A DNA stretch of 62,971 nucleotides from Candidatus Gottesmanbacteria bacterium (GTDB lineage Bacteria; Patescibacteriota; Microgenomatia; UBA10105; UBA927). Position numbers and translations under genes: made by a program. This document shows, one piece after another, positions 1 through 62,971 of this stretch; the first letter of the stretch is position 1, and each line of letters begins with the position of its first letter. Under the pieces are notes generated by a model, which had not been told where the DNA came from, did not search any database, and saw only the letters and a program-made list of their open reading frames with translations. The stretch is taken from positions 1-62,971 of the forward strand of contig JACREN010000007.1 of assembly GCA_016218255.1 (NCBI GenBank), given 5' to 3'.

Positions 1-10
1 CATGCAGGTA

Positions 11-907
11 TTACAACTTCAAATATCTGCCAAGCGCAATCAGACTTCCGAGGCTGCCTAACAGTAAACCAGACAATAACATGCCCGCCAAAAATCCTCC
101 AGAGGACAACAGAAACGGCATTGATATCGCATTGACTAGTACCTCCTGAATAATCGGTATGACTCCCAGAAATGCGAGTAACGCCGGCCGAAGCCAAACA
201 ATAAGTGCCGTTATAATGAGCCAAGATCCGAAAGAGCCGATAAGACCATACAGTCCGCCCTCCAATATGAACGGCATACGGATGTACCACGGAGACGCGC
301 CAATAAGTCGCAAAATATCAATCTCATCCCGTCGAAGAGCAATTTTCATACTGATGACGGTCATAATAATGAGGATAGAATTAAACGTCAAAAGACCGGT
401 AAGGATCCCACCCACCCACCGAATTGCGTTGGTCCAGATAATCAGCGTATCCACAACATCTTTTTGATACACCACTTCTTCCACTCCTTGTGCATCTTTG
501 ATGAGTGGCTCCAAGTCTGCCAGAAATTTCGGATCAGTGGCGGAAATCTCAAGTGACGCCGGTAAAATATCCGCCGTTACCATTTCAAGAAGCAGCGGAT
601 CATTTTTATTCTGTTCACGGTATACAAGCAGAGCGTCATCTTTTGATACAAATTTTATCGACGACGTTTTTCCGGTTGCTTCAATTTTTTTTGTAAGGGC
701 ATCCGCATCTTCCTTTGTTGCTTTATCAGCAAAAAATACCGTAATCTGCGGCTTCCCTTCAAAATATTGAAGTATAAACGCAGACGCAACCACACTTAAG
801 AAAAAGATGCCCGTCAAAAGAAACGTCACAAACAGTGTCAGAATCGCTGCAGCAGCCTGATATGGCGATCTACGAATGTGTTGGGCAGTAGTAGTAAATG
901 CGCTCAT
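11..907 (-). CDS. ftsX: Cell division ABC permease FtsX
   Basis: N-terminal TM, extracellular loop, C-terminal TMs with EIDILRLIGASPWYIRMPFILEG motif; overlaps ftsE by 4 bp. Confidence 0.95.
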   Translation of the reverse strand: MSAFTTTAQHIRRSPYQAAAAILTLFVTFLLTGIFFLSVVASAFILQYFEGKPQITVFFADKATKEDADALTKKIEATGKTSSIKFVSKDDALLVYREQNKNDPLLLEMVTADILPASLEISATDPKFLADLEPLIKDAQGVEEVVYQKDVVDTLIIWTNAIRWVGGILTGLLTFNSILIIMTVISMKIALRRDEIDILRLIGASPWYIRMPFILEGGLYGLIGSFGSWLIITALIVWLRPALLAFLGVIPIIQEVLVNAISMPFLLSSGGFLAGMLLSGLLLGSLGSLIALGRYLKL

Positions 908-1605
908 GTTTTTTTACTATGCTTGGCAACTCGATACCGGCCGCTGACCTCATCACTTTCGACTTTCCCATGAAGCAAACTTATAGTTCTTTTTTTCATA
1001 TCATTTACCATCGATGCGTTATGTGTGGCCATAACGACTGTGGTTCCCATCTTATTAATTTCCGAGAGAATAGTAAAAATTTCCCAAGCAGTTTCCGGAT
1101 CCAAATTTCCTGTTGGTTCGTCTGCCAAAACAATACTTGGGCCCGCTACGATTGCTCGCGCAATACCAGTACGCTGCATTTCTCCGGCAGATAATTCTCT
1201 AGGAAAATACCGGTGCTTACCAGATAAACCGACCAACTCCAAGACATCTGCCACCCGAGTAACTATATCTTCATTTTTCTTGCCTGCTATTTCCAGCCCT
1301 AAGGAAACATTTTCAAAAACCGTACGATCCGTAAGAAGCTTGAAATCCTGAAACACAGTGCCAATCTTCCTCCTGAGCAAATGAACTTTTGAAGACGGCA
1401 TTGTATGAACATTCCAGTCATCGACATGAACATCGCCCTTCGTTGGAAGAATATCGCGGATAAGCAATCGAAGAAAAGTAGTTTTCCCAGCCCCCGAAGG
1501 ACCAATAAGAAAGACAAACTCACCATCCGGAATTTGGACAGTTATATCGGACAGGGCATCATTTTGCCCACTAAAACGCTTGGAAACATGGTCAAATCGA
1601 ATCAT
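904..1605 (-). CDS. ftsE: Cell division ATP-binding protein FtsE
   Basis: Walker A GPSGAGKT, LSAGEMQR signature, LADEPTGNLD; directly upstream of ftsX. Confidence 0.95.
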   Translation of the reverse strand: MIRFDHVSKRFSGQNDALSDITVQIPDGEFVFLIGPSGAGKTTFLRLLIRDILPTKGDVHVDDWNVHTMPSSKVHLLRRKIGTVFQDFKLLTDRTVFENVSLGLEIAGKKNEDIVTRVADVLELVGLSGKHRYFPRELSAGEMQRTGIARAIVAGPSIVLADEPTGNLDPETAWEIFTILSEINKMGTTVVMATHNASMVNDMKKRTISLLHGKVESDEVSGRYRVAKHSKKT

Positions 1606-2084
1606 TGCTGGATCTCAATCTTCCCCACATCCATAAGCCATGAGGCTTTCTCAGCTGCGAACGTCTGGCCCCAAACCTTTACTTTTTTTCCAATGTACTG
1701 ATCCAGATCAACAACCGATGATATAAGGAATGCCGTCTGAGATTCACCGCCTTCGCGCACCAATTTATGCGTTCCCTCACCATTCATACTCCCCTTTTCG
1801 ACCGTACCGGTGGCGGAATCTTTAAATGTTTTTTCGTCTGCAACCCCGGCAACTGTTCCCGTATTGATCATCTCCTGATTAGCATTACCTACAAGTTTCC
1901 CTCCGCCCCGGGAAAGAAGATATCCCGTACCGACCCCCAAAAGCACAAGAAGCCCATACACGCCCAGGACAACCAATCGGGCTACGGGAGTTTTGTCAGC
2001 GTGCACCGATGGCGTCTTCCCAAGCAAGTCGTTATTGGCTTGATTGATATCGATAGTCTCGTCTATCTTCATACTCTTTTCCAT
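1602..2084 (-). CDS. Hypothetical single-TM protein with small beta-rich C-terminal domain
   Basis: Hydrophobic stretch LVVLGVYGLLVLLGVGTGYLL; sits between prfB and ftsE with a 4-bp overlap. Confidence 0.75.
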   Translation of the reverse strand: MEKSMKIDETIDINQANNDLLGKTPSVHADKTPVARLVVLGVYGLLVLLGVGTGYLLSRGGGKLVGNANQEMINTGTVAGVADEKTFKDSATGTVEKGSMNGEGTHKLVREGGESQTAFLISSVVDLDQYIGKKVKVWGQTFAAEKASWLMDVGKIEIQQ

Positions 2085-2115
2085 ATATTTCCCCTCTCTG
2101 CCCTATTATCACCAT

Positions 2116-3126
2116 TTACGATAATTTTTTCAAGTACGCGATGATAAAATCCTCTATATCACCATCAAGGACTCTGTCGGTGTTCCCTGTCTCATACTGG
2201 GTTCGCACGTCTTTCACCATGTGATAAGGATGGAGAACATATGAACGAATCTGATTTCCCCATCCAGGCGTTTTGTAGGTGCCGCGCATAATCTTCTGCT
2301 CTTCCAGACGCTTCCGCTCTTCAAATTCCCACAGCTTTGCCCTCAATACTTTTAACGCATACTCTCTATTTTGCCCCTGATATCGCTGTGCCTGACTTGC
2401 AACGATAATGCCCGTCGGCTTATGTTTCAGACGAACAGCCGTAGAAACCTTATTAACATTTTGTCCTCCTTTGCCACCGCTTCGGTAAAAATCCCACTCC
2501 AGGTCATCTTCTTTTATCGGAATCTCCTCCGATTCTTCGACAACTGGAAGTACTTCCACCATTGCAAACGACGTTTGTCGTAGATTATCTGCGTTAAATG
2601 GTGACTGCCGAACCAAACGATGAACTCCTGCTTCTGCCTTCAAGAAGCCGTAGGCGTACCGGCCGCATACCTGAATCGTGACACTTTTGATGCCCGCTTC
2701 GTCTCCCGGTGTATAATCAATTTCTTCTTTCTCCCAGTCCTTTCGCTCTATGTATCTGCTGTACATTCTGTACAACATAGCAGACCAATCCATGGCTTCC
2801 GTTCCACCCTGTCCTGCATGGATAGCAAAAATAGCATCACTTTCATCGTATTGACCACCCAAATATAATGCAAATTCAAAACGATCCAATTCTTTTGCTA
2901 ACGCTTCTTCCTTCCCTTCCGCACCCAATAGCTCCAACATCTCTCCATCTCCCAATTCCTTCATAAGACCTGAAAGCTGTTTCATTTTAGCTGTTGCCCT
3001 CTGAGTATCCTTCCAGAAATCCGGATGAGAACTCTCAGCTTCTAATTCCCTTATCTGACGACGTTTCCCATCAAGATCAAGTTTGGAAAGAACTTGCGCT
3101 AATCTAGTATTCAGCTCGTCCTGCAT
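2116..3126 (-). CDS. prfB: Peptide chain release factor 2, with no frameshift
   Basis: SPF anticodon-mimic (LVRQSPF) and GGQ motif; start moved to MQDEL at 3126 to avoid overlapping the ZIP gene. Confidence 0.95.
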
Positions 3127-3133
3127 ATATTCT

Positions 3134-3871
3134 CTACCCCACAACCAACATAGTAAGTATACGCATCAAAAGAACTCCGATAATAATACACACAGTCTCT
3201 GCAATCGACGTCACCGGACCATGTTTTTTGTGCAATTCCGGTATTAGATCACTCGATGCTATATACAAAAAATTCCCTGCAGCAAACCCCACAAGGTACG
3301 GCGCAAGATGCACGACTGGTGCGGAAAAAACAAACACCACCAATGTGCCGGCTATAGCAGTAAGTGCGGACAAAAAATTAAACCATAGCGCTTTCGAATT
3401 ACTCAATCCACCATAGATAAGTATGAAGAAATCACCCAATTCGTGCGGTATCTCATGCGCAATTACGGCAAGCGTCGTAGTAATGCCCAACGGAACACTG
3501 GTTAAAAATGCCACAGCTATAATCGTACCATCTAAAAAATTATGGACGCTGTCTCCAACAAGACTCAAATATGCCACTGGTTTTTCAGTCTGATATTCGC
3601 CAACTTCGTGATGCCAATGAATAAATTTTTCCAAAGCAAAAAAAGAAATAATCCCAGTAATAACCGAAATATATGCCGCATCACCGATTTTCGCATAGGA
3701 TTCAGGAATGAGATCAAAAAACACCGCACCCAAAAGAATACCGGATGACAATGAGAGTGTATAAGTAATAAGCGCCTTAAATGTGTGGCGTTTCAAAACC
3801 AAAAACACCGCTCCCAATAGAGATAAAAGACTCACAGTCAGCACAGATAAAAAAGCATACAAAAATATCAT
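3134..3871 (-). CDS. ZIP family divalent metal transporter
   Basis: Multiple TMs, HWHH loop, HNFLDG and HEIPHELGD motifs. Confidence 0.92.
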
Positions 3872-3891
3872 AGAATTACGAGTATACCAGA

Positions 3892-4260
3892 TTATGGCCT
3901 ACACACGGCATCCTGAATCTGTTTTTTTTGTTCCGTCGGCATCTGGTCTATCTGCCGGACCAACTGCTCAAAAACCTGCCTGGTAACGATTTCTTGAGAT
4001 CCCTTTTCAATCGTTGTAATAATATTTGTCACGACGGCGGAAGCCGCGGATGAAACATTTACTGGCTTCACTGATAGGTCATCGGCAACTCCCAATATTT
4101 CTGCAACATTTTTTCCTGCAGACGTCTGTACCACTACGTCCCGGACTTCCTGAAGAGGCTTGGGCCGAGAATTCACTGTAATTTTCGGCCACAATAAACT
4201 ACCTGCGATTATGGTAATACCAGCAGCCAAAAAAGCAAAAATAAAGTGTACAGCTCCCAT
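3892..4260 (-). CDS. Hypothetical membrane-anchored protein
   Basis: N-terminal hydrophobic helix; start set to MGAVH at 4260, downstream of the TATACT at 4274-4279. Confidence 0.7.
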   Translation of the reverse strand: MGAVHFIFAFLAAGITIIAGSLLWPKITVNSRPKPLQEVRDVVVQTSAGKNVAEILGVADDLSVKPVNVSSAASAVVTNIITTIEKGSQEIVTRQVFEQLVRQIDQMPTEQKKQIQDAVCRP

Positions 4261-4293
4261 ATTTCCTTCTTTTAGTATACTATACAAAGCACC

Positions 4294-4779
4294 ATGATCA
4301 TCATTGGCATTGATCCGGGAGTTGCAAGAGTGGGTTGGGGTATTATCGAGGAATCAAAAGGCACCCAAAAATCCCTAGCCTATTCCTGTATAACGACCGA
4401 TAAATCCGATCCGCTGCCTGACCGCTTGCTGCAGATTCATGCAAAGCTTCAACAGCTGCTCATTAGGTACCGTCCTGATTGCGTAGCGGTTGAAGATCTT
4501 TTTTTTGCGACAAATGCAAAAACAGCAATAGCAGTGGGTCAGGCAAGAGGCGTCATTTTACTTGCTTGTGTGCAGGCAAAAGTTCCCGTAGTATCATATA
4601 CGCCGCTGGGAGTAAAATTAGCTATTACTGGAAGCGGGAAAGCGGAAAAACAACAAATGCAGCGCATGGTCACCCGTATTTTGCATTTGACAAAAATCCC
4701 GACCCCAGACGACACAGCAGATGCTTTGGCGATAGCACTGACACACGCATATTCGTATAAAATGAAAGGGAAACAATGA
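4294..4779 (+). CDS. ruvC: Holliday junction resolvase RuvC
   Basis: IIGIDPG, VAVEDLFF and PDDTADALAIA motifs. Confidence 0.97.
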   Translation: MIIIGIDPGVARVGWGIIEESKGTQKSLAYSCITTDKSDPLPDRLLQIHAKLQQLLIRYRPDCVAVEDLFFATNAKTAIAVGQARGVILLACVQAKVPVVSYTPLGVKLAITGSGKAEKQQMQRMVTRILHLTKIPTPDDTADALAIALTHAYSYKMKGKQ

Positions 4780-5354
4780 TAGGCATGCTCACCGGAACCA
4801 TAGTTCAGACAGCGCACAACCCCGTAATCGTTGACATTCATGGGGTAGGATATGCCGTTCATGTACCACATCAAACAGCCGCGCAACTGCACCCAGGGAC
4901 AGAGAACACATTCTTTATCCATACCCACGTCTCAGACGATACTCTGGATTTATATGGATTTCTCACACAGGACGAATTAAATCTATTCAAGCTACTCTTA
5001 ACTGTTTCCGGCATCGGCCCACGCACGGCCACACTGATCATGGACCGAAGCGCATCTGCTATACAAACAGCGATTATGACATCGGATGTAAATTTTTTTA
5101 CCACAATTCCGCGTTTGGGACGAAAAAATGCACAAAAAATAATTATTGACCTAAAAAGCAAACTCGGCAGCATCAAGGACCTAGACCTTACTGACGATTC
5201 TGAAGGGGAAACAAAACAACTGCTTGATGCACTCCTGTCCATGGGGTTTGCGCGGAGCGAAATTATTAGCGTCATCAAGAAACTCGACAAAACAGATATA
5301 ACAATGGAGCAAAAGATCCGTCATTCTCTCAAAAACCTGGGAAAATCCAGATAA
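4776..5354 (+). CDS. ruvA: Holliday junction branch migration protein RuvA
   Basis: LYGF, HhH motifs VSGIGP and [13 protein letters not shown]; lies between ruvC and ruvB. Confidence 0.97.
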
Positions 5355-5358
5355 TCAT

Positions 5359-6402
5359 ATGGCAAAACAAGCAGTAAAGGAACCCAAGGATCCGATACAG
5401 GAGGCACTCACACCCGAAGAGGAAAAACTATTTACTTCACTCCGTGCCCAAAGCTGGAAAGAGTTTCAGGGACAGGAATCCGTGAAAGAAACGCTCCGAA
5501 TAGCGATCGCAGCTGCCAAAAAACGCAAGGAGTCACTGGAACATATACTTCTTTATGGTCCGCCCGGACTTGGAAAAACCACACTTGCCCATATCATCGG
5601 CAAAGAAATGAATGCGAATGTCCGCGTCACATCAGGGCCAGCTCTCGAACGTGCAGGCGATGTGGCGTCAATCCTCACAAATCTAGAACCCGGAGATATC
5701 TTATTTATCGATGAAATCCATAGACTGAATAAGGTTGTGGAAGAGACATTGTATCCTGCTATGGAAGATTACGCGCTGGATATCGTCATCGGCAAAGGCC
5801 CATCTGCACGGACACTGCGTCTGGATCTTCCGCAATTCACTATAGTCGGTGCGACCACCAGAATAGGGCTCCTGTCTTCTCCAATACGCGACCGCTTCGG
5901 TGTTGTATCCCGCCTTTCATTTTACACGCCTGCAGATTTGCAGCATATTCTCGAAAAAGCTGCGCAAAAACTAGTAATCACGATCCATGAAGGGCCAAAG
6001 AAAGAACTTGCCAAACGAAGCCGCGGCACACCCCGCATTGCACTCCGTCTTCTCAAGCGTGTACGGGATGTAGCACAGGTAGAGGGCGATGGAAGCATCA
6101 CGGATGATATATTGAACCGTTCGCTCAGCATGCTTGAAGTCGACGATATGGGACTGGATGCTTCAGACCGTAGATTCTTGACAACAATTATCGATAAATT
6201 TAATGGTGGACCAGTAGGCATAGAAACTGTCGCTGCAGCATTATCAGAAGATATCGGCACAGTCGAAGACGTACTCGAGCCATACATTATGCAAATCGGA
6301 TTTCTTAAACGCACACCCCGCGGACGCATTGCCACAGCGCAAGCATTTAAACACCTTGGAAAACCCATACCGAAAAAATTACAGGAAGAATTATTTACTT
6401 AA
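5359..6402 (+). CDS. ruvB: Holliday junction helicase RuvB
   Basis: [25 protein letters not shown] and RTPRGR motifs. Confidence 0.98.
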
Positions 6403-7201
6403 GAGCATCTGCTACGGCAGATTCCATATCTTTCCAACTATACGCACCAGCAAAATTTGTCGCATTTATGAAAAATCCTGGAGTCCCCCGGACACCCACT
6501 CCAGTCGCAAGCTTGGAGTCTTCGGCGGTGCGTCCATCAAACTTTCCACTGTCCAAGCACTTCTTCATTTGCTCCTGTGAAAATACTGATTTCAAAAAAT
6601 CTGCAAGTTCACCTGACTTCGTTTTATCGTTCTTAACGACATTATTTATGATGGCATATCCTGAGCTCGACATAAGAAGATCATGTACTTCCCAAAATTT
6701 TCCTTTTTCATTTGCACAATAAAGGGCTTTTGTTCCCATCTCGCCATTCCCGTGGCCATTTGTATACACGTACGCAAACGCAGCTTTACCGCTTTCAACT
6801 AATTTTTTCATCTCCGGAACTGGGGCCACATAGGTGCCCCCATCAGCTACCAGGGTAAACCGATCACCCATTTGTTTATTTAATTCCCCATTTTTACCAG
6901 CCGCTACATGACAATAGGGACAACTAGGATCAGCCACCTCAATGAACACGAGTTTTTTATTCACATCACCAAATTTTATGACAGCCTGTGAAAAAACATT
7001 CTTTACCAAATCCAAAGAAAGAGCGGGTGCCGATGGTGCTGCCGGTGCCTGCTGTTGAGCTATAGAAGGGGCTGCCGGAATCTGAGCCTCACTTGCTCTT
7101 TCAAGATACTTCACTTTCGTAAATAAGGAACCGATAATGAATGCCGCAATAACGAGTAGACTCACTAAAACTACCTGAATTTGGGTTGACCGCTCTTTCA
7201 T
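6395..7201 (-). CDS. DsbA-like thioredoxin-fold protein, membrane anchored
   Basis: CPYC active site, [11 protein letters not shown] cis-Pro loop, N-terminal TM; start set to MKERS at 7201 from the TACAAT at 7214-7219. Confidence 0.85.
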
Positions 7202-7255
7202 AGAAGTTTCCATATTGTAATCAAACACGCATTTCTCTGACAAGGGATCAAAACA

Positions 7256-7612
7256 TCACTCATGCACCACGCCAATCACAAGGTAAAGTACCGGCTGAGC
7301 TCCTAAATTTATCATACTATGAAACGATGTACTTGGAATCACAAACGTATCCCCACGGGTAACGGAATATTTTCCATTGTCTATCTTCATTTGCGCGGTC
7401 CCTTCAAGGATAACACATATTTCCGTCATATTTTCATGCCTGTGCAAGCGGAAAGATTTGCCCGGCGGGATCGTGGCCCAGTTCACCATCTGAATTCTTC
7501 CCACTGGAATATCATCTCTCCGAAGGAGAACTTGTTTGAGCACACCCGGATCCCTCGGATCTTCGTGAGAAGCCGGAACTTTTGGGATATCAGCAACGTG
7601 AATAATATTCAT
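7256..7612 (-). CDS. Cupin domain protein
   Basis: HRHENMTE...G and GD...IP...H cupin motifs. Confidence 0.88.
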   Translation of the reverse strand: MNIIHVADIPKVPASHEDPRDPGVLKQVLLRRDDIPVGRIQMVNWATIPPGKSFRLHRHENMTEICVILEGTAQMKIDNGKYSVTRGDTFVIPSTSFHSMINLGAQPVLYLVIGVVHE

Positions 7613-7643
7613 AGCAAATACTGTATGATGATATCATACTGCT

Positions 7644-8540
7644 ATGTCGACAAAACTGATACTTGATACATCGGCACTTCATAAAGCCCTCACCCGCCAC
7701 GCAGAAATTTCGGAACAGAAACTCAAAAAGCACCATCCCAAAGCAGTATCTATCCTAGAAAAAGCAGGGGTTAAACCGGGAAAAATCCGCGATCACGCGG
7801 CAAAACTCGCTGCCACAAGCGCTATGGCCGCAGCGCTCTTATTTGCCCAACCGGTGGCCCAACGGGTATTTTCTTCCGCATCAGCAAAATACGCATCGCT
7901 CCCAGTTGACCAACTGCAAAAACTGTTTACTCAACAGCTCAACGCCATCCTCCCGGAATCCATGACTCCACTGACAAACGAACAGGAACAAAAAATTAGC
8001 TCTCTGATCAAGGACATGTGGGGAATCACCGCGACCGCTTCCCTACAAAATGAACGCCTCAACCGAAGCTACGGATTTATCGGTGCCGAACAGCACCTGC
8101 CACGTTTCCCTGGTGACAGCATAGACCAACACGGCGAACCGCGGCGCGAAGGCATCACCCCCGGGCTTGGCGCATGGGGATATTTTGCCCCATCCAAAGA
8201 CCAGCTCACCCAAGACCTCATCGAAAAAGAAAAATGGTATGTGGCAGTACAGACGCTCTATCTACCGGACTGGAATACGAGGTTTCGCTACCTGCGGGAT
8301 TGGTATCAGTACCGCAAAGTCTTAGTAGTTAACCCCATCAATGGGAAAACCGTGGTTGCGGACGTTGCCGATGCAGGCCCGGCTGACTGGACCGGCAAGC
8401 ATTTCGGCGGATCGCCCGAAGTCATGGCGTATCTTGGTCTCAACGTGGGCATGCAAAAAGGCCCGGTTATATTACTATTCGTTGACGAATCAAATAACCC
8501 GGTCCCGCTGGGGCCCGTGGAGTATAATGGGAATAAATAA
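7644..8540 (+). CDS. Putative exported protein with C-terminal RlpA/DPBB-like domain
   Basis: KVLVVNPINGKTVVADVADAGP...SPEVMAYLG resembles the RlpA double-psi beta-barrel; hydrophobic segment at about aa 55-70. Confidence 0.6.
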   Translation: MSTKLILDTSALHKALTRHAEISEQKLKKHHPKAVSILEKAGVKPGKIRDHAAKLAATSAMAAALLFAQPVAQRVFSSASAKYASLPVDQLQKLFTQQLNAILPESMTPLTNEQEQKISSLIKDMWGITATASLQNERLNRSYGFIGAEQHLPRFPGDSIDQHGEPRREGITPGLGAWGYFAPSKDQLTQDLIEKEKWYVAVQTLYLPDWNTRFRYLRDWYQYRKVLVVNPINGKTVVADVADAGPADWTGKHFGGSPEVMAYLGLNVGMQKGPVILLFVDESNNPVPLGPVEYNGNK

Positions 8541-8541
8541 T

Positions 8542-8877
8542 ATGGCAAAAATTTTTTACGATCATCTCATCATCATCGAAGAAGTTGTCGCTGTATTGGA
8601 CGAACATAATCTTCCAAACGATAAAAGAGTGGAATTACTAAAGCTTATTGACCAAACGCTGCATCACGAAATTCTTGACGTTATACTCACGCATTTACCA
8701 AAAGAAAAACATGAAATGTTTCTAACTAAATTTCACAATACTCCTCACGACCCTGCTCTCATGAATATGCTGAAAGATCACATCGAGATAGATATTGAAA
8801 AAGTGATATTAAAACGCGCAAATACTACCAAAGGAAAACTGACGAAATCTATCCGCCGTCACGCGGTAGCCGGGTAA
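8542..8877 (+). CDS. Hypothetical helical protein (111 aa)
   Basis: ATG 1 nt after the upstream stop (MAKIFYDH); the longer track ORF overlaps the upstream gene. Confidence 0.75.
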   Translation: MAKIFYDHLIIIEEVVAVLDEHNLPNDKRVELLKLIDQTLHHEILDVILTHLPKEKHEMFLTKFHNTPHDPALMNMLKDHIEIDIEKVILKRANTTKGKLTKSIRRHAVAG

Positions 8878-11552
8878 TGGCACTTCTTCCACTTTTTCCC
8901 GGATCCGCACCAGCATAGATCGTTGCGTCCTAATTTCTGTTTGGACTTCAATTCATGATGACTTACAGAGGATGCAGGCGCATTCGTCCGCATACGTTTT
9001 ACTGCTTGAGCAATCGGTGTTATCGGAAGCGCTGACGATTGCGAGCTGACATCTGTGGGTGCCATCTGAACCTGCACTTTAAAAATCCGGTGGACGATCT
9101 CGCTGTCAATCCCGACCATGAGCCGCTCAAACATAGAAAACGCCTCGTTTTTATACTCTACGAGCGGATCCCGCTGACCATATCCGCGAAGCCCTATGCC
9201 CTCGCGGAGGTCATCGATCGCATCCAAATGATCCATCCAGAGACTGTCAATCACAGAAAGACTAACCCACCGTTCAACCTGTCCCATTACTTCCGACGTC
9301 ACCTGTTTTTCTCTCGTCTCATACATATCTACCGAAAGTTTGACTAAAAAATCAATTAGATCGCCAGATGAATGCATCTGTTCCAATTGGACAAAAAGCT
9401 GCTTACCAGATGCTTCATCAAACGGAATAATGGACACAAATTCATTGACAATCTTTTCTCTGTCAAAAACGCTGTCCTTTTCCGATGCATACATGGAAAC
9501 GACATTGGATATTTCTGTCGAAATGTTTGCAAGAATTGTTTCTTTCTGCCGCTCCCCTTCCAATATCTTTCTTCGTTTTTTGTAAACAATTTCGCGCTGT
9601 CTCGTAAGCACATCATCATACTCAACCAAATGTTTACGGGAATCAAAATGAAAACCTTCCACTTTTACCTGCGCCTGTTGTATAGCCCGAGAAACCATAG
9701 CATGCTCCAGTGGAACATCTTCGGGAAGTTTAAAAACAGTCATAAGCCTTGCTACCTGATCGCCGCCGAAAAGCCGCATGATATCATCTTCCAGAGATAC
9801 GAAAAATCTACTGGTACCCGGATCTCCCTGGCGACCAGACCGGCCGCGCAATTGATTGTCTATCCGGCGGCTTTCATGCCGCTCCGTACCGATCACATGA
9901 ATTCCTCCTGCTGCCACTACCTCATCATGACTCTTCTGCCACTGCTTCATGTATTGCTCCCATTCTTTTTCATTTTCCATTTCCCATTTTTCTTTCTTGG
10001 ATCCGCCCAATATAATATCGACGCCTCTTCCTGCCATGTTTGTAGCAACCGTCACCGCACCCTTTTTCCCTGCCTCTGCGATAATCATGGCTTCTTTCAA
10101 ATGATTTTTGGCGTTGAGAATCTGGTGTGGAATGCCTTTACGCGTCAGATAATCACCGATGATTTCATTTTTCTCAATCGACGTGGTACCCACCAGCACC
10201 GGCTGACCGCGCTTATAGCAGTCGATAATATCCGCCACCACTGCCGCGTATTTTGCCCTGGGCGTTTTATACACGCTGTCGGCAAAGTCCTTGCGCACCA
10301 TAGGCCGATGCGTCGGTATAATAACCACATCCAAGTTATAAATCTTTTTGAATTCTTCTGCTTCCGTCGAAGCAGTACCCGTCATGCCTGCAAGCTTCTG
10401 ATACATGCGGAAATAATTCTGCAACGAAACAGTTGCCAAAGTTTTACTTTCCTGCTGTATTGCGACACCCTCCTTTGCCTCAATAGCCTGATGGATACCC
10501 TCACTAAAGCGTCGCCCAGTGAGAAGTCTACCGGTAAACTCATCGACAATCACGACCTGATTATCTTTTACGATGTAATCCTTATCTCTATGAAATAATG
10601 CTTTTGCCTTGAGCGCCGCTTCTATATGATGCACGGTCTCAAAATTAGTTTCGTAAATATTTCCTAATCCGAGCATCTTTTCGATCTTCAGTATTCCGTG
10701 ATCGGTCAAGTGAGCAGTACGTAATTTTTCATCTATCACAAAATCCATTCCAGCCCCTAGCCGTTCAACCAGTTTCGCATAGTCATAATACGCATGCGTG
10801 GCTTCTGTATCCGGAGCCGAGATAATGTGCGGCGTCCGCGCCTCATCTATGAGAATCGAATCAACCTCATCAATTACGGCAAAATAGTACTCGCGCTGAA
10901 CAAGCTGAGACATATCCGACGCCATGTTGTCTCGCAGATAATCAAATCCAAATTCAGAATTAATGCCATAAGTAATATCTGCACCATAAGCTTCTTTCCG
11001 TGATACCGGCCGCAGATGCCGAAGTCTCCAGTCCGTCGCGGTCTCATCAATATATTCAGTATCATACAAAAATGACTGATCGCTGATAATCGCTGAAACG
11101 GAAACACCGAGTAAATGGTATATCTGTCCCATCCATCCTGCATCACGACGCGCCAAGTAATCGTTTACCGTCACAAGGTGAACACCGCGTCCCGTGAGTG
11201 CATTGAGATAAAGCGCTGGGGTAGCCGAAAGCGTTTTTCCTTCTCCTGTTTTCTGTTCTGCTATTTTCCCTCTATGAAGCGCCACAGCAGCTATTAGCTG
11301 TTCATCAAAATGTCGCTCGCCGATAGTACGAGACGCTGCCTCACGAACCAACGCGAATGCTTCGGGAAGCAAATCATCAAGAATTGATCCGGATTTCAAC
11401 CGCGCCTTCAACTCTGCGGTTTTTTTCACAAAATCAGCGTCCTTGAGCTTTCGCATAGAACTTTCAACACCAGCGATACTAACCACAATCGAACGGATTC
11501 TATTGATTTCTTTTTCGTTGCTGTCAAGAAGTCTACCGAGGAATTTGAGCAT
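8859..11552 (-). CDS. secA: Preprotein translocase ATPase SecA
   Basis: KTGEGKT, DEVDSILIDEARTP, ATNMAGRGVDI and SEC-C motif CWCGSGKKWKKCH. Confidence 0.99.
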   Translation of the reverse strand: MLKFLGRLLDSNEKEINRIRSIVVSIAGVESSMRKLKDADFVKKTAELKARLKSGSILDDLLPEAFALVREAASRTIGERHFDEQLIAAVALHRGKIAEQKTGEGKTLSATPALYLNALTGRGVHLVTVNDYLARRDAGWMGQIYHLLGVSVSAIISDQSFLYDTEYIDETATDWRLRHLRPVSRKEAYGADITYGINSEFGFDYLRDNMASDMSQLVQREYYFAVIDEVDSILIDEARTPHIISAPDTEATHAYYDYAKLVERLGAGMDFVIDEKLRTAHLTDHGILKIEKMLGLGNIYETNFETVHHIEAALKAKALFHRDKDYIVKDNQVVIVDEFTGRLLTGRRFSEGIHQAIEAKEGVAIQQESKTLATVSLQNYFRMYQKLAGMTGTASTEAEEFKKIYNLDVVIIPTHRPMVRKDFADSVYKTPRAKYAAVVADIIDCYKRGQPVLVGTTSIEKNEIIGDYLTRKGIPHQILNAKNHLKEAMIIAEAGKKGAVTVATNMAGRGVDIILGGSKKEKWEMENEKEWEQYMKQWQKSHDEVVAAGGIHVIGTERHESRRIDNQLRGRSGRQGDPGTSRFFVSLEDDIMRLFGGDQVARLMTVFKLPEDVPLEHAMVSRAIQQAQVKVEGFHFDSRKHLVEYDDVLTRQREIVYKKRRKILEGERQKETILANISTEISNVVSMYASEKDSVFDREKIVNEFVSIIPFDEASGKQLFVQLEQMHSSGDLIDFLVKLSVDMYETREKQVTSEVMGQVERWVSLSVIDSLWMDHLDAIDDLREGIGLRGYGQRDPLVEYKNEAFSMFERLMVGIDSEIVHRIFKVQVQMAPTDVSSQSSALPITPIAQAVKRMRTNAPASSVSHHELKSKQKLGRNDLCWCGSGKKWKKCHYPATA

Positions 11553-11578
11553 GCAATCATTGTATCACAGGATGCGCA

Positions 11579-12829
11579 TTACGACGGCCTGCGAATCTCG
11601 GATTTTCCCATGAGGCCCTGCAGCACTTTAGGCAGTCGAATGGATCCATCCGACTGCTGATAATTTTCAAGTATTGCAATCAATATCCGCGGTGAGGCAA
11701 GTGCAGTATTGTTCAGTGTATGGCAAAATAAAATCTTTCCGTCCTTCGTCTTATAACGGATTTTAAGCCTTCTGGCCTGAAAATCTCCCATGACAGAATT
11801 ACTCATCGTCTCCCCATACGCATTTCTCCCTGGCATCCAGGTTTCAATATCATATTTTTTTACCTGCGGCTCGCCCATATCCCCGGTACACATGAGAAGC
11901 ACTCGGTATGGCAATTCTAAGTCCTGTAAGATTTCCTCAGCGTTCGCCAATAACTCCTCATGAAGAGTAAAAGAATTGTTCATATCATTCGTTGAGATGA
12001 TAACTTGTTCAACTTTGCTGAATTGGTGCAATCGGTAGACCCCTTTCGTATCTTTTCCATAACTCCCCGCTTCTCTTCTAAAACACGGAGAAAACGCGAC
12101 AAATTTTTTCGGTAAGTCTTTTTCCACAAGCACCTCATCGCTAAAGTATGCGGTGACAGGAACTTCTGCAGTGCCCGCTAGATATAAATCGTCTTTTTCC
12201 AGATGATAGACTTCTTCAGCACCCCACGGAAACTGGCCGTTGCCAAATAAAGTGAATCCCTTTACAAGACTGGGTGCAATAAGCGGGGTATACCCTTTTT
12301 TGATAAGTTTCTGAAACGTATAAAAGAGAACCGCAAACTCCATCTGTGCCGCCTCGTTTTTCAAAAAATACGCCCGAAAGCCACCAACTTTAGTACCACG
12401 GTCAAAATCGATAAGATCCAGTGACTTGGCTAACGCTATATGATCTTGCACCGCATAATCGAATTTCGGCACTTTGCCCCACCTTTTCACTTCCTTATTA
12501 TCCCGTTCATCCTTGCCGATAGGAACACTTTTGTCGGGCACGTTTGGAACCGTCAACATGAGAAGTCCGAATTTTTCCTCTACATCCCTTAGTTCATCTT
12601 CAATGGCCTTCAACTCCTGCTTCAGCTTTCTTCCCGCCGCACGGCCTTCTTCAGACGTTGTTTTTTCTCCACTGTTTCGTTTTGCACGGATAATTTCTGC
12701 CCGGCCGATAAGCGCCCGCCGCTTGTCGTCAAGAGCTAGTAATCCGTCCCAATCCACGTCACGGTTTTTATTCTTCGCCGCTTGTTTGCAAAGTTCTAAA
12801 TTGTCATGGATAAATTTTATGTCTAGCAT
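11579..12829 (-). CDS. serS: Serine--tRNA ligase
   Basis: N-terminal coiled coil, GTAE, FRREAGS and HTLNNT motifs. Confidence 0.98.
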   Translation of the reverse strand: MLDIKFIHDNLELCKQAAKNKNRDVDWDGLLALDDKRRALIGRAEIIRAKRNSGEKTTSEEGRAAGRKLKQELKAIEDELRDVEEKFGLLMLTVPNVPDKSVPIGKDERDNKEVKRWGKVPKFDYAVQDHIALAKSLDLIDFDRGTKVGGFRAYFLKNEAAQMEFAVLFYTFQKLIKKGYTPLIAPSLVKGFTLFGNGQFPWGAEEVYHLEKDDLYLAGTAEVPVTAYFSDEVLVEKDLPKKFVAFSPCFRREAGSYGKDTKGVYRLHQFSKVEQVIISTNDMNNSFTLHEELLANAEEILQDLELPYRVLLMCTGDMGEPQVKKYDIETWMPGRNAYGETMSNSVMGDFQARRLKIRYKTKDGKILFCHTLNNTALASPRILIAILENYQQSDGSIRLPKVLQGLMGKSEIRRPS

Positions 12830-13437
12830 ATATTTGCTTTCAAAATAGGCTTTAAAATTTCCAGAGCCTTCTTTCTGTGATTATACCTGTCTGTCTCATC
12901 AGGGGTCAACTCATTGTGATTATAAAATTTCCCGATTTCAGGAATAAATAGCAAAGACCTGTAGGGAAAACCTGCCACTCTCACCGGTGATGCTTTTTCA
13001 GGGATGATGCCCCGAGTAGCAGCTGTAGCAGTATTAACTGCACCATCAGGCAATGCTAATGCCAGAACAGCCCGCAATTGCGCTCCGCGACGGGCGTGGG
13101 GTAAACCCTTCATTTTTGCGAGTGTGTATGCGATCAGCTCCTCATCCTCATCTTCCCGATCACCATGAATCCACCGGTGGGACTTCACTCCTGGTTCACC
13201 GTTCAGCGCGTCAATTTCCAAACCGCCGTCATCAGCAATCGTCGGCAAACCAGATTTCTTTGCATAATCCGAAGCTTTCAGGATTGCGTTTTCTTCAAAT
13301 GTCGTCCCTGTCTCTTCCACTTTTTCGGCAATACCCAAATCGGCCAGACTCACAAGTTCCAAGGGTATATCGGATAAAAAGCCACGAATTTCTGCAAGTT
13401 TCCCCGGGTTAGTCGTCGCAATCAAGAGTTTATTCAT
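12823..13437 (-). CDS. rdgB: Non-canonical purine NTP pyrophosphatase (RdgB/HAM1)
   Basis: ATTNPGKLAE, TFEENAILKA, ADDGGLEIDAL and HRKKAL motifs. Confidence 0.93.
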   Translation of the reverse strand: MNKLLIATTNPGKLAEIRGFLSDIPLELVSLADLGIAEKVEETGTTFEENAILKASDYAKKSGLPTIADDGGLEIDALNGEPGVKSHRWIHGDREDEDEELIAYTLAKMKGLPHARRGAQLRAVLALALPDGAVNTATAATRGIIPEKASPVRVAGFPYRSLLFIPEIGKFYNHNELTPDETDRYNHRKKALEILKPILKANIC

Positions 13438-15722
13438 GCTACCACACCCTGAAACTCGACCGTTCCTCCGCAGTATTTTGTAATCATAGCAATGGATTCT
13501 TGAAGCGACCGCTCCACCTGTGTAGGCGTAATACCATACACGCCATCAACATTGATCCAGATATTTTTTGTATTTTCAGTGACCATCGTGCGCTGGGCAT
13601 CGCGATAATTAAAATCTATGTTGTACCCGCCGTTCTGGTCATAATACGCCAGTTCTTTTGCGGTATATTTGGTGGGCTCTTTGTCTCCGAGCAATAAAAT
13701 TTCATCACCTTCTCCTGCATACCGAAGCACAGTCGGAAACTTCACGTTATCATAATCAAATGCTCCAACCGACACGCGATACTTCATCACGACCAGATTA
13801 TACGCATCGACACATGTATTGACGGTGTATAACCCTTTTCCGAGCGCGATTCTCCGCAAAAGTGCTTCAGGCGATGGCCGACGAGAATGCCAGTCTATGC
13901 CCATCACTCTGTATAATTTTCGGTAACTTATAAGCTCAGAATATGTTCCCAGTATTTCCGTTGTAACCCCTTGCAATGAAGACAAAAATTCATGTTTCTC
14001 TTTTTCCAAATCCGGGTGAGTTTTTGTGATATGCGCTCCTCGGATAAGAGCGATGCCAATAGACACCTCTGGAAATGCCTTTTTAACCGCCTCGTCAATT
14101 GAAAATAATTCCGACTTTTGTATCACCTGGACTTTTGAGATAGATAACTGATCAATTACCCCAGAAGCAACCTCTTCCAATCTTTTTGTCACATCATCTT
14201 TCGCGTACTGAAGCAAAAACCACGCAGCTTTCGGTCCGTGTGTCTTCCCTGTCAGCGCAAGATAGACGCCAGCAAACGCCTCTTTAGAATCTAAAGATAA
14301 CTTTTTTGCGGCTGCATATAAAGCAATCTGTAGCGCATCTGCATCGTGAGCCTGATGTAATAATTTAACAACTTCATAAAGATATTCTTTTTGTTTTTCC
14401 GTAAGCAATTTTGCTGTATCGGGCACTGATGGACTCATCTGCATACGGTACGCTTGGGGAGCATACCGCTCAATCCATACCCGTGCATATTTTTCACGCT
14501 CTTTCAATATTTCGGTTTCCTGCACATTAAGTGATGACCCTTTCATCTCCTCAAATTTTTTCTCCACGTGGATATTTGCCAGTTGCATATAATTGGCTAC
14601 ATCGCGGAAACGCGGTAAAAATAGTTGCTGTTTAGGTGGAATTTCTCCCACCTGTGATAATACAAATGCACGACTGAAGTCTTCGTCTAAACCAGTATTG
14701 TAAGCCTGCCAACATCGGTCAAACTCATCAAACAAATCGGGTATAGCCATAGAATCAACCGGATCAAATTCTATAGCCTGACGGTAATCCGTGCGCGTAA
14801 ATAAAAATCTCCCTACCGAGGGAGGAAGCACACCCGTCAGATCCCGTGCTTTCAAACCTAACCCTTTGGACGAAGACATTTTTTTGCCACCGATCAGAAA
14901 AAATTCATACGGAAGATTATATGGATCGGAAATCCCAAACACTTCTTTGCATAATTCTTTGGCAATATCTCGTGATCCACCTGCCGATGAATGATCCTTA
15001 CCTGCTCCTTCAATTGTTACCCCCATCACGCTCCAGTGCGCCGGCCAATCCACTTTCCATGGAAGCTTTCCATTTCCGTCAAATGGACTTATTCTTCCTG
15101 TGTAGCCACATCCTCTCGCCCACGCTACCATATCCGGCTCGCAGGTATAGGCGACCATCTTTCCGTCCCAATGGTGTACCCGCGTCGTACCCAGCTTCCC
15201 ACATTTCTCGCAAATTACCTGGATCGGCAACCAACCCTTTTCTCTTTTTTTACTCCCGCTCACCCGCTGATAAATATCCTGAATAACTTCAGCATGATCA
15301 AGTGCAATACGGATAACCTCATTAAATTTTCCATCGTGATACATATCCCATGAGGAACGAAAATCTGCACGGACGCCCAATGTTATCAAAACTTTTTTGA
15401 AATCCGAAGCAAAATATTCAGCAAAACTACTGTGCCCGGACTCCGGTGAACGCGCAATCCGCAAAGGCTTACCCAATTCGCTCGACATATGCGAAAGTTC
15501 GGGAGGCAATCCGTCCACCGGATCAAAATCATTAAACACATAGGTAAATGCCGTATCTTTTTCTGCATCACGGAGCGCCCGGTATACGATATCGTGAACC
15601 AACGGCCCGCGCAGAGACCCAATGTGCGCATAACCGGACGGGGTAAACATGTCATCTACCCAATACGGAACAAATCCGCCGGAATCGATTATTTCTTTCG
15701 CAATCTTATCTGCCCAAAACAT
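13434..15722 (-). CDS. lysS: Class I lysine--tRNA ligase fused to a C-terminal B3/4 domain
   Basis: TPSGYAHIGSLR, KMSSS, KVDWPAHW and CEKC mark class I LysRS; the final ~220 aa (13434-14104) carry B3/4 motifs RPSPEALLRR and VNTCVDAYN. Confidence 0.93.
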   Translation of the reverse strand: MFWADKIAKEIIDSGGFVPYWVDDMFTPSGYAHIGSLRGPLVHDIVYRALRDAEKDTAFTYVFNDFDPVDGLPPELSHMSSELGKPLRIARSPESGHSSFAEYFASDFKKVLITLGVRADFRSSWDMYHDGKFNEVIRIALDHAEVIQDIYQRVSGSKKREKGWLPIQVICEKCGKLGTTRVHHWDGKMVAYTCEPDMVAWARGCGYTGRISPFDGNGKLPWKVDWPAHWSVMGVTIEGAGKDHSSAGGSRDIAKELCKEVFGISDPYNLPYEFFLIGGKKMSSSKGLGLKARDLTGVLPPSVGRFLFTRTDYRQAIEFDPVDSMAIPDLFDEFDRCWQAYNTGLDEDFSRAFVLSQVGEIPPKQQLFLPRFRDVANYMQLANIHVEKKFEEMKGSSLNVQETEILKEREKYARVWIERYAPQAYRMQMSPSVPDTAKLLTEKQKEYLYEVVKLLHQAHDADALQIALYAAAKKLSLDSKEAFAGVYLALTGKTHGPKAAWFLLQYAKDDVTKRLEEVASGVIDQLSISKVQVIQKSELFSIDEAVKKAFPEVSIGIALIRGAHITKTHPDLEKEKHEFLSSLQGVTTEILGTYSELISYRKLYRVMGIDWHSRRPSPEALLRRIALGKGLYTVNTCVDAYNLVVMKYRVSVGAFDYDNVKFPTVLRYAGEGDEILLLGDKEPTKYTAKELAYYDQNGGYNIDFNYRDAQRTMVTENTKNIWINVDGVYGITPTQVERSLQESIAMITKYCGGTVEFQGVVA

Positions 15723-15743
15723 AGTTTTCCTTATTGTACACCA

Positions 15744-15769
15744 TCAAAAACCCGCCTGTGTGGCGGGTT
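15744..15769 (-). terminator. Intrinsic terminator of greA
   Basis: AACCCGCC/GGCGGGTT stem with 5-nt loop, followed by a T run on the minus strand. Confidence 0.85.
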
Positions 15770-15787
15770 ATTTAGAAAATGTAAATA

Positions 15788-16273
15788 TTATTCTATTCCC
15801 AAAATCTTATAGTGGAGTTTTCCCGCCGGAGCCTCCACCTCCACCGAATCACCCTGTTTTTTACCCATAAGAGCTTTTCCAAGAGGTGATTCGTGTGATA
15901 TCTTTTTTTGCATGGGATCTGCTTCCCATTCTCCTACCACAGTAAATACATCTTTCTTCCCGTTTATATGAAGGGTCACTTTGCAACCGACATCCACCTG
16001 TTTTTTCCCATGGGTGGTGACCACTTTCGCACCGTGTATAATCTCTTCCAATTCAGCAATTCTTCCGTCTATAAACGCCAAATCCTGTTTAGCAGCCGCG
16101 TATTCGCTGTTTTCTGAAAGATCACCCAGATCCCGAGCATCAGAAAGCCTAGCCACTGCCTCGGGCCGTTTCTTCTTTGTGAGCTCTTCATGCTCAATCC
16201 GAAGTTCGTCCAATCCCTCCTTAGTCAAAAGGATTCGATGATTCATATCCAGCGCTGTCGTCTGAGTATTCAT
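15788..16273 (-). CDS. greA: Transcription elongation factor GreA
   Basis: LLTKEG, GDLSENSEY and ISHESPLGKALMG motifs. Confidence 0.97.
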   Translation of the reverse strand: MNTQTTALDMNHRILLTKEGLDELRIEHEELTKKKRPEAVARLSDARDLGDLSENSEYAAAKQDLAFIDGRIAELEEIIHGAKVVTTHGKKQVDVGCKVTLHINGKKDVFTVVGEWEADPMQKKISHESPLGKALMGKKQGDSVEVEAPAGKLHYKILGIE

Positions 16274-16278
16274 AAGAT

Positions 16279-16315
16279 AAAAAAAATCCCCCTAGGCACT
16301 GCTATAGGCTTGGGA
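16279..16315 (-). terminator. Terminator-like hairpin with U8 inside the greA 5' leader
   Basis: TCCC-aag-CCTA...TAGG-GGGA followed by 8 T on the minus strand, between the promoter and the ATG. Confidence 0.6.
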
Positions 16316-16344
16316 GCAAATAATAATAAGACCAACAGTGTTGT

Positions 16345-16390
16345 AGTCTATCGAAATTGTCTTGTCGTGTCAAGTGGAAACTGATAGAAT
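16345..16390. promoter_or_regulatory. Overlapping divergent sigma70 promoters for greA and tRNA-Glu
   Basis: Minus: TTGACA(16373-16368)-17-TAGACT(16350-16345). Plus: TTGTCG(16362-16367)-17-TAGAAT(16385-16390) with extended TG. Confidence 0.75.
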
Positions 16391-16404
16391 AAACAGGCCA
16401 TATT

Positions 16405-16479
16405 GGCGCGTTCGTCTATCGGTTAGGACGTTAGATTCTCAATCTAGCAAGAGGGGTCCGACTCCCCTACGCGCTACCA
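16405..16479 (+). tRNA. tRNA-Glu (anticodon CTC)
   Basis: Acceptor GGCGCGT/ACGCGCT, D-arm TTCGTCTATCGGTTAGGAC, anticodon loop TTCTCAA, T-stem AGGGG/CCCCT, encoded CCA; 75 nt. Confidence 0.95.
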
Positions 16480-16806
16480 GATTCCCTGAAGCTGGGTGCT
16501 TATCTCACTATTAACGGAATTTACCACACGCACCGCGAATTGAGTGACGATGATTATCGTAATCACCGAAAGAGACATGGCGATTATACCGGCTATTTTA
16601 GTTTTTTGACCATCCTCCTGCAGATAACGAAGGCCCCATACAATTCCCATCGGCGCCAAAAATACACTCCCTATATAAAGTTTCATCTGATCACCGGTTG
16701 TCACCCCAAGCGGCAAAACCCGTAGTTTTTTTCCGCAGTTGAAACAAAAATAATCGGCAGGGCGTACGGTTACGCGACACACTGGACACCCAATAATTTG
16801 ATCCAT
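16474..16806 (-). CDS. Zinc-ribbon membrane protein
   Basis: CPVC...CFNC followed by two hydrophobic segments; start MDQII at 16806; the stop overlaps the tRNA 3' end. Confidence 0.75.
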   Translation of the reverse strand: MDQIIGCPVCRVTVRPADYFCFNCGKKLRVLPLGVTTGDQMKLYIGSVFLAPMGIVWGLRYLQEDGQKTKIAGIIAMSLSVITIIIVTQFAVRVVNSVNSEISTQLQGIW

Positions 16807-16863
16807 TGAGAAAATCTTAAAAGATATTAGAAGATATAGCAAGAAAAATACCACCCGAAAGCT

Positions 16864-18537
16864 CTACCAGCTTCCGCCCCCGCCACCTCCACCCCCGCTA
16901 CCAGAAGATCCTCCGGAAAAGCCAGAGGAGAAACCCCTTGAAGACTTCGACACAACCGAAGCGGCAAAAGATGTATTAGCAGCTCTCTTAATACTATGGA
17001 CGAACAGCGCGCTGTTAAACCTTTCTCCGGTTGACGATACATACCAGTCCGGTTGCTTAAGCGCTATACCCTTAAACCGGCCTGCCCATATTTCCTCTAC
17101 CCCAAACGCCACAGCGTACGGTAAAAGCTTTTCAAACATCATCTGATTTTTCGCCTGAAAGGCTAGATGCCGATCCTGGCTCAGGAGAAAATTTCTTAGC
17201 GATTTTCCTATAGCCGACTGCTCAGCTCCAAAGAGCGTTTTTTTCGGCATATTTCTGCCAAAAATAAGCGCCACGAGCGCAAGCATAAGATTTCCAGTCA
17301 CAAACGCAAATCCCGAAAGGACATTATAGAGCATTCGGATTTTTTGGGGGTTATTTGGAAAAAATCCTTCGGAAACCAAAGCCTCGTATAGCTGAACTTT
17401 AGCCGCTTCAAATGCACTGTGAAGATCCAGACTCTTCATGCTCACGAGGTCATTATTTTTAAATACCGAACTCAATAATCCAGCTTCAAATGGTTGGATG
17501 ACTTTGTCTTTTCTCCAATCTCTTTGCTTTTCAAAATCAAATTCACCATTTTTCGTTTCGATAATCTTCATATACCCTCGGCGTGCTAAGTCCACCAGTG
17601 TGGCATAAACATCCCGCATGTCAGCAGACTCATCGACAAGCGTGCCCGTTTCTGCTGGTGTTAGCTCTCGCAATCTCTTAGTCTTCGGCGGACCGTACCA
17701 TGCGCGCGCCTCTCCTATTGCAGGCTTGGGATCGCGCCCGGTCGTCCACCATTTACGGATCACCAGAACCGGAGCAGCAACGTACCACAGAAGTGCAACA
17801 ATACCGAAAATTATAAGAGTAATTTTCCCCATCAGTGTCGAGAAAAACGGCACAACCTCTTTGGGCTCAAGAACTGACGCTATCCCTTTTGGAATTCCTA
17901 TGACTACCGTAGCGCCTTCATGGGAAGCAAGCGGTCGCGACACCTTCACTGTGACGGAATTATCCATAAACGAAATTTCACAATCTTTTCCCATTGCTCC
18001 TGCCAAACCTACAAAACACGTCGCGCTGAAAACCGAACGAGTGATGGACTGCGGCACCGTCACGGTAATACCTGATTCTGCTATCGGCACGTCCCACTGG
18101 TTCCCTACAAAATTCCAATTCAGTTCATCATGCCCAGGAAAATATGTCAGCGCACCCAACAAAGTGTAGGTGAGTACATACTCATGCAGACCGGATAACG
18201 TTTTATCTGCATCTCCAATTTTCAGCACTTCAATATTTCCATTCCCAGTCCTCTGGTAGGTATATGACTGCCCCAAATCATCCTCAACCGATATATCTGA
18301 AATCGTCATGGCAAACCGCTTACCATTTGTATTCATTTTTGTGACCGGAATATTCCGGTAAATTCCATGCTTTTCTGTTAGGAAAAAATAGCCAATTCGC
18401 TCAGTGACTCTGATTGATCCGTCCGAACGAATGGCAACCGCAACATCGTAGTTCTGGATATGTTCTTCTTCCTGGGCAGCAACAGTACCGGAAAAAAGAA
18501 GAAAAATATATACCAATATAATATAAACTCTATTCAT
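16864..18537 (-). CDS. DUF2207-type membrane protein
   Basis: Signal peptide, HGIYRNIP, ELNWN, LLPYAVAFGV and Gly/Ser-rich GGGGGGSW tail. Confidence 0.9.
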   Translation of the reverse strand: MNRVYIILVYIFLLFSGTVAAQEEEHIQNYDVAVAIRSDGSIRVTERIGYFFLTEKHGIYRNIPVTKMNTNGKRFAMTISDISVEDDLGQSYTYQRTGNGNIEVLKIGDADKTLSGLHEYVLTYTLLGALTYFPGHDELNWNFVGNQWDVPIAESGITVTVPQSITRSVFSATCFVGLAGAMGKDCEISFMDNSVTVKVSRPLASHEGATVVIGIPKGIASVLEPKEVVPFFSTLMGKITLIIFGIVALLWYVAAPVLVIRKWWTTGRDPKPAIGEARAWYGPPKTKRLRELTPAETGTLVDESADMRDVYATLVDLARRGYMKIIETKNGEFDFEKQRDWRKDKVIQPFEAGLLSSVFKNNDLVSMKSLDLHSAFEAAKVQLYEALVSEGFFPNNPQKIRMLYNVLSGFAFVTGNLMLALVALIFGRNMPKKTLFGAEQSAIGKSLRNFLLSQDRHLAFQAKNQMMFEKLLPYAVAFGVEEIWAGRFKGIALKQPDWYVSSTGERFNSALFVHSIKRAANTSFAASVVSKSSRGFSSGFSGGSSGSGGGGGGGGSW

Positions 18538-18599
18538 TCTATGGGTATATTTCGATTATACCATCACTTAATAACCGTGTTATATAATGTTCAGATACC

Positions 18600-19493
18600 A
18601 TGAAGACAAGAATCGGAATCATTCTGACTGTATTGATGACGGCATCAATACTTTATTTCTATCAAAAAGGACAAACAACAATTCTTTCTCCTGTACCTGA
18701 TATTTCACCGGAGTCCCCATTAACAAAAATATTTTCGCGTAAAAAAAACCCCGATGAGCTTCAAAAAAAAATACAAGCGCTCGTCGGCAATACCTGGAAA
18801 AACTATTCCGTATACGTCAAAGATTACACAACTGAATTCACAATGGGTATAAATGAATCCGTCATTTTTACTGCCGCTTCCGTAAACAAAATACCAATTC
18901 TCGCAAGCCTTTATCTCGGCGTACAAAAAAAACAGATTGATCTAGATGCACTAGTCACGCTTCAGGCGATGGATATTCAGAATTACGGAACCGGAACTAT
19001 CCGCTATGACCCTCCCGGAACTACGTATTCTATAAAGACGCTGGCACGACTAATGATGCAAAAAAGCGATAACACGGCGGCATTTTTGTTAGCAAACTAT
19101 GTAATCGGAATGGATTCCATACAATCCCAACTTGACACCTGGGGACTAACACAAACCGATATGACTAATAATAAAACATCGAACAAAGATATGGAACGGG
19201 TGCTTGTTAGAATATATACCGGTCGCATTGCCAATGCTGCATTTACCCAAGAAATGCTCGCTTTTATGAAAGACTCTGATTTTGAAGACCGAATCCCGCT
19301 GCTTCTTCCTCAGGACACGACTGTGTATCACAAAACAGGAAACGGAGACGGAGTCATTCATGACGTCGGGATCATTGAGCTAACAGGGAAAAAATATTAT
19401 TTGGGAATTCTAACTAGCGATGTGACCGATGAAGATCAAACAAAAAAGCTTATCGGGTCCATTTCTAAAACCGTTTATGATTTTTTGAAGTGA
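18600..19493 (+). CDS. Class A beta-lactamase-like serine hydrolase, membrane anchored
   Basis: SxxK (ASVNK), SDN and KTG motifs; N-terminal TM. Confidence 0.88.
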   Translation: MKTRIGIILTVLMTASILYFYQKGQTTILSPVPDISPESPLTKIFSRKKNPDELQKKIQALVGNTWKNYSVYVKDYTTEFTMGINESVIFTAASVNKIPILASLYLGVQKKQIDLDALVTLQAMDIQNYGTGTIRYDPPGTTYSIKTLARLMMQKSDNTAAFLLANYVIGMDSIQSQLDTWGLTQTDMTNNKTSNKDMERVLVRIYTGRIANAAFTQEMLAFMKDSDFEDRIPLLLPQDTTVYHKTGNGDGVIHDVGIIELTGKKYYLGILTSDVTDEDQTKKLIGSISKTVYDFLK

Positions 19494-21844
19494 CCCGCCA
19501 GGGCAATACGCAAAACTTCGTCCATATGTTCAGCAAAGTGAAATGCTAGATCACGGGTGACACTTTTTGGAATATCTTCTAAATCTTTCTTATTATTTTT
19601 TGGCAGAATCAAGGTCTTGATACCAGCCCGATGTGCAGCAATTACTTTTTCCTTTACACCACCGATTTCTAGTACGCGACCCCGCAAGGTTATCTCTCCA
19701 GTCATCGCCACAATCCGTTTAATCGGAATCTTTGTGAGAGCTGATACAAGAGCGGTGGCAATAGCTGCCCCTGCGGACGGACCGTCTTTCGGAACCGCAC
19801 CTTCCGGAACATGAATATGGATATCCAACTTTTGATAAAACTTCTCCGGAAGCCCTAAAAGCTTCCACCGGCTCCGAACATAAGAAAGTGCTGCCTGCCC
19901 TGACTCTTTCATGACATCTCCCAACTGACCTGTAAGAGTCAATGTTCCCCTTCCTGGCATGAGCGTAACTTCTATAAATAAGATGTCGCCGCCTGCCTCT
20001 GTCCACGCAAGACCGGTCGACATCCCGATTTCGTCCTTCTTCTCCGCAAGCGACGACGTAAATTTATATGGCCCCAAATAACTATGTAGCTCTTTGGGGC
20101 TTATGGAAATTATTTTTTTCCTGTCGCTGATATCGGCAATTTTTCTCGCAATTTTTCGATAAATAGATGCAATTTGTCTTTCCAGATTCCTCACCCCTGC
20201 TTCTCTGGTGTACCGCCGCAAAATTTCATAAAGCGTACTGTTCGATACCCGAACGAAATCCTTTGGGATTCCATGTATTTCCCGTTGTTTTTCAAGTAAA
20301 AAGTCTTTTGCGATATGGAACTTTTCCTCTTCTGTATAACCTGGAAAGTGTATCACTTCCAAACGATCACGCAGGGCGTGGGGTATAGTATCCAACACAT
20401 TACATGTGGTAATAAAAAATACGTCAGATAAATCAAACGGTGCGTCAAGATAGTGATCAGAAAATGCGGAATTCTGCTCCGGATCCAGTGCTTCAAGTAA
20501 CGCAGAAGACGGATCGCCTCGGAAATCTGCACCGACTTTGTCTATTTCATCCAACATAAATACCGGATTCTTGGTTCCTGCCTGCTTAATTCCCTGTATA
20601 ATACGTCCTGGAAGCGCGCCCACATAAGTACGGCGATGTCCTCGAATCTCCGCTTCATCACGGATACCTCCCAGCGACATCTTTACAAACTTCCGTCCAA
20701 GAGAACGGGCAATCGATTTTCCAATAGATGTTTTACCGACACCCGGTGGGCCCACGAAACATAAAATAGTGGGTGCTGCCTTTCCCGGCTTTTTACCATC
20801 CTGCGTCTGGGAACGCAGTTTCATAACCGCCAGATACTCCAATATGCGTTCCTTTATCTTTGCGAGTCCATAATGATCTTTATCCAGTACTGTTTCTGCA
20901 TCTTTAACGTTCACATTATTCGGACTTGCCACAGACCAGGGCAACTCAACTAACCAATCCAGATACGTACGCACGTATGATGCTTCGGGATTATATTGGG
21001 ACATCTGGGCAAGACGGGAAAGTTCCTTTTCCGCCTTTATGCGAACCTCGTCAGGCATACCGGCTTTTTTTATTCTATCCGCCAGCTCCTTAACCTCTTT
21101 ATTTTCATCATCTTCCCCAAGCTCTTTTTCAATAGTCTTCATGCGCTCTCGCAATACCTGCTCACGCATATTTTTATCAAATTTTTCCTGCGTCTTTGTT
21201 GCTATCTTTTTTTCCAGCTCCAATATTTTTATCTCTTTGGCAATAAAATTAATTTCTTTCTCAAGCCGCGCTTTAACACTGCGTTCTTCGAGCAATTCCT
21301 GACGCTCGGTCGGCTTAATATCTAATACACTCGCAACTTGATATGAAAGTACGAGCGGCGTAACACCAGACATTATGTTCATAAACGTCAAAAAATCCAT
21401 CGTTTTCCCAAGCTTGACCGCTCTGCGAAGTTCGTTGGTTAAATGGTTAAAAAGCGCTTGAGTCTCGGTATCATTTTCCACGATATCTCCTGTCTCAAGT
21501 ACCCGAGCTACATAAAATGGTTCAACAGACTCGTATGATGCAATCTCTACCTTCGAAATCCCTCGGACGAGCGCGTTAATCTCTCCTTCATTTTTCATCA
21601 TTTGAATGATCTCTCCCACTGTGCCAATCTGAAAGAGATCCGAAGGGGTTGGATCATTTATATTAGAATTCCGCTGCATCACTAATACAACTTTTTTACC
21701 CGATGACTGAGCGGCTTCTATAGCAGAAACTGACCGTTGCCTTCCGAAGGTCAAAATCATTTCCGTACCAGGAAACACAATACCGTCTCTGATGGGGACT
21801 ACGGGGAATAAAGATTCCATTGGGCTGGTAGTAAGAGTATCCAT
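19475..21844 (-). CDS. lon: ATP-dependent protease La
   Basis: GPPGVGKT, LDEIDK, PKDGPSAG catalytic Ser and GGVKEK motifs. Confidence 0.99.
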   Translation of the reverse strand: MDTLTTSPMESLFPVVPIRDGIVFPGTEMILTFGRQRSVSAIEAAQSSGKKVVLVMQRNSNINDPTPSDLFQIGTVGEIIQMMKNEGEINALVRGISKVEIASYESVEPFYVARVLETGDIVENDTETQALFNHLTNELRRAVKLGKTMDFLTFMNIMSGVTPLVLSYQVASVLDIKPTERQELLEERSVKARLEKEINFIAKEIKILELEKKIATKTQEKFDKNMREQVLRERMKTIEKELGEDDENKEVKELADRIKKAGMPDEVRIKAEKELSRLAQMSQYNPEASYVRTYLDWLVELPWSVASPNNVNVKDAETVLDKDHYGLAKIKERILEYLAVMKLRSQTQDGKKPGKAAPTILCFVGPPGVGKTSIGKSIARSLGRKFVKMSLGGIRDEAEIRGHRRTYVGALPGRIIQGIKQAGTKNPVFMLDEIDKVGADFRGDPSSALLEALDPEQNSAFSDHYLDAPFDLSDVFFITTCNVLDTIPHALRDRLEVIHFPGYTEEEKFHIAKDFLLEKQREIHGIPKDFVRVSNSTLYEILRRYTREAGVRNLERQIASIYRKIARKIADISDRKKIISISPKELHSYLGPYKFTSSLAEKKDEIGMSTGLAWTEAGGDILFIEVTLMPGRGTLTLTGQLGDVMKESGQAALSYVRSRWKLLGLPEKFYQKLDIHIHVPEGAVPKDGPSAGAAIATALVSALTKIPIKRIVAMTGEITLRGRVLEIGGVKEKVIAAHRAGIKTLILPKNNKKDLEDIPKSVTRDLAFHFAEHMDEVLRIALAGHFKKS

Positions 21845-21851
21845 ATGCTAT

Positions 21852-21890
21852 TTGGCACTCAAGTATAACAAGTGCTAAAACCGGAGTCAA
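21852..21890 (-). promoter_or_regulatory. CIRCE-like operator overlapping the lon sigma70 promoter
   Basis: TTGGCACTC-N9-AAGTGCTAA at 21852-21878 (7 of 9 bp self-complementary, two differences from the TTAGCACTC-N9-GAGTGCTAA consensus); promoter TTGACT-17-TATACT with extended TG on the minus strand. Confidence 0.8.
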
Positions 21891-21898
21891 CTAGTAAA

Positions 21899-22759
21899 TT
21901 ATATGAATTCCTTTAGAAGCTCATCTATGCACATTTCGTCCGACTGACTATGAACCAATACCCCTCCGGCAAGAGCTGGTTCGCGGTCCTCGCTGGTTGA
22001 GCGTTCTTCTTTATAAAAAATTCCTGTAGGAATCCGATCTCCCCATTCCATCGCTCTCTCTATGGCTCGGAGTTTATGGTCTGGAGCATAGTTTTCCGCC
22101 TCGAGTTTATACAACCGCTGTCGATACCAGCCGTATGTGTGAACCTTATCAAAGGTTGCACAAGGCTGCAATACATCAAGCACCGCAAAGCCTTTATGAG
22201 AAATAGCCTGGATTATCAGCTGAGTTAACCCAGGAATATCGCCCGCAAATCCTCGAGCCACAAATGTAGCACCGCTTGTTATAGCAAGAGCCAACGGATT
22301 AACCGGTTCATCCTCGACCCCTTCCGGTGTTGACTTCGTCTTAAAGCCCTGCTTGGCGGTTGGCGACGCTTGGCCAGTAGTCAAACCATACACCTGGTTA
22401 TCGTGAATAATAACGGTCAAATCAGGATTCCTCTTTGCGGCGTGCATAAAATGATTTCCGCCTTCACCTAGACAATCCCCATCACCAGACACCACAATCA
22501 CAGGAAGCTTATGATTGGCCAATTTTGCCCCTTGTGCGATCGGCAACGTCCTGCCATGAAGACCAGCACATCCATAGATATTCATCCAGTCATACATATT
22601 GCCATGACACCCAATGCCATATACTAGAAGTCCGTCATCCGGTCCGATGGTTAGTTTGGCTAGAGCATCTTTGAGTGACATCCAGATACCAAAATCCCCA
22701 CACCCCGGACACCAGGTGGGTAAAAAACCGGTCTTAAATGAATCAGCGGTTATTGTCAT
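21899..22759 (-). CDS. 2-oxoacid:ferredoxin oxidoreductase beta subunit
   Basis: WCPGCG, GIGCHG and TPP motif GDGD...GGNH...HDN; start MTITA via ATGA overlap with the alpha subunit. Confidence 0.93.
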   Translation of the reverse strand: MTITADSFKTGFLPTWCPGCGDFGIWMSLKDALAKLTIGPDDGLLVYGIGCHGNMYDWMNIYGCAGLHGRTLPIAQGAKLANHKLPVIVVSGDGDCLGEGGNHFMHAAKRNPDLTVIIHDNQVYGLTTGQASPTAKQGFKTKSTPEGVEDEPVNPLALAITSGATFVARGFAGDIPGLTQLIIQAISHKGFAVLDVLQPCATFDKVHTYGWYRQRLYKLEAENYAPDHKLRAIERAMEWGDRIPTGIFYKEERSTSEDREPALAGGVLVHSQSDEMCIDELLKEFI

Positions 22760-24489
22760 ATCGTTTTTTCTACTAACTCCTCCGGATACCATGGCCGACC
22801 ATCATACTTTAACAGTTTTTCAGTAATTTCTATCCCTGTATGTTCTCGGATAAGTGATGCGAGTTGCCCGGTAACATTCTGTTCGACTATTATCATGCGG
22901 CTTTTCATGGTCAATATCCTCTTTGTTTCCTCAACTGGAAAAGGATATATCCAAGAAAAATGAACGACACGGACGCTTTTCTTCTTCTGTTTTAGCAATT
23001 TCATAGCCTCCAATACAGGCCCTTTACATGATCCCCACGATACAAAGGTGATTTCTCCATCTACATCTCCATACACCGAAGGCGGCTGTATGTCTGCCTT
23101 CATCGCGATCATCTTCTTCAAGCGTTTTTCGACAATAGCGACTCGGTTAGCTGCTTTTTCCGTTACGTGTCCTGTTTCATCATGTTCGTAGGAATTTGCA
23201 TAATAATGACCATTCTTCATACCCGGCGTACTCCGAAGCGATACCCCATCCTGTGTATCCAGCGAATACCGCCGATATGAGCCATCAGCAGGTAAATCGT
23301 CTCCCCGAGCAAGTTTTCCACGATCTATGACAACCGGCTTTTTAAAAAGAGACACAGGCGCACACCATTGGCTTTCATTGATATATTTATCAGTCAATAC
23401 GAATACCGGAACCTGATATCGGTCTGCAAGGTTAAATGCGTCAATTGTCTGTTCATATGCTTCTGCTGCGTCTGAAGGCGCCAATACAATCCGAGGAAAT
23501 TCTCCGTGTCCTGCGTGGATGGCAAACTGCAACTCCGCCTGCTCGGTCCAGGTAGGCATTCCCGTTGCAGGACCGACTCGCATACCCAAATCAATCACCA
23601 ATGGTACCTCTATCATACCAGCAAATGAAAGCCCTTCAACCATCAAAGCAAATCCTCCACCGCTTGTAGCAACCATACTTCGCACTCCTGCAAGAGAAGC
23701 ACCGATCGCCATCATGATTCCGGCAATTTCATCTTCCGGCTGCTTATAGACAATCCCCAATTTCCCTGCGTGGTCAGCTAAAAAGCTTATAAGTGCATTG
23801 ATTGGTGTCATTGGGTATATGGCGGCAAATTTCAGTCCAGCCCGAACCGCACCCAGACCAACTGCCTCACTTGCATTCAGAAGCAGTTGATCTTCCCGCT
23901 TCACGACTGGTGACAAAAAGCACGATTGATTTCCCGAAAAGTTTTTGCCGACATACTCATAACCAGCCCGTGCAATCGCAACATTATGGTCAATAACCGC
24001 GTTGCCTTTATTTGCAAATTGATCCTCAATTACTTTTGCTAGCCCTTCAAAAGGCCCGCCAAATACCGCCATACTAGCTCCCAACGCAACGGTATTACGC
24101 ATCACCGGCTCCCCCTTTAACTCCTGAACCATCTTAGAAAAAGGAACTGGTAAAAGAACAGTTGATGGAGAAAAATCTGAAATATTCCATTCATAATCTT
24201 TGGGATCGTATATAATAACAGACCCTTCTTGAAGTTCACTTTTGTGGAAATCGACCGATTCGCGATTCAGCGCAACAAGCACATGGACATCGCGGTTAAG
24301 TGCTTCAATTTTTTCCGTCGCGATCCGAACTGTCACCAGATTATGCCCACCACGGATAAGGGATGGGTATTCATTTGTCACCAGCGCGTGATACCCGGCA
24401 CGGGTATACGTCCTGGCAAACATCGTGCCCGCGGAAATAATACCGAATCCGGCCTCGCCTCCGATTTTCCATGTCACGCTATTTTTCAT
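22756..24489 (-). CDS. 2-oxoacid:ferredoxin oxidoreductase alpha subunit (gamma-alpha fusion)
   Basis: GGEAGFG, EYPSLIRGG, YPMTP, QPEDEIA, TSGGGF and TWTEQ motifs. Confidence 0.93.
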   Translation of the reverse strand: MKNSVTWKIGGEAGFGIISAGTMFARTYTRAGYHALVTNEYPSLIRGGHNLVTVRIATEKIEALNRDVHVLVALNRESVDFHKSELQEGSVIIYDPKDYEWNISDFSPSTVLLPVPFSKMVQELKGEPVMRNTVALGASMAVFGGPFEGLAKVIEDQFANKGNAVIDHNVAIARAGYEYVGKNFSGNQSCFLSPVVKREDQLLLNASEAVGLGAVRAGLKFAAIYPMTPINALISFLADHAGKLGIVYKQPEDEIAGIMMAIGASLAGVRSMVATSGGGFALMVEGLSFAGMIEVPLVIDLGMRVGPATGMPTWTEQAELQFAIHAGHGEFPRIVLAPSDAAEAYEQTIDAFNLADRYQVPVFVLTDKYINESQWCAPVSLFKKPVVIDRGKLARGDDLPADGSYRRYSLDTQDGVSLRSTPGMKNGHYYANSYEHDETGHVTEKAANRVAIVEKRLKKMIAMKADIQPPSVYGDVDGEITFVSWGSCKGPVLEAMKLLKQKKKSVRVVHFSWIYPFPVEETKRILTMKSRMIIVEQNVTGQLASLIREHTGIEITEKLLKYDGRPWYPEELVEKTI

Positions 24490-24740
24490 GGGAACACTTG
24501 TTTACCTGTCTCATCAGTGAGGAAAATAGCCATAACGGGACACCCTTTCGCGGCTTCAAGAAGTATCTCATCCGTTTCCTCTTCTACAGAGTCTAAGATA
24601 ATCGCTTTCGCCTCATCATCCAAAGCCCATGCCTTGGGAGCTATAGCCACACAGGTAGCCGCACCGATGCAAAGACTTCTATCTATCCGCATCGTTAAGG
24701 ATCTTATTTTCCTCTTTACTTTGGGATCATTGTCATCCAT
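24486..24740 (-). CDS. Monocluster ferredoxin, probably 3Fe-4S
   Basis: CIGAATC...CP pattern, with the second Cys of CxxCxxC replaced by Ala. Confidence 0.85.
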   Translation of the reverse strand: MDDNDPKVKRKIRSLTMRIDRSLCIGAATCVAIAPKAWALDDEAKAIILDSVEEETDEILLEAAKGCPVMAIFLTDETGKQVFP

Positions 24741-24742
24741 GA

Positions 24743-25120
24743 TTATGATTGTAAGGATAGCACGGCCTTTTGCAGAACTTCAAGCGGCAAAAGCGCACAT
24801 TTAGTACGTGATGGCGTCAACTCCGTACCAAGCATGTCGATAATGTCATTCGCAGTCAATGCGATAATGTCTTTTACCCCCATACCTATAATTTTCTCCA
24901 TAAGCATAGACGCCGATGCCACACTGATGGCGCACCCATCCCCAGAGAAACGAGCGTCTTTAATTCGTTTACGAGTTGACGCATAGACACATAGCTCTAT
25001 ACTGATTCTATCTCCGCACGTCGCGTTATACTCAGATGCCTTGACATCAGGCGTTTCCAATACGCCAAAATTTCTGGGATGTTTATAGTGATCTAAAATA
25101 ATTTCTCTATACAGATCCAT
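24743..25120 (-). CDS. sufU: SufU/IscU-type sulfur-transfer protein
   Basis: YREIILDHY, CGD, GCAIS and RTKCA motifs. Confidence 0.93.
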   Translation of the reverse strand: MDLYREIILDHYKHPRNFGVLETPDVKASEYNATCGDRISIELCVYASTRKRIKDARFSGDGCAISVASASMLMEKIIGMGVKDIIALTANDIIDMLGTELTPSRTKCALLPLEVLQKAVLSLQS

Positions 25121-25121
25121 A

Positions 25122-26342
25122 TCAACCTAAAAGCTTTTTCACTCGATGAAGTCCTAAAACCAAGGCATCGATATCCGTTTTTTGTGTGTAAATATAAAAG
25201 GATGCGCGGGCAGTAGCTCCTATTGAAAGATATTCATGAAGCGGTTGGGCACAGTGAAATCCAACCCGAATACAAATATTGTCTTCGTCTAAAATCTGGG
25301 CAATATCATGCGGATGCAAACCTCCCATGGTAAATGCGATCACACCTCCTCTACATATGGCTTCTCTAGGTCCGACAATGCTCAAACCTCGAATTTCTGA
25401 AAGTTTTCCCAACGCATAGGAGGTAATCTCTATCTCATGTTCCCGCACGGCATCCATCCCCAGTCCCGAGAGGTAATCAACAGCCGCACCCAATCCAATA
25501 GCACCTGCTATATGCGGCGTTCCCGCCTCGAACTTATGAGGCAAATCAGCAAATACAGTGCTATCTCTATGCACTTCTTTTATCATGTCTCCCCCGAAAT
25601 TAAATACGGGCATATCTTCCAATAGCTCGCGTCTCCCCCATAACACGCCAAACCCAGTGGGCCCCAACATCTTATGACTGGAAAACGCGATAAAATCAGC
25701 TCCCCACGCCTGCACATCTATCGCCATATGAGGAGCCGCCTGCGCCGCGTCCACCAAAACCAAACAAGCAGGATTAAGTTTTTTTACAATACCAATGATT
25801 TTTTGTATAGGATTAACCGTTCCCAAAACATTTGACACCGCAGTCAATGCAAGTAGTTTCGTTTTTCTGGTAATGAGTGAATCTAAATCTTTCAAATTCA
25901 ATTCACCATTTGCGTCTGTAGTCCAAATTTTTAGCGTCACTCCTTTGGATTTTGTCAATTGCTGCCAAGGCACAAAATTGGAATGGTGCTCCATGATCGT
26001 GGTCACGATCGTATCATCTGCTTTCACATGAGGTAAGGCCCACGAATAATACAAAAGACTGATTGACTCATCAGTTCCACGGGTAAAAATAATTTCATCT
26101 TTCTTTTTTGCTCCAATGAACCGTGCAATCCGCTCTCGTGCACTCTCATAGCATGAGGTCGCACGTTCGGATATTTTGTAAATACCCCGAAACACATTCG
26201 CACTATATGAGGCATAGTACCCATCCATAGCATCCAATACCATCTGTGGCTTAAGCGATGTCGCTGTAGAATCCAAATAAATAAGTGGCTTTCCGTCTAT
26301 ATGACGATTAAGTATTGGAAAATCTTTTCGGACTAGTCTCAT
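25122..26342 (-). CDS. sufS: Cysteine desulfurase SufS
   Basis: YLDSTAT, EHHSN, DAAQ, SSHKM and RVGFHCAQP motifs; start taken as MRLVR. Confidence 0.95.
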   Translation of the reverse strand: MRLVRKDFPILNRHIDGKPLIYLDSTATSLKPQMVLDAMDGYYASYSANVFRGIYKISERATSCYESARERIARFIGAKKKDEIIFTRGTDESISLLYYSWALPHVKADDTIVTTIMEHHSNFVPWQQLTKSKGVTLKIWTTDANGELNLKDLDSLITRKTKLLALTAVSNVLGTVNPIQKIIGIVKKLNPACLVLVDAAQAAPHMAIDVQAWGADFIAFSSHKMLGPTGFGVLWGRRELLEDMPVFNFGGDMIKEVHRDSTVFADLPHKFEAGTPHIAGAIGLGAAVDYLSGLGMDAVREHEIEITSYALGKLSEIRGLSIVGPREAICRGGVIAFTMGGLHPHDIAQILDEDNICIRVGFHCAQPLHEYLSIGATARASFYIYTQKTDIDALVLGLHRVKKLLG

Positions 26343-26343
26343 A

Positions 26344-26655
26344 TTATATATGCACAATAATAGCCTCGTTATCTATGCTCACGCTATATGCTCTCAATCC
26401 TGATGTGGCGGGCAGCGTCATAACTGCTCCACTTGAAATATCAAATTGTGCGCCGTGGCAGCCGCAGGTAAGGGTAGTCCCATCTAAAAAACCTTTCGTT
26501 CCCAAAGAACAATGTTTGTGTGTGCATATGTCATCCACTGCGAAATACTGACCGTCCACGTTAGCAATCGCTATCTGGAGCCCATCAACTTCCACGGTTT
26601 TCATGCTTCCCGCAGGAAGATCTGATACAGCAAGAACTTTTATTGATTGCCCCAT
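26344..26655 (-). CDS. Rieske 2Fe-2S ferredoxin
   Basis: CTH...CGCH Rieske ligands. Confidence 0.92.
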   Translation of the reverse strand: MGQSIKVLAVSDLPAGSMKTVEVDGLQIAIANVDGQYFAVDDICTHKHCSLGTKGFLDGTTLTCGCHGAQFDISSGAVMTLPATSGLRAYSVSIDNEAIIVHI

Positions 26656-26693
26656 ATGAGTGTTCTCCTATGTACGGAGAATAACAAAAGAAG

Positions 26694-27329
26694 CTAAACT
26701 TGTCCAACCAGGTACATAATCTTGTCTGACACAAGGTTTTTTACCGCCAGATCAGATATTTTTTCGAGTGCATGGCTCAAAAAGCCAGCAACAATCAACT
26801 GCTGTGCGTTTTTATGCGCAATGCCCCGAGTAGACAGATACAAAAGCTGTTCTTCTGGAATCGGCCCCACGGTAGCTCCATGCGTACATCGCACGTCATT
26901 CGCAAAAATTTCAAGAGATGGCTTACTTTCTGCGTGAGCGTGTCCTGAAAGTAGCATATTTTCATTACGCTGATACGCATCCGTTTTTTGTGCACACCTC
27001 TCAACTCTAATGCCGCCGTCATACAAACAGGACGCGTGGTCCGAAAGGACTGTTTTTATAAGCAGATCGCTGGTTGTATCCGGTGCTACATGCTCCTGAA
27101 GAGTACGAATTGTAATCGTTGACGCTTTATCTCCTATGACAAGGCCTATTATTGCAGCACGAGCGAAACGCTCCTGCAACCGGATGCGCACATACACTGA
27201 CGCAGTGTGAAAGCCAGCTGCAACGAAAACAAGCACAAGATCGCCGTTGCCCACGACACTATAGTCATAGCTGGATTCTCCTTCAGGAATTTCAACCACT
27301 ATAGTTTTTGGCTGTATAATTTTTTTCAT
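26694..27329 (-). CDS. sufD: Fe-S assembly protein SufD (short form)
   Basis: KPSLEIFANDVRCTHGATVG and YLSTRGI motifs. Confidence 0.9.
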   Translation of the reverse strand: MKKIIQPKTIVVEIPEGESSYDYSVVGNGDLVLVFVAAGFHTASVYVRIRLQERFARAAIIGLVIGDKASTITIRTLQEHVAPDTTSDLLIKTVLSDHASCLYDGGIRVERCAQKTDAYQRNENMLLSGHAHAESKPSLEIFANDVRCTHGATVGPIPEEQLLYLSTRGIAHKNAQQLIVAGFLSHALEKISDLAVKNLVSDKIMYLVGQV

Positions 27330-27330
27330 A

Positions 27331-28740
27331 TCAACCGACAGAACCCTCCATCTGTAATTGAATCAAACGATTCATCTCCACTGCATATTCAAGAGGAAGT
27401 TCTTTTACAATCGGCTCAATGAATCCGTTTACAATCATGGATTCTGCTTTTGCTTTTCCAATGCCTCGACTTTCGAGATAAAACAACTGTTCATCGCCTA
27501 TTTTTGATACAGTCGCTTCATGACCCAATTGCGCATCCTGCTCATCCACTTGCATTGTTGGATATGTATCAGATCTAGACGACTCATCAAGCAGCAACGC
27601 GTCACAAACAACTTTACTTTTTGCCTTCTTTGCCCCTTCTTGAATCTGCACAAGTCCCCGGTATGATGTTCTACCACCCCCACGACTTATAGACTTGGAA
27701 ATAATCTGAGATGTCGTTTCTGATGCGGCATGAATCGCTTTTCCTCCTGCATCCTGATGCTGATGAGGACCCGCGTACGCAATGGAAAGAATCTCTCCGC
27801 GAGCCTTTCTACCAACCAAATAAACACTAGGATATTTCATGGTGAGCTTCGACCCAAGATTTCCGTCCACCCACTCCATAATACCCTCCTCTTCAACCCG
27901 TGCTCGTTTGGTCACCAAGTTGTATACGTTCGTACTCCAATTCTGGATAGTCGTGTACCGAACGCGTGCCCCTTTTTTTACGATAATTTCAACGACTGCA
28001 CTATGCAATGAATCCGTTGAATAGATAGGTGCCGTGCACCCTTCAACGTAATGAACAAAACTTCCCTCATCGGCTATGATGAGAGTCCGTTCAAACTGCC
28101 CCATGTTCGCTGCGTTAATACGGAAATACGCCTGAAGCGGAAGATCAATCTTCACTCCCTTCGGAACGTAGACAAACGACCCTCCAGACCAAGCAGCGCT
28201 ATTGAGAGCTGCGAATTTATTGTCCAAAGGCGGAATCACAGTCGCAAAATACTGCTTCACCAATTCAGGATATTCACGTAGCCCGGAATCCATGTCCAAA
28301 AAAACGACACCTTTTTTCGTAAGCATGGATTGGACACTTTTATATACCACTTCTGACTCGTATTGGGCCGAAACACCCGACAAAAATTTTTTTTCCGCTT
28401 CAGGAATACCGATTTTGTCGTATGTATCCTTAATGTCAGGAGGCAACTCATCCCATGAAGTGACCTTTCTATCTGTCGGTCTAAGGTAATAATAAATATC
28501 GTCGAAATGAATATCGTGAAGATTACCTCCCCAGGAAGGCAGGGGTTTTGACTGAAAAATGCCTAGGCTTTTTAACCGAAATTTCCTCATCCATTCAGGT
28601 TCATCTTTATACCCGCTGATTTGCGCAACGACACCGCCATCCAACCCTCTCTTAGATTTAAACACATAGTGTTCCGGCTTATGAAAACCGTATTTGTAGG
28701 AGTCATTAGGTAGTGTAGTGTTTGTATCCATGCGATTCAA
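27331..28740 (-). CDS. sufB: Fe-S assembly protein SufB
   Basis: [24 protein letters not shown] and ELPLEYAVE motifs. Confidence 0.98.
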
Positions 28741-29518
28741 TTTCTTTCGCCAACGAGGCCTTACCAGTCTTCACTATCTTTCCATTCACGAGTATATGGA
28801 CTCTGTCGGGTCGAAGATATTTCAATATTCGCTGATAATGAGTAATGATTATCACCCCAGTACCGTTTTTGACCAACCGATCGATACCAGACGCAACCAC
28901 ACGAAGCGCATCTACATCGAGGCCTGTGTCGATTTCATCAAAAATTGCATATTTTGGGGCCAAAACCAATGCCTGCAGCATCTCCATTTTCTTCTTTTCT
29001 CCTCCAGAAAATCCATCATGAATACCTCGGCTTAAAAAAGCGTCATCTATACGAAGCATCTGCGCGTATTCCTTGACAGTTTTACGAAATGCCAAAAGAT
29101 CAACTTCACCATTCGTACTCAATTTTCCAAATACCGGATTGTGGACCCCGGAAGATTTCGTAACCAACGAGCTACCTTGCTCGTGAATCTCCTGATAAGC
29201 AACACGAAGTAAATTCATGACATGCACACCTGGGATAGCGATTGGGCTCTGGAAGGCCAAAAACAGCCCCTCTTTTGCACGCTCTTCACTGGATAAAGAA
29301 ACAATATTCTTCTTTCCAATTTTGATCAGGGATTTTTGACTACTTATTCTATAAGATGGGTGACCCATCAGTGCATACGCCAAAGTTGACTTCCCGCTGC
29401 CGTTCGGCCCCATCACGGCGTGAATTTCTCCCGCGCGGACGTGCATATCCACTCCATTGAGAATGAGTTTATCTTCTACTGTCGCCCGGAGATCGGAAAT
29501 AATGAGTGCACCATCCAT
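28706..29518 (-). CDS. sufC: Fe-S assembly ATPase SufC
   Basis: [24 protein letters not shown] and ITHYQR motifs; start moved to MDGAL at 29518. Confidence 0.95.
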
Positions 29519-29537
29519 CTCGCAATTGTAATATATC

Positions 29538-30326
29538 TTACAGCTTATTGGAAACGCGGTCATTTTTTCCCATAAATATTTCTTTCGTTCCATGATATCG
29601 GAGAATAAAATACTCTTTTATCAGCAACGGGTGCCGGGAAAGTGACAAAAACCGGTTTACGTCTGCCCGCTGAGAGATATGGGCTGCGAGTGCTTTCTTC
29701 TTCTTGTTCATAAATTTAGCGGTGTCAATAACTGTGGTAATTTTTTCGTCCGGGGTACCCTTCCATGGCTTGTTAAATAGCTCCTGAGGAATATTTTTCA
29801 TTTTCTTCAGATACGTCGCAATACTTTCTGGCATACAAATGTAATAAAGCTTCGGTAATGTATTTTCATCAACTGCCGGGCGGTCTTCCAATTGTTGAGC
29901 TACCCAAGCTGCATATTTCTGAAACGCATAGGTCGTAGAATAACAAAGCTTTATATGGTCGGGATGATTACTTACACCAGTGGTATCGAAGGTGATAACG
30001 CAATCCGGTATGAGCTCTAGCATCTTTCTGTATACAAAATCTTCAATGTCGCCGGGCGTCCGGGCTGCGAGTGTCCCGTCAATATAATCCAAAAAAGAAA
30101 CAGTATGAATACCGAGCACACTAGCAGCAAGTTGAACTTCTTTTTGACGGATACTACCAAGCGCCTCAGGCGCAAGAGCATCGTATGGTCCGGTTTCACC
30201 CCGTTCACCTCGCGTAGCACAGAGAAGATGCACGTCCCAACCGGCTTTAACGTATTTTGCTACCGTTCCCCCGCACGAAAACGATTCATCGTCTGGATGT
30301 GCAAATACAAGGAGTAGCTTCTTCAT
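29538..30326 (-). CDS. PIG-L/LmbE family N-acetylglucosaminyl deacetylase
   Basis: HPDDE and HPDH metal-binding motifs, TRGE, AHISQ. Confidence 0.9.
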   Translation of the reverse strand: MKKLLLVFAHPDDESFSCGGTVAKYVKAGWDVHLLCATRGERGETGPYDALAPEALGSIRQKEVQLAASVLGIHTVSFLDYIDGTLAARTPGDIEDFVYRKMLELIPDCVITFDTTGVSNHPDHIKLCYSTTYAFQKYAAWVAQQLEDRPAVDENTLPKLYYICMPESIATYLKKMKNIPQELFNKPWKGTPDEKITTVIDTAKFMNKKKKALAAHISQRADVNRFLSLSRHPLLIKEYFILRYHGTKEIFMGKNDRVSNKL

Positions 30327-30342
30327 ACGTGCATTTTACCAC

Positions 30343-30380
30343 AAAAAAAGAAACCTCCCCATTTCAGGAAAGGTTTCTTT
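30343..30380 (-). terminator. Intrinsic terminator after the DUF378 gene
   Basis: AAAGAAACCT/AGGTTTCTTT stem with a T run on the minus strand. Confidence 0.8.
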
Positions 30381-30394
30381 CGCCTCTGCATTAT

Positions 30395-30598
30395 TTATTT
30401 TTTCCCTTTTGCGGTCATTTTATACAATGAATACAATCCTGCCAGACCGACGAGAATGTAAACGAGCTGCACCAAAGCAGGACTCGTTCCTAATACTGTC
30501 TGTACTAAATCCAGCTTAAATGCTCCAACCAGACCCCAATTTAATGCTCCCACCGTTACTAAAACATATACCAACCAATCTACTTCTTTCATTTTCAT
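30395..30598 (-). CDS. DUF378-type small membrane protein
   Basis: VGALNWGLVG and YILVGLAG motifs; SD-like GGGGGGTGA upstream. Confidence 0.88.
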   Translation of the reverse strand: MKMKEVDWLVYVLVTVGALNWGLVGAFKLDLVQTVLGTSPALVQLVYILVGLAGLYSLYKMTAKGKK

Positions 30599-30678
30599 TT
30601 TCTATCACCCCCCATCCAATACAAGCGTAGTAGATACAACTGCCGACTGTCAAGATACGTCATGATACAATTAAAAAG

Positions 30679-31551
30679 ATGAAGTCCATTCCCATTCTCT
30701 ATCCCGATGATTGGAAAACGTACGAGCTCGTAGACAGCGGTATGGGCGAAAAACTCGAACGATTTGATCACTACACCGTCGTCCGGCCCGACCCAAGAAT
30801 TCTGTGGGAAAGAAACCAACCTAAAGAATTATGGGACAAAGCAGACGCAACATATAAGCGAGCAAACCCCACAAACGGGAGCTGGTATCAGAGGCAGCCG
30901 CCGCCTTCCCCTTGGACGCTGAACTATAGACACCTTTCATTTTTGCTCAAGCCCACAAGCTTTAAACACGTCGGCATTTTTCCAGAGCAGGCAGTCAACT
31001 GGGATTGGATATCTGATAAAATTTCGAAACGTCCTCTTCGCATTTTAAATCTGTTTGGGTATACCGGAGCCGCTACTTTGGCAGCAGCAGCAGCAGGAGC
31101 CCATGTAACACACGTCGATTCTGCCAAAAGCACCATCGGATGGGCACGCGAAAACGCCCAATATTCAAGATTGTCAGACAAACCCATCCGCTGGATAGAA
31201 GACGACGCATATTCATTTGTTCTCCGCGAGGCAAAACGGGGAAATACATATGATGGTATCATTCTGGATCCTCCAAGATTTGGCAGAGGAAGCAAAGGAG
31301 AAATCTGGAAAATCGAGAATGACCTGCCAAATCTACTTTCTGCATGTCGAAGTATTTTGTCTGATACCCCACAATTTGTTGTTGTCAATGCATACACAGC
31401 TGACTTATCTGCACTTGTTATCTATCAATTGCTCTTGGACACTATGCATGACCTCAGAGGAAATCACTCATTTGGTGAATTAGCACTCAAAGAATCAGAA
31501 AGCGATCGGATGGTGCCAAGCGGTATTTTTGCCCGGTGGTCAATCTCCTAA
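30679..31551 (+). CDS. Class I SAM-dependent methyltransferase (RlmI/RlmK-like)
   Basis: GIFPEQ, LNLFGYTG and ILDPP motifs. Confidence 0.9.
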   Translation: MKSIPILYPDDWKTYELVDSGMGEKLERFDHYTVVRPDPRILWERNQPKELWDKADATYKRANPTNGSWYQRQPPPSPWTLNYRHLSFLLKPTSFKHVGIFPEQAVNWDWISDKISKRPLRILNLFGYTGAATLAAAAAGAHVTHVDSAKSTIGWARENAQYSRLSDKPIRWIEDDAYSFVLREAKRGNTYDGIILDPPRFGRGSKGEIWKIENDLPNLLSACRSILSDTPQFVVVNAYTADLSALVIYQLLLDTMHDLRGNHSFGELALKESESDRMVPSGIFARWSIS

Positions 31552-31817
31552 CGCACCACATCTCCATGCTCTTGAATCTTCGTGTCTTCGTACGGTCCGA
31601 TGACCCTCCTATACAATTCCTGGGTAACAGCAGATAGGACACCCAAGGCACGATTGAGATGAAAATACTTTACTGGATACAACGACCGGATGATTTTTGT
31701 GATTGAATAGTTCAATGCTCCATCCTGGTCTTCAATAGATACTGACTGTAAATGGTTAATAAGTGGACCAAGTAGGGCATCAAGTTTCGGACGCTGTTCC
31801 TTTCTAATGTATGGCAT
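31548..31817 (-). CDS. Small conserved protein of the MPYI...G.LNY...YRR...PYED.K type (DUF6899-like)
   Basis: Recognisable MPYI, GALNY and YRRVIGPYEDTKI motifs; extended -10 TGcTAGAAT 7 nt upstream. Confidence 0.75.
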   Translation of the reverse strand: MPYIRKEQRPKLDALLGPLINHLQSVSIEDQDGALNYSITKIIRSLYPVKYFHLNRALGVLSAVTQELYRRVIGPYEDTKIQEHGDVVR

Positions 31818-32005
31818 ATATCTATTCTAGCAGATCCGTCAAACGAAAGCGGCTGGGATAATATCCGTATTTCAGGTATAATAACGGTACTTTGGGAGGT
31901 CGTATAACGGTAGTACTCATCCCTCTGGAGGATGATATCTTGGTCCGAATCCAAGCCTCCCAGCCAACAAGCAGAGTAGCAAATATAAAATATTTTTAAC
32001 TGTTT

Positions 32006-32500
32006 ATGCCAAATGAAGCGAAATTCGATATTACCCCTGACCAGATAAGTAATATTGGGCTTCACTTAAGAAATGAAGACCCGGACTATATTTGGGGCGT
32101 AGGTGACTTTAGAAATGCAATTTTTGAGTTCTTGGTAACACAGCACAAATTACCCTGGGATGAAAGCATTGGATGTCCAGACTGGGATGATCCTTTAGTA
32201 AAAGAGCTATATCGTTCATTTACAGAATGTTTACAATTGGAAAATGAGACTGAATATATTGATGATGCAAAAGCACATTGTATAACCGAAGACTGTGATT
32301 GGGAAGCAATAGGTCAAGCCAAAGTTGAAAGAGCAGACAGAATTCTTACCGAGTGCGATTTAACCAATAAATGTCGTCAGCATCACTTAGAAAGTGGAAA
32401 AATGACAAAACACAATCGTTTTACTCTTTATGTAAATAATAACCAGGTAGGCATGGCATCAGTCAGCTCACAGGTTTGTACCGGTTACATTGAACCCTAA
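32006..32500 (+). CDS. Hypothetical Cys/His-rich protein (ORFan-like)
   Basis: Clean 164-aa ORF, visibly richer in AT than its neighbours; no family recognised. Confidence 0.65.
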   Translation: MPNEAKFDITPDQISNIGLHLRNEDPDYIWGVGDFRNAIFEFLVTQHKLPWDESIGCPDWDDPLVKELYRSFTECLQLENETEYIDDAKAHCITEDCDWEAIGQAKVERADRILTECDLTNKCRQHHLESGKMTKHNRFTLYVNNNQVGMASVSSQVCTGYIEP

Positions 32501-32555
32501 TTTAATTCACCAATACAGAGAAAGACTCTAGACCCGCGTGCTCAACCAGAATTTC

Positions 32556-33035
32556 ATGAATAAAATATACCCCAGAAAAGAAGCTAGGATACCGTTTACC
32601 AAAGACGGATATCAAAAAATATTGTCAGAGAAGGCGAAGCTTCTGTCCGAGCGGCCGGAGGCCGTAGAACATCTTCGTAAATCTCGAGAGATGGGAGATC
32701 TCTCAGAAAACGGATATTACAAAGCCAGTCGTGCCCGATTGTCATTTCTGGATGCACGCCTTCGTCGCGTTGATCGACTTATCAAATTAGGAATAATTGT
32801 AGAATCAATAAGAAGCGGAAGCGTAGACATAGGTAGCCATGTCACAATAACAGACGGGATAAAACAAATGAAATATTCCATAGTTGGGGGGTACGAATCC
32901 GATCCATCCACACAAACAATTTCTCATCTCTCTCCTCTTGGCAAAGCACTCATCGGGAAAAAAGCAAATGATGTTGTCGCCGTACAGACACCGTCTGGTC
33001 CTAAGTCTTACACTATTCTTGCGGTAAACCGATAA
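32556..33035 (+). CDS. Second GreA/GreB family factor
   Basis: FTKDGY, GDLSENGYY and ISHLSPLGKALIG motifs; start set to ATG 32556. Confidence 0.92.
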   Translation: MNKIYPRKEARIPFTKDGYQKILSEKAKLLSERPEAVEHLRKSREMGDLSENGYYKASRARLSFLDARLRRVDRLIKLGIIVESIRSGSVDIGSHVTITDGIKQMKYSIVGGYESDPSTQTISHLSPLGKALIGKKANDVVAVQTPSGPKSYTILAVNR

Positions 33036-33840
33036 TGCCGCGACCAAATAGCGCAAGTAATCCATCGCGTTCAAGTTCATGAATCATAACACTGAGAAAT
33101 GCGCGGGACTTACCATATCTCTTTTGAAAATCCACTATAAGCGCATTTCGTGACGTATTTCCCTGTCTCAATTGATCGATTATCCTCCCCCGGTAAAACC
33201 TGTTAGACTCGCGGAATGGAATTATTTTCTTTTGTGATACTTGACCCATGACACGTGATACATTCAACTCAAGGGATCCATAATCCATAAGAGCCTGGTG
33301 CCATTCCCAGGATTTGGCTTTGGGGACCAATTGATCTGCCACAGACTGAATAACGGATCCTTGTTGCGGTATATCCTCAAAAAAGAAATGAGTGATGATT
33401 TGGCGAATATTTGTATCTACCATAGCAATATTTTTTTTATAAGCGAACACCAATATTGCTCGAGCAGTATATATACCCAAACCGGGTAGTTTAATCAATA
33501 CTTCATAGCTCTTTGGGAAATGACCATTATATTCATTGCAAATTATTTGCGCTGTTTTGAGTAAATAAAGTGCACGGCGATTATACCCCATCCCTTTCCA
33601 AACCCGCAATACACGATCTGGGCTTGCCTGTGCCAGTGCAAACACCGTGGGAAATAAATCAAGAAATTCCTGGTACTTCGGCAAAACCCGCGACACCTGC
33701 GTCTGCTGAAGCATGATTTCTGAAATAAAGATGTGGTACGGATCATGAGTTCTCCGCCACGGGAGATCGCGTTTATTTTTGTCCCACCAAAAAAATATGA
33801 CATTCTGAAATTTTTTAATTTGTTTCTGCGACAACTTCAT
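33013..33840 (-). CDS. mutY: A/G-specific adenine glycosylase MutY-like, without the 4Fe-4S motif
   Basis: LPWR, SEIMLQQTQV, GMGYNRRA, HhH LPGLGIYTA and VDTNI; no Cys cluster after ALMDYG. Confidence 0.88.
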   Translation of the reverse strand: MKLSQKQIKKFQNVIFFWWDKNKRDLPWRRTHDPYHIFISEIMLQQTQVSRVLPKYQEFLDLFPTVFALAQASPDRVLRVWKGMGYNRRALYLLKTAQIICNEYNGHFPKSYEVLIKLPGLGIYTARAILVFAYKKNIAMVDTNIRQIITHFFFEDIPQQGSVIQSVADQLVPKAKSWEWHQALMDYGSLELNVSRVMGQVSQKKIIPFRESNRFYRGRIIDQLRQGNTSRNALIVDFQKRYGKSRAFLSVMIHELERDGLLALFGRGIIGLPQE

Positions 33841-33855
33841 GTACTGTAGTATTCT

Positions 33856-33889
33856 AAAAGGCCTCCTCTTGCTAAGCAAGAAGAGGCCT
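33856..33889 (-). terminator. Terminator after the DUF5666-like gene
   Basis: 14-bp stem (one G-U pair) AGGCCTCTTCTTGC/GCAAGAGGAGGCCT followed by TTTT on the minus strand. Confidence 0.75.
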
Positions 33890-33910
33890 AATAAATTTTG
33901 TTTACTTTCT

Positions 33911-34606
33911 TTACGTCTTGGGTGTTGGCGAAGGTTTCACTGGTGAATTAAAATCTTTTACATGCGTCACTTCTGTGACCGTGTTATTTGCCCGATCCCA
34001 CAACCCTTTCACACGTACCCTATGACCTACCACAATATCTGTCTGACCGATCGCTTCTTCTTTACGATTCACAAACTTGGTCAAAGAAGATACCACGACG
34101 GTCTCGTCTGGCCGTTTTTCATTGACTGTACTCATCACCCAACCACTGGTGGTCAATGATTTTACCACTCCCACAAACACACCAAATCGTTTCTCGATCG
34201 ATGCGTCGCGCACGAGCTTGGCATTGATAGTCGTCTTTGCGTCATCTGCCCATAAGCCAATGACGTTCAGTATATCGCCGAGCTGCATCTCATCGAGCGT
34301 CGCCTTGCCCCAAAATCTGCGGCGAAACTGCGTGTTGCTATCGGTTACGACGACATATGACTTACCGTCTTTCTCAACGGTCAAGGTCGTGCCGTTTTTC
34401 GCGGTCAATTTGCCGCTACCGATGGCCGCCCTGCCCCTTTTTAAAAATTCTCGGAGAATCCCAGGGCGGGATCCAGCTTTTTCTCGAAGATCTTCTTTAA
34501 TTTCTTTCCGAACGTCTGTCCGCATATTTTCTGCAGCCACCTGCGGCACGATCGAAAGACCGAGCACTGCTGCTGCAGCTAAACTAAAAAATTGAGTTTT
34601 TATCAT
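33911..34606 (-). CDS. Secreted protein with two repeated beta domains (DUF5666-like)
   Basis: Signal peptide; two repeats of T.F...G..V.V.G; strong SD GGAGGTG. Confidence 0.75.
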   Translation of the reverse strand: MIKTQFFSLAAAAVLGLSIVPQVAAENMRTDVRKEIKEDLREKAGSRPGILREFLKRGRAAIGSGKLTAKNGTTLTVEKDGKSYVVVTDSNTQFRRRFWGKATLDEMQLGDILNVIGLWADDAKTTINAKLVRDASIEKRFGVFVGVVKSLTTSGWVMSTVNEKRPDETVVVSSLTKFVNRKEEAIGQTDIVVGHRVRVKGLWDRANNTVTEVTHVKDFNSPVKPSPTPKT

Positions 34607-34638
34607 TTATATACTTCACCTCCCCTTCCATACAGTAG

Positions 34639-34665
34639 TACGCAAGAGAGGCCAATAAAGTTTCA
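34639..34665 (-). promoter_or_regulatory. ECF (SigW-like) promoter
   Basis: TGAAAC-N17-CGTA on the minus strand, about 30 nt upstream of the DUF5666-like ATG. Confidence 0.6.
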
Positions 34666-34702
34666 CCGCATAGCTTCACGTGAGGCGTAAACAATCGAGA
34701 AG

Positions 34703-35119
34703 CTATTGTCCTGAGACGTAGGTAACAACGAGGTCTTTCTCGGCGACATTACCACTCTCATCATTCACCATAACGATAATGAAATTTTCCCCTTCGTCAA
34801 GAGTCAAGGAACCGGAAAAATTCCCAGTCGCATCTGCGCGCATTTCCAGTTCGTTGATAAACACCTCTGCTTTCGGCGCAGTCGTCCCGCGCACAGTAAG
34901 CGCAGGCGTGGTCACGGTCGCCCCATCAACAGGAGCCAAAACAGACAGTAAAAGTTCATTTACCGCCGCTGGATTCAATTCCTCGAACGCGTTCGGCGTC
35001 GGAGCCGCAACGCGAGCCTCCTGGCGCACGGACGTCACACTATTCTTTCGCAGTAATATAAACAATCCTATTCCGACTCCAACAGCGATAACGACAATTC
35101 CCACAATCATTTTCTTCAT
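34703..35119 (-). CDS. Membrane-anchored protein with an Ig-like domain
   Basis: N-terminal TM; LTVRGTT, ADATGNFS and LTLDEGEN Ig-like strands. Confidence 0.8.
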   Translation of the reverse strand: MKKMIVGIVVIAVGVGIGLFILLRKNSVTSVRQEARVAAPTPNAFEELNPAAVNELLLSVLAPVDGATVTTPALTVRGTTAPKAEVFINELEMRADATGNFSGSLTLDEGENFIIVMVNDESGNVAEKDLVVTYVSGQ

Positions 35120-35141
35120 ATATATCCTCCGTAATACATTA

Positions 35142-35528
35142 CTATCTTTTCTTACCCAACTTTATAATAAATTGCAATTTCTTTCGAATGATGTTGCGGC
35201 GGCGGCGGGTAAGCAAAAATACCGCAAAAATAATGCCAATCACCACTATAGCACGAAAAATTGTGCCCTGCGGCAACTCCGCAATAATGATATCAGCTGT
35301 ATCTCTCCAGTATTCCCTGATAATCTCACGATCCTCTCTTAGCAATCCTAAAAGCTCCAGCGTTCCACGTTCCGCGATAAGTTGCCCTCCGCGCCACAGA
35401 AAGTAAAGAAGCACTACACTCAATAACCCGATACCAAGGCGGAACATCCAAAGCCAACAGTGCGTCCTAAATTTTTCAAAACCCACCACACGATCCATCA
35501 CGCGATCCGATACATCAAGAGTTTTCAT
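35142..35528 (-). CDS. Putative anti-sigma factor membrane protein
   Basis: Overlaps the 3' end of the ECF sigma gene; short cytoplasmic N-terminus (DRVMDRV) and two TMs. Confidence 0.65.
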   Translation of the reverse strand: MKTLDVSDRVMDRVVGFEKFRTHCWLWMFRLGIGLLSVVLLYFLWRGGQLIAERGTLELLGLLREDREIIREYWRDTADIIIAELPQGTIFRAIVVIGIIFAVFLLTRRRRNIIRKKLQFIIKLGKKR

Positions 35529-36054
35529 ATGATATGAGTGCCCGCAGAAAAACTTTCGCCCGAGATAAATGTGTTCGTACTGTATTGACCGGCATACGCA
35601 ATTTTCTACTTATTTCTTCATACGATAAATCCTTATAATAGTAAAGGGTGATAACACGCCTATATTTCTCATCAAGTTCTGCCAAACGCCTCTCCATAGC
35701 CTGGGCCTGATCCCGGTCAAACAGTTTTTCGTACAAAAGCTCATCCACCGCAAGCTCTGCAACGTCATCCAATGAAACCTGCTTTTTTTGTCGGCGCAAA
35801 TACGAAAATGCCGTATTTTTGGCTATAGAAAATACGTAAAATGAAAACTTTCTTTTTGTATCCACCCGATCTACTGTTTTGTACAGATTCACAAAACTAT
35901 CCTGCACTACATCTTGGGCAACCTCAGGATCACGGACCAAATGCATAACAAACGAAAAAAGACGAGACTGATACCGACGAACTATATTCTCGAATGCCAA
36001 TATATCCCCATCTTGAACATCCCGAATATATTCTTCATCCCGTTTTTCCATCAT
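35515..36054 (-). CDS. ECF RNA polymerase sigma factor
   Basis: AQDVVQDSF, region 2 (F..Y...IAKN), region 4 LSYEEIS...VNTVRTHLSRA. Confidence 0.93.
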   Translation of the reverse strand: MMEKRDEEYIRDVQDGDILAFENIVRRYQSRLFSFVMHLVRDPEVAQDVVQDSFVNLYKTVDRVDTKRKFSFYVFSIAKNTAFSYLRRQKKQVSLDDVAELAVDELLYEKLFDRDQAQAMERRLAELDEKYRRVITLYYYKDLSYEEISRKLRMPVNTVRTHLSRAKVFLRALISYENS

Positions 36055-36084
36055 AGATCCGTCAATTATAGTACAATACGCTAT

Positions 36085-36945
36085 ATGAAATCTGGCATAG
36101 TCGCCATTATCGGTCGACCAAATGTAGGCAAATCAACGCTTTTAAACGCAATCCTGAAACACAAGGTGTCCATCACATCACCGAAGCCCCAAACCACCCG
36201 GTTTAATATACAGGCAGTCTATGAAGACGATCGAGGACAGATAATTTTTGTTGACACACCCGGAATTTTCGCCCAAGTCGATGACCCTCTGGCCAGAAAA
36301 ATCAATTTAAAAGCTGAAGAGTCGTTTGATCTTGGTGTGGATCTCGTACTTTATGTCGTTGATCACACGAGGCAACGGGATGTTGAAGAAAATAAGACAT
36401 TGGGGATCGTTCGTAGGGCTAAAGCACCAAAAATTCTCGTTATAAACAAGTCAGATGTAAAAGAGCCGACTCATATTGTGCAATATAAATTTCTTGAAGA
36501 TGAATTTGATACCATCATTCACGTTTCTGCATTAAGCACACACAATATGCCCACATTGTTGGATGCAATATTTGAATATTTGCCGGAAAAGGATCCGCTT
36601 GTGGACAGATCAATACTTGCACAACCTGCACTCAATATGGATAGTAAAATGTTTATTGCAGAGATCATACGCGAAAAAGCCTTTCTATTCCTCCGAAGCG
36701 AAGTACCTTATTCATTGACTTCAATTACAGATGATGTCGTCGAGCGGGATAACGGATCTCTGTATATAAAAGCAAGAATTATCACCTCAGCAGACCGCTA
36801 TAAATCCATGATTATCGGCAAAAATGGCTTCATGATAAAAGAAATCAGCATGGCGGCGAGGAAAGAGTTGGAAACGGCAACCGGCAAAAAAGTCTTTCTT
36901 GAATTAACCGTGGAAACCGATCCCCACTGGATGGAATATCTGTAA
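36085..36945 (+). CDS. era: GTPase Era
   Basis: GRPNVGKST, DTPG, NKSD and a KH domain; start set to MKSGI. Confidence 0.96.
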   Translation: MKSGIVAIIGRPNVGKSTLLNAILKHKVSITSPKPQTTRFNIQAVYEDDRGQIIFVDTPGIFAQVDDPLARKINLKAEESFDLGVDLVLYVVDHTRQRDVEENKTLGIVRRAKAPKILVINKSDVKEPTHIVQYKFLEDEFDTIIHVSALSTHNMPTLLDAIFEYLPEKDPLVDRSILAQPALNMDSKMFIAEIIREKAFLFLRSEVPYSLTSITDDVVERDNGSLYIKARIITSADRYKSMIIGKNGFMIKEISMAARKELETATGKKVFLELTVETDPHWMEYL

Positions 36946-36974
36946 TAGCAACACGAACGACACAAGTTGCTTAG

Positions 36975-38366
36975 TTACTTAGCAAGAGATAAACGAATCA
37001 AGGTGTCTTCTTTTCCTAAAATCTCTAATGATTCCAAGAGAGGCGGGCCTACGGTTTTACCGGTGATAGCAACACGAAGCTCCATAAATACATCTTTCGC
37101 CTTCATTCCCGCTTTCTCCGTCTCCAGTCGAATTGCCGCTTCCATCGCATCATGGTTCCACTCAGTAGATTCGAGCGCTTTGCTGGCAATTCCCACTAAT
37201 TTTTTGTCAACTGGCCGTTCAAACTCCTCAGGCCGAATAAAGAAAAATTCTGCCAATGACCGGTATTCAGCAAGCGTCTTCATTCGTTCGATAACCAGCG
37301 GAATTGTCCGCTCGATTAAATTTTGATCATACTTTCCATTATAAAAATCAAAAATTTGAACTTTGAGTTTTGAACTTTGAGTTTTCCGTAGATATTCTCC
37401 GTTCATCCAGCGCAATTTCTCAATATCAAATATCGGCGCCGTTGTCTGTATAGCCAAAAGGTTAAACGCGCCAACCATCTCCAAAACTGAAAAAATTTCC
37501 TTCCCATCCGGATGCATCCATGCCATAGTCGCCAGATAATTCAGTATCGCTTCCGGTAAAAATCCTTTATTTATGTAATCTCCTACCCAGACGGGATTTT
37601 TGCGTTTCGATAATTTACTTTTATCCGGATTACGAAGTAAGGGCATGTGAGCAAACAGCGGAGGCTTCCACCCAAAAAATTGGTACAGAAGTACATGCTT
37701 GGGGGTGGAAGAAATCCATTCCTCGCCGCGAATAATATGGGAGATTTTCATTAGATGATCATCCACAACGACACCAAGATGATACGTCGGATACCCGTCA
37801 GATTTCAAAAGCACCTGATCGTCAATGAGTTTATTTTCAAACGAAATATCACCGCGTATCTCATCGTGAAACACCGTGACACCCTCATCGGGAACTCTCA
37901 ATCGGATCACACATGGTTCTTTTTGAGCATTGAGTTTTGAGCTTTGAGTTTTGAGTTCGCGACACCTCCCGTCATACATCGGTGCCTCGTGATTTGCCTC
38001 CTGATCTTTCCGCATGGCAGCAAGCCTGTCAGATGTACAGAAGCAATAATATGCATGACCTTTTTCAATTAATTCTTCAGCGTATTTTTTATATACTTCC
38101 AACCGTTCCGACTGGCGGTAAGGGTTAAACGGGCCGCCTATATCCGGACCTTCTGCGTGCCTGAGACCCAGCCATGCAAGCGACGCTAAGATTCGCTCTT
38201 CACTTCCTTCCACAAATCTGGTTTTATCGGTGTCTTCGATGCGGATGACAAATTCTCCGCCGTATTTTTTGGCAAAAACATAATTTATGAGCGCGGTATA
38301 GGCATTGCCGATATGCAGGTCCTGACCCGTTGGAGATGGAGCAATGCGCGTTCGAACTGTATTCAT
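36975..38366 (-). CDS. gltX: Glutamate--tRNA ligase
   Basis: RIAPSPTG, HIGN, RIEDTD and KLSKR motifs; start set to MNTVR. Confidence 0.97.
   Translation of the reverse strand: MNTVRTRIAPSPTGQDLHIGNAYTALINYVFAKKYGGEFVIRIEDTDKTRFVEGSEERILASLAWLGLRHAEGPDIGGPFNPYRQSERLEVYKKYAEELIEKGHAYYCFCTSDRLAAMRKDQEANHEAPMYDGRCRELKTQSSKLNAQKEPCVIRLRVPDEGVTVFHDEIRGDISFENKLIDDQVLLKSDGYPTYHLGVVVDDHLMKISHIIRGEEWISSTPKHVLLYQFFGWKPPLFAHMPLLRNPDKSKLSKRKNPVWVGDYINKGFLPEAILNYLATMAWMHPDGKEIFSVLEMVGAFNLLAIQTTAPIFDIEKLRWMNGEYLRKTQSSKLKVQIFDFYNGKYDQNLIERTIPLVIERMKTLAEYRSLAEFFFIRPEEFERPVDKKLVGIASKALESTEWNHDAMEAAIRLETEKAGMKAKDVFMELRVAITGKTVGPPLLESLEILGKEDTLIRLSLAK
37355..37382. repeat. 7-bp tandem repeat x4 (TTTGAAC/TTTGAGT) in gltX
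   Basis: tttgaac tttgagt tttgaac tttgagt; encodes KTQSSKLKVQ. Confidence 0.85.
37922..37956. repeat. 7-bp tandem repeat x5 (consensus TTTGAGY) in gltX
   Basis: tttgagc attgagt tttgagc tttgagt tttgagt; encodes ELKTQSSKLNAQ. Confidence 0.85.
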
Positions 38367-38409
38367 CAACATTGATTCTAACACTCTGTCACCGTATACT
38401 CAAAGAGCC

Positions 38410-39462
38410 ATGACAACACTTACTGAAACCGCATACTATACCAGGCGAACAATAAACTGGACGATTCTGGCAATTATCGGATATGTACTTCTCCGTATCT
38501 TCTGGAGTACGTTCGTCACTGTTTGGCTCATCGTTTTCCCCCCGAAGGCTCCTCCACCTAACCATGCATTCGGCAAACTTCCCGCTCTTCGGTTTCCAGC
38601 TTCAGCACCTGAAGCACCAAAAATAACTTTTAGATTGGAAACAATCGAGGGAAGTGTTCCCGCAGCTTCAGCATCTGCAACAGTTTATTTCATGCCGAAA
38701 TCACCAGCAAATTTATTGGCGCTTACACGGACGCAGGACTTTGCGCAACGACTTCAGCTTTCTCCCACTCCAATTTCAGAATCCAAAAATATCTACCGAT
38801 TCAATGATCTAGAACTGCCTCTTCGGAGTCTTCGGTATGATATCGTATCGAACAACTTTATACTGCGTTATGCCTTTGAACAGGATACCGGGGCACTGGC
38901 CGAACGCAGCCTTCCTACCGGTACCGGAGGCCTCGCAGAAGCACGCACAATGCTACAAACGTATGACTTATATATTCCTGACCTATCCGGCGGATCAAAC
39001 AAAATAACCTATTTACGGCTGTCTGGCGACCGGCTAATACCCACAACAAGCCTTTCTGCCGCCGATGCGTTACGGGTAGATTTCTTCAGAAGACCCGTCG
39101 GTGGCATACCCCTGGTAACACCATACCCGGATGAAGGTCACGTTTCTTTTGTTTTTTCTGGATCCACAAATCTAAAACGGCGCGTACTCCAATTTGCATA
39201 TACACACTGGCCAATTGATTATGAAACGACAGCAACATACGCTCTGAAGCCCAGCAGTCAGGCATGGGGCGAACTCCAAAGCGGGCAGGGTTTTATCGCA
39301 CGGTATCCAAATACAGGAACAAGTGTAACCGTACGATCGGTTACTCTGGCATATTATGACTCACTGGATCCACAAAATTACCTCCAGCCAGTATTCGTGT
39401 TTGAAGGGGATGATGGATTCCTGGGATACGTCTCAGCCGTCGCCTCTCCGTGGACAGAATAA
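38410..39462 (+). CDS. Hypothetical single-TM protein with a large extracellular beta-rich region
   Basis: N-terminal TM, Pro-rich linker; start MTTLT at 38410, 10 nt after TATACT. Confidence 0.78.
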   Translation: MTTLTETAYYTRRTINWTILAIIGYVLLRIFWSTFVTVWLIVFPPKAPPPNHAFGKLPALRFPASAPEAPKITFRLETIEGSVPAASASATVYFMPKSPANLLALTRTQDFAQRLQLSPTPISESKNIYRFNDLELPLRSLRYDIVSNNFILRYAFEQDTGALAERSLPTGTGGLAEARTMLQTYDLYIPDLSGGSNKITYLRLSGDRLIPTTSLSAADALRVDFFRRPVGGIPLVTPYPDEGHVSFVFSGSTNLKRRVLQFAYTHWPIDYETTATYALKPSSQAWGELQSGQGFIARYPNTGTSVTVRSVTLAYYDSLDPQNYLQPVFVFEGDDGFLGYVSAVASPWTE

Positions 39463-40428
39463 TTATTTAGGTTCAAAAACCTGCCACTGATAATTCGCAA
39501 AAACCCAATCGATAAGCTTTGCGGTTTCTCCAAATCGGTCACGACTTTTCAAAACTACAAAAATTAATCTGTGCCCCGAACGGTCCAGAAGTGTCACTAA
39601 ATTTTCTCCAGCCCCCTCTGTCCATCCGGTTTTAATCCCACCGACCCCGGGAATTTTTCCCAAAAGCTGATTTATGTTTTTTAACGGGTGAAAATACGTA
39701 TATGTCACATCAGAGATCGTTATCTGAGGTATCGCGACCATTTTTGCAATTGTCTTGTTGGACAACGCGATGCCAGACAAACGGGCTAAATCTATCGGAG
39801 ACATTTTATGATCCGGATGATCGTAACCTACCGGATTGGTAAAATGACTCTTTGTGAGATGAAGTGTGCGCGCCTTTTCATTCATCGCCGCAATAAACCG
39901 CTCCGCTCCACCCTCATAATGGTCAGCCAATGCATACGCCGCGTCATTACCCGAAGCGATCAACATGCCATACAGTAAATTTTCAACCGTTATTCGCTCC
40001 CCCGCCACCAAGCCCATAACCTGCCCGTCATTGACTACAGAACGAACCGTCACCACATCATCCAACTGATATGCATCCAGCACGACCAGCGCAGTTAATA
40101 TCTTTGTCGTAGAAGCAGGTGCCAATAACACTTCTTCATTGCGCTTATAGAGATAAACGCCGGAATCGACATCCAACACTACCACGCCCGCAGCAGTTAT
40201 TTCTTCTCCAGGATACAAACCGGTCATACTTGTAGGATATGGCGCAGGAGTTGGAAGAGGAAATGGCAAGCGGCGCATAACCGTCTTTCCTACTTTTGGA
40301 CGAATAGTATAGATATTTTGACCGGGATACAGCAAGAAAAACACGCCTAGGATAAAAAGATACAAAATCTTACTGAGTGAGCGTTGCCACCACGGCTTTT
40401 TTGCTGAATGTCTTCGCTGTTTGGGCAT
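39463..40428 (-). CDS. D-Ala-D-Ala carboxypeptidase (peptidase S11)
   Basis: PASTTK, SGN and KTG motifs; FTNPVG. Confidence 0.92.
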   Translation of the reverse strand: MPKQRRHSAKKPWWQRSLSKILYLFILGVFFLLYPGQNIYTIRPKVGKTVMRRLPFPLPTPAPYPTSMTGLYPGEEITAAGVVVLDVDSGVYLYKRNEEVLLAPASTTKILTALVVLDAYQLDDVVTVRSVVNDGQVMGLVAGERITVENLLYGMLIASGNDAAYALADHYEGGAERFIAAMNEKARTLHLTKSHFTNPVGYDHPDHKMSPIDLARLSGIALSNKTIAKMVAIPQITISDVTYTYFHPLKNINQLLGKIPGVGGIKTGWTEGAGENLVTLLDRSGHRLIFVVLKSRDRFGETAKLIDWVFANYQWQVFEPK

Positions 40429-40430
40429 GA

Positions 40431-41831
40431 TTATTTCGTTTTGAAAATAACGGCGATACCCAATTCGGCAAGTTGTTCTGTACTTGCGGCGCTCGGCGCA
40501 TCCATGACTGATGTAGCCCCTCCAGAAGACGCAGGAAACGCCATGACCTCCCGAATGCTTGGTTCACCCAATATCGTCATAATAAGCCTGTCAATTCCCG
40601 GCGCAATCCCCCCATGAGGAGGCACTCCATAGCTAAACGCGGTAAGCATGTGATCAAATTGCGACTTTTGCTCTTCGCTAAAACCGATCAATTCAAATAC
40701 CTTGTTTTGGATTTCAGGCTGATGGATACGGATACTGCCACCGCCCACTTCAAATCCGTTCAAAACCAAATCATGCTGAAGACCGCGTACGCGCAAAGGA
40801 TCCGTATCAAGAAGCGGAATATCGTCAGCATGAGGCGCAGTGAACATATGATGAGAAGGGGCAAATCTCGCCTTGCCAGAACCATAGTAAAAATCATCTT
40901 TGGATTGCTCGGTAAAAAGGGGAAAATCTATAGTCCAAGAAAATGCGAGCTCATTGGGATCATTTGTGTCTTTCCGCAGGTCCGGCTTGTCTGTGCCATA
41001 AGTTGCCATTACTTCTTTATGTGGCAATCGCGGCCACGGAGATTGCGATATATATTTTTGGGGAAATAATTCCGCAACCATTCGCGCAAACATGTCTTCT
41101 GTCAGTTGCATTATGTCTTCTTGAGTCACAAAGGACAACTCCATATCAAGCTGTGTAAATTCTCCGTAGGCCCTATCTTTTCTTGGGTCTTCATCGCGGA
41201 AACAACGCGCAATCTGGAAATACCGCTCCAGTCCCGCAACCATCAATAATTGTTTATATTGTTGTGGCGATTGCGGCAGCGCATAAAAATTACCTTTCTG
41301 AAGCCGTGACGGAACAATAAAGTCGCGTGCCCCTTCTGGTGTCGTTTTGGTGAGGATCGGTGTTTCCACTTCTATAAAATCACGCGCAAGCAAAAAATTC
41401 CGAATAAACGCTGCCGCCCGGCTACGCATACGCAAATTTCTATTCATGCGCGGCCGCCGCAGATCAAGATAGCGGAATTTTGACCGTATTTCCTCGTTAA
41501 TATCATACCCATCGGTATCGATGGGAAACGGCAATTCCCGGGCGTGACTCACGATCGTTAATTTTTTGACTTCAATTTCCACTGTGCCGGTAGGAATTTT
41601 TGGATTCACCATGGACGCCGGACGTGACTTTACCAGTCCCACTACTTCCACCACATCCTCTGCGCCCACCTGCTGTTGGTTTGCAATAACGACCATCTGG
41701 ACAATTCCACTCCTATCGCGCAGGTCTAAAAACGTAATTTTTCCGTGATCGCGCCGGGTATTCACCCAGCCAGCAAGCAACACTTCCTGACCTATTGCAT
41801 CAATTGTTTCTATCGCAAGAGTTCGTTTCAT
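40431..41831 (-). CDS. aspS: Aspartate--tRNA ligase, short GAD-less form, probably non-discriminating
   Basis: RRDHG, LPQSPQQYKQ, FRDED and PPHGGIAPGIDR motifs; start MKRTL downstream of TTGTCA-17-TACAAT. Confidence 0.95.
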   Translation of the reverse strand: MKRTLAIETIDAIGQEVLLAGWVNTRRDHGKITFLDLRDRSGIVQMVVIANQQQVGAEDVVEVVGLVKSRPASMVNPKIPTGTVEIEVKKLTIVSHARELPFPIDTDGYDINEEIRSKFRYLDLRRPRMNRNLRMRSRAAAFIRNFLLARDFIEVETPILTKTTPEGARDFIVPSRLQKGNFYALPQSPQQYKQLLMVAGLERYFQIARCFRDEDPRKDRAYGEFTQLDMELSFVTQEDIMQLTEDMFARMVAELFPQKYISQSPWPRLPHKEVMATYGTDKPDLRKDTNDPNELAFSWTIDFPLFTEQSKDDFYYGSGKARFAPSHHMFTAPHADDIPLLDTDPLRVRGLQHDLVLNGFEVGGGSIRIHQPEIQNKVFELIGFSEEQKSQFDHMLTAFSYGVPPHGGIAPGIDRLIMTILGEPSIREVMAFPASSGGATSVMDAPSAASTEQLAELGIAVIFKTK

Positions 41832-41844
41832 GAGTCTTTCTGCC

Positions 41845-41894
41845 ATTGTACGGTGATTTGCAATTCTTGACAAGGAGATTTTGTCTGTTAAAAT
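41845..41894. promoter_or_regulatory. Back-to-back promoters sharing one -35 (CTTGACAAG)
   Basis: Minus: TTGTCA(41873-41868)-17-TACAAT(41850-41845). Plus: TTGACA(41867-41872)-16-TAAAAT(41889-41894) with extended TG. Confidence 0.75.
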
Positions 41895-41907
41895 ATCTTC
41901 TATACCT

Positions 41908-41985
41908 ATGACAAGCGCTACCTGGCACCTTCGCGTCTTTTTTATTACCCTCCGAAACAAGGGAGGACGTGTGGCGGGAGCATAA
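41908..41985 (+). CDS. Putative 25-aa leader peptide MTSATWHLRVFFITLRNKGGRVAGA
   Basis: First ATG after the plus-strand promoter; spans attenuator segments 1 and 2. Confidence 0.45.
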   Translation: MTSATWHLRVFFITLRNKGGRVAGA

Positions 41986-42041
41986 AAAAAGAAATTATTT
42001 CAAACCCAACACGAACCTCCCAAGGAAAGGGAGGTTTTTTT
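41948..42041 (+). promoter_or_regulatory. Putative transcription attenuator (1:2, 2:3, 3:4 helices)
   Basis: CCTCC/GGAGG (41949-41966); antiterminator GGGAGG-A-CGTGT-GG (41961-41974) with CC-A-ACACG-AA-CCTCCC (42006-42021); terminator AACCTCCC/GGGAGGTT plus T7 (42014-42041). Confidence 0.6.
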
Positions 42042-42057
42042 GATAAAAAAAGAAACT

Positions 42058-42264
42058 ATGACCATAGAATATGATCCAACTGAAACACTGAGAAAAAATT
42101 CCGGAGAAGGAGCCGGGGGGGGTGGAGATGGCCCTATTGGAGAAGACTTATACGAAGGCCCATACAGGGTTCTCCGTGAAGGCGAAGAGGTGGCGCTAGA
42201 AGATGTTTCTCAGAATACAGTCACGCGCGAGCCAATGGTGCCAATCCGTAAATATGGAAAATAA
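42058..42264 (+). CDS. Acidic Gly-rich 68-aa hypothetical protein
   Basis: ATG 17 nt after the terminator; no SD; no family recognised. Confidence 0.5.
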   Translation: MTIEYDPTETLRKNSGEGAGGGGDGPIGEDLYEGPYRVLREGEEVALEDVSQNTVTREPMVPIRKYGK

Positions 42265-42483
42265 ATGAGCGAAGCTTTGCCCGATGCACATTGACAAGTT
42301 AATTTTTGGGTGGAAGAAGAGGATGTCACATCTGACCTGGCGCCTTCCTCTTCCACCCAAATCTTTGGGAGGAAAAATTCAAAAGGAGAAAAGAAAAAAA
42401 TGAACAAAGGACCCCCTAAAAAAATTAAATAATAATACAATCAGAAGGAAATTTGAAAATCCAAAAAACTCAAGAGGACAAAA

Positions 42484-42657
42484 ATGAACACTGGTTACGA
42501 TGTTGACCTGCCGGAAGAAGGAGATGTTTGTTCTTGCTGTGTCGCGCCTGCAGCGGCTAAAATCAGCGGTGTGCCACATTGTGGATTCCACGCTGATCAA
42601 GAATTTGAAGACTGGCGGAAATATTTACCCAGCAAACCCGCACCTGTCGTCGCCTAA
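42484..42657 (+). CDS. 57-aa putative zinc-finger microprotein (missed by the ORF track)
   Basis: MNTGYDVDLPEEGDVCSCCVAPAAAKISGVPHCGFHADQEFEDWRKYLPSKPAPVVA; GAGGA SD upstream; CxxC...CxxH. Confidence 0.65.
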   Translation: MNTGYDVDLPEEGDVCSCCVAPAAAKISGVPHCGFHADQEFEDWRKYLPSKPAPVVA

Positions 42658-42769
42658 ACGCGCTTAGCAAACGAAACACCGTTCGATTATCGCTTTGCGC
42701 GATAGCAACATCTCCACAGAGACCCAGCACCAGCTGTCGCTGGGTCTCTCCCTTTTGGGCATCCAGAGA

Positions 42770-42797
42770 ATTTTTTTGCGAAACTTCGCAAAAAAAT
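42770..42797. terminator. Bidirectional terminator-like palindrome
   Basis: ATTTTTTTGCGA-aact-TCGCAAAAAAAT, 12-bp perfect stem. Confidence 0.65.
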
Positions 42798-42982
42798 GTA
42801 TTTTCTTTCCTCCGATTCTCCCAAAAAAACAACACACCACCTGCCTGCCTATCGCAGCAGTTAATAATATTATTCAGAATATATCGTTAACCGTTGCGCT
42901 TTACAGGCAGGTTGAGAGAAGCAAAACACAAGATCCCCGTATTTTATGGCTCGAGAGCGCCAGACCAATGCGGGGATTTTGG

Positions 42983-44632
42983 TTAGACACGTATATCCTT
43001 TATCTTTAACTGCAATTTGCGGTTTCCGTTCCAGGTATTCATATCAATCGAATATGCAATATCAACCGGCTTATCCGGTGTAAACTTGCCATATAATTCT
43101 CCTAAACCAAAGGCAATTGCGTCAATCGTTAATGACTGAATACGTAATTTAAGGTGTTTTTTATCCTTACCCACAAGACGCACGTCACCAACCACAACCC
43201 CGCGCGTCGCAAACACCGGTTCTGCGTTACCGAATCCGAACGGCTCAAAACCGCGGATCTGTTGCCATAGCGCCTCTGTCGCTGTTTCAAGCGGAATTTC
43301 CAAATCTATACGCAGCAACCGTGTTAGTTTTTCTTCATCCAATTCTTTATCCGCCAGATTCTCGAGTCTATCCTGCAGCGCAGTCAAATGTTTCGTTTCC
43401 ACAGTAAACCCCGCTGCCATCGGATGACCGCCAACATCTATCAAAATATCACTACAGGTTTTGATCGCCTCAACGATGTTAAATCCTGCAACAGACCTGG
43501 CTGATGCTTTTGAGACAACTTCCCCTTTAGATACCACAATAGCCGGTCGGTAATACTCTTCAACCAGCTTACCCGCCACAAGACCAATGACCCCTTGATT
43601 ATATGACTCGTGGGAAAGAAAAATAAGTTTATGCGAATGAATAGAAGGCGAACGGGAAGTAAGGAAGTTTTTTGCATGAAGTGTCGTATCAACGGTAAGC
43701 TGTTGGCGCTCCCGATTGGTCATTCCTAATTTTTGTGCCAACAAATCAGCGCGGTCACGCTGCTTTGTACACAAAAGCCGAAGCGCGTCCAACGCATGTT
43801 CTATCCGCCCCATGGCGTTTAATCGTGGTGCTATCATATGAGAAATGTCATATGTGCCCACAGTCCCCTTCGTTAATCCAGCATCCGCCATGAGCGCTTC
43901 CAGGCCAACCCGTTTCGTTTCGTTTATCGCCGCCAATCCGAACCGCGCTATTGACCGATTCGCGCCCACGAGCGGTACCATATCGGCAATCGTTCCAATA
44001 GCAGCAAGAGAAAGAAGCTCCATGGAGAACGCTACGGGCAACTTATGATTCATAGCACGCAGAAGTTCTTTTGCTAAAAACCAACTTACCCCTGCGCCGC
44101 ACAGAGAAGTCGTGTGAACGACCGTGCAGTCGGGAAGCAATGCAGGCTTGACGTGGTGATCTGTAACAATAACCTCTATTCCTAATGTCTTGGCGTATAC
44201 AACCTTCTCCCTTGCAGTTATTCCGTGGTCGACCGTAATAATAAGGGTCGGATTATAAAGCTCCTTCACCGTGTCTATTCCTTTCACAGATAATCCATAC
44301 CCCTCATCCACCCGATGAGGAATATATGGCATGACGCGAGCACCAAGCTGATTCAGTGTCTCCCACATGACCGCACCGGCAGTAATCCCATCAGCGTCGT
44401 AATCCGAATACACTACGATAGATTCCTTTGTTTCTATTGCTTTTTGGATTCGTTTGATCGCTTTTGCAAGAGACGTTGTTTCAATATTTACGTCACGGGG
44501 GGTAAGTACTGCAGGATCCGGCGGATTAAGAAAACATGAGATATCCTTCTTCCCAATGATTCCTCTGTTTTTTAACAACATCGACACCAGGTCATCAGTT
44601 TTGCCTTTGTGAATAATTTCCCATTTCTTCAT
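42983..44632 (-). CDS. recJ: ssDNA exonuclease RecJ
   Basis: DYDADG, TVDHG, TDHH, TIADMVPL, RLNAMGR and GGHPMAAG motifs. Confidence 0.97.
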   Translation of the reverse strand: MKKWEIIHKGKTDDLVSMLLKNRGIIGKKDISCFLNPPDPAVLTPRDVNIETTSLAKAIKRIQKAIETKESIVVYSDYDADGITAGAVMWETLNQLGARVMPYIPHRVDEGYGLSVKGIDTVKELYNPTLIITVDHGITAREKVVYAKTLGIEVIVTDHHVKPALLPDCTVVHTTSLCGAGVSWFLAKELLRAMNHKLPVAFSMELLSLAAIGTIADMVPLVGANRSIARFGLAAINETKRVGLEALMADAGLTKGTVGTYDISHMIAPRLNAMGRIEHALDALRLLCTKQRDRADLLAQKLGMTNRERQQLTVDTTLHAKNFLTSRSPSIHSHKLIFLSHESYNQGVIGLVAGKLVEEYYRPAIVVSKGEVVSKASARSVAGFNIVEAIKTCSDILIDVGGHPMAAGFTVETKHLTALQDRLENLADKELDEEKLTRLLRIDLEIPLETATEALWQQIRGFEPFGFGNAEPVFATRGVVVGDVRLVGKDKKHLKLRIQSLTIDAIAFGLGELYGKFTPDKPVDIAYSIDMNTWNGNRKLQLKIKDIRV

Positions 44633-44638
44633 GGGTCT

Positions 44639-44650
44639 TATGATATCATA
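44639..44650. promoter_or_regulatory. Palindromic bidirectional extended -10 (TATGATATCATA) between recJ and cca
   Basis: Reads TG-A-TATCAT on both strands, 8 nt from the recJ ATG and 7 nt from the cca ATG. Confidence 0.7.
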
Positions 44651-44655
44651 AGCCT

Positions 44656-46026
44656 ATGATAACGCTTCCGGCTGCAGCTCAATCAATTATCGATTCGCTC
44701 CAAAAAGCTGGATTTGAAGGTTACGCTGTGGGGGGATCCGTGCGTGACACCCTAATGAACCGCCCGACTCATGGATGGGATTTTACCACCAACGCGACAC
44801 CGGAAGACATACTTAAACTATTTCCCGACAGTTTTTATGATAATCAATTTGGAACCGTGGGAGTAAAAATCTACACGCTGTCAACTGATATTGAAGATAT
44901 TTATGAAATCACCACCTACCGCAGTGAAAAAGGGTACAAGGATCACCGTCACCCTGACCATATTCTATGGGGCAAAACACTCGAAGATGACCTATCGCGC
45001 AGGGATTTTACAATAAACGCCATCGCATCGGACGGAAAAACGCTCATTGATCCATATGAGGGACAAAAAGACTTGAAGGAAAAAATTATCCGCACTGTGG
45101 GTGATCCGGACCTGCGTTTTTCAGAGGATTCTTTGCGCATGATGCGGGCAGTTCGAATAGCTAGCGAGTTGGGATTTATGATAGATGAAACAACATCAAG
45201 TGCGATATTAACCAATGCAGAACTTTTGAAAAGAATCTCTGCTGAGCGCATTCGCGATGAACTCATGCGACTTCTGAAAAGTGAATATTCTTCAGACGGC
45301 ATTTTGCTACTCAAAAATACAGGACTGCTCAAGTACATTCTCCCGGAGCTCGAGGATACATTCGGTGTTGCGCAAAAAAGTCCGAAGCGCCACCACATCT
45401 ATGACGTCGGCACCCACTCGGTATTAGCACTCAAACATTGTCCTTCAACCGATCCCCTCGTACGTCTGGCGACGCTCCTTCATGATATTGGCAAAACGAA
45501 AACATTCCACAAAGATGAATCAGAGCTCATTACCTTCTACAACCACGAGGTCGTCAGTGCCCGTCTGGCAAAAGCAGTTGCCCAACGCCTCCGATTATCC
45601 AGGAACCAATCGGATAAACTTATTACACTCGTGCGCTGGCATCAGTTTAGCGTCGATGAGCGTCAAACAGACAGCGCATTACGACGCTTCATACGACGGG
45701 TAGGTCGCGATAATCTTTCCGACATGCTGGCACTCCGCATCGGAGACCGTTTGGGCGGAGGCGCACGAGAAACCTCATGGAGATTGGAACTATATAAGAA
45801 ACGCCTGCAGGACGTTCAAAAACAACCCTTTTCTGTGACCGATCTAAAAATTAACGGACATGACATAATGCGCGAGCTTGACTGCAGACCCGGGCCAATC
45901 GTAGGAAAAATACTCAATCAATTATTCGCAGAAATCGAAACCGGAATTTTATCTAATGAACGCGAGGCGCTTCTTATTCGTCTTAAGCAACTAAGCAACG
46001 AAGTAACTGGGCTTGCTGCTAACTAA
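44656..46026 (+). CDS. cca: CCA-adding tRNA nucleotidyltransferase with HD domain
   Basis: VGGSVRD, RRDFTINA, EDSLRMMRA, ERIRDEL and LLHDIGK motifs. Confidence 0.92.
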   Translation: MITLPAAAQSIIDSLQKAGFEGYAVGGSVRDTLMNRPTHGWDFTTNATPEDILKLFPDSFYDNQFGTVGVKIYTLSTDIEDIYEITTYRSEKGYKDHRHPDHILWGKTLEDDLSRRDFTINAIASDGKTLIDPYEGQKDLKEKIIRTVGDPDLRFSEDSLRMMRAVRIASELGFMIDETTSSAILTNAELLKRISAERIRDELMRLLKSEYSSDGILLLKNTGLLKYILPELEDTFGVAQKSPKRHHIYDVGTHSVLALKHCPSTDPLVRLATLLHDIGKTKTFHKDESELITFYNHEVVSARLAKAVAQRLRLSRNQSDKLITLVRWHQFSVDERQTDSALRRFIRRVGRDNLSDMLALRIGDRLGGGARETSWRLELYKKRLQDVQKQPFSVTDLKINGHDIMRELDCRPGPIVGKILNQLFAEIETGILSNEREALLIRLKQLSNEVTGLAAN

Positions 46027-46898
46027 CGTTTTCTTTTTTCCCACCTGTCCCACAGCATAAGGATTGGAGTTGCGACAAAATCCGAAGAATATGTGCCTGA
46101 TATTGTGCCAATTAGTAACGCGATGGCAAACCATTGAATCGAGGATCCACCCAACAACACAAGCGCCAACAACATAAAAATAATCGTGAGGGAATTAGTC
46201 AGAGAACGACCGATAGTTTCGGTCAATGCCCGGTCACAGATACTATCAAATGGCATGCGTTCACCGCGCTTCACCATCTCGCGGATCCTGTCAAATACCA
46301 CGATGGTATCGTGTACAGAAAAACTCATAGTGGTCAAAAAAGCAGTTACAAACAAGGTATCTACTTCAACCCTCATAAAATGACCCAGAAGGGCAAAGCT
46401 CCCCAACACAACGAGCAAGTCATGCAGAAGTGCTGCGACTGCTGACACACCGAATTTTATATTTTTAAATGCATATGCCACATAGAGCAATATAGCCAGG
46501 ATCGCAATTCCCGCGGCGGCGATTGTTTTAACCAATAATTCCTTGCCCAGAATTGGACCCACAGTTTCGTTTCTGATAACTTCTGCTGAGGGAGACGTCG
46601 CTGCCGCAATATTCAATCGGAAAGAAACAATCTTTTCATCTGCTTCAGACTTCATTCGCACAATATACGTCCCATTATGTGTTTTTTGAGTACTTACCAA
46701 TGACAATCCCTCTTTTGCCGCCGATGTTTCTATCGCCTTTTCATCCCCAGCCGATTTAAACTGAAGCTCCATAAGTGTACCGCCAGTAAAATCGATCGCC
46801 GGCCGCAAGCCAAATCGAGCAAGAGCAATAAGTCCAGGAACAAGCACGAGGCTCGACAACAAAAAATATATCCATGTATATTTTGAAAAACGTATCAT
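46023..46898 (-). CDS. secF: Protein translocase subunit SecF
   Basis: IDFTGG, VGPILG, HDL, SVHDTIVVFDRIRE motifs. Confidence 0.97.
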   Translation of the reverse strand: MIRFSKYTWIYFLLSSLVLVPGLIALARFGLRPAIDFTGGTLMELQFKSAGDEKAIETSAAKEGLSLVSTQKTHNGTYIVRMKSEADEKIVSFRLNIAAATSPSAEVIRNETVGPILGKELLVKTIAAAGIAILAILLYVAYAFKNIKFGVSAVAALLHDLLVVLGSFALLGHFMRVEVDTLFVTAFLTTMSFSVHDTIVVFDRIREMVKRGERMPFDSICDRALTETIGRSLTNSLTIIFMLLALVLLGGSSIQWFAIALLIGTISGTYSSDFVATPILMLWDRWEKRKR

Positions 46899-48262
46899 AT
46901 TGCTTTTTCCTTATATAACACGCGTATCAATGTTCGGGTAACAACAATTCCAGTAAAAAGACTAGCAAGTACCCCGATAAACAGTGTAATGGCAAAGCCA
47001 CGTACCAAGCCAGAGCTTGGGAGCATTGACCAATTCCCAGGATTAAATAATACCAGGCAGGTGATGAGAGTCGTAAAATTTGCATCTCGTATACTATCCC
47101 ATGCCTTGCCAAAGCCTAGCTCCATGGCAACCTTCCATGGTCTGCCGGCCCGCTTCTCTTCTTTGAACCGCTCAAAGATCAAAATATTGCTGTCCACTGC
47201 CATGCCGATTGAAAGAATAAACCCCGCCACACCGGGCAGGGTAAGTGTAATGGGAATGAGTCGAAATACTGCGAACGTTAAAAGACCATAGAGAATTAAC
47301 GCACAATCCGCCAATACCCCTAAACGACCATATTGGACAACCATAAAAACCGCAACAATCGTCAAACCAACAAGTCCTGCCCGCACGCTCTTTACCACGG
47401 ATTCCTTACCAAGTGTCGCGCCGATACTTCGTCGCTCCACCACAGAAACAGACACCGGAAGCGCACCGGCATTGAGCTGAGTCGCAAGCATTTTTGCTTC
47501 TTCCTGCGTAAATCCACCCGTTATGACAGCCCGCCCATCGGTAATTGGAGTATTAATGCGAGGCCACATAATGGGCACGCTGTCAAGAAATATAGCAAGA
47601 GGTTTACCGACTAACCTGCTCGTAATATCGCTAAACGCAGCAGCACCCTTTGCATTAAACTCTAGTCCGACCTCGGGAGCACCATTTTGGCTGTTAAATA
47701 CAACAGCTGACCTACGCAAGTCTTTCCCTGTAATACCTGCAGGTTTGGTATTGCCGGAAGTAGGAAAAATAAATGCTCCCGGTGTTGCGTCTTTTTCATC
47801 GATAAATTCTCGAAATTCCAGTTGCGCCGTCTGCCCAATAAGCGACTCTGCTTTTGATACGTCCGTTATCCCCGGCATCTCAACAAGTATTCTATACGAT
47901 GTATTTGAGCGCGAAGATTGAATCGTTGGTTCTGATACGCCAAAAAAGTTTATCCTCCGTTCAATCACACTGCGTGCTGACTCCAGCGCATCGGCACGAT
48001 CCGACTCTGCAATATTTTTCATATCGGCCTCAAGAGCAATATGTGATCCTCCTGATAAATCCAATCCCAACTGTGTCCGAAAATCTTTATCAATACGAAA
48101 ACCAAAAACGGTAAATGAAATACGCGGCGCATGAAGGACATAGTCTATAGAAAAATTTAAGATCTGATACTTGATCCGGTAATTTTCCGGCAAATCAATA
48201 AAGACAAGAAGAACTGTTAAACTAAGAAGCCAAAAAAATATTCTATGGGGGGTTTTAAACAT
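46895..48262 (-). CDS. secD: Protein translocase subunit SecD
   Basis: LGLDLSGG, RINFFGVSEP, AGALP and GMAVDSNILIFER motifs. Confidence 0.97.
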   Translation of the reverse strand: MFKTPHRIFFWLLSLTVLLVFIDLPENYRIKYQILNFSIDYVLHAPRISFTVFGFRIDKDFRTQLGLDLSGGSHIALEADMKNIAESDRADALESARSVIERRINFFGVSEPTIQSSRSNTSYRILVEMPGITDVSKAESLIGQTAQLEFREFIDEKDATPGAFIFPTSGNTKPAGITGKDLRRSAVVFNSQNGAPEVGLEFNAKGAAAFSDITSRLVGKPLAIFLDSVPIMWPRINTPITDGRAVITGGFTQEEAKMLATQLNAGALPVSVSVVERRSIGATLGKESVVKSVRAGLVGLTIVAVFMVVQYGRLGVLADCALILYGLLTFAVFRLIPITLTLPGVAGFILSIGMAVDSNILIFERFKEEKRAGRPWKVAMELGFGKAWDSIRDANFTTLITCLVLFNPGNWSMLPSSGLVRGFAITLFIGVLASLFTGIVVTRTLIRVLYKEKAI

Positions 48263-48272
48263 AAGGAGAGTA

Positions 48273-48851
48273 TTACCGTATTAATTCCTCCTCATCACCT
48301 ATTATCATTAAGCGCAAACCGGAAAGAATCGATAATACAAAAGGGTCGCGGCGATGCTTCCGGAAGGCGAATTCTTCTTCCGTCATGACAGTATACTTCA
48401 ATTCCCTCTCACGCCGAACCTCCTCTGCCTTTACCAGTTGCGCCAATTCTGGCAAAACGACGGACCCGACAACAAGCAAATCGACATCCGATGCGTCTTT
48501 TTTTTGAGCTCCGCGTAATAATTTACCTGCAATCATAGCAAATTTTATTTTCCCCAATTTTGCTTTATTTTTGAGTATTTCCCATCCTAAGCCTGATGTT
48601 TTACCGATAAGCGCGAGCAAATCATAGTAAAGAGGATGGTCACGCCGCATCGCATACAATAATCTGTTTGCCCGCTGTTCTTTTGTCACCATCCCGGCTT
48701 TTTCCATGTGAGAAAGTTCACGGCGCACAGCATTGATTTCCTCATTAGTCCGTCGCACGATATCCCTGACATGAAAAATAACACCCGGGTGGGACAAAAA
48801 TAACGTCAGTATTTTAACTCTGACACGGGAAATAATAATATCTTCCAGCAT
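48273..48851 (-). CDS. Winged-helix plus nucleotidyltransferase-like domain protein
   Basis: N-terminal wHTH (HVRDIVRR...NAVRREL); C-terminal SDVDLLVVG. Confidence 0.75.
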   Translation of the reverse strand: MLEDIIISRVRVKILTLFLSHPGVIFHVRDIVRRTNEEINAVRRELSHMEKAGMVTKEQRANRLLYAMRRDHPLYYDLLALIGKTSGLGWEILKNKAKLGKIKFAMIAGKLLRGAQKKDASDVDLLVVGSVVLPELAQLVKAEEVRRERELKYTVMTEEEFAFRKHRRDPFVLSILSGLRLMIIGDEEELIR

Positions 48852-48872
48852 ATATCCTCGGGCAGGATATGG

Positions 48873-50048
48873 TTAATATGAGACCGGCGTTCCGATGGGC
48901 AACAGCTCAATCCATAATGGTCCGCGATTGAGGGACACCTCCCTGCCGGATGCATCGAGAATTTGAGTTCTATCTGTTCGCATTGGCTTAGACCATGTAA
49001 TATCTACCACCTTGCCGTCTGTAAACAATAAACCATCACCCTTCCCAACGTTGTTATACAATAAATGAGCGTGCTCGTCTACTGGCCCTATCTCTTTGGC
49101 AAATTGAATAATAACGGTTTTTGCCCACAACTGCTCATTGGTTTCCAAATCAAGGTGTGGCACTCCTCCATTCATACGCAAAAACCTATTTTGCTTCGGA
49201 TCATAATCCCAACGAACACCGTATTCTGCTTCATATCCTTTCCAGGCAACGAATTTGGCCGATAATGATGCACCGCGATCAGATTCCTTTGCATCATCTT
49301 TAAATTTCCATTTTTCAAAATTTTTGTCCCATGAAACTCCTTTCGCATCCACATTAGTCCAGCCCCGTTCGCTTGCGAGCTTCAACAGTTTATCCGTTAC
49401 ACACACCATGGTATGTTCCGTTGCAACCGGATGATCCAATCGGTCATAGTTACGGAAACATGTTGGAAATGAAATACCAAACTGATCCATATCTTTTATT
49501 TTATAGGTATCAATTTGACACAATGCTTTTGCCCGCTCATCCACCGTTGGATCATTGCATCGACCTGCACCGCCAACGTGATTGTATAAAGCATCATATT
49601 CCAGTACCCAAGGAAGAAAATAGGTGCGAGCACTTCGTACCGGGGCAACATTTGTACCTTGAGCTGCAATACCGCAATAAAAAATTGCCATAAACCTGCT
49701 AATGCCTCCTTCTGCCACCGCTTCATAGACAACATCGGCACGAGAGAGACCGGATTGTGGACGCGATTCTGCATGATTTTCTATCATTACAGCCAATGGG
49801 CGGACCTTTTCCCACTTTTCCCGTTCCTGCTTGGTGTACATCATGCCATTAATCGGGCACGATTCCGTCCGAGGTATGGAAGGATCGATAACGAAATGTG
49901 ATTGACCACCCGATGCCGTTTGGTTACTTTTTCCTTTTTGTGACAAACTCCCACTTGTCAGACGGAAAACACCATAAGAAATTCCGGTTGCGATTAGATA
50001 TAACGCAAGTCCTACAATACCAGTTGCGATAAATTGCTGTTTATTCAT
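48873..50048 (-). CDS. DUF3048-type protein
   Basis: PLAVMIEN, RPQSGL, ADVVYE, EGGISRF and PVRSAR motifs. Confidence 0.88.
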   Translation of the reverse strand: MNKQQFIATGIVGLALYLIATGISYGVFRLTSGSLSQKGKSNQTASGGQSHFVIDPSIPRTESCPINGMMYTKQEREKWEKVRPLAVMIENHAESRPQSGLSRADVVYEAVAEGGISRFMAIFYCGIAAQGTNVAPVRSARTYFLPWVLEYDALYNHVGGAGRCNDPTVDERAKALCQIDTYKIKDMDQFGISFPTCFRNYDRLDHPVATEHTMVCVTDKLLKLASERGWTNVDAKGVSWDKNFEKWKFKDDAKESDRGASLSAKFVAWKGYEAEYGVRWDYDPKQNRFLRMNGGVPHLDLETNEQLWAKTVIIQFAKEIGPVDEHAHLLYNNVGKGDGLLFTDGKVVDITWSKPMRTDRTQILDASGREVSLNRGPLWIELLPIGTPVSY

Positions 50049-50054
50049 AAGTTA

Positions 50055-50528
50055 TTAGTCCAGATGTTTTGCTTTTTTTATCGCCGTCTGTTCTTCACGG
50101 GAAAGCTCAACATCTTTACCTGCTCCCTTCTGTATTTCTTTTACATACCATCTGTTACCTGCCCGCGCATATAAAGACGTAATCACAATACCATTATCAT
50201 GTCCGTCCAAAAGGGACATGGTAAAACTTTGAGACCCCCCCGTATCGGCAAATGGGTTAAACCGTACAATACCGATACGAGCAATATGAGATTGACCATC
50301 CACCGCAATTTTCTCTAACTCTAGTGTAAGCGCATTACTCTGCTTTTTCAACCCCATCTGCGTATCTAATATCTGGTCTAATACCGCCTTTAGCCCGGTT
50401 CCTGATACCTCTTTTGTTAACCGATTATAATGCCCGATCATGCGCAAGACCAAAACCGTCAATATACCAACCCAGACACTCTCTGCTATCAAAATTCCTA
50501 TCACTAGAGACGACTGGTCAAAAGCCAT
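50055..50528 (-). CDS. DUF4446-type protein
   Basis: TM, then GIVRFNPFADTGGSQSF and LSREEQ.AI; start moved to MAFDQ because ATG 50552 lies inside the promoter. Confidence 0.85.
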   Translation of the reverse strand: MAFDQSSLVIGILIAESVWVGILTVLVLRMIGHYNRLTKEVSGTGLKAVLDQILDTQMGLKKQSNALTLELEKIAVDGQSHIARIGIVRFNPFADTGGSQSFTMSLLDGHDNGIVITSLYARAGNRWYVKEIQKGAGKDVELSREEQTAIKKAKHLD

Positions 50529-50596
50529 GAGTATATGAATAGTATGATTCATCTATTTTATTTGTCAACGAATAAATTACCTGTTATGGTATGAAT

Positions 50597-52138
50597 ATGC
50601 TCGCCAAAATATCCTCCGGCGCGGTCGTAGGATTGGAAGCAGTACCGATCACCGTTGAAGTCGATATTGCATCCCAGGGTCTCCCATCATTTACCATCGT
50701 CGGCCTTCCGGATAAAGCGGTCGAAGAAAGCAAAGAGCGCGTCCGAGCCGCTATTCGAAACAGCGGAGCGGAATTTCCAACAAAACGAATAACAGTAAAT
50801 TTGGCCCCTGCTGATTTGCCTAAAGCAGGTCCAGCATATGACCTACCGATCGCAATAGGCATTTTGGTCGCATCGGAACAACTGACTACTCAAAAGGAAA
50901 AATCTCTCTATCTTGGTGAATTATCCCTCGATGGTAGCTTAAGACATACAAATGGAATTTTACCAATCGCAATGCTTACCAAAACACAACGTATATCCAC
51001 AATTTTTTTGCCTGCGATTGATGCGCAGGAGGCATCAGTGATTCAGGGAATCACTATATACCCTGTCCCTACACTTCTTGCACTTTTTCACCATCTTACA
51101 AAACAGATAATCCTTGAACCTCAAAAGCACACGGCATTTCACCACATAAATCAAAAACAGGCATTTGATTTTGATCTTAAAGACGTTTGCGGCCAAGAAT
51201 ATGTTAAACGCGCTCTCGAAATTGCTGCTGCAGGGGGCCATAATCTATTTCTTCACGGTCCTCCCGGCGCTGGAAAAACGATGATTGCGCGTACTATTCC
51301 GTCTATTCTGCCAGATCTTACAGAACAGGAAGCTCTTGAAGTCACTAAAATCTACTCCGTCACCGGCAATCTTCCAATCGGAACGTCCCTTATAAAACAC
51401 CGACCGTTCCGGGCGCCACACCATACAACATCCAGAATCGGGCTTATAGGCGGCGGAGCACACCCGATACCTGGAGAAATATCGCTCGCTCACCGCGGTG
51501 TATTATTTCTGGATGAATTTCCTGAATTCCCTCGACATGTATTGGAAGCGCTACGGCAACCCATGGAAGATGGTGTGGTATCCATATCGAGAGCTGCCGG
51601 ATCAGTAACGTATCCTGCTAAATTCATGCTTATCGCCGCAGCTAATCCCTGCCCCTGCGGCAATTTTGGATCTGATACCAAACAGTGCAGCTGCATGTCT
51701 GGCATGGTTCTACGGTACCAAAAACGGATCTCAGGACCTTTACTCGACCGCATTGATCTCCATGTGCATGTCCCTGCGGTAAAAACAGAAAAACTTACCA
51801 ATCAAAATATTCCCGCGCTGGAAAACTCAAAAACTGTAAGGATTCGGGTACAAAGAGCAAGAACAGTGCAGATACGCCGCCTACATAAAACCGGCTGCAA
51901 ATCAAACGCGGAAATGTCTACACAAATAGTAAAGAATCTATGTCCGCTAACAGACGAGCCAATCTCATTTCTTCGAAAAGCGGTCACAATGATGCAGTTA
52001 TCAGCCCGCAGCTATTTCCGTATCATTAAAGTTGCCAGAACAATCGCTGATCTTGAAGAAGAACGGTTCGTCGCTGTAACTCACATAGCGGAAGCTCTGC
52101 AATACCGCCCAAGAGAAGAACAGTTCGCAAGCTCCTGA
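50597..52138 (+). CDS. comM: YifB/ComM Mg-chelatase-like AAA+ ATPase
   Basis: VGLPD, NLAPADLPK, GPPGAGKT, HRGVLFLDE, CPCG and SGPLLDRID motifs; start 7 nt after TGtTATGGT. Confidence 0.93.
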   Translation: MLAKISSGAVVGLEAVPITVEVDIASQGLPSFTIVGLPDKAVEESKERVRAAIRNSGAEFPTKRITVNLAPADLPKAGPAYDLPIAIGILVASEQLTTQKEKSLYLGELSLDGSLRHTNGILPIAMLTKTQRISTIFLPAIDAQEASVIQGITIYPVPTLLALFHHLTKQIILEPQKHTAFHHINQKQAFDFDLKDVCGQEYVKRALEIAAAGGHNLFLHGPPGAGKTMIARTIPSILPDLTEQEALEVTKIYSVTGNLPIGTSLIKHRPFRAPHHTTSRIGLIGGGAHPIPGEISLAHRGVLFLDEFPEFPRHVLEALRQPMEDGVVSISRAAGSVTYPAKFMLIAAANPCPCGNFGSDTKQCSCMSGMVLRYQKRISGPLLDRIDLHVHVPAVKTEKLTNQNIPALENSKTVRIRVQRARTVQIRRLHKTGCKSNAEMSTQIVKNLCPLTDEPISFLRKAVTMMQLSARSYFRIIKVARTIADLEEERFVAVTHIAEALQYRPREEQFASS

Positions 52139-52140
52139 AA

Positions 52141-52169
52141 GAAAACCCCGACTCTTAGCCGGGGTTTTC
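52141..52169. terminator. Bidirectional terminator between comM and the DUF5679-like gene
   Basis: GAAAACCCCG/CGGGGTTTTC 10-bp stem between convergent genes. Confidence 0.85.
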
Positions 52170-52191
52170 AACAAACGTTACTGAAAAATAA

Positions 52192-52332
52192 TTAACCACC
52201 GATTTTATACATCCCGGTTCCGCATACTGGACATTTTCCTTTCATTGCGGGCTTCCCGTTTTTCATAGTGACTTTCACTGCGCTTGGATCTTCGCGCTTT
52301 GCGCGGCACTTTACACAATACATGCTTGCCAT
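52192..52332 (-). CDS. 46-aa zinc-ribbon protein, DUF5679-like (missed by the ORF track)
   Basis: MASMYCVKCRAKREDPSAVKVTMKNGKPAMKGKCPVCGTGMYKIGG; SD AAGGAGGTGA at 52350-52341. Confidence 0.88.
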   Translation of the reverse strand: MASMYCVKCRAKREDPSAVKVTMKNGKPAMKGKCPVCGTGMYKIGG

Positions 52333-52350
52333 ATTCTATTTCACCTCCTT

Positions 52351-52587
52351 TCAAGTCTTCCAATACCACCACAAACCAAATTCTACGACCAAAGCAATAG
52401 AAGCCAGAAAAATAGTTTTCGCAAGATCACGCTTTATCTGAGCCAGCTCTCCCATTTGAGTAGATGACACAAAAGAAGGTGTAATAGGTAAAGAAGATCT
52501 GTTAAATTGATACACATTGCCACCGACAGTATGGGGAGTATTTCTTGTATCAGCGATCATTTTTTCGCGCCGGGTCTTTTTTGGCAT
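52351..52587 (-). CDS. Small basic protein with a C-terminal TM
   Basis: MPKKTRREK...IFLASIALVVEFGLWWYW; promoter TTGACA-18-TGcTACGCT upstream. Confidence 0.7.
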   Translation of the reverse strand: MPKKTRREKMIADTRNTPHTVGGNVYQFNRSSLPITPSFVSSTQMGELAQIKRDLAKTIFLASIALVVEFGLWWYWKT

Positions 52588-52674
52588 ATTCTGAAGCTGT
52601 TTAGCCTCGTGGGCTTGAGCGTAGCATGTGCGAGCATCGCTTGTCAACTTTTTCCAATTTTGATACAATATCGA

Positions 52675-53115
52675 TGCACATTGGAATCCGAATTCTCACC
52701 CTAAAAATTTCGCTAAAATCGTAAGATTTTAATGCATTTCATGCATGCGAAATTTTCAGGGAGGAAAGTCCAGACAGCAGAATGCAGGGGAGGGAACGTA
52801 AGTTCCCCATCAAAAGATCGGGTGATCCCGAAGTGAAAACCGAGGGAAACGAAGGCCGAAATGACGGCCTGAGAGAGTCACAGAGACGATCATCAACCTG
52901 TAGCTAGACAGCTATGGTAGATGCGTGAAACGAATGACAATCCCACCCGCTGCAACCGACGAATATCTCGCACTTCTTCTGCAGCAATGCAGAAGAGGAC
53001 AAACGGCATTCAAAATTTCTTTTCTCATTGAGGGAAAGGGTGCGGGATGAAGTGTGCGGGCCCAGAGAAATGAGAATTTTGAAACAGAATCCGGCTTACG
53101 AGGTTCCAATGTGCA
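52675..53115 (+). ncRNA. rnpB: RNase P RNA
   Basis: P4 halves GAGGAAAGTCC (52761-52771) and ACAGAATCCGGCTTAC (53084-53099); P1 TGCACATTGGAA/TTCCAATGTGCA; P2 AATTCTCA/TGAGAATT; promoter TTGTCA-17-TACAAT (52641-52669). Confidence 0.93.
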
Positions 53116-54081
53116 CTATTGCTTTTCGACAAATTCCTCAACCAAAACCTGAAACACAAGCAAAATCGGCACCGCAAGAATAATGCCAGTGATTCCTGCT
53201 AAACGAGCACCAATCATAAGGGCAATGATAGTGATAAGAGGAGAAAATCCGGTGACATGACGCATTACAAGCGGCACCAATATATTGTTCTCAATCTGCT
53301 GAACAATAAAGTACAATGCGGCGACTGACAAAGCGAAAAGTGGCGATACGCCAAGAGCTACCAATACTGCAGGTACCGCAGAAACAATCGGACCGATAGT
53401 CGGAACCAGTTCAAAAAGCCCTGCGACAATGGCAAGCGGCAACGCAAATTCTACATGCAGCACCAACAATCCAATATAGGAGAATATACCGACAAAGGCC
53501 ATAAGAATTAATTCTCCCCGCACCCATGTACCCAAACGTTTTTCTATCTTCCGAAGAATTCCAAGAACCTGTATACCAACCGTCTCCCCCATAAGCGACG
53601 TCGCGACTACTTGAGCATGATGCCGTTCAAGAAGAAAATAAAAAGTAAAAACCAATACCGTCAAAGTCGTGACAATATTAGAAAAAATTCCAACCGTTAC
53701 CTTAACAACGTTTTCTCCTATCGGCGCAATCTGGGAAGTAAATGCTCCAATATCTATATTCCAATACGGCAATACACGTGTAACGACAAATGGAAGCTCT
53801 TGCATAAACCGAGTAGACTGCACAATTAGTGCAGGAATCGCACCGGCAAACGACACCCCAAGAAACCCAAAAATTACCAAATAGACAAACCCGATCGCAA
53901 TAAAACGCGGCAATCGGAATTTCGTTAATATATAAACAAATGGATGAAGCGCAGTCATGAGAAGAAATGCAATAAAAAGAAGAAAAAGAATATCTCGAAT
54001 CTGCAAAACAAGCCACAAACCGACGATAAGGGCAACTGCGAATAAAATGGTCCTATACGATACTTCTATCTTCGACCCCAT
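53116..54081 (-). CDS. AI-2E/PerM family transporter
   Basis: Multi-TM; VPTIGP, QQIENNILVP and GIILAVP motifs; start set to MGSKI. Confidence 0.9.
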   Translation of the reverse strand: MGSKIEVSYRTILFAVALIVGLWLVLQIRDILFLLFIAFLLMTALHPFVYILTKFRLPRFIAIGFVYLVIFGFLGVSFAGAIPALIVQSTRFMQELPFVVTRVLPYWNIDIGAFTSQIAPIGENVVKVTVGIFSNIVTTLTVLVFTFYFLLERHHAQVVATSLMGETVGIQVLGILRKIEKRLGTWVRGELILMAFVGIFSYIGLLVLHVEFALPLAIVAGLFELVPTIGPIVSAVPAVLVALGVSPLFALSVAALYFIVQQIENNILVPLVMRHVTGFSPLITIIALMIGARLAGITGIILAVPILLVFQVLVEEFVEKQ

Positions 54082-54085
54082 ACCA

Positions 54086-54943
54086 TTAGTGAGTATACCA
54101 TGAGCTGACATATGCTTCCACCAATCCGATATACCCCTCCTTTGATACATCAAACCACCGGATATTCTTCTGCTTCCTAAACCACGTCATTTGCCGTTTC
54201 GCATACTGTAACTCTGATAAAGTCCACTTTGCAAGCGCCTCCTCTTTCGTGCTGTTGCCATGTGAATAAGAAAGAAGAGGTGCGACACCCAATAGCGACG
54301 GCAGGCCGTCACGCACTTCTCTTACGGCTTTGACGAAGCGCTCCCTTACTCGTTTTCTAATACGCTGTTCAAGTATCGACAAAGGCGAAGTCAAACCGAT
54401 CCATAGCGCATCGTACTGCGGCATGGTCGGCGGTACATACTTCGCTGACCGAGCCACCTCAATCGCCCGAATGAGTCGCCGGGGATTTTTTTGATCAGAT
54501 TCATTCATTGCTTTCCACCTCAAAGAATCTATAAGCTGCAACTCCTCTTGAAGCGAGGAAAGAGAGGCTGCATGTAAAACCATACGAAGTGACGGATTTG
54601 GCGGTACCATAAGAGAATCGACAGTTGTCGTCAGAGCCTGAAGATAAAACCCAGTTCCTCCGACGAGAATCGGTAATTTATTTCGCTTATAAATATTCTC
54701 AATTGATGACTTGGCAAGGCGAACAAAATGAGCAACGCTGAACGCCATACCCGGCTCAACTACATCATAGAGCCAAATTGGAATATCATCACTTCTGTCT
54801 TTTCCGGTGAGCGCATCGAGGCCTTTATAGATTTGCCGCGAATCCGCGCTCACCAATTCCCCATTCCACTGCTTTGCCAACATTATGGCTAATGCGGTTT
54901 TTCCTGTTGCCGTTGGCCCGCAAACAACGAGAAGTTTGTTCAT
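54086..54943 (-). CDS. miaA: tRNA dimethylallyltransferase
   Basis: GPTATGKT, DSRQIY, VGGTGFY, RRLIRAIE and YAKRQMTWF motifs. Confidence 0.96.
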   Translation of the reverse strand: MNKLLVVCGPTATGKTALAIMLAKQWNGELVSADSRQIYKGLDALTGKDRSDDIPIWLYDVVEPGMAFSVAHFVRLAKSSIENIYKRNKLPILVGGTGFYLQALTTTVDSLMVPPNPSLRMVLHAASLSSLQEELQLIDSLRWKAMNESDQKNPRRLIRAIEVARSAKYVPPTMPQYDALWIGLTSPLSILEQRIRKRVRERFVKAVREVRDGLPSLLGVAPLLSYSHGNSTKEEALAKWTLSELQYAKRQMTWFRKQKNIRWFDVSKEGYIGLVEAYVSSWYTH

Positions 54944-54948
54944 ATCTA

Positions 54949-56169
54949 TTATTGATATGTTCCAGCTCTCAGATTCGTTTTATTTATCAATTCTTCAATA
55001 ATTTTCCATCGTCGTTTTTTCTCCCTATGGGGTACATCATCCGTATATACTTTATGTGCGGCGGTTATTGGCCTATCAGAATACATAGCCACATACGCTT
55101 TTGTAAACCCCACCTTTATTACCAGATCTACGGTGTTGTCGAACTGCTCTTTTGTTTCACCACAAAATCCAACAATAATATCGGTTGAAATAGTGACTCC
55201 TGGTATATTATCACGCAGTTTATGTATGAGGGCGAGATATTCTTCTCGTGTATACCAACGATTCATTTTCCGAAGCAGTGCCGTATCACCGGATTGAACC
55301 GGCAGATGAATATGTCGAGAAATTTTGGAGTTTTTGGCGATAACTTCTATAAGGTCATCCGAAAAATCCCACGGGTTACTGGAAATAAAATCTAGCTGAA
55401 CAAGTCCAGGAAGCAAGCATATATCCGTCAACAACTGCGGAAATAATGTGGGAATTCGCAACCGACCCAAATGTTTCACGTAGGTAGGTTTAATACCATT
55501 TCCCCCCACAGTAAAAAGCCGGATATCACGTTCTGCGGCTTTTTCCGATGGAAAAAAATTCTTACCTGCATCCCTCAACACATGCACGTTGTCCGGCCCC
55601 AACACTAAATCAGCACCATATGAGTTTACATTTTGCCCAACGAGTGTAATGTGCGTATATTTTTTACTCAATAAATCTCTGCACTCATTTAACACGTCTT
55701 CATAAGGTCTGCTTATCTCACGCCCGCGAGTAAACGGAACCACACAAAACGTACAAAAATTGTTGCACCCGTTAGAAATCGGAACCCATGCGTGTTTCTT
55801 ATCTGATCGAATGGGCGCCGTATCAAAACCAACTTCTTCAATCGGTAAAAATTCATCAACCGACGGCATTTTTTTTGCGAGCAATGAAAGCATTTTTCCT
55901 GTTTTTTCTCTTGCTGCCATGCCCACCATGCAACCTGTAACAACTACTTTCACCTTTCTCCCGTGAGATTTCTCGAGCGATAAATTATGCACCAGTCCGT
56001 ATACGCGGTTCTCCGCTTTTTCCCGAATCATACATGTGTTTATCACCACATCATCAGCGGACTTTATTGATCTGGCCTTGGTATAACCACGAGATCGATA
56101 GAGCGCTGCTATGCGTTCACTGTCCGCTTCATTTGCAGCACAGCCAAACGTAACTATCCAATATTTCAT
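54949..56169 (-). CDS. miaB: tRNA methylthiotransferase MiaB-like, lacking TRAM
   Basis: TFGCAAN, NTC, GC (UPF0004 ligands); CNNFCTFC radical SAM motif; follows miaA in the operon. Confidence 0.9.
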   Translation of the reverse strand: MKYWIVTFGCAANEADSERIAALYRSRGYTKARSIKSADDVVINTCMIREKAENRVYGLVHNLSLEKSHGRKVKVVVTGCMVGMAAREKTGKMLSLLAKKMPSVDEFLPIEEVGFDTAPIRSDKKHAWVPISNGCNNFCTFCVVPFTRGREISRPYEDVLNECRDLLSKKYTHITLVGQNVNSYGADLVLGPDNVHVLRDAGKNFFPSEKAAERDIRLFTVGGNGIKPTYVKHLGRLRIPTLFPQLLTDICLLPGLVQLDFISSNPWDFSDDLIEVIAKNSKISRHIHLPVQSGDTALLRKMNRWYTREEYLALIHKLRDNIPGVTISTDIIVGFCGETKEQFDNTVDLVIKVGFTKAYVAMYSDRPITAAHKVYTDDVPHREKKRRWKIIEELINKTNLRAGTYQ

Positions 56170-56181
56170 GAGGGTATTATA

Positions 56182-56934
56182 TCAGGAAGCCGATAGAATA
56201 AACTTTTCTATCACGACCGCCACGCCGTCTTCTTCAACGGATGGAGCGATAAAATCAGCAACGTCTTTCAGTTCGGGAACTGCATTTCCCATAGCAATTT
56301 TGAGTCCAGATGCCATCAAGAGCGGAAAATCATTATACCCATCGCCGATTCCGATAATCTCTTCTGTCTTAACATTTAACAATCGAGCGACCTCTATGAT
56401 TCCGTGTAATTTTGATGCCTCTTTTCCCGTGACGTCAATACTCATATATTGTTTATCCCATGCATCGAGTTTATGGACTGCAACATCAGGAATCTTCATC
56501 AAGTCATCCATTACAAACTGAAGGCGGTTGGGTACAATCTGCGGCAGGTAATAACTCAAAACTTTCTCCGGCGGAACCCCCCCTGCATATACATGATCCT
56601 TTTTACCATCAAACAGCACTCCGTCAACATCATGCGAACGCGCAATTGCATAAATCTTTGGTAGCGCATCTTTCGGTAAAACCACCTCATGAATATACCG
56701 CTTCGATTCAGGGTCATAGATAAGTGTCCCATTATTAATAATGCATGGCCCCGACAACTGCAAATGAGATAATACTGGCATAGCCAAATCCAGTGGCCGA
56801 CCAGTAGCCACACAAACATGAATAATTTTTCTGGCTTTGGCGATAGCTTGAGTCACCCGAAGACTTGGCATGTTCTCTTTACCGTGAACGAGGGTTGTGC
56901 CATCTAAATCGAGGATTAGGGCTTTATACTTCAT
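56182..56934 (-). CDS. Cof-type HAD hydrolase
   Basis: DLDGT, ATGR, SK and GDGYNDFPL motifs. Confidence 0.93.
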   Translation of the reverse strand: MKYKALILDLDGTTLVHGKENMPSLRVTQAIAKARKIIHVCVATGRPLDLAMPVLSHLQLSGPCIINNGTLIYDPESKRYIHEVVLPKDALPKIYAIARSHDVDGVLFDGKKDHVYAGGVPPEKVLSYYLPQIVPNRLQFVMDDLMKIPDVAVHKLDAWDKQYMSIDVTGKEASKLHGIIEVARLLNVKTEEIIGIGDGYNDFPLLMASGLKIAMGNAVPELKDVADFIAPSVEEDGVAVVIEKFILSAS

Positions 56935-57744
56935 CTACTCTTTTCCGACAATCACACGAGCATCATACGAACTGTCTTGAGGCAAATCCATGCTCAGGGC
57001 ATCAAGCGAATAGGAAGATTTCAGGTCTCCTTCCAATAATTCAGCCAAATCTTTCTTGTCAGAAGAAACCATGATCACGGTTTTGGTATAGGTATATTTG
57101 TCTGTATTGCCAACATCTATAACCGTATACCCTTTATCTTCCAGTAGTTTTTTCATCTTGCCTGCCGCCCCAGGGATACCGCCACCATTAAGCACTTGGA
57201 TGCGGATATCAGAACGGGACACTTCCGAGGCAGGGGTCGGTGTCGGAATCGGCATATCTGTAGGCGTAGGTTTTACCAAAAAAGAAGGCATCGCAACTGT
57301 TGGACGATTCATCGCAAAAAATAACACGCCTCCAGTCGTCAATGCTGCCACCACAACAATAATGACCCATAATATAATCGGTAAAACGGGATTCCCTTTA
57401 TGAACTGAAATCTCCGGTAAACTTATGCTTTTCCGGTCAAAGAGCTCCTCCACCAATTCCTGCTGCTTTTCGACATGCTGACTTGGTATCAAATCTTCTG
57501 TGGGTATTGCTTCCGAATCATTTATCGCTGCTGGATCGGCGTTAAAAGTTTGTTCTGATACAATTTCTGATGGCGGCTCTCGCTGAACTAGTGGTTCTTC
57601 CTCCACAACCTCAACTACCTGTTGAAGTGCGTTAGGACGCTCATGGGATTCTACCTCAGAAATACTCTTTTCTTCAGCCATCGAAGATTCTGGTTCCTCG
57701 TTTCTCTTAACCGACTTCTTGGATATTGATTTCTTTCCCGCCAT
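56935..57744 (-). CDS. Single-TM protein with a LytR C-terminal domain
   Basis: Acidic disordered N-terminus, TM, Pro/Thr linker, QVLNGGGIPGAAG motif. Confidence 0.85.
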   Translation of the reverse strand: MAGKKSISKKSVKRNEEPESSMAEEKSISEVESHERPNALQQVVEVVEEEPLVQREPPSEIVSEQTFNADPAAINDSEAIPTEDLIPSQHVEKQQELVEELFDRKSISLPEISVHKGNPVLPIILWVIIVVVAALTTGGVLFFAMNRPTVAMPSFLVKPTPTDMPIPTPTPASEVSRSDIRIQVLNGGGIPGAAGKMKKLLEDKGYTVIDVGNTDKYTYTKTVIMVSSDKKDLAELLEGDLKSSYSLDALSMDLPQDSSYDARVIVGKE

Positions 57745-57776
57745 ATAATAAGTTTATCTCTTTTTCGTGATACAGG

Positions 57777-58568
57777 TCAACTGGATGCTGATGCGTACTG
57801 TGTCAAGGCAAATCTCCATAGCCGCAAACAGATGATGAAAAATACTGCTCCAAAAAGAAGCGACAGTAAAATGAGCCATGGAGATAGCATGCCTAAAAAC
57901 CCCTTTGCCGGAAATGTCATCATAATTCCGACTGGCAGGATGAATGTGATGATACTGCGTAACGGGTCGCGATAGATATCGACCGGCACCCGGCCCATAC
58001 TGGTGAGATCCCGATATATCATCACAGCGTGATCCACTTCTGTCGTCATAATTGCAAATGCCAACACAAGGATGTGAAATGCTGCAGCAATCACCAATCC
58101 GTTACCTACCAAAAGTACATAAGTAACAACATGCAAAATGGTAATATCTCGGAATTGCATCATAAGATACAAAAGCATACCGACATAAGGGATCAACATG
58201 AGAACATCCAAAGGATCAGCTCCCCCAGCAAGAGCACGAAAGAGCGGATTGGTCGGCTTCACTAAGACCAAATCAAAATCTCCCGTGACCACTAGTTGAC
58301 GGAATCGATACACTTCTCTAAAAAATAATTGTGTTACTGTATCAATAAATGTAAACGTAAGATAAAAAAACATTGCCTGCAAAAATGAATATTCAGCAAT
58401 CCGAGTAACTTTTGTAAACAAAGCCCAAAGAAAAACGCCAAAAAAAACAAACCGGAGAGATTTACCAAGAAGAAATAATCCCGCGCTAAAACGAGATGAC
58501 AAAACCGACAGAAAGGAATTCATCGTCAATTTTATCCACAGTCGAAAATATTTAAGTATCGTTGTCAT
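57777..58568 (-). CDS. ABC-2 family permease (DUF990 type)
   Basis: TGDFDLVLVKP, PVDIY and YASASS motifs. Confidence 0.9.
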   Translation of the reverse strand: MTTILKYFRLWIKLTMNSFLSVLSSRFSAGLFLLGKSLRFVFFGVFLWALFTKVTRIAEYSFLQAMFFYLTFTFIDTVTQLFFREVYRFRQLVVTGDFDLVLVKPTNPLFRALAGGADPLDVLMLIPYVGMLLYLMMQFRDITILHVVTYVLLVGNGLVIAAAFHILVLAFAIMTTEVDHAVMIYRDLTSMGRVPVDIYRDPLRSIITFILPVGIMMTFPAKGFLGMLSPWLILLSLLFGAVFFIICLRLWRFALTQYASASS

Positions 58569-58577
58569 ACCGTGGAG

Positions 58578-59372
58578 CTATCGCCCCTCAGCAGCGTATA
58601 CGCGAAGCCCCCGCTGCCAAAGACGATCAGTCATCGTCTTCATACAAAGCATCCAAAATAATCCCATGGCAACCCCTTGAAGCAATTGCATTCCCTGTAC
58701 ATGTCCCAAATACACTTTAAGGGGAAAATAGATAAAATACGTAAACGGCAGAAGTCTGCTGGCAAAAAATAGAGGAGCCGGCAGAATATCGAGCGGGAAC
58801 AACATACCCGTAAAAAATTCAGCAAATACAAACGATAAAAATCTCGGCGCCCACACGTCCGATGACCAATACCCCAACGACGACAATAACAAGCTAAAAT
58901 AGAAAAATATAATCATACCTATTAACAGCGACAAAACGGTAAAAAGCAAAATCTCACCGTTCGTCTGTATAAATATAGGCGGTCGTAAAAGAAGGAAAAG
59001 AACAATAATCTCACCGAATGCAAACACTATATTCAATGATTTATCACCTATATCCCGAAAAAAAAAGAAACGAAATATGTGCAACGGACGAATGAGATAA
59101 TTTGATAATGATCCATCATTGATCATGCCTCCGATTTCTTGAGTTCTTGTACCCATAATAAGCGGGCGCACAAAGGCACTTAACAATATATATGTAAGCA
59201 TCATGGATTGGGTATATCCGAAGAGCATCTGCGTTTCAGAAAAAATTGCCCACCACAGATAATACATCACGATAAGCTGCATAACCGACCGCACTCTCCA
59301 TAAAACAAAACTCAACCGATACATCATGTACTCTGCCCACGTATTTTTTATAATTTGTATTGCGAGTCTCAT
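58578..59372 (-). CDS. ABC-2 family permease (DUF990 type)
   Basis: INDGSLSNYLIRP, GMLFPLD and LPF motifs. Confidence 0.9.
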   Translation of the reverse strand: MRLAIQIIKNTWAEYMMYRLSFVLWRVRSVMQLIVMYYLWWAIFSETQMLFGYTQSMMLTYILLSAFVRPLIMGTRTQEIGGMINDGSLSNYLIRPLHIFRFFFFRDIGDKSLNIVFAFGEIIVLFLLLRPPIFIQTNGEILLFTVLSLLIGMIIFFYFSLLLSSLGYWSSDVWAPRFLSFVFAEFFTGMLFPLDILPAPLFFASRLLPFTYFIYFPLKVYLGHVQGMQLLQGVAMGLFWMLCMKTMTDRLWQRGLRVYAAEGR

Positions 59373-60340
59373 TTTTTAGAAAAAACATCCCGTATAACGT
59401 CTTCTATATCAGGTTCTTCTATATTCAAATCGTCAACCGGAAATTTTTGCAGAAGCTGCGCAGCCGCGACATTAGAAGCACTCCGAGGGACTCGTATCAC
59501 CGCGCGCGGAAAATCATACGAAATGAGTTCTCCTATTTCTCCTAATGCATCAGGCGAAATATACGAATCCAAAATTATCGAAAGGGCCTTATATTTCGCA
59601 AATTTCTTTACCAATTGTGCGAGCTTCCCGTCATAGAGAATTTTCCCCTGATCAATTATAATGACCCGATTCGCGAGCAGTCGGACATCTTCCATATAAT
59701 GCGAAGTGAGAAGAATTGTGGCTTTATGCCGCACATTGTATTCCTTAATGAAATCACGCATATGCTTCTGCATCACGACATCCAATCCAATCGTCGGTTC
59801 ATCCAAAAAAAGTACCTTTGGAGAATGTATGAGTGCCGCTATAAGCTCCATCTTCATGCGTTCGCCTAAGGATAATTTCCTAACCGGCGTCTTCAAAAGT
59901 GCCGCAACATCCAAAAGCTCTGTCAACTCTGCCAGCGTATTCTTATATATATCATCGGGAATTTCATATATTTCCTTATTTAATAAAAAGGTTTCTTGTG
60001 CCGGAAGATCCCACCAAAGCTGGTTTTTTTGTCCCATAACTAATGCTATCTGCCGCAAATAAGAGTGACGCCGCTCCTGCGGCATATACCCGAGCACAGA
60101 AATCCTTCCATTGGTAGGATATAATAACCCTGATAAACACTTGAGCGTAGTCGTTTTTCCTGCGCCGTTAGGGCCGATAAATCCAACCAGTTCTCCTTCG
60201 TCTATTTCAAATGAAATATCATTCACCGCCTCAACTATTTGAAATTTTCTTGAAAATAATGACTTCAGAGATCCAAATAGACCTGGTTTCTTTTGCTGAA
60301 CCTTGAAGTATTTTTTTAAGTGCGAGACAGAAATGACCAT
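59369..60340 (-). CDS. ABC exporter ATP-binding protein
   Basis: GPNGAGKTT, LSLGERMK and LDEPTIGLD motifs; start MVISV after TGgTATACT. Confidence 0.94.
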   Translation of the reverse strand: MVISVSHLKKYFKVQQKKPGLFGSLKSLFSRKFQIVEAVNDISFEIDEGELVGFIGPNGAGKTTTLKCLSGLLYPTNGRISVLGYMPQERRHSYLRQIALVMGQKNQLWWDLPAQETFLLNKEIYEIPDDIYKNTLAELTELLDVAALLKTPVRKLSLGERMKMELIAALIHSPKVLFLDEPTIGLDVVMQKHMRDFIKEYNVRHKATILLTSHYMEDVRLLANRVIIIDQGKILYDGKLAQLVKKFAKYKALSIILDSYISPDALGEIGELISYDFPRAVIRVPRSASNVAAAQLLQKFPVDDLNIEEPDIEDVIRDVFSKK

Positions 60341-60356
60341 ATCATTTGTAGTATAC

Positions 60357-60394
60357 CAAAAGAGACAACTCCCCAACTCAAGGGAGCGTCTCTT
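60357..60394 (-). terminator. Terminator after hup
   Basis: AAGAGAC-GCTCCC...GGGAGTT-GTCTCTT followed by T residues on the minus strand. Confidence 0.7.
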
Positions 60395-60412
60395 AGACAA
60401 AAACCCATATCA

Positions 60413-60685
60413 CTACCGAACCACTTTCTTCAGCGCTTTTCCTGCAGTAAATCCCGGTGTTTTTCTGGCCGGAATATTTATCGGTGCCCCAGTTTGGGGA
60501 TTTCTCCCAGTTCGGGATTTCCGAGACCGGACCATAAATGTTCCAAATCCGGTAACTACGACTTTGTCACCTTTTTTTAAAGTTTCCGTAACTGAACCAA
60601 AAACTGCAGCAACTGCTTCTCTTGCGGCTTTTGCTGTTAGGTTTGCCTTCTTTGCTACGACCTCGACTAAATCTGCTTTTGTCAT
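60413..60685 (-). CDS. hup: Histone-like DNA-binding protein HU
   Basis: MTKADL, GFGTF, RTGRNPQTG and FTAGKALK motifs; SD GGAGGTGA; promoter TTGACA-17-TACATT (60765-60737). Confidence 0.96.
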   Translation of the reverse strand: MTKADLVEVVAKKANLTAKAAREAVAAVFGSVTETLKKGDKVVVTGFGTFMVRSRKSRTGRNPQTGAPINIPARKTPGFTAGKALKKVVR

Positions 60686-60799
60686 GATGAATTTCACCTC
60701 CCTTCGGGCAGAAGGATAGAACAAGCTTTCAGAGGAAATGTAGATAATTTAGCGCGCCCTGTCAAGGTATCAAAAAAAATAGCCTATCAGGATGCTCCA

Positions 60800-62323
60800 T
60801 TATTTCGCTATTTCTGTAGCGCGAATTTCTCGGACAACGCTGATTTTTATTTGTCCAGGATACGTCAATTTTTCTTCCACTTCTTTTTTTATCTGAGTTG
60901 CCATAAGTGTTGCCTCAGCATCGGAAACAATTCCTGGATCCACTGCTACCCTAATCTCACGACCCGCCTGAAATGCAAATGCTTCAACGACTCCTTTCAT
61001 CGTTTTTGCAATTCCTTCAAGATCTTTCAATCGCTTAATGTATTCCTCATAATTTTCATAGCGCGCGCCCGGTCTACTACCGGAAATTGCATCTGAAATA
61101 TAAACCAGCATGGATTCGATAGATGTAAACGGAGTATCCTCGTGATGTTGTGCAACGCAATCTATAACCTTCTGGGGAATACCGTATTTCCGTAACAGTT
61201 CAACTCCCAGATCTACATGACTACCCTCCTTGTCCATGATGATCTTACCGACATCATGGAGTAAGCACCCAAGACGCACCACATTGACATCCGCACCTAC
61301 TTCAGTAGCCAACGCAATACCGATTTTTGTTTCTTCAAGGGTATGGGCAATCATATTTTGCCCATAAGAAAATCTATATTTAAATCTACCCAATAAAGCA
61401 ACCAGTGGAGCCGGAAGATTGTATACTCCAACGGCATGACACAATTTTTGGCCCTCTTCAAACATGATCCGCTCAATCTCTTTTTTGACTTGCGCGATAA
61501 CTTCTTCTATTCTTCCCGGTTGAACTCGTCCATCCCTAAGCAATCGCTCTAGTGTGACACGTGCAATTTCCCGTCGCACAGGGTCAAAACATGACAATCG
61601 AATGACGCCCTCTTCGTCTAGATCGACATCAACACCAGTTGCCGTTTCAAAAGCGCGGATATTTCTACCCTCTTTGCCGATGATCCGCCCTTTCATGTCT
61701 TCATCAGTAATTTTGATAATAGAAACCGTATACTCTGCTACATAATCCGTTGCTCCATGCTTCATCGCATCCACCAATATTTCTTTCGCTTTGGCGTCTG
61801 CCTCTTCATGAGCACTGGTGGTTTCTTCTCTGATGATCTTCGCCGATTCTTCCCGAAGCTCGCCGCGAAGCGTATCTAAAATCGTCTGCGTCGCTTCTTC
61901 CCGAGTAAGGTGTGCAGTGTGTTCAAGCTTTTCTATCTGTGCAACTTTTGCGCGTTCCGCTTCTTCTAACCGTTTGGCTATCCTCGTCTCCGCATCTTCT
62001 AAACGGCGCTCTCGTTCAGCCAGCACTCCATCTCTCCGATCGATATCTGCAAATTTTCTTCGCGCTTCGTCTTCTGCTTCTCTTCGAATGCGAAAGGCTT
62101 CATCTTTTGCTTCAACAATGAGCTCTTTAGCCCGGGCCTCCGCTACGCGGACTGCAGCATCCATATCTATGGATGGCGGCTGAGTTACTGACTTTCCCTG
62201 ATTTTTTTGTCGAGCTTCCAACTTGGGAATCTCCGGACGAAGAGCATGCGCAATCCCTGATGACTTATTTTGATTCTTTTTGGCCTGGACTAGACCGGAT
62301 AATGTTTTTAAGACATCTAACAT
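60800..62323 (-). CDS. rny: Ribonuclease Y
   Basis: Coiled coil, KH (IGKEGRNIR), HD (LLHDVGK), QAGREIRV, YPGQIK. Confidence 0.96.
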   Translation of the reverse strand: MLDVLKTLSGLVQAKKNQNKSSGIAHALRPEIPKLEARQKNQGKSVTQPPSIDMDAAVRVAEARAKELIVEAKDEAFRIRREAEDEARRKFADIDRRDGVLAERERRLEDAETRIAKRLEEAERAKVAQIEKLEHTAHLTREEATQTILDTLRGELREESAKIIREETTSAHEEADAKAKEILVDAMKHGATDYVAEYTVSIIKITDEDMKGRIIGKEGRNIRAFETATGVDVDLDEEGVIRLSCFDPVRREIARVTLERLLRDGRVQPGRIEEVIAQVKKEIERIMFEEGQKLCHAVGVYNLPAPLVALLGRFKYRFSYGQNMIAHTLEETKIGIALATEVGADVNVVRLGCLLHDVGKIIMDKEGSHVDLGVELLRKYGIPQKVIDCVAQHHEDTPFTSIESMLVYISDAISGSRPGARYENYEEYIKRLKDLEGIAKTMKGVVEAFAFQAGREIRVAVDPGIVSDAEATLMATQIKKEVEEKLTYPGQIKISVVREIRATEIAK

Positions 62324-62479
62324 AAAAACTCCTTTGGATACCCACCGAAGAAAATCAGCAAAAAAACCGCAATTAAGCGGTCATGGAGATAGGAAAAATA
62401 TGTAAAAAATATGCTATCATGGCCCTATCAAACGTTGCTTGATTTATCGACGAGTACGTTGGTAAATACTCAATGTATT

Positions 62480-62965
62480 TTACTCTTTTTCTTCTTCAGC
62501 GTCAATAACGCCAGCAATTGCTTCCTCATCAAAGCCACGACTTGCAAGGTATCGATAGATTTTCTGTCTCCTCTCCATTCCGCGCATTGATGACCAGACA
62601 AGAAGCTTCTTTTTAATCGCTTGTTTCGCCAGTTTTTTTTCCGAAGGAAAGTCAGAGAGCGATCCCTCAATGATATCCTCAGATACCCCTTTTACTTGGA
62701 GCTCCCGGATGATCAACCGGTTTCCTTTCAGCTTAAACGTCTTACGTTGATCAATCCACCAAGAAGCAAACTTCTTATCATCCACATAACCCAAACCTCT
62801 CATGCGTTCAACAACCTTTTCAAGCACGCCCGAACCTCCATAGGTTTTCCAATAAGAAACTTTCTTCAAAAGAAAATCGTGCAATTCCTTTTCACTGCGA
62901 GGACGGTAGGAAATAAACCGCAATGAGGCATGCATCAACCGTTCATATAACCCGTCAGTATTCAT
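62480..62965 (-). CDS. recX: Regulatory protein RecX
   Basis: RPRSEKEL, YVDDKKFA..W, ELQVKGV and YLASRGF motifs. Confidence 0.9.
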   Translation of the reverse strand: MNTDGLYERLMHASLRFISYRPRSEKELHDFLLKKVSYWKTYGGSGVLEKVVERMRGLGYVDDKKFASWWIDQRKTFKLKGNRLIIRELQVKGVSEDIIEGSLSDFPSEKKLAKQAIKKKLLVWSSMRGMERRQKIYRYLASRGFDEEAIAGVIDAEEEKE

Positions 62966-62971
62966 TAGTCG

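Follow-up and report, generated by a model that had tools for sequence, protein, structure and literature searches.

Tandem heptamer repeats were recognised in bacteria decades ago and still have no accepted mechanism or role. The heptanucleotide SSRs that are over-represented in prokaryotes include the cyanobacterial STRR heptamers of Calothrix and Nostoc and the GGGAATC / GGGGAYT units of Xanthomonas and Nostoc; the sections of one paper that deal with these repeats cite the Calothrix report and a 2007 survey of prokaryotic SSRs, describe the Xanthomonas and Nostoc heptamers as mainly intergenic and under-represented in coding regions, and suggest a link with the footprint of the polymerase (PMC4692102). 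Full-text literature searches on heptamer and tandem repeats in CPR gave no description of an array process in CPR/Patescibacteria. Elhai and colleagues, in Genome Research in 2008, reportedly described small dispersed repeats (SDR) nested in the tandem heptamer arrays of Nostoc punctiforme, and the Rickettsia palindromic elements (RPE) of Ogata and colleagues (2000) are said to be selfish elements lying in frame within protein-coding genes. RPEs are palindromic units of 100–150 bp that add residues to the host protein.

Here we analyse two heptamer arrays within the glutamyl-tRNA synthetase (GluRS) gene, gltX, of a Candidatus Gottesmanbacteria bacterium, an ultra-small CPR bacterium of groundwater. 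The window, meaning the whole stretch of DNA that was analysed, comprises 62,971 nt of contig JACREN010000007.1 (assembly GCA_016218255.1, here genome G000). As far as the cited sections describe heptanucleotide SSRs, the arrays of this genome resemble them in their few tandem 7-nt copies, the presence of several unit families in each genome, a strong excess over other periods, frequent hairpin-capable inverted pairs and fast change among close relatives. Unlike the Xanthomonas and Nostoc heptamers as described there, 61 of 70 arrays lie within ORFs (of at least 120 aa), in frame and in essential genes, and conserved helices have been replaced at constant length, with many lineages affected at the same sites. 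Being A/T-rich around a TCA core rather than G-rich, the units are not expected to form a G-quadruplex.

As with the Nostoc SDRs, the gltX arrays of four relatives (L085, L096, L046 and L076) are landing places for GC-rich mini-inserts of 20–40 nt, identical at both sites in L096. In contrast to the SDRs, the window's own gltX arrays hold no nested non-heptamer insert of 20–40 nt, the one nested piece of the G000 genome, a GC-rich stretch within argS, occurs there only once, and the context is coding and in frame. The likeness to RPEs lies in the tolerance of repeats by essential coding genes of a reduced genome, in frame-compatible, stop-free forms only; the gltX arrays differ from them in being direct heptamer repeats of 31–37 nt that add no residues. 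Composite hairpin inserts are present in the transketolase gene of G000, and these are nearer to RPEs than the gltX arrays are. With the contingency SSRs of Haemophilus and Neisseria, heptanucleotide tracts among them (PMC2651432, PMC8262952), the arrays share a tandem period that three does not divide, within a reading frame, but the host gene here is essential and single-copy, only 4–5 units are present, contigs from independent samples are identical, and the repeat lies in the middle of an enzyme rather than at the 5' end of a gene for a surface or restriction-modification function.

Results

Two heptamer arrays in gltX

The protein encoded by the window's gltX (P0001) was matched by phmmer to Thermus thermophilus GluRS (1J09; E = 2.7e-129, residues 4–461). 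Its class I signatures, HIGN (residues 18–21) and KLSKR (residues 251–255), align to HVGT and KISKR of the Thermus enzyme, and gltX has a single match in the genome. The gene contains two arrays, sites A and B (Table 1), of head-to-tail 7-nt copies exceeding the ~3-copy criterion of STRR-type arrays. At site A, TRF reports 5.3 copies at period 7 and 2.5 copies at period 14 (95% match); at site B, it reports 3.7 copies at period 7 and 2.2 copies at period 14 (100% match), a perfect 14-nt dimer. The coding-strand unit of both arrays is CTCAAAR/TTCAAAA.

Table 1. Coordinates of gltX and its two heptamer arrays in the window.
Feature	Position	Strand	Basis	Residues of P0001
gltX, glutamyl-tRNA synthetase, 463 aa (P0001)	36975..38366	minus	ORF and translation	
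Site A, heptamer array, 5.3 units	37921..37957	minus	TRF	137–149
Site B, heptamer array, 4.4 units	37355..37385	minus	TRF	328–337

The coding strand of site A reads AACTCAAAACTCAAAGCTCAAAACTCAATGCTCAAAA and encodes ELKTQSSKLNAQK (...YDGRCR-ELKTQSSKLNAQK-EPCVIRL); that of site B reads AAAACTCAAAGTTCAAAACTCAAAGTTCAAA and encodes KTQSSKLKVQ (...MNGEYLR-KTQSSKLKVQ-IFDFY). An earlier note on this DNA had reported repeats of TTTGARY at two in-frame gltX sites, both encoding KTQSSKL. Both arrays and both peptides are there, within one open frame and with copy numbers that are no multiple of three units, except that one of the five units assigned to 37922–37956 is ATTGAGT. The same note placed the first of its sites just after a CFC...CR segment; the site in that position is site A, which is upstream in the protein and has the higher window coordinate. 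Site A lies just after Cys135 of a CxC...C segment whose cysteines (C108, C110 and C135) are invariant in 43 orthologues. Allowing at most one mismatch, TTTGARYTTTGARY has eight matches in the window, seven of them at the two gltX sites; in shuffled versions of the window the mean was 1.0 and the maximum 4, and none of 100 shuffles reached eight.

Heptamer arrays across the genome

The idea of a genome-wide heptamer family was borne out. At a TRF score of at least 36, G000 contains 50 period-7 arrays against 0.8 expected from Markov-4 shuffles, and at a score of at least 45 it contains 20 against none in the shuffles; the same count for the neighbouring periods gives 2 arrays of period 6 and 24 of period 8. 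The genes that bear arrays include, by Pfam, ArgRS, ATP-dependent DNA ligase, RecF, TGT, RseP and CysRS, and CTCAAAR itself occurs in frame in DNA ligase, LeuRS and ArgRS as well as in gltX. Where an array lies within an ORF in antisense orientation, the would-be in-frame TGA reads AGA, GGA or CGA, and selection against frame-breaking or stop-containing forms is thus visible elsewhere in the genome. Intergenic pairs of inverted arrays (hairpins) also exist in G000.

The arrays have a characteristic length of ~31 nt in five genomes, and their units are distinctive of the genome in which they are found. TCA/TGA is present in 40 of 50 units in G000 (23% expected, p ~2e-17), and in just 12 of 33 units in G001, a genome of the same genus. 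Units are closer within than between genomes, to a degree that 0 of 300 permutations reach, or 2 of 300 when one array per kb is taken. Searching both gltX sites with their flanks against the whole genome with blastn-short revealed no longer dispersed element, the matches ending at the array borders, and no inverted partner of either site. More widely, CTCAAAR triplets are present in 45 of 401 Patescibacteria genomes; a control with the reversed pattern carries no information here, since CTCAAAA reversed is one of its own rotations.

The arrays replace helical segments at constant length

In an AlphaFold2 model of P0001 (mean pLDDT 94.4), site A occupies helix 140–149 (pLDDT ~84) and site B runs from the end of helix 315–328 into helix 331–341 (pLDDT 96), where the C-terminal helical (anticodon-binding) part of GluRS begins. 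The surface loops proposed earlier as the tolerant locations are therefore not where the arrays lie. Nor are they lineage-specific insertions, as had also been suggested. Between conserved anchors, site B spans 15 aa in 16 of 16 array-bearing orthologues and in most array-free ones, and site A of P0001 spans 18 aa, the mode among orthologues being 19 aa. Both sites pair one-to-one with 1J09 in the alignment, site A with NIPPEEAEERARRG of the T. thermophilus enzyme, than which it is one residue shorter. Because the arrays lie in helices and the lengths equal those of array-free orthologues and of Thermus GluRS, sequence has been replaced rather than added. Base for base and with length unchanged, new coding sequence has been swapped in for two alpha-helical segments of GluRS, one of which follows the Cys-rich segment while the other is the first helix of the C-terminal helical domain.

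A comparison of G000 with G001 extends this to other genes. Across 463 orthologue pairs, 25 array events could be aligned, and the G001 partner is array-free in 21 of these. Lengths differ by 0 or 1 aa in 15 events and by 2–9 aa in the other 10, and so real insertions and deletions happen too.

Unrelated arrays occupy the same two sites in orthologues

Among 91 GluRS orthologues, 25 of 26 strong arrays fall at sites A and B, making these hot spots with frequencies of 14/91 and 11/91, respectively. There, relatives have perfect arrays (21 of 21 period-7 matches) built from unrelated units (AGCAAAC, AAATCTC, AACCTAC, AAGTCAA, AGCTATC, AAATATC and others). The encoded peptides accordingly range over KTQSSKL, ANSKQQT, YQLSAIS, IKNYELR and NLQPTTY with the DNA periodicity kept, showing that the gltX arrays are primarily DNA repeats rather than a protein motif. 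Orthologues carrying the same peptide with unrelated codons would have counted against the repeat-spreading process proposed in the earlier note; instead, L039, L085, L003 and L072 encode the same peptide with the same heptamer codons. The sharing of one unit by both sites, on which the earlier note had built, does not hold as a rule, since units are similar in only ~2 of 10 relatives with arrays at both.

The sister sequence L031 comes from the same genus and shows 82% amino acid identity over kept alignment columns. Its site A array is built from AGCAAAC, whereas its site B is of ancestral type. Parsimony requires a minimum of 10 changes for site A and of 12 for site B. Different units at site B hold the TCA core in the same register, with NTC at codon 8. 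The ancestral-type site of L039 already reads AAA-AC at codons 2–3, and the ancestral-type sites of L039 and L041 have a Leu codon followed by A at codons 8–9; both features agree with the AAAACTC register and are possible local seeds. We also looked for a latent 7-nt periodicity in array-free orthologues, but their best windows (4–12 of 21) look like background. Tolerance alone was rejected as the cause of the hot spots, as GluRS residues 340–350 and 380–410 are equally variable and never bear arrays.

Copy number, array density and mismatch repair

Copy number was checked in the Logan contigs of three runs that hold gltX. Both arrays are present, free of indels, in contigs that stem from two independent studies of groundwater (2020 and 2025), although contigs hide rare variants. 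Array richness is a trait of the genome as a whole: density is 6–25 per 100 kb in G000, G004, G008 and G032, and 0–2 per 100 kb in nine other relatives. G000 and 35 of 41 relatives lack MutS_V, and the five genomes with a full-length MutS match are all among the array-poor. Arrays at the gltX sites are found in none of five MutS-bearing genomes vs 12 of 25 genomes (~p = 0.06, counted by hand). However, G007, G009, G015 and G031 have neither MutS nor arrays, and loss of MutS was rejected as the cause on the strength of these four genomes. The absence of MutS may be permissive for arrays, but is insufficient by itself.

Discussion

On balance, we lean towards the view that the gltX arrays are members of a genome-wide population of ~31-nt heptamer arrays, written by a lineage-specific process acting at the DNA level and filtered by selection. 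The best reading of the arrays is as by-products of this length-preserving process, neither a switch nor a functional motif; they probably have no function of their own and are tolerated, with quick turnover. Such a process would write arrays into this Gottesmanbacteria genome and those of some relatives. As its most likely mechanism we infer transient misalignment, out of register by 7 nt, or template switching, during replication or repair in a genome without MutS. A unit would be copied onto its neighbour and realignment would follow, allowing a short local seed to spread and become homogenised with no net indel; no intermediates of misalignment were seen. Selection would then act as the filter, with persistence limited in genes to the stop-free orientation (coding-strand TCA, never TGA), to the register that places a hydrophobic NTC codon at the buried position of the helix, and to lengths that preserve frame and helix. 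The genome-specific unit repertoires are a poor fit to pure local seeding and point to some trans-acting template or bias, and simple slippage does not predict the array length of ~31 nt that five genomes share.

A bolder form of this proposal, which we put forward only tentatively, is that some CPR/Patescibacteria run a dedicated, length-preserving 'overwriting' of permissive helices in essential genes, in a 7-nt register and in tracts of ~31 nt. The possession by each genome of its own unit repertoire would then point to a trans-acting template or factor rather than to plain polymerase slippage.

It is possible, though doubtful, that the arrays arise by copy-and-paste, as copies of a dispersed tiny element or because other arrays of the genome act as donors in ectopic (non-allelic) templated conversion. 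On this account gltX was overwritten twice from a CTCAAAR donor by a nano-scale mobile or templated element, with no locally seeded slippage. The genome-specific repertoires revealed by the permutations, the difference in TCA/TGA content between G000 and G001 and the uniform array size all speak for this, as does the spread of CTCAAAR triplets through the Patescibacteria. In addition, the string AAAACTCAAAG(C/T)TCAAAACTCAAAGTT at site B here is the same as a variant string at site A of L039, and site A here carries a closely related one; in metagenomes, the depth of words at site A is ~900 times that of the gene. Composite arm-loop-arm elements in several genes and the GC-rich mini-inserts of relatives, with the same one at both sites of L096, fit as well. 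However, matches between arrays stop before the flanks and so reveal neither element ends nor target duplications nor a unique core, while the GC-rich piece nested in argS is single-copy. Arrays of the same unit would match one another regardless of origin, those of different units are too dissimilar for ordinary recombination, and the fixed register and length at site B could also be produced by selection.

Less probable is a single ancient array at each site in the ancestor of the clade, whose units diverged by point mutation and homogenisation within the array (concerted evolution), the array-free orthologues being decayed arrays or lying outside the clade. Site A is indeed clustered on the phylogeny (10 changes vs 17.5 in shuffles, minimum 14), nearly all of a 14-sequence clade around L001 have arrays at one site or more, and at site B the units CTCAAAA, CTCAAAT, TTCAAAT, ATCAAAT and GTCAAAA are linked by one or two substitutions with the TCA register fixed. 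Nevertheless, the 12 changes at site B equal the lowest value of the shuffle range (12–16), and L001 and L031 agree at only 3 of 7 positions of their site A units in register. The sister L031 and another clade member, L041, are clearly ancestral-type and non-periodic at site B; L031 thus already appears as a sequence that is array-free and ancestral-type at this site yet nested in an array-bearing clade, and L041 shares most bases of the segment with L048, a sequence from a distant clade. Arrays at the same sites in distant lineages (L072, L073, L075 and the Uhrbacteria-like L108 and L109), and the finding that most arrays are in one genome only in the comparison with G001, also argue against this history.

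Very unlikely, in our view, is a function for the arrays as a phase-variation (contingency) switch, an mRNA translational or regulatory signal, or an adaptive Lys/Gln/Ser-rich helix surface. In favour of a function, many lineages have arrays at these same two positions, and heptanucleotide repeats of Haemophilus serve as phase-variation switches (PMC2651432, PMC8262952). But gltX is essential and single-copy, so that a change of one unit would be lethal and no switch is to be expected, and contigs from two independent samples show no length variants. The peptide is wholly different among relatives with the DNA periodicity retained, the same arrays occur in dozens of unrelated genes and in intergenic hairpins, and many orthologues have none. 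Chance low-complexity sequence or an assembly artefact, for which only the shortness (31 and 37 nt) and A-richness of the arrays might speak, can be dismissed given that no shuffle in 100 reaches the observed count, that the genome has 50 arrays vs 0.8 expected, that contigs of independent runs have identical sequence, and that dozens of assemblies from varied projects and assemblers show the same phenomenon.

Returning to the lineage-specific writing of arrays that we favour, the combination of essential, highly conserved enzymes as hosts, constant length, recurrent positions and differences between species of a genus makes gltX and other CPR housekeeping genes a natural read-out, in which a base-by-base alignment of ancestral with overwritten states is possible. 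If the arrays are only tolerated slippage without mismatch repair, they still show how much arbitrary sequence two GluRS helices tolerate. If writing is templated or register-specific, it would add a new source of change in the proteins of reduced genomes, and would also matter in practice for annotation, for alignment-based phylogeny of CPR marker genes and for binning, where repeat strings common to several organisms inflate depth. Were the dedicated overwriting to prove true, the GluRS helices would serve as long-lived slots with repeatedly renewed content, representing a new mode of sequence turnover in coding DNA.

Two heptamer arrays in gltX and their counterparts across the genome

The gltX open reading frame (ORF) encodes a glutamyl-tRNA synthetase (GluRS; E = 2.7e-129 against the Thermus thermophilus structure 1J09, residues 4-461) and is single-copy in a search of its genome (G000), a MAG of 1.0 Mb in 55 contigs (45.8% G+C, 92% complete). 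Its closest relatives are from Candidatus Gottesmanbacteria, Microgenomates or Patescibacteria. The coding strand of the first array, site A, reads AACTCAAAACTCAAAGCTCAAAACTCAATGCTCAAAA (peptide ELKTQSSKLNAQK) and that of site B reads AAAACTCAAAGTTCAAAACTCAAAGTTCAAA (peptide KTQSSKLKVQ). The two arrays reported in the earlier note are real and far beyond chance: a pattern search for adjacent TTTGARY pairs gave 8 hits in the window, of which 7 fall at sites A and B, against a mean of 1.0 and a maximum of 4 in shuffled sequence. Antisense within gltX (window 36967-37326, plus strand) lies a low-complexity 119-aa ORF that is most likely a shadow ORF rather than a gene.

Coordinates of gltX, its arrays (window positions) and in-frame CTCAAAR arrays on other contigs (C) of the genome
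Feature	Position	Strand	Basis
gltX ORF, 463 aa	36975-38366	minus	ORF/translation
Site A	37921-37957	minus	Tandem Repeats Finder (TRF) period 7, 5.3 copies
Site B	37355-37385	minus	TRF period 7, 3.7 copies; as 14-mer 2.2 copies, 100% match
CTCAAAR in frame, DNA ligase	C12:40727-40768		
CTCAAAR in frame, LeuRS	C18:1573-1604		
CTCAAAR in frame, ArgRS	C40:6440-6461		

The suggestion that the heptamer family is genome-wide was borne out. Period 7 is the dominant tandem-repeat period across G000, with 50 arrays at a TRF score of at least 36 and 20 at a score of at least 45, against 0.8 and 0 in order-4 Markov shuffles. CTCAAAR is found in three other synthetase or ligase genes (Table), and 2 units also occur in one intergenic stretch. 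Of the 70 arrays left once overlapping calls were merged, 61 are within ORFs of at least 120 aa; the hosts include ATP-dependent DNA ligase, ArgRS, RecF, TGT, RseP, CysRS and a PPAT/DUF359 fusion by Pfam, with LeuRS and IleRS identified by eye. Within the window, the heptamer TTTTCCA (coding AAAATGG) is in frame in a 901-aa ORF at 9966-9990 (peptide EKWEMENEK). Period-8 arrays are in excess too (24 against 1.4 expected, score at least 36), and the window holds examples at 45984-46008 (TAAGCAAC) and 42381-42411 (AAAAGGAA, with a lower score of 34).

Array richness is a property of the whole genome. Sampled density per 100 kb was 6.1 in G000, 10, 25 and 8 in the relatives G004, G008 and G032, and 0-2 in nine others; four of the five sampled genomes with gltX arrays were array-rich, with 0 arrays in the 20 kb sampled from G023. 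Unit repertoires are genome-specific, being closer within G000 or the same-genus genome G001 than between them (0/300 permutations; 2/300 with one array per kb), and TCA, the core characteristic of G000 units, is in a minority of those of G001 (12/33). The gltX arrays are DNA-level repeats belonging to a genome-wide, lineage-specific population.

Arrays replace helices at constant length

We aligned 91 distinct GltX orthologues and measured each segment between conserved anchors (C-R/K to V-I-R for site A; R of NGEYLR to F of DF for site B). The site B segment is 15 residues long in all 16 array-bearing orthologues and in most array-free ones. At site A the modal length is 19 residues whether or not an array is present (18 in the window's GluRS). 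T. thermophilus GluRS aligns one-to-one, with NIPPEEAEERARRG opposite site A and EVLSLEEVAERV opposite site B. An AlphaFold2 model built from 43 sequences (mean pLDDT 94.4) places site A in a predicted helix, residues 140-149 (pLDDT about 84), and site B from the end of helix 315-328 into helix 331-341 (pLDDT 96). Together, the equal lengths and the modelled placement show that the arrays swap helix-coding sequence at constant length, the predicted array-coded helices substituting for ancestral ones. The earlier picture of insertions in surface loops is therefore wrong, since lengths match those of array-free orthologues and both sites are helical in the model; the accompanying notion of a spreading repeat family was right in spirit.

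The same comparison was made between G000 and about 590 kb of G001 (463 orthologue pairs, about 75% identity). Among 25 strong array events that could be aligned, the partner lacked an array in 21. The length difference was 0 aa in 8 events, 1 aa in 7 and 2-9 aa in 10, so length-neutral replacement is the commonest outcome, and true insertions and deletions also occur.

Recurrence and turnover at the two sites

A period-7 score slid along all 91 gltX genes in 10-residue bins placed 25 of 26 strong windows in just two bins, one near residue 140 and the other near residue 330 of the window's GluRS; the equally variable bins at 340 and 380-410 held no strong array in these genes. Many of the orthologues' arrays are perfect (21/21 period-7 matches). 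The units are diverse: CTCAAAR, AGCAAAC, AAATCTC, AATTCAA, AAGAATT, AAGTCAA, ACAGCAG, AATTACG, AACCTAC and GTTAGGG at site A, and AAAACTC, AGCTATC, AAATATC, AAATTTC, AATTCAG, AGTCAAA and AAATCTC at site B. On a tree built without either array segment, parsimony requires at least 10 changes for the 19 arrays of site A (shuffled labels, mean 17.5, minimum 14) and at least 12 for the 16 of site B (mean 15, minimum 12).

The sister of the window's gltX (L031; same genus, branch support 99) carries AGCAAAC at site A and a non-periodic, ancestral-type site B (QTTDDTLVHLI, compare KTDEELISIL in the relative L039), which makes the window's site B array younger than the split between the two genes. The gltX arrays thus turn over among congeneric species. 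Nevertheless, the array of the relative L003 shares unit and register with the window's site B array. One family at both sites, as the earlier note had it, holds for the window's gltX and does not extend to a link between sites: among 10 relatives whose two sites both carry arrays, only some 2 have similar units. The family appears twice here because TCAAAAN-type units are among the commonest in G000.

Orientation and selection for open frames

A tandem heptamer encodes the same cyclic 7-residue peptide in every frame, so that frame is irrelevant and orientation matters. TCA/TGA is present in 40 of 50 G000 units against 23% expected (p about 2e-17), and within ORFs the coding strand is the TCA strand. 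Where arrays inside ORFs run in the TGA orientation, for example in the arms of composite hairpins, the would-be in-frame TGA is AGA, GGA or CGA (peptides MNHESRIMN, VNHESGMMN and QNYELRIMN). These substitutions are direct evidence that selection for open frames acts as a filter on G000 arrays.

Several inserts are composite. A transketolase-like ORF outside the window (C37:15781-17761, minus strand) has two in-frame hairpins of heptamer arm, loop and inverted arm (peptides MNHESRIMNTEKKQTIHNSVFSIQYS and VNHESGMMNTEKKQTIHHSQFSIQYS), with AGA or GGA at the would-be TGA; its G001 orthologue has different repeats (RQRVSVS...DAFDAMT) in both slots and a third. Similar hairpins occur at C17:10883-10958 and C12:44631-44705. 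In argS (C40:6370-6480, minus strand), where the DALR domain begins, an in-frame composite runs from a TCAAAAT array through a GC-rich 22-nt piece, CCCTTCGAAGCTCAGGACAGGC, with no second copy in G000, to a GCATTTA array. GC-rich mini-inserts are also nested in gltX arrays of four relatives (L096, L085, L046 and L076): L096 has one piece of about 39 nt (SPARNATQSVAGG) at both sites, and L085 has a 30-nt double hairpin (CCCGCGAAGCGGGATCCCGCTCCGCGGGAC) at site A. In L031, a GC-rich 54-nt (18-codon) insert directly follows site B (about 2000-2060).

Mechanism and relation to known repeats

Across different units, the TCA core of site B stays in a single register: codon 5 is TCA, and codon 8, a conserved hydrophobic position, is NTC (Leu, Ile, Phe or Val). 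The register of AAAACTC is already present in ancestral-type sequences: codons 2-3 read AAA-AC in L039, and at codons 8-9 both L039 and L041 have a Leu codon and then an A. When both gltX sites with flanks were searched against G000, array-to-array matches never reached the flanks. With moderate confidence, we infer that during replication or repair, misalignment or template switching in a 7-nt register would copy a unit onto its neighbour and then realign, so that short local seeds could spread and homogenise with zero net insertion or deletion; of the results, selection would then retain only those in a register that the protein can bear, at helices that tolerate change. G000 lacks MutS domain V (PF00488), as do 35 of 41 genomes sampled across family, order and class. 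Five genomes gave a full-length MutS match, and every one of them is array-poor, but so are four MutS-less ones.

Genome-specific repertoires and a uniform array size (median 31 nt in G000 and G001, 29-34 nt in three other genomes) fit misalignment less well, and keep alive the more doubtful alternative that the arrays were copied and pasted with other arrays as template, or are a very small mobile element. One ancient origin per array with concerted evolution is improbable: it accounts for part of the pattern in the clade of the window's gltX but fails for L031, L041 and distant lineages. Least credible, and unlikely, is a switch or a protein-level function.

Both gltX arrays are unchanged in contigs from two independent studies (2020, 2025). 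Of 401 genomes from across the phylum, 45 contain CTCAAAR triplets. In the metagenome of sequencing run X1, summed word depth was about 8500 over window 37915-37961 against 9.6 for the rest of gltX (about 900x), so the site A string is abundant in other groundwater community members. A string common to many organisms can mislead depth-based binning.

Elhai and colleagues are said to have described, in 2008, mini-elements nested inside cyanobacterial heptamer arrays, and the nesting in L085 and L096 is similar. Rickettsia palindromic elements are selfish repeats lying in frame in essential genes, where they add residues. Many bacteria carry an excess of heptamer simple repeats. Work on Xanthomonas and Nostoc shows most of them between genes, with coding DNA depleted in them, and a link to the polymerase footprint has been suggested (PMC4692102). 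A full-text literature search found no description of such arrays in Patescibacteria (CPR), and in-frame, length-neutral heptamer arrays in this group appear to be undescribed. The gltX arrays are well-resolved kin of the known heptanucleotide repeats, set apart by lying in frame in essential genes, replacing conserved helices length-neutrally and using the same sites recurrently with different units.

Follow-up and report, generated by a model that had tools for sequence, protein, structure and literature searches.

A putative leader-peptide transcription attenuator, conserved beside aspS in Patescibacteria, precedes genes for orphan small proteins

We analyzed a 62,971-nucleotide stretch of DNA (the window) from an ultra-small groundwater bacterium and located, between aspS and recJ, what we read as a ribosome-mediated (leader-peptide) transcription attenuator. 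Judged from sequence, the probability that the device is of this kind and gates the small gene orf74, a second hairpin with a mini-ORF, and the small gene orf57 is in our estimate about 0.75. We found the cassette in 22 further sequences of relatives. If this reading is right, textbook attenuator logic has been conserved, with covariation, in uncultivated Patescibacteria, where it apparently controls only small unannotated proteins.

Leader and RNA switch in the window

We assign the genome to Patescibacteria of the Gottesmanbacteria type; the best matches of AspRS, the product of the window's aspS, were Gottesmanbacteria proteins with 78-82% identity. Both flanking genes lie on the minus strand, with the 5' side of aspS ending at 41831/41846 and recJ ending at 42983. 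The gap between them measures 1.1 kb and carries features on the plus strand only. The gene order cca-recJ-aspS-dacB was common across the group, in which the recJ-aspS gap ranged from 27 nt to 1.9 kb. The sequencing runs listed for the locus were four groundwater DNA runs and no RNA run, and 2 of the four contained its sequence.

The leader promoter (41867..41894, plus strand) consists of TTGACA at 41867, a 16-nt spacer and TGtTAAAAT, with the -10 element ending at 41894. It matched the consensus at 11 of 12 positions plus the TG extension, and was the top promoter-like site in a promoter scan of 40500-44500. Transcription is predicted to start near 41901. The leader ORF (41908..41985, plus strand) has 25 codons, from the ATG at 41908 to the TAA at 41983-41985, and encodes MTSATWHLRVFFITLRNKGGRVAGA, a peptide with 1 Ile, 2 Leu and 2 Phe and no codon run. 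The predicted 5' UTR amounts to some 6-7 nt before the ATG and holds no clear Shine-Dalgarno sequence, so translation of the leader is assumed to be leaderless-like. On the other strand, a divergent aspS promoter (41845..41873, minus strand; TTGTCA-17-TACAAT, 10 of 12 matches) uses as its -35 hexamer the reverse reading of the leader's own. The element is palindromic, one element for both promoters, and the same divergent arrangement was read at three loci among the relatives (L081, L001 and L082).

Nearly the whole leader ORF is taken up by P1, the anti-antiterminator, an imperfect 65-nt hairpin (41917..41981, plus strand) over codons 4-25 that is the minimum-energy fold at -25.3 kcal/mol. 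Its 5' arm runs from 41917 to 41951 and its 3' arm from 41960 to 41981; 41933-39 and 41948-51 pair with 41960-70, and 41917-28 pairs with 41971-81. In the predicted fold P1 overlaps the ORF and sequesters segment 2. An initial annotation of the window had ascribed the trapping of segment 2 to a CCTCC motif. That motif does lie in the 5' arm of P1, but the trap is bigger and comprises the 65-nt hairpin.

Segment 2, the 5' strand of the antiterminator (41960..41979, plus strand), reads GGGAGG-A-CGTGT-GGC-GGG. Segment 3 (42004..42021, plus strand) reads CCC-A-ACACG-AA-CCTCCC and has two alternative partners, segment 2 in the antiterminator and segment 4 in the terminator. The antiterminator pairs GGGAGG (41961-66) with CCTCCC (42016-21), CGTGT (41968-72) with ACACG (42009-13), and GGG (41976-78) with CCC (42005-07). 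The intrinsic terminator (about 42014..42041, plus strand) is formed by AACCTCCC, the loop AAGGAAA and GGGAGGTT, with seven T at 42035-42041; its stem of 9 pairs (42013-42037) intervenes between the leader ORF and the first gene. The near-consensus promoter, the 25-codon ORF, the strong terminator with its seven T and the competing GGGAGG/CCTCCC, CGTGT/ACACG and GG/CC pairing had all been proposed in the initial annotation, and all were recovered here.

When the two conformers were compared by folding, the antiterminator duplex (-21.8 kcal/mol) proved stabler than the terminator (-13.8) and had z = -5.9 relative to shuffles; four other terminators of the window, taken as controls, gave z values of -2.7 to +0.6. 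The stretch 41901-42045 as a whole folded at -40.1 kcal/mol (z = -2.4). In the ribosome-free window copy P1 is predicted to beat the antiterminator, which would lead to termination.

Conservation and covariation among relatives

Relatives were collected by four routes: from AspRS relatives in species genomes, by exact-protein look-ups of closer AspRS relatives, by a pattern scan of metagenomes, and from relatives of orf57. The metagenome scan gave 57 matches, 11 of which proved true on inspection, the others being unrelated CCTCCC terminators. Because its pattern demanded the CGTGTGG...CCTCCC...GGGAGG core, this subset is biased toward conserved sequences; the covarying members came via the synteny-based and protein-based routes. 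We also built a covariance model from 11 sequences and ran it for divergent copies on the loci already fetched. It found L003, L085, L004, L080, L078 and L077, all just upstream of aspS on the opposite strand, and it also detected L148-L151 and L152-L155. In viral contigs the same DNA pattern had 4 matches, 0 of them true homologues.

In all, 23 leaders were analyzed, 21 of them non-redundant, counting the window's own. They come from Gottesmanbacteria and other Microgenomates-type Patescibacteria. Left out were L151 and L142 (cut at contig end) and L155, which duplicates L154. Wherever the flanks are known the leader lies in the recJ-aspS gap; two contigs end too soon to show them, and L151 has four genes between leader and aspS. 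The family is tied to this gap.

An ATG ORF of 19-32 codons occupied the same place in 23/23 leaders and ended at or just after segment 2. Of the 20 leaders tabulated, 19 kept CTTGACAAG with an A/T-rich -10 element. Distances were measured in 20 leaders, 19 of which have a recognisable promoter: the ORF began 6-26 nt past the -10 element, and relative to the 3' end of segment 2 its stop fell at -19 to +12 nt; the stop codon preceded segment 3 by 10-21 nt, or by 63 nt in L080. The stop codon is placed such that a terminating ribosome would mask segment 2. The chance of a comparable ORF was 0.11 per shuffled leader. Indels within the ORF were multiples of 3, and those past the stop codon were not.

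The peptide itself was less constant. Leader peptides of Gottesmanbacteria share the C-terminal pattern L-R-x3-4-G-R-V-[VA]-x-x. L003 and L085 have the 'GRV' nucleotides (GGTCG[TC]GTGG) in a different reading frame, yet their ORFs stop at this place all the same. This difference in frame marks the C-terminal 'GRV' tail as an RNA constraint of segment 2 and not an arrest peptide; a 'GRVV' arrest peptide, which we had considered, was ruled out by the same two frame shifts. As far as sequence can tell, the conserved trait is where translation ends, rather than what the peptide says.

The pairing potential was equally general. Every one of the 23 leaders has, toward the end of its ORF, a segment complementary to the 5' arm of the terminator plus about 10 nt upstream of it. 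The 2:3 antiterminator was the stabler structure in every case (23/23), at -16.6 to -27.6 kcal/mol versus -9.4 to -14.4 for the terminator, and its z values against shuffles were -3.4 to -7.6. We counted covariation on the 16-sequence model alignment (A5). In the antiterminator 87% of cells were paired and 8 of 14 pairs had changes on both sides, a level reached by 0 of 500 shuffles, and no more than 2 such pairs appeared in slid controls. In the terminator 99% of cells were paired, with compensatory changes in 4 of 7 pairs. Segment 3 (columns 124-130 of A5) pairs and covaries with both segment 2 and segment 4, and the change can be followed through all three segments in L085 (GCGCGG / CCCCGC / GCGGGG for segments 2/3/4) and in L152 (ACGGGU / UCCCGC / GCGGGA). 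The upstream half of the antiterminator changes as well, to UUUGGU/ACCAAA in L149, GGUUUA/UAAACC in L004 and UGUUAG/CUAACA in L154. A T-run followed the terminator in all sequences, interrupted in L148 and L152.

A P1-type hairpin sequestering segment 2 was found in every leader, with a median z of -2.1, and was significant against dinucleotide shuffles (p<0.05) in 15 of 20. Its arms change freely among leaders, and it has no conserved unpaired core.

The reading first suggested for the window, a leader-peptide attenuator of 1:2, 2:3, 3:4 layout in front of unannotated small ORFs, is therefore strongly supported by comparison across the family, given an ORF in every leader, covariation, and the stabler antiterminator throughout. 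An antiterminator weaker than the terminator, or relatives without covariation or a leader ORF, had been named in advance as arguments against it, and among the 23 leaders neither turned up.

Proposed mechanism and signal

From the ORF, P1, antiterminator and terminator described above in silico, with their geometry, conservation and covariation, we infer how leader translation, folding kinetics and a signal might work together. RNA would start from the strong promoter with its AUG some 6-7 nt from the 5' end. Were the leader left untranslated, P1 would hold segment 2, the 3:4 terminator would form, and transcription would stop at the T-run (42035-42041). Smooth translation to the stop codon would bring the ribosome over segment 2, and the result would again be the terminator and a stop at the T-run. 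A ribosome lagging anywhere up to a conserved I-[NT]-L-R block, roughly two thirds into the ORF, would instead melt the 5' arm of P1 and set segment 2 free. Segment 2 could then pair with segment 3 before segment 4 is made, and RNA polymerase would read through. A full reading of the leader would mean OFF and an upstream lag ON, as it does in the attenuators of trp, leu and phe.

Read-through would also leave the GGAGG of segment 4 single-stranded. In several loci this motif lies 5-9 nt before a start codon, and in the window it lies 5 nt before the TTG at 42040, so that read-through may at the same time expose a ribosome-binding site.

We mapped the effect of stalling by placing a ribosome-sized mask (A site -15 to +12) on each codon and folding the transcript to just before segment 4, using folding energies that are thermodynamic, not kinetic. 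The antiterminator formed whenever the A site lay within the first two thirds of the ORF; the terminator arm was free for A sites on the stop codon or among the final 8-11 codons. The boundary coincided with the I-[NT]-L-R block. In 13 of 18 relatives the antiterminator was the minimum-energy fold before segment 4 even in the ribosome-free transcript, so the ribosome-free state there depends on folding kinetics.

The composition of the stall-competent part of the ORF bears on the signal. Taken family-wide, with related sequences counted as independent, Ile made up 20.8% of it (2.8-fold over the window's proteins), Leu also 20.8% (2.1-fold over background), and Asn was enriched 3.1-fold. Ile codons were used in the ratio ATT 37 : ATC 1 : ATA 1, versus 590 : 339 : 344 (46% ATT) in the background. 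The last Ile stood 14-21 nt before segment 2 in 16 of the 17 leaders that have Ile, and the distant member L077 has 11 Leu among 27 residues. We tentatively suggest, at somewhat less than even odds, that the device responds to a ribosome slowed on hydrophobic codons: Ile (ATT) and Leu in the family as a whole, Phe-Phe-Ile in the window copy. With slow Ile, Leu or Phe decoding as its signal, the device would sense a shortage of charged tRNA.

Two narrower triggers did not survive comparison. The initial annotation had pointed to a stall near Phe11-Phe12, and when leader codons were checked for conservation Phe-Phe occurred in the window copy only, relatives having LF, LL, NL or II there. We also tried and rejected Asn/Asp sensing tied to aspS; Asn, though enriched 3-fold, has no fixed position and does not occur in L001, while Asp is depleted.

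The main alternative to an Ile/Leu signal is general translation stress: the device would be the same, and its signal would be a broad slowing of translation or a ribosome-targeting antibiotic, as in attenuators of the bmrB-bmrCD, mef/mel and vmlR type. The window copy, having no codon run, would suit such a signal, as would the finding that a stall anywhere from codon 2 to about codon 14 gives the antiterminator, and attenuators of this type have been published (PMC4191407, PMC4335068). The window copy also has R16-N17-K18, which had been proposed as a macrolide-type +X+ arrest motif, but R-x-K is not conserved at that position, where R-N-K is confined to the window copy and relatives have RNG, RTE, RVW, RYA and others, and the frame-shifted C-terminus in L003 and L085 leaves no conserved arrest peptide. 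The combination of a conserved arrest motif and resistance cargo that marks macrolide-type +X+ and erm/cat-type leaders was thus not found; the cargo has no resistance-type domain, and it is Ile and Leu that are enriched at the stall-competent positions. We consider stress or antibiotic sensing improbable on balance.

Cargo genes and comparison with known attenuators

The first cargo gene, orf74 (42040..42264, plus strand), encodes 74 aa from the TTG at 42040 or 68 aa from the ATG at 42058. A word-based protein search with orf74 returned only the query itself, making it an orphan, and its similarity to the cargo of L081 is weak. It is absent at that position from L001, L152 and L103, where a downstream hairpin block lies directly 3' of the terminator, so orf74 is an insertion into the operon. 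The first gene past the terminator varies by clade, related pairs being found only in L081/L085 and L148/L150. Pfam and PHROGs searches with 14 cargo proteins gave nothing above threshold and no resistance domain.

The hairpin block is the second conserved element (42288..42375, plus strand). In the window it consists of GCACATTGACAA, a 16-bp hairpin (42306-42361) and TTTGGGAGG; in the window's clade it reads GCACATTGACAA, a covarying 16-bp hairpin, then UUUGGGAGG. The hairpin arms covary in L001, L103, L131, L152, L153 and L154. A second promoter at the conserved TTGACA (42292) was considered and rejected, as no homologue has a usable -10 element there. Behind the block lies a mini-ORF (42400..42432, plus strand) encoding MNKGPPKKIK, preceded by the strong Shine-Dalgarno sequence AAGGAG. 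Relatives have MNTGPP-stop (L001, L152) or MDP-stop (L153) in its place, and the mini-ORF may have a regulatory role.

The conserved distal cargo of the clade is orf57 (42484..42657, plus strand), a small protein with a CxxC...CxxH pattern. A word-based protein search with it found only the query, and an exhaustive HMMER search brought up 8 relatives that are small proteins, plus one match within a protein of 1788 aa. C16, C19, C33 and W44 are invariant in the family and H36 is mostly conserved. At all three orf57 relatives whose loci were looked up (3/3), the leader and hairpin cassette precedes the gene; one of these loci lies between aspS and recJ, and two are on contigs too short for flanks. 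The operon ends (42718..42797, plus strand) with a hairpin at 42718-42749, then TCCCTTTT, then a palindromic hairpin at 42770-42797; the GAGACCCAGC...GCTGGGTCTC hairpin also stands 3' of the orf57 relative in L152.

That the cargo varies by clade would also fit a different reading, in which the leader is a stand-alone small gene whose product is an RNA about 135 nt long, a 25-aa peptide or both, its alternative pairings mean nothing, and the ORFs downstream have expression of their own. A strong promoter and a strong terminator are what such a gene would have, and trans-acting small RNAs and peptides derived from attenuators are known (PMC7298713). Incidental pairings, however, would not be expected to show three-way covariation among segments 2, 3 and 4 or an antiterminator stabler than the terminator in 23/23 leaders. 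Independent expression fits poorly with the promoter scan of the window, which found no promoter-like site between terminator and cargo, and with the closeness of segment 4 to a start codon in several loci (5-9 nt). The peptide, for its part, is poorly conserved and frame-shifted in two lineages. We regard this reading as very unlikely. Least probable of all is a ribosome-independent riboregulator with a fortuitous ORF, in which P1, long, irregular and significantly stable as it is, would bind a ligand or protein and so choose between terminator and antiterminator, since P1 has freely changing arms and no conserved unpaired core, no Rfam family matched (T-box and riboswitch models included), and the start codon, frame and stop position of the ORF are kept in 23/23 leaders.

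Within the attenuator reading, the biological role is the more speculative part. Patescibacteria are generally held to lack amino-acid biosynthesis and to be host-dependent. We can picture a conserved sensor of starvation or of translation pace, set beside aspS and sharing its -35 element, that gates a slot of freely exchanged orphan microproteins, followed by a second checkpoint of hairpin and MN(K/T)GPP and then by the CxxC...CxxH protein. A trp-type attenuator would then launch a microprotein response to a shortage of charged Ile, Leu or Phe tRNA and would not tune biosynthesis. We hold this scenario rather doubtful, and the cargo is unrelated to amino-acid pathways and varies by clade, which leaves the link from signal to response unexplained. 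If charged-tRNA shortage is indeed the signal, the cargo proteins become candidate members of a response to starvation in host-dependent, ultra-small bacteria. Annotators can also use the cassette as a handle on genuinely expressed microproteins, of which the orf57 family is one case.

The initial annotation had called the locus an undescribed system. This is true of the family, which is absent from Rfam and from the literature searched, and not of the mechanism, which is classical; the kind is known and the family is new. An Rfam scan of the region, covering the Phe, Leu, Trp, His and Thr leader families and T-box, gave nothing at gathering score. Phe_leader (RF01859) reached 20.7 bits where gathering requires 55 (E = 1.5), with an alignment confined to the terminator, and we rejected membership in that family because the match reflects terminator similarity alone. 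A full-text literature search found no paper linking Patescibacteria or the candidate phyla radiation with leader-peptide attenuation. By its predicted structure the device is built as ribosome-mediated attenuators are, and it falls outside every Rfam leader family.

Among attenuators of this kind, B. subtilis bmrB-bmrCD (PMC4191407) and mef(E)/mel (PMC4335068) are reported to answer translation inhibitors. They resemble the proposed device in having a leader ORF with no codon run and in letting stalling on the leader pick terminator or antiterminator. They differ in controlling transporters or resistance genes, whereas the present cassette lacks both such cargo and a conserved arrest motif.

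Leader-peptide attenuation is known mainly from operons for amino-acid biosynthesis and aminoacyl-tRNA synthetases, in Proteobacteria and a few Gram-positive bacteria. The enterobacterial leader-peptide attenuators include leuL, ilvL, ivbL, pheL and trpL, which belong to operons for branched-chain and aromatic amino acids. Like these, the device has a short promoter-proximal ORF, the 1:2, 2:3 and 3:4 helices, a stop codon that lets the terminating ribosome mask segment 2, and an intrinsic terminator ahead of the first gene; its leader peptide is likewise hydrophobic and ends in a G-rich 'GR(V)' tail that segment 2 imposes. Unlike these, the window copy has no run of regulatory codons and almost no 5' UTR. 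The sequences are unrelated, and where the enterobacterial leaders stand before biosynthetic enzymes, the leader described here stands before orphan small proteins.

Divergent promoters at the head of the leader

The -35 element of the leader, the proposed leader-peptide attenuator between aspS and recJ, is nearly palindromic (CTTGACAAG). Read on the minus strand, it forms part of a promoter (TTGTCA-17-TACAAT, 41845-41873) for aspS, which diverges from the leader and starts at ATG 41831, so that a single -35 element is common to both promoters. The two promoters may be mutually exclusive. The same shared layout was seen in the related loci L081 and L001, and also in L082, but there the divergent gene is not aspS.

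Small genes of the operon and the block between them

Gene callers start orf74, the first gene after the leader terminator (42040-42264), at ATG 42058, where there is no Shine-Dalgarno sequence. Translation may instead begin at TTG 42040, which lies 5 nt downstream of a GGAGG in the 3' arm of the terminator. The distal gene, orf57 (42484-42657), belongs to a genuine small-protein family. We found eight relatives of 69-84 aa, in which the C-x2-C...C cysteines and Trp44 are invariant and a His is mostly conserved; orf57 matched no Pfam family.

Ahead of orf57 is a second conserved, regulatory-looking block (42288-42432). It consists of GCACATTGACAA, a hairpin of 16 bp in which six relatives show compensatory changes, UUUGGGAGG, and lastly a mini-ORF preceded by a strong Shine-Dalgarno sequence. 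The mini-ORF encodes MNKGPPKKIK in the window and, in L001 and L152, MNTGPP, which ends in Pro-Pro directly before a stop codon. Ribosomes slow at Pro-Pro preceding a stop codon, and the hairpin and mini-ORF may therefore constitute a second translational checkpoint upstream of orf57.

Other RNA matches in the window

R1, the covariance model built from 11 leader sequences, also gave a full-length but weak match on the minus strand at 42768-42911 (26.5 bits, E 0.0024). The match falls within a region rich in stem-loops that separates the operon end from recJ, and it probably reflects terminator similarity. At the Rfam gathering threshold, the whole window (1-62971) yielded only two tRNAs, Glu at 16405 and Gln at 31893, and no RNase P RNA.

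Insertions between recJ and aspS

The gap between recJ and aspS is a hot spot for insertions (L082, 1588-3310; L153, 1085-1779; and the gaps of L006 and L012). It holds toxin-antitoxin-like pairs in L082 (DUF433/DUF5615) and L153 (nucleotidyltransferase/HEPN), whereas other relatives carry DUF5678 together with an Asp-protease-like gene, or else relA/spoT. L082 also has a called ORF of 39 aa (2134-2253) whose product is similar to what the antisense strand of the recJ 3' end would encode in L103, L131 and L142, although this ORF lies about 600 nt away from recJ. It may be a duplicate of the recJ end that the DUF433/DUF5615 pair left behind on inserting.

Follow-up and report, generated by a model that had tools for sequence, protein, structure and literature searches.

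The spacer between aspS and recJ in a Candidatus Gottesmanbacteria contig contains a frame of 57 codons with a Cys/His signature, and this raises the question of whether the frame is a gene and, in that case, what its product could be and how it might be expressed. The analysed DNA, referred to as the window, is the whole stretch of 62,971 nucleotides of contig JACREN010000007.1. Taking all parts together, we consider it moderately probable that the frame is a real gene for an acidic 57-residue microprotein with a single knuckle, carried as the downstream cargo of a transcript led by an attenuator.

The reading frame and its start region

The sequence-only reading of the window had pointed out a hidden frame with CSCC, 13 residues and CGFH, preceded by GAGGA. 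These elements are present as described: C16-S-C18-C19 is followed by 13 residues (VAPAAAKISGVPH) and by C33-G-F-H36, and C18 is an additional Cys beside the predicted metal ligands C16, C19, C33, and H36. The frame was hidden only in the sense that it lay below the cutoff of the first ORF list, whereas the exact 57-residue sequence is already found in public protein catalogues as a nameless prediction. The acidic character proposed for the product was confirmed, with a pI of 4.55 and a charge of -5.4. The open frame around the ORF has 66 residues, and its nine upstream codons do not contain an alternative start.

The spacer, of about 1 kb, shows nine ORFs of 54-104 residues across both strands, therefore the length of the ORF by itself is unremarkable. 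Codon usage was analyzed with a log-odds score for which 531 long ORFs of this genome served as the training set; the microprotein obtained 0.082, which is intermediate in relation to windows of real genes read in frame (0.208±0.104) and off frame (-0.039±0.105). The predicted fold around its initiation region is ordinary (z 0.6), in contrast to the flanking hairpins, with z of -3.9 to -6.3. Shine-Dalgarno (SD) sites had been considered uncommon, which agrees with this genome: a 4-mer SD core is located at -18..-4 in 12.5% of the 841 ORFs of at least 150 residues compared to 7.6% of random positions, and GAGGA is found in the start region of 1.3% of ORFs compared to 1.0% of random positions.

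Homologues and conservation of the frame

phmmer was run exhaustively against 1.84 billion representatives and, with a threshold of E <= 1e-3, found nine proteins besides the microprotein itself. P0004, a repeat protein of 1788 residues matched in three short stretches, was dropped as a homologue. The eight retained proteins range between 69 and 84 residues, with E-values of 8.6e-14 to 9.7e-4; the closest is P0002 (8.6e-14, 56% identity), followed by P0003 (2.6e-8). Their alignments begin at residues 1-5 of the query (six of them at residue 1 or 2, and P0007 at residue 5). A profile search added P0011 and did not list P0002, and the family profile recognizes the window protein with an E-value of 1.7e-22. 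On the basis of these sequences, the microprotein belongs to a small and fast-evolving family, here A2, which comprises 10-11 sequences including that of the window and whose members are nameless in every source examined.

The alignment of 10 A2 sequences shows eight invariant positions (M1, D6, C16, C19, A23, C33, A37, and W44) and four nearly invariant ones (V7, G13, L48, and P49). Position 36 is His in seven sequences, Cys in one and Asp in two, and two members show CxC in place of CxxC. Members of A2 share the signature M-x-[ST]-x-x-D-[VL]-[DE]...G-x-x-C-x(1,2)-C...A...C-x-x-[HCD]-A...W-[RKQ]-x-x-[LV]-[PA]; the window protein shows the M1 start with the D6 box, the invariant Cys, Ala and Trp residues, and the W-[RKQ]-x-x-[LV]-[PA] element after the helix. 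Nine of the 10 members have a predicted pI below 5. The earlier reading would have been refuted if homologues that keep the frame and the Cys/His spacing were lacking, together with evidence of translation. This refutation fails, as homologues exist and preserve the start codon, the reading frame and the distances between the Cys residues. These homologues are metagenome-predicted proteins, so the conservation of the frame is partly selected by their mode of discovery.

One homologue, P0005, was located at positions 8001..8219 (+) of L070, a related metagenome contig. There it lies between aspS (-) and recJ (-), with the gene of the CCA-adding enzyme next, which is the arrangement of the window; the A2 gene is thus found in the aspS-recJ spacer, on the opposite strand to both genes, in at least two related organisms. 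The two microproteins are 44% identical, while the flanking proteins are 66-75% identical. Across 54 aligned codons, the two genes differ at 17, 18, and 35 first, second and third codon positions, respectively, and 17 of the 25 identical residues are encoded by different codons. This codon-position pattern is indicative of selection on the protein and not on the RNA. The L070 homologue is preceded by AGGAG, 8 nt before its ATG. Judged above chance because of this homology, ORF 42484..42657 is very probably a real protein-coding gene.

Other searches defined the limits of the family. A word-indexed search of 5.8 billion protein clusters found only the microprotein itself, and when the single sequence was compared with the six frames of 40 relatives, the best E-value was 0.03, with weak matches within a conserved gene of about 500 residues. 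At the DNA level, the matches obtained in 25 relatives were limited to the terminator hairpin and the 3' block, leaving the ORF unmatched. Family members showed no significant match in Pfam, NCBIfam or PHROGs; the weak top matches were an HNH PHROG (E 0.047), EsV_1_7_cys (E 0.0095, in one member) and zf-C2HC5 (E 0.13). DUF7455 (PF24254) was rejected: it matched one of 10 members with 11.6 bits and an E-value of 0.2, below its curated cutoff of 27 bits, and no DUF7455 was found in the genome of the window at E <= 1. The ESM Atlas returned nameless clusters at 0.92-0.93, which are leads only, and a cluster carrying DUF7455 ranked 11th, at 0.90. The ribosomal zinc ribbons of the bL36 type show the motif C-x2-C-x12-C-x4-H. 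This candidate was also rejected, with no match in Pfam or NCBIfam and a pI of 4.55 for the window protein against a basic ribosomal family. Furthermore, a ClpX-type zinc finger (zf-C4_ClpX) was rejected after none of the 10 members matched this Pfam model at E <= 10, a threshold at which HMMER filters may hide very weak matches. Literature searches yielded nothing on family A2.

Predicted structure of the microprotein

The sequence-only reading had also suggested structure prediction. AlphaFold2, run on the alignment of 10 sequences, gave a confident model with a knuckle, a beta-hairpin and a helix (mean pLDDT of 81.9, with values of 92-93 for the blocks of residues 11-40). In this model, the surroundings of C16-C19 form an irregular knuckle, followed by strands at residues 25-27 and 30-32, a helix at 34-40 and a short helix at 44-47. 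This corresponds to the treble-clef layout, in which a CxxC knuckle is followed by the second ligand pair, here C33 and H36, at the first turn of the helix. A Cys3-His metal knuckle agrees with the invariance of C16, C19, and C33, with the presence of His or Cys at position 36 in eight of 10 sequences (Asp in two), and with the AlphaFold2 model, which places these residues in this layout. The microprotein probably has a structural metal site, predicted as a single treble-clef-like Zn(Cys3His) site formed by C16, C19, C33, and H36.

No Foldseek match was obtained at E <= 1e-3; the best E-value was 2.6, and the weak top rows were LIM, nuclear-receptor, HIT and MYND zinc fingers. With VIA-align, the best Z among 48,161 chains was 2.5. 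Prediction of a complex between the product of the 74-residue ORF upstream, the microprotein and Zn returned no verdict, with a score of 0.00.

Organization of the aspS-recJ spacer

The features of the spacer and its borders are listed in Table 1.

Table 1. Features of the aspS-recJ spacer and its borders, in positions of the window
Feature	Position	Strand	Remarks
aspS	40431..~41846	-	Spacer border; antisense to the microprotein ORF
Promoter-like TTGACA-16-TAAAAT	41867..41894	+	11/12, with TG; sigma-70 consensus, from which CPR promoters may differ
25-codon leader ORF (MTSATWHLRVFFITLRNKGGRVAGA)	41908..41985	+	Spans hairpin 1 (41948-41966); ends 30 nt before the terminator stem
Terminator-like hairpin CCTCCC...GGGAGG with T run	42013..42043	+	3' arm is also the SD of the next ORF
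Acidic ORF of 74 residues, likely the first cargo microprotein	42040..42264	+	Codon score 0.251
Long, stable hairpin that separates the cargo ORFs	42305..42361	+	dG -30.2 kcal/mol, z -6.3
Shine-Dalgarno-like GAGGA	42474..42478	+	5 nt upstream of the microprotein ATG
Gene of the 57-residue microprotein	42484..42657	+	ATG start, TAA stop
Hairpin A with a small hairpin	42718..42759	+	About 60 nt past the stop codon; z -3.9
Hairpin B (TTTTTTTGCGAAACTTCGCAAAAAAA)	42770..42797	+	z -4.8
Long hairpin C	42839..42912	+	z -5.1
Terminal hairpin D (GATCCCCG...CGGGGATTTT)	42930..42980	+	Abuts the recJ stop; z -5.2
recJ	42983..44632	-	Other spacer border; antisense to the microprotein ORF

The region downstream of recJ was compared across 53 related loci. 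In the family, recJ and aspS are commonly neighbours, and the spacers between them range from 0 to more than 1.3 kb. Seventeen loci, the window included, show a TTGACAAG box and, roughly 130-175 nt further on, a CCTCC...GGAGG stem with a T run; as the regular expression that picked these loci was built on the motifs of the promoter and the terminator, they all have the terminator by construction. All 17 also contain an ATG-started ORF of 22-33 codons, with 15-32 nt between its end and the terminator stem. In the 1.0-Mb assembly, hairpins of the terminator type were found only twice and the full leader motif once.

Single-sequence minimum free energy (MFE) folds pair the segment after hairpin 1 either upstream or downstream, and RNAalifold on a MAFFT alignment yielded nine pairs, all of them in hairpin 1 and the terminator. 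From these features we infer that 41867-42043 may act as a leader-peptide attenuator, with the switch itself taken from the modelled folds. SD-led small ORFs are found downstream of the leader in many loci, and many spacers have two of them. The 74-residue ORF has a weak BLASTP link to an ORF of 39 residues in L047, and its counterpart is absent from L070.

The order of leader, hairpin, SD-led ORF and 3' hairpins is common to the window, L070, L012, and L014. A hairpin like that at 42305..42361 is found at the matching place in L070 and L012, and L070, L012, and L014 show a counterpart of hairpin C with a different sequence. The four stable hairpins 3' of the ORF are kept in four loci, with compensatory changes in seven of 42 predicted pairs; hairpin A is kept in all four, with some compensatory changes. 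Rfam families did not match at E <= 1 in 41500-43500 of the window, nor did any reach its gathering score in L070, L012, or L014. Among the spacer elements, only hairpin D has matches to relatives at the DNA level, and it is likely the 3' end of the plus-strand unit.

Cargo ORFs in the same slot

Spacers of at least 300 nt were analyzed for ORFs of at least 40 residues with a Cys/His knuckle. Such ORFs were found in eight of 41 spacers on the strand of the microprotein and in one on the other strand, against 0.78±0.87 in mononucleotide shuffles (maximum 4 in 200), although these eight spacers represent six sequence types from related genomes that are not independent. An SD-like core is located upstream of all eight positional analogues that were listed, as well as of the ORFs of the window and L070.

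A second family, A4 (CxxC...VPxTGRAAxxGLCCKCDRE), was found in L012 and L014 and has nine members, P0012-P0020, in the large database. As in A2, its genes are located in the aspS-recJ slot, on the same strand, SD-led and between similar hairpins. Like those of A2, the A4 proteins have two Cys knuckles, of which the second pair is located where a helix starts. However, they are basic (pI above 8.3 in eight of nine members) whereas A2 proteins are acidic, and they differ from A2 by a helical C-terminus and by a SHOCT-like match in three of nine members. Homology between A2 and A4 was not supported, with hhalign probabilities of 1.8-10.6%.

The 3' regions of L070, with A2 cargo, and L014, with A4 cargo, are 85% identical (z 51.6), whereas their cargo ORFs do not align (z 1.2). 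The cargo seems to have been exchanged while the non-coding frame around it was conserved. A broader reading of this pattern is that the aspS-recJ spacer is a dedicated attenuated expression site which exchanges cassettes of metal-knuckle microproteins, with unrelated families in one slot between the conserved hairpins (A2 in the window and L070, A4 in L012 and L014, and others in further loci), the 57-residue protein being one allele of a hypervariable, stress-triggered effector system; we hold this only tentatively, as a possibility that is rather unlikely. Such an effector system might respond to translation stress or act toward a host cell.

Distribution of the gene

Six-frame profile searches were carried out in 86 other genomes of the order, 400 of the class and 400 of the phylum, samples which overlap. 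In the order, no credible copy was found and the one weak match was in G022 (E 0.004); in the class, only this G022 match, judged spurious, was obtained; and in the phylum, none. The match (G022:C27) was rejected because it covers profile positions 30-66 only, contains three stops and overlaps the end of a long ORF. By eye, this long ORF resembles CTP synthase. A match in L072 was also rejected, as it lies within an ORF of 210 residues. In G001, the sole genome of the same genus, the microprotein gene is absent and the spacer contains other ORFs. Scans with P0005 of genome contigs and with P0001 and P0003 of viral contigs found nothing.

Difference was also found within the probable source sample, in which a co-occurring contig shows 41976-42932 replaced by 275 other bases. 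With no credible copy in the searched genomes, including that of the same genus, the microprotein gene is rare, fast-evolving and dispensable among relatives. DNA of the window is present in groundwater metagenome runs, and no RNA run was listed as containing the locus. Coverage in run X2 is restricted to 41860-42156, and the microprotein ORF lies outside it.

Proposed expression and alternative explanations

In the explanation that we favor, the transcript would start at the TTGACA/TAAAAT promoter (41867-41894, plus strand), and RNA polymerase would read through the terminator at 42013-42043 under control of the leader peptide. As the transcript must pass this leader-controlled terminator, the microprotein would be made only once the attenuator is relieved, and it would then be translated from its own SD as downstream cargo. 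In the protein, the metal would be bound by the C16/C19 knuckle and, past the beta-hairpin, by C33/H36 in the first turn of helix 34-40. Contact with a partner may be made by the N-terminal strand, which is invariant, and by the W44-R-x-Y-L-P49 motif, and the acidic core makes a protein partner likelier than a nucleic acid. The sequence-only reading had considered the microprotein a possible effector of the attenuated transcript, which agrees with the arrangement of the locus: the ORF follows the leader/terminator element at a distance of about 445 nt on the same strand, and a consensus scan of 41895-42484 did not find a plus-strand promoter. Against this, the terminator, the 74-residue ORF and the stable hairpin stand between the promoter and the microprotein ORF. 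Deduced from this layout, dependence of the microprotein on the attenuator has about an even chance of being correct.

The alternatives concern the frame, the metal and the mode of expression. A chance ORF in a structured non-coding RNA or spacer, conserved as RNA and with its frame untranslated, would fit a spacer rich in very stable conserved hairpins and ORFs of similar length, as well as the ambiguous codon score. We nevertheless judge it extremely improbable, given protein matches down to E 8.6e-14 in 1.84 billion sequences, invariant Cys, Trp and start positions, about twofold more differences at third codon positions with 17 of 25 kept residues in different codons, an ORF start without unusual fold, and an Rfam search without match at E <= 1. 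If the microprotein is real, its Cys/His cluster could instead be a redox CxxC, a disulfide switch, a rubredoxin-like iron site or a metal-free element, which is distinctly unlikely: three Cys are invariant at fixed spacing, CxC in two members aside, and the knuckle and helix start are predicted where treble-clef zinc fingers have them. The fourth ligand, which is H, C or D, and the two CxC members favor a cluster of this kind, although Asp does serve, if rarely, as a zinc ligand. Further points in favor of this alternative are the extra Cys18 in the copy of the window and a precedent in Haloferax volcanii, where several predicted fingers bind no zinc according to the title of the report (PMC11241148).

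Expression of a zinc microprotein apart from the attenuator, by its own promoter or by processing at the hairpin 42305-42361, is unlikely but less so; the leader would then control only the 74-residue ORF or nothing downstream. About 445 nt, one ORF and a hairpin of -30 kcal/mol separate the terminator from the microprotein ORF, L070 keeps the microprotein without a counterpart of the 74-residue ORF, and a second TTGACAAG box is located at 42292. However, this box has no acceptable -10 at 16-18 nt, the scan of 41895-42484 gave no plus-strand promoter, although CPR promoters may deviate from the sigma-70 consensus that it used, and the order of leader, hairpin, SD-led ORF and 3' hairpins is kept in the window, L070, L012, and L014. 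It is also conceivable, but very unlikely, that the microprotein is half of a two-gene conflict cassette, toxin-antitoxin- or immunity-like, in which an acidic ORF1 and a Cys-rich ORF2 are swapped between strains. Two SD-led small ORFs do follow each other in this order in many spacers, the ORFs are replaced while the flanks stay similar, as in L070 and L014, and presence/absence differences are seen across the genus as well as in the source sample. Against such a cassette, Pfam, NCBIfam and PHROGs show no match, the ORF1 counterpart is absent from L070, both ORFs of the window are acidic, and the neighbours are only aspS, recJ and cca, with no flanking mobile-element genes.

Comparison with known systems

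One-domain zinc-finger micro-proteins have been described in haloarchaea, where Haloferax volcanii has C(P)XCG proteins and Halobacterium salinarum has Brz, in the excerpts of the sources considered here (PMC6562870, PMC10716476, PMC11241148, PMC2253796). In these excerpts, the C(P)XCG class is defined by a pair of C(P)XCG motifs together with a size below 70 residues, and one title states that several predicted zinc-finger microproteins of H. volcanii bind no zinc (PMC11241148). The window protein resembles the haloarchaeal proteins, as these excerpts present them, in being a stand-alone protein of at most 70 residues with little beyond one four-ligand knuckle domain, and in being encoded in an intergenic-looking spacer with a function that is not deducible from sequence. 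In contrast, it is bacterial, its ligands are in CSCC and CGFH with no CPXCG, and it shows an acidic core, a conserved N-terminal strand and the WRxxLP motif. With 57 residues it has the size of the C(P)XCG class and lacks its motifs.

The sole sequence match in PDB was the N-terminal zinc module of a ClpK/ClpG-type AAA+ ATPase (8p66 chain B), which was not significant (E = 1, 12.6 bits). Both share C-x-x-C-G-x-P-A-x-V-R-[VL]...L-C-x-x-H, followed by a helix; however, HMMER left the second knuckle of the module unaligned, and the window protein is free-standing, with no ATPase attached. Similar CxxCG..PA...LCxxC/H modules are found in McsA and in the zinc-binding domain of ClpX. According to these sequence comparisons, the window protein matches no named family and is one more zinc-finger-like microprotein. 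As small proteins are poorly catalogued and the reduced-genome bacteria of groundwater are uncultivated, synthesis and biophysics have a concrete target in a conserved microprotein whose metal-binding signature is clear.

Its value is increased by the context: the leader and terminator recur in 17 motif-picked loci and the hairpins are kept, while the cargo ORFs vary. If expression confirms the layout, the locus would be a compact model of microprotein regulation and turnover in tiny genomes. In the trp, his and erm attenuators, a leader ORF overlaps the initial arms of hairpins that exclude each other, and a terminator of stem and T run and SD-led cargo come next. The spacer shares the leader ORF on the first hairpin arms, the terminator and the SD-led cargo, with a switch that is seen in MFE folds only. 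It differs from them by a leader peptide without a run of regulatory codons, and by a cargo of tiny proteins instead of an enzyme operon or a resistance gene.

Leader unit and 3' hairpins around the cargo ORFs

The leader unit that precedes the two cargo ORFs, the 74-aa ORF and the microprotein gene, is present as a single copy in the window's genome. It was also found at the related loci L012, L013, L014, L020, L025, L027, L028, L033, L040, L049, L053-L055, L059, L066 and L070, and its spacing is constant over the 17 loci, including the window, which were selected by promoter and terminator motifs. The leader ORF ranges between 22 and 33 codons (example pattern M..H[QK]F[IL]HVL.I...GGRV..). 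No Rfam family was matched by the unit, which looks like a leader-peptide attenuator. Downstream of the microprotein ORF there are four stable hairpins, the last of which is the terminator adjoining the recJ stop codon. The four hairpins are kept in four loci, their region shows no match in Rfam, and they could be a structured 3' untranslated region or a separate small RNA.

Coordinates of features in the window and in related loci
Feature	Location	Strand	Remarks
-35 box TTGACA, plus-strand promoter	window 41867-41872	+	consensus promoter scan
-35 box TTGTCA of the aspS promoter-like site (which also has TACAAT)	window 41873->41868	-	consensus promoter scan
Leader unit	window 41867-42043	+	TTGACAAG promoter, leader ORF, two CCTCC/GGAGG hairpins, T run
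74-aa acidic ORF	window 42040-42264	+	codon score 0.251 (good)
Mini-ORF MNKGPPKKIK	window 42400-42432	+	strong AAGGAG upstream
Four stable hairpins after the microprotein ORF	window 42718-42980	+	z -3.9 to -5.2
A4 microprotein gene	L012 422-619	-	same slot as window microprotein
A4 microprotein gene	L014 963-1181	-	same slot as window microprotein

ORFs of the spacer

For the 74-aa ORF, the terminator stem provides the Shine-Dalgarno (SD) site with its 3' arm. The GGGGDG motif of this ORF recurs in two others, one of 119 aa in the same-genus genome (L013) and one of 39 aa in L047; L070, which carries a homologue of the microprotein, shows no counterpart of this ORF. The mini-ORF, which contains a Pro-Pro motif, lies downstream of the long hairpin and ahead of the microprotein gene; it could represent a second regulatory ORF of very short length. 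At the equivalent position of L070 (~7931-7942), AGGAGG is followed by ATG-GGA-CCG-TGA.

The second microprotein family of this slot, A4, carries no name and contains the products of L012 and L014 and the database proteins P0012-P0020. They are basic, with a helical tail and the pattern CxxC...VPxTGRAAxxGLCCKCDRE.NGPQ; the AF2 model has a pLDDT of 84.3, and a search of Pfam with a cutoff of E <= 1 matched three of nine members to a SHOCT-like domain (best E 8.6e-4). In other genera, the same spacer contains more Cys/His-rich ORFs that are preceded by an SD site and encode 53-75 aa: a 75-aa ORF in L053 and L054, a 59-aa ORF in L038 and L041, and others in L020, L027, L028 and L044. Motifs include CPKH..CPIC, CAVH..CWKC, CPFH..C..GGNHC and CGAPTLGAKDGLCSWC, and by BLASTP none of these ORFs was alignable to the window protein.

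Exchange and loss of cargo

The 3' untranslated regions of L070 (8220-8600) and L014 (600-959, minus strand) are 85% identical (z 51.6), whereas the ORFs directly upstream, members of different families, do not align, which suggests that cassettes were replaced within a conserved RNA frame. Furthermore, run X1, a metagenome of the probable source sample, contains a second contig of similar depth that matches both spacer edges, with 275 other bases replacing 957 (41976-42932); by this assembly, a co-occurring relative is without both cargo ORFs.

aspS start and divergent promoters

The aspS ORF as listed (window 40431-41960, minus strand) starts at TTG 41960. Since its alignment with relatives starts near MAERLMKRT, the true start is probably ATG 41846 or 41831, which gives a spacer of ~1.14 kb. 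The two -35 boxes share the palindrome CTTGACAAG (within window 41845-41894), and because they overlap on it, the divergent plus-strand and aspS promoters could compete for polymerase. The window's aspS shows no T-box in Rfam at E <= 1, and there is no room for one at 41847-41960. In L070, a divergent T-box leader precedes aspS (7304-7570, minus strand; RF00230, E 2.3e-7, full model length), its 41.4 bits being under the gathering score of 93, and a sequence resembling this leader is found at ~1380-1600 of L012.
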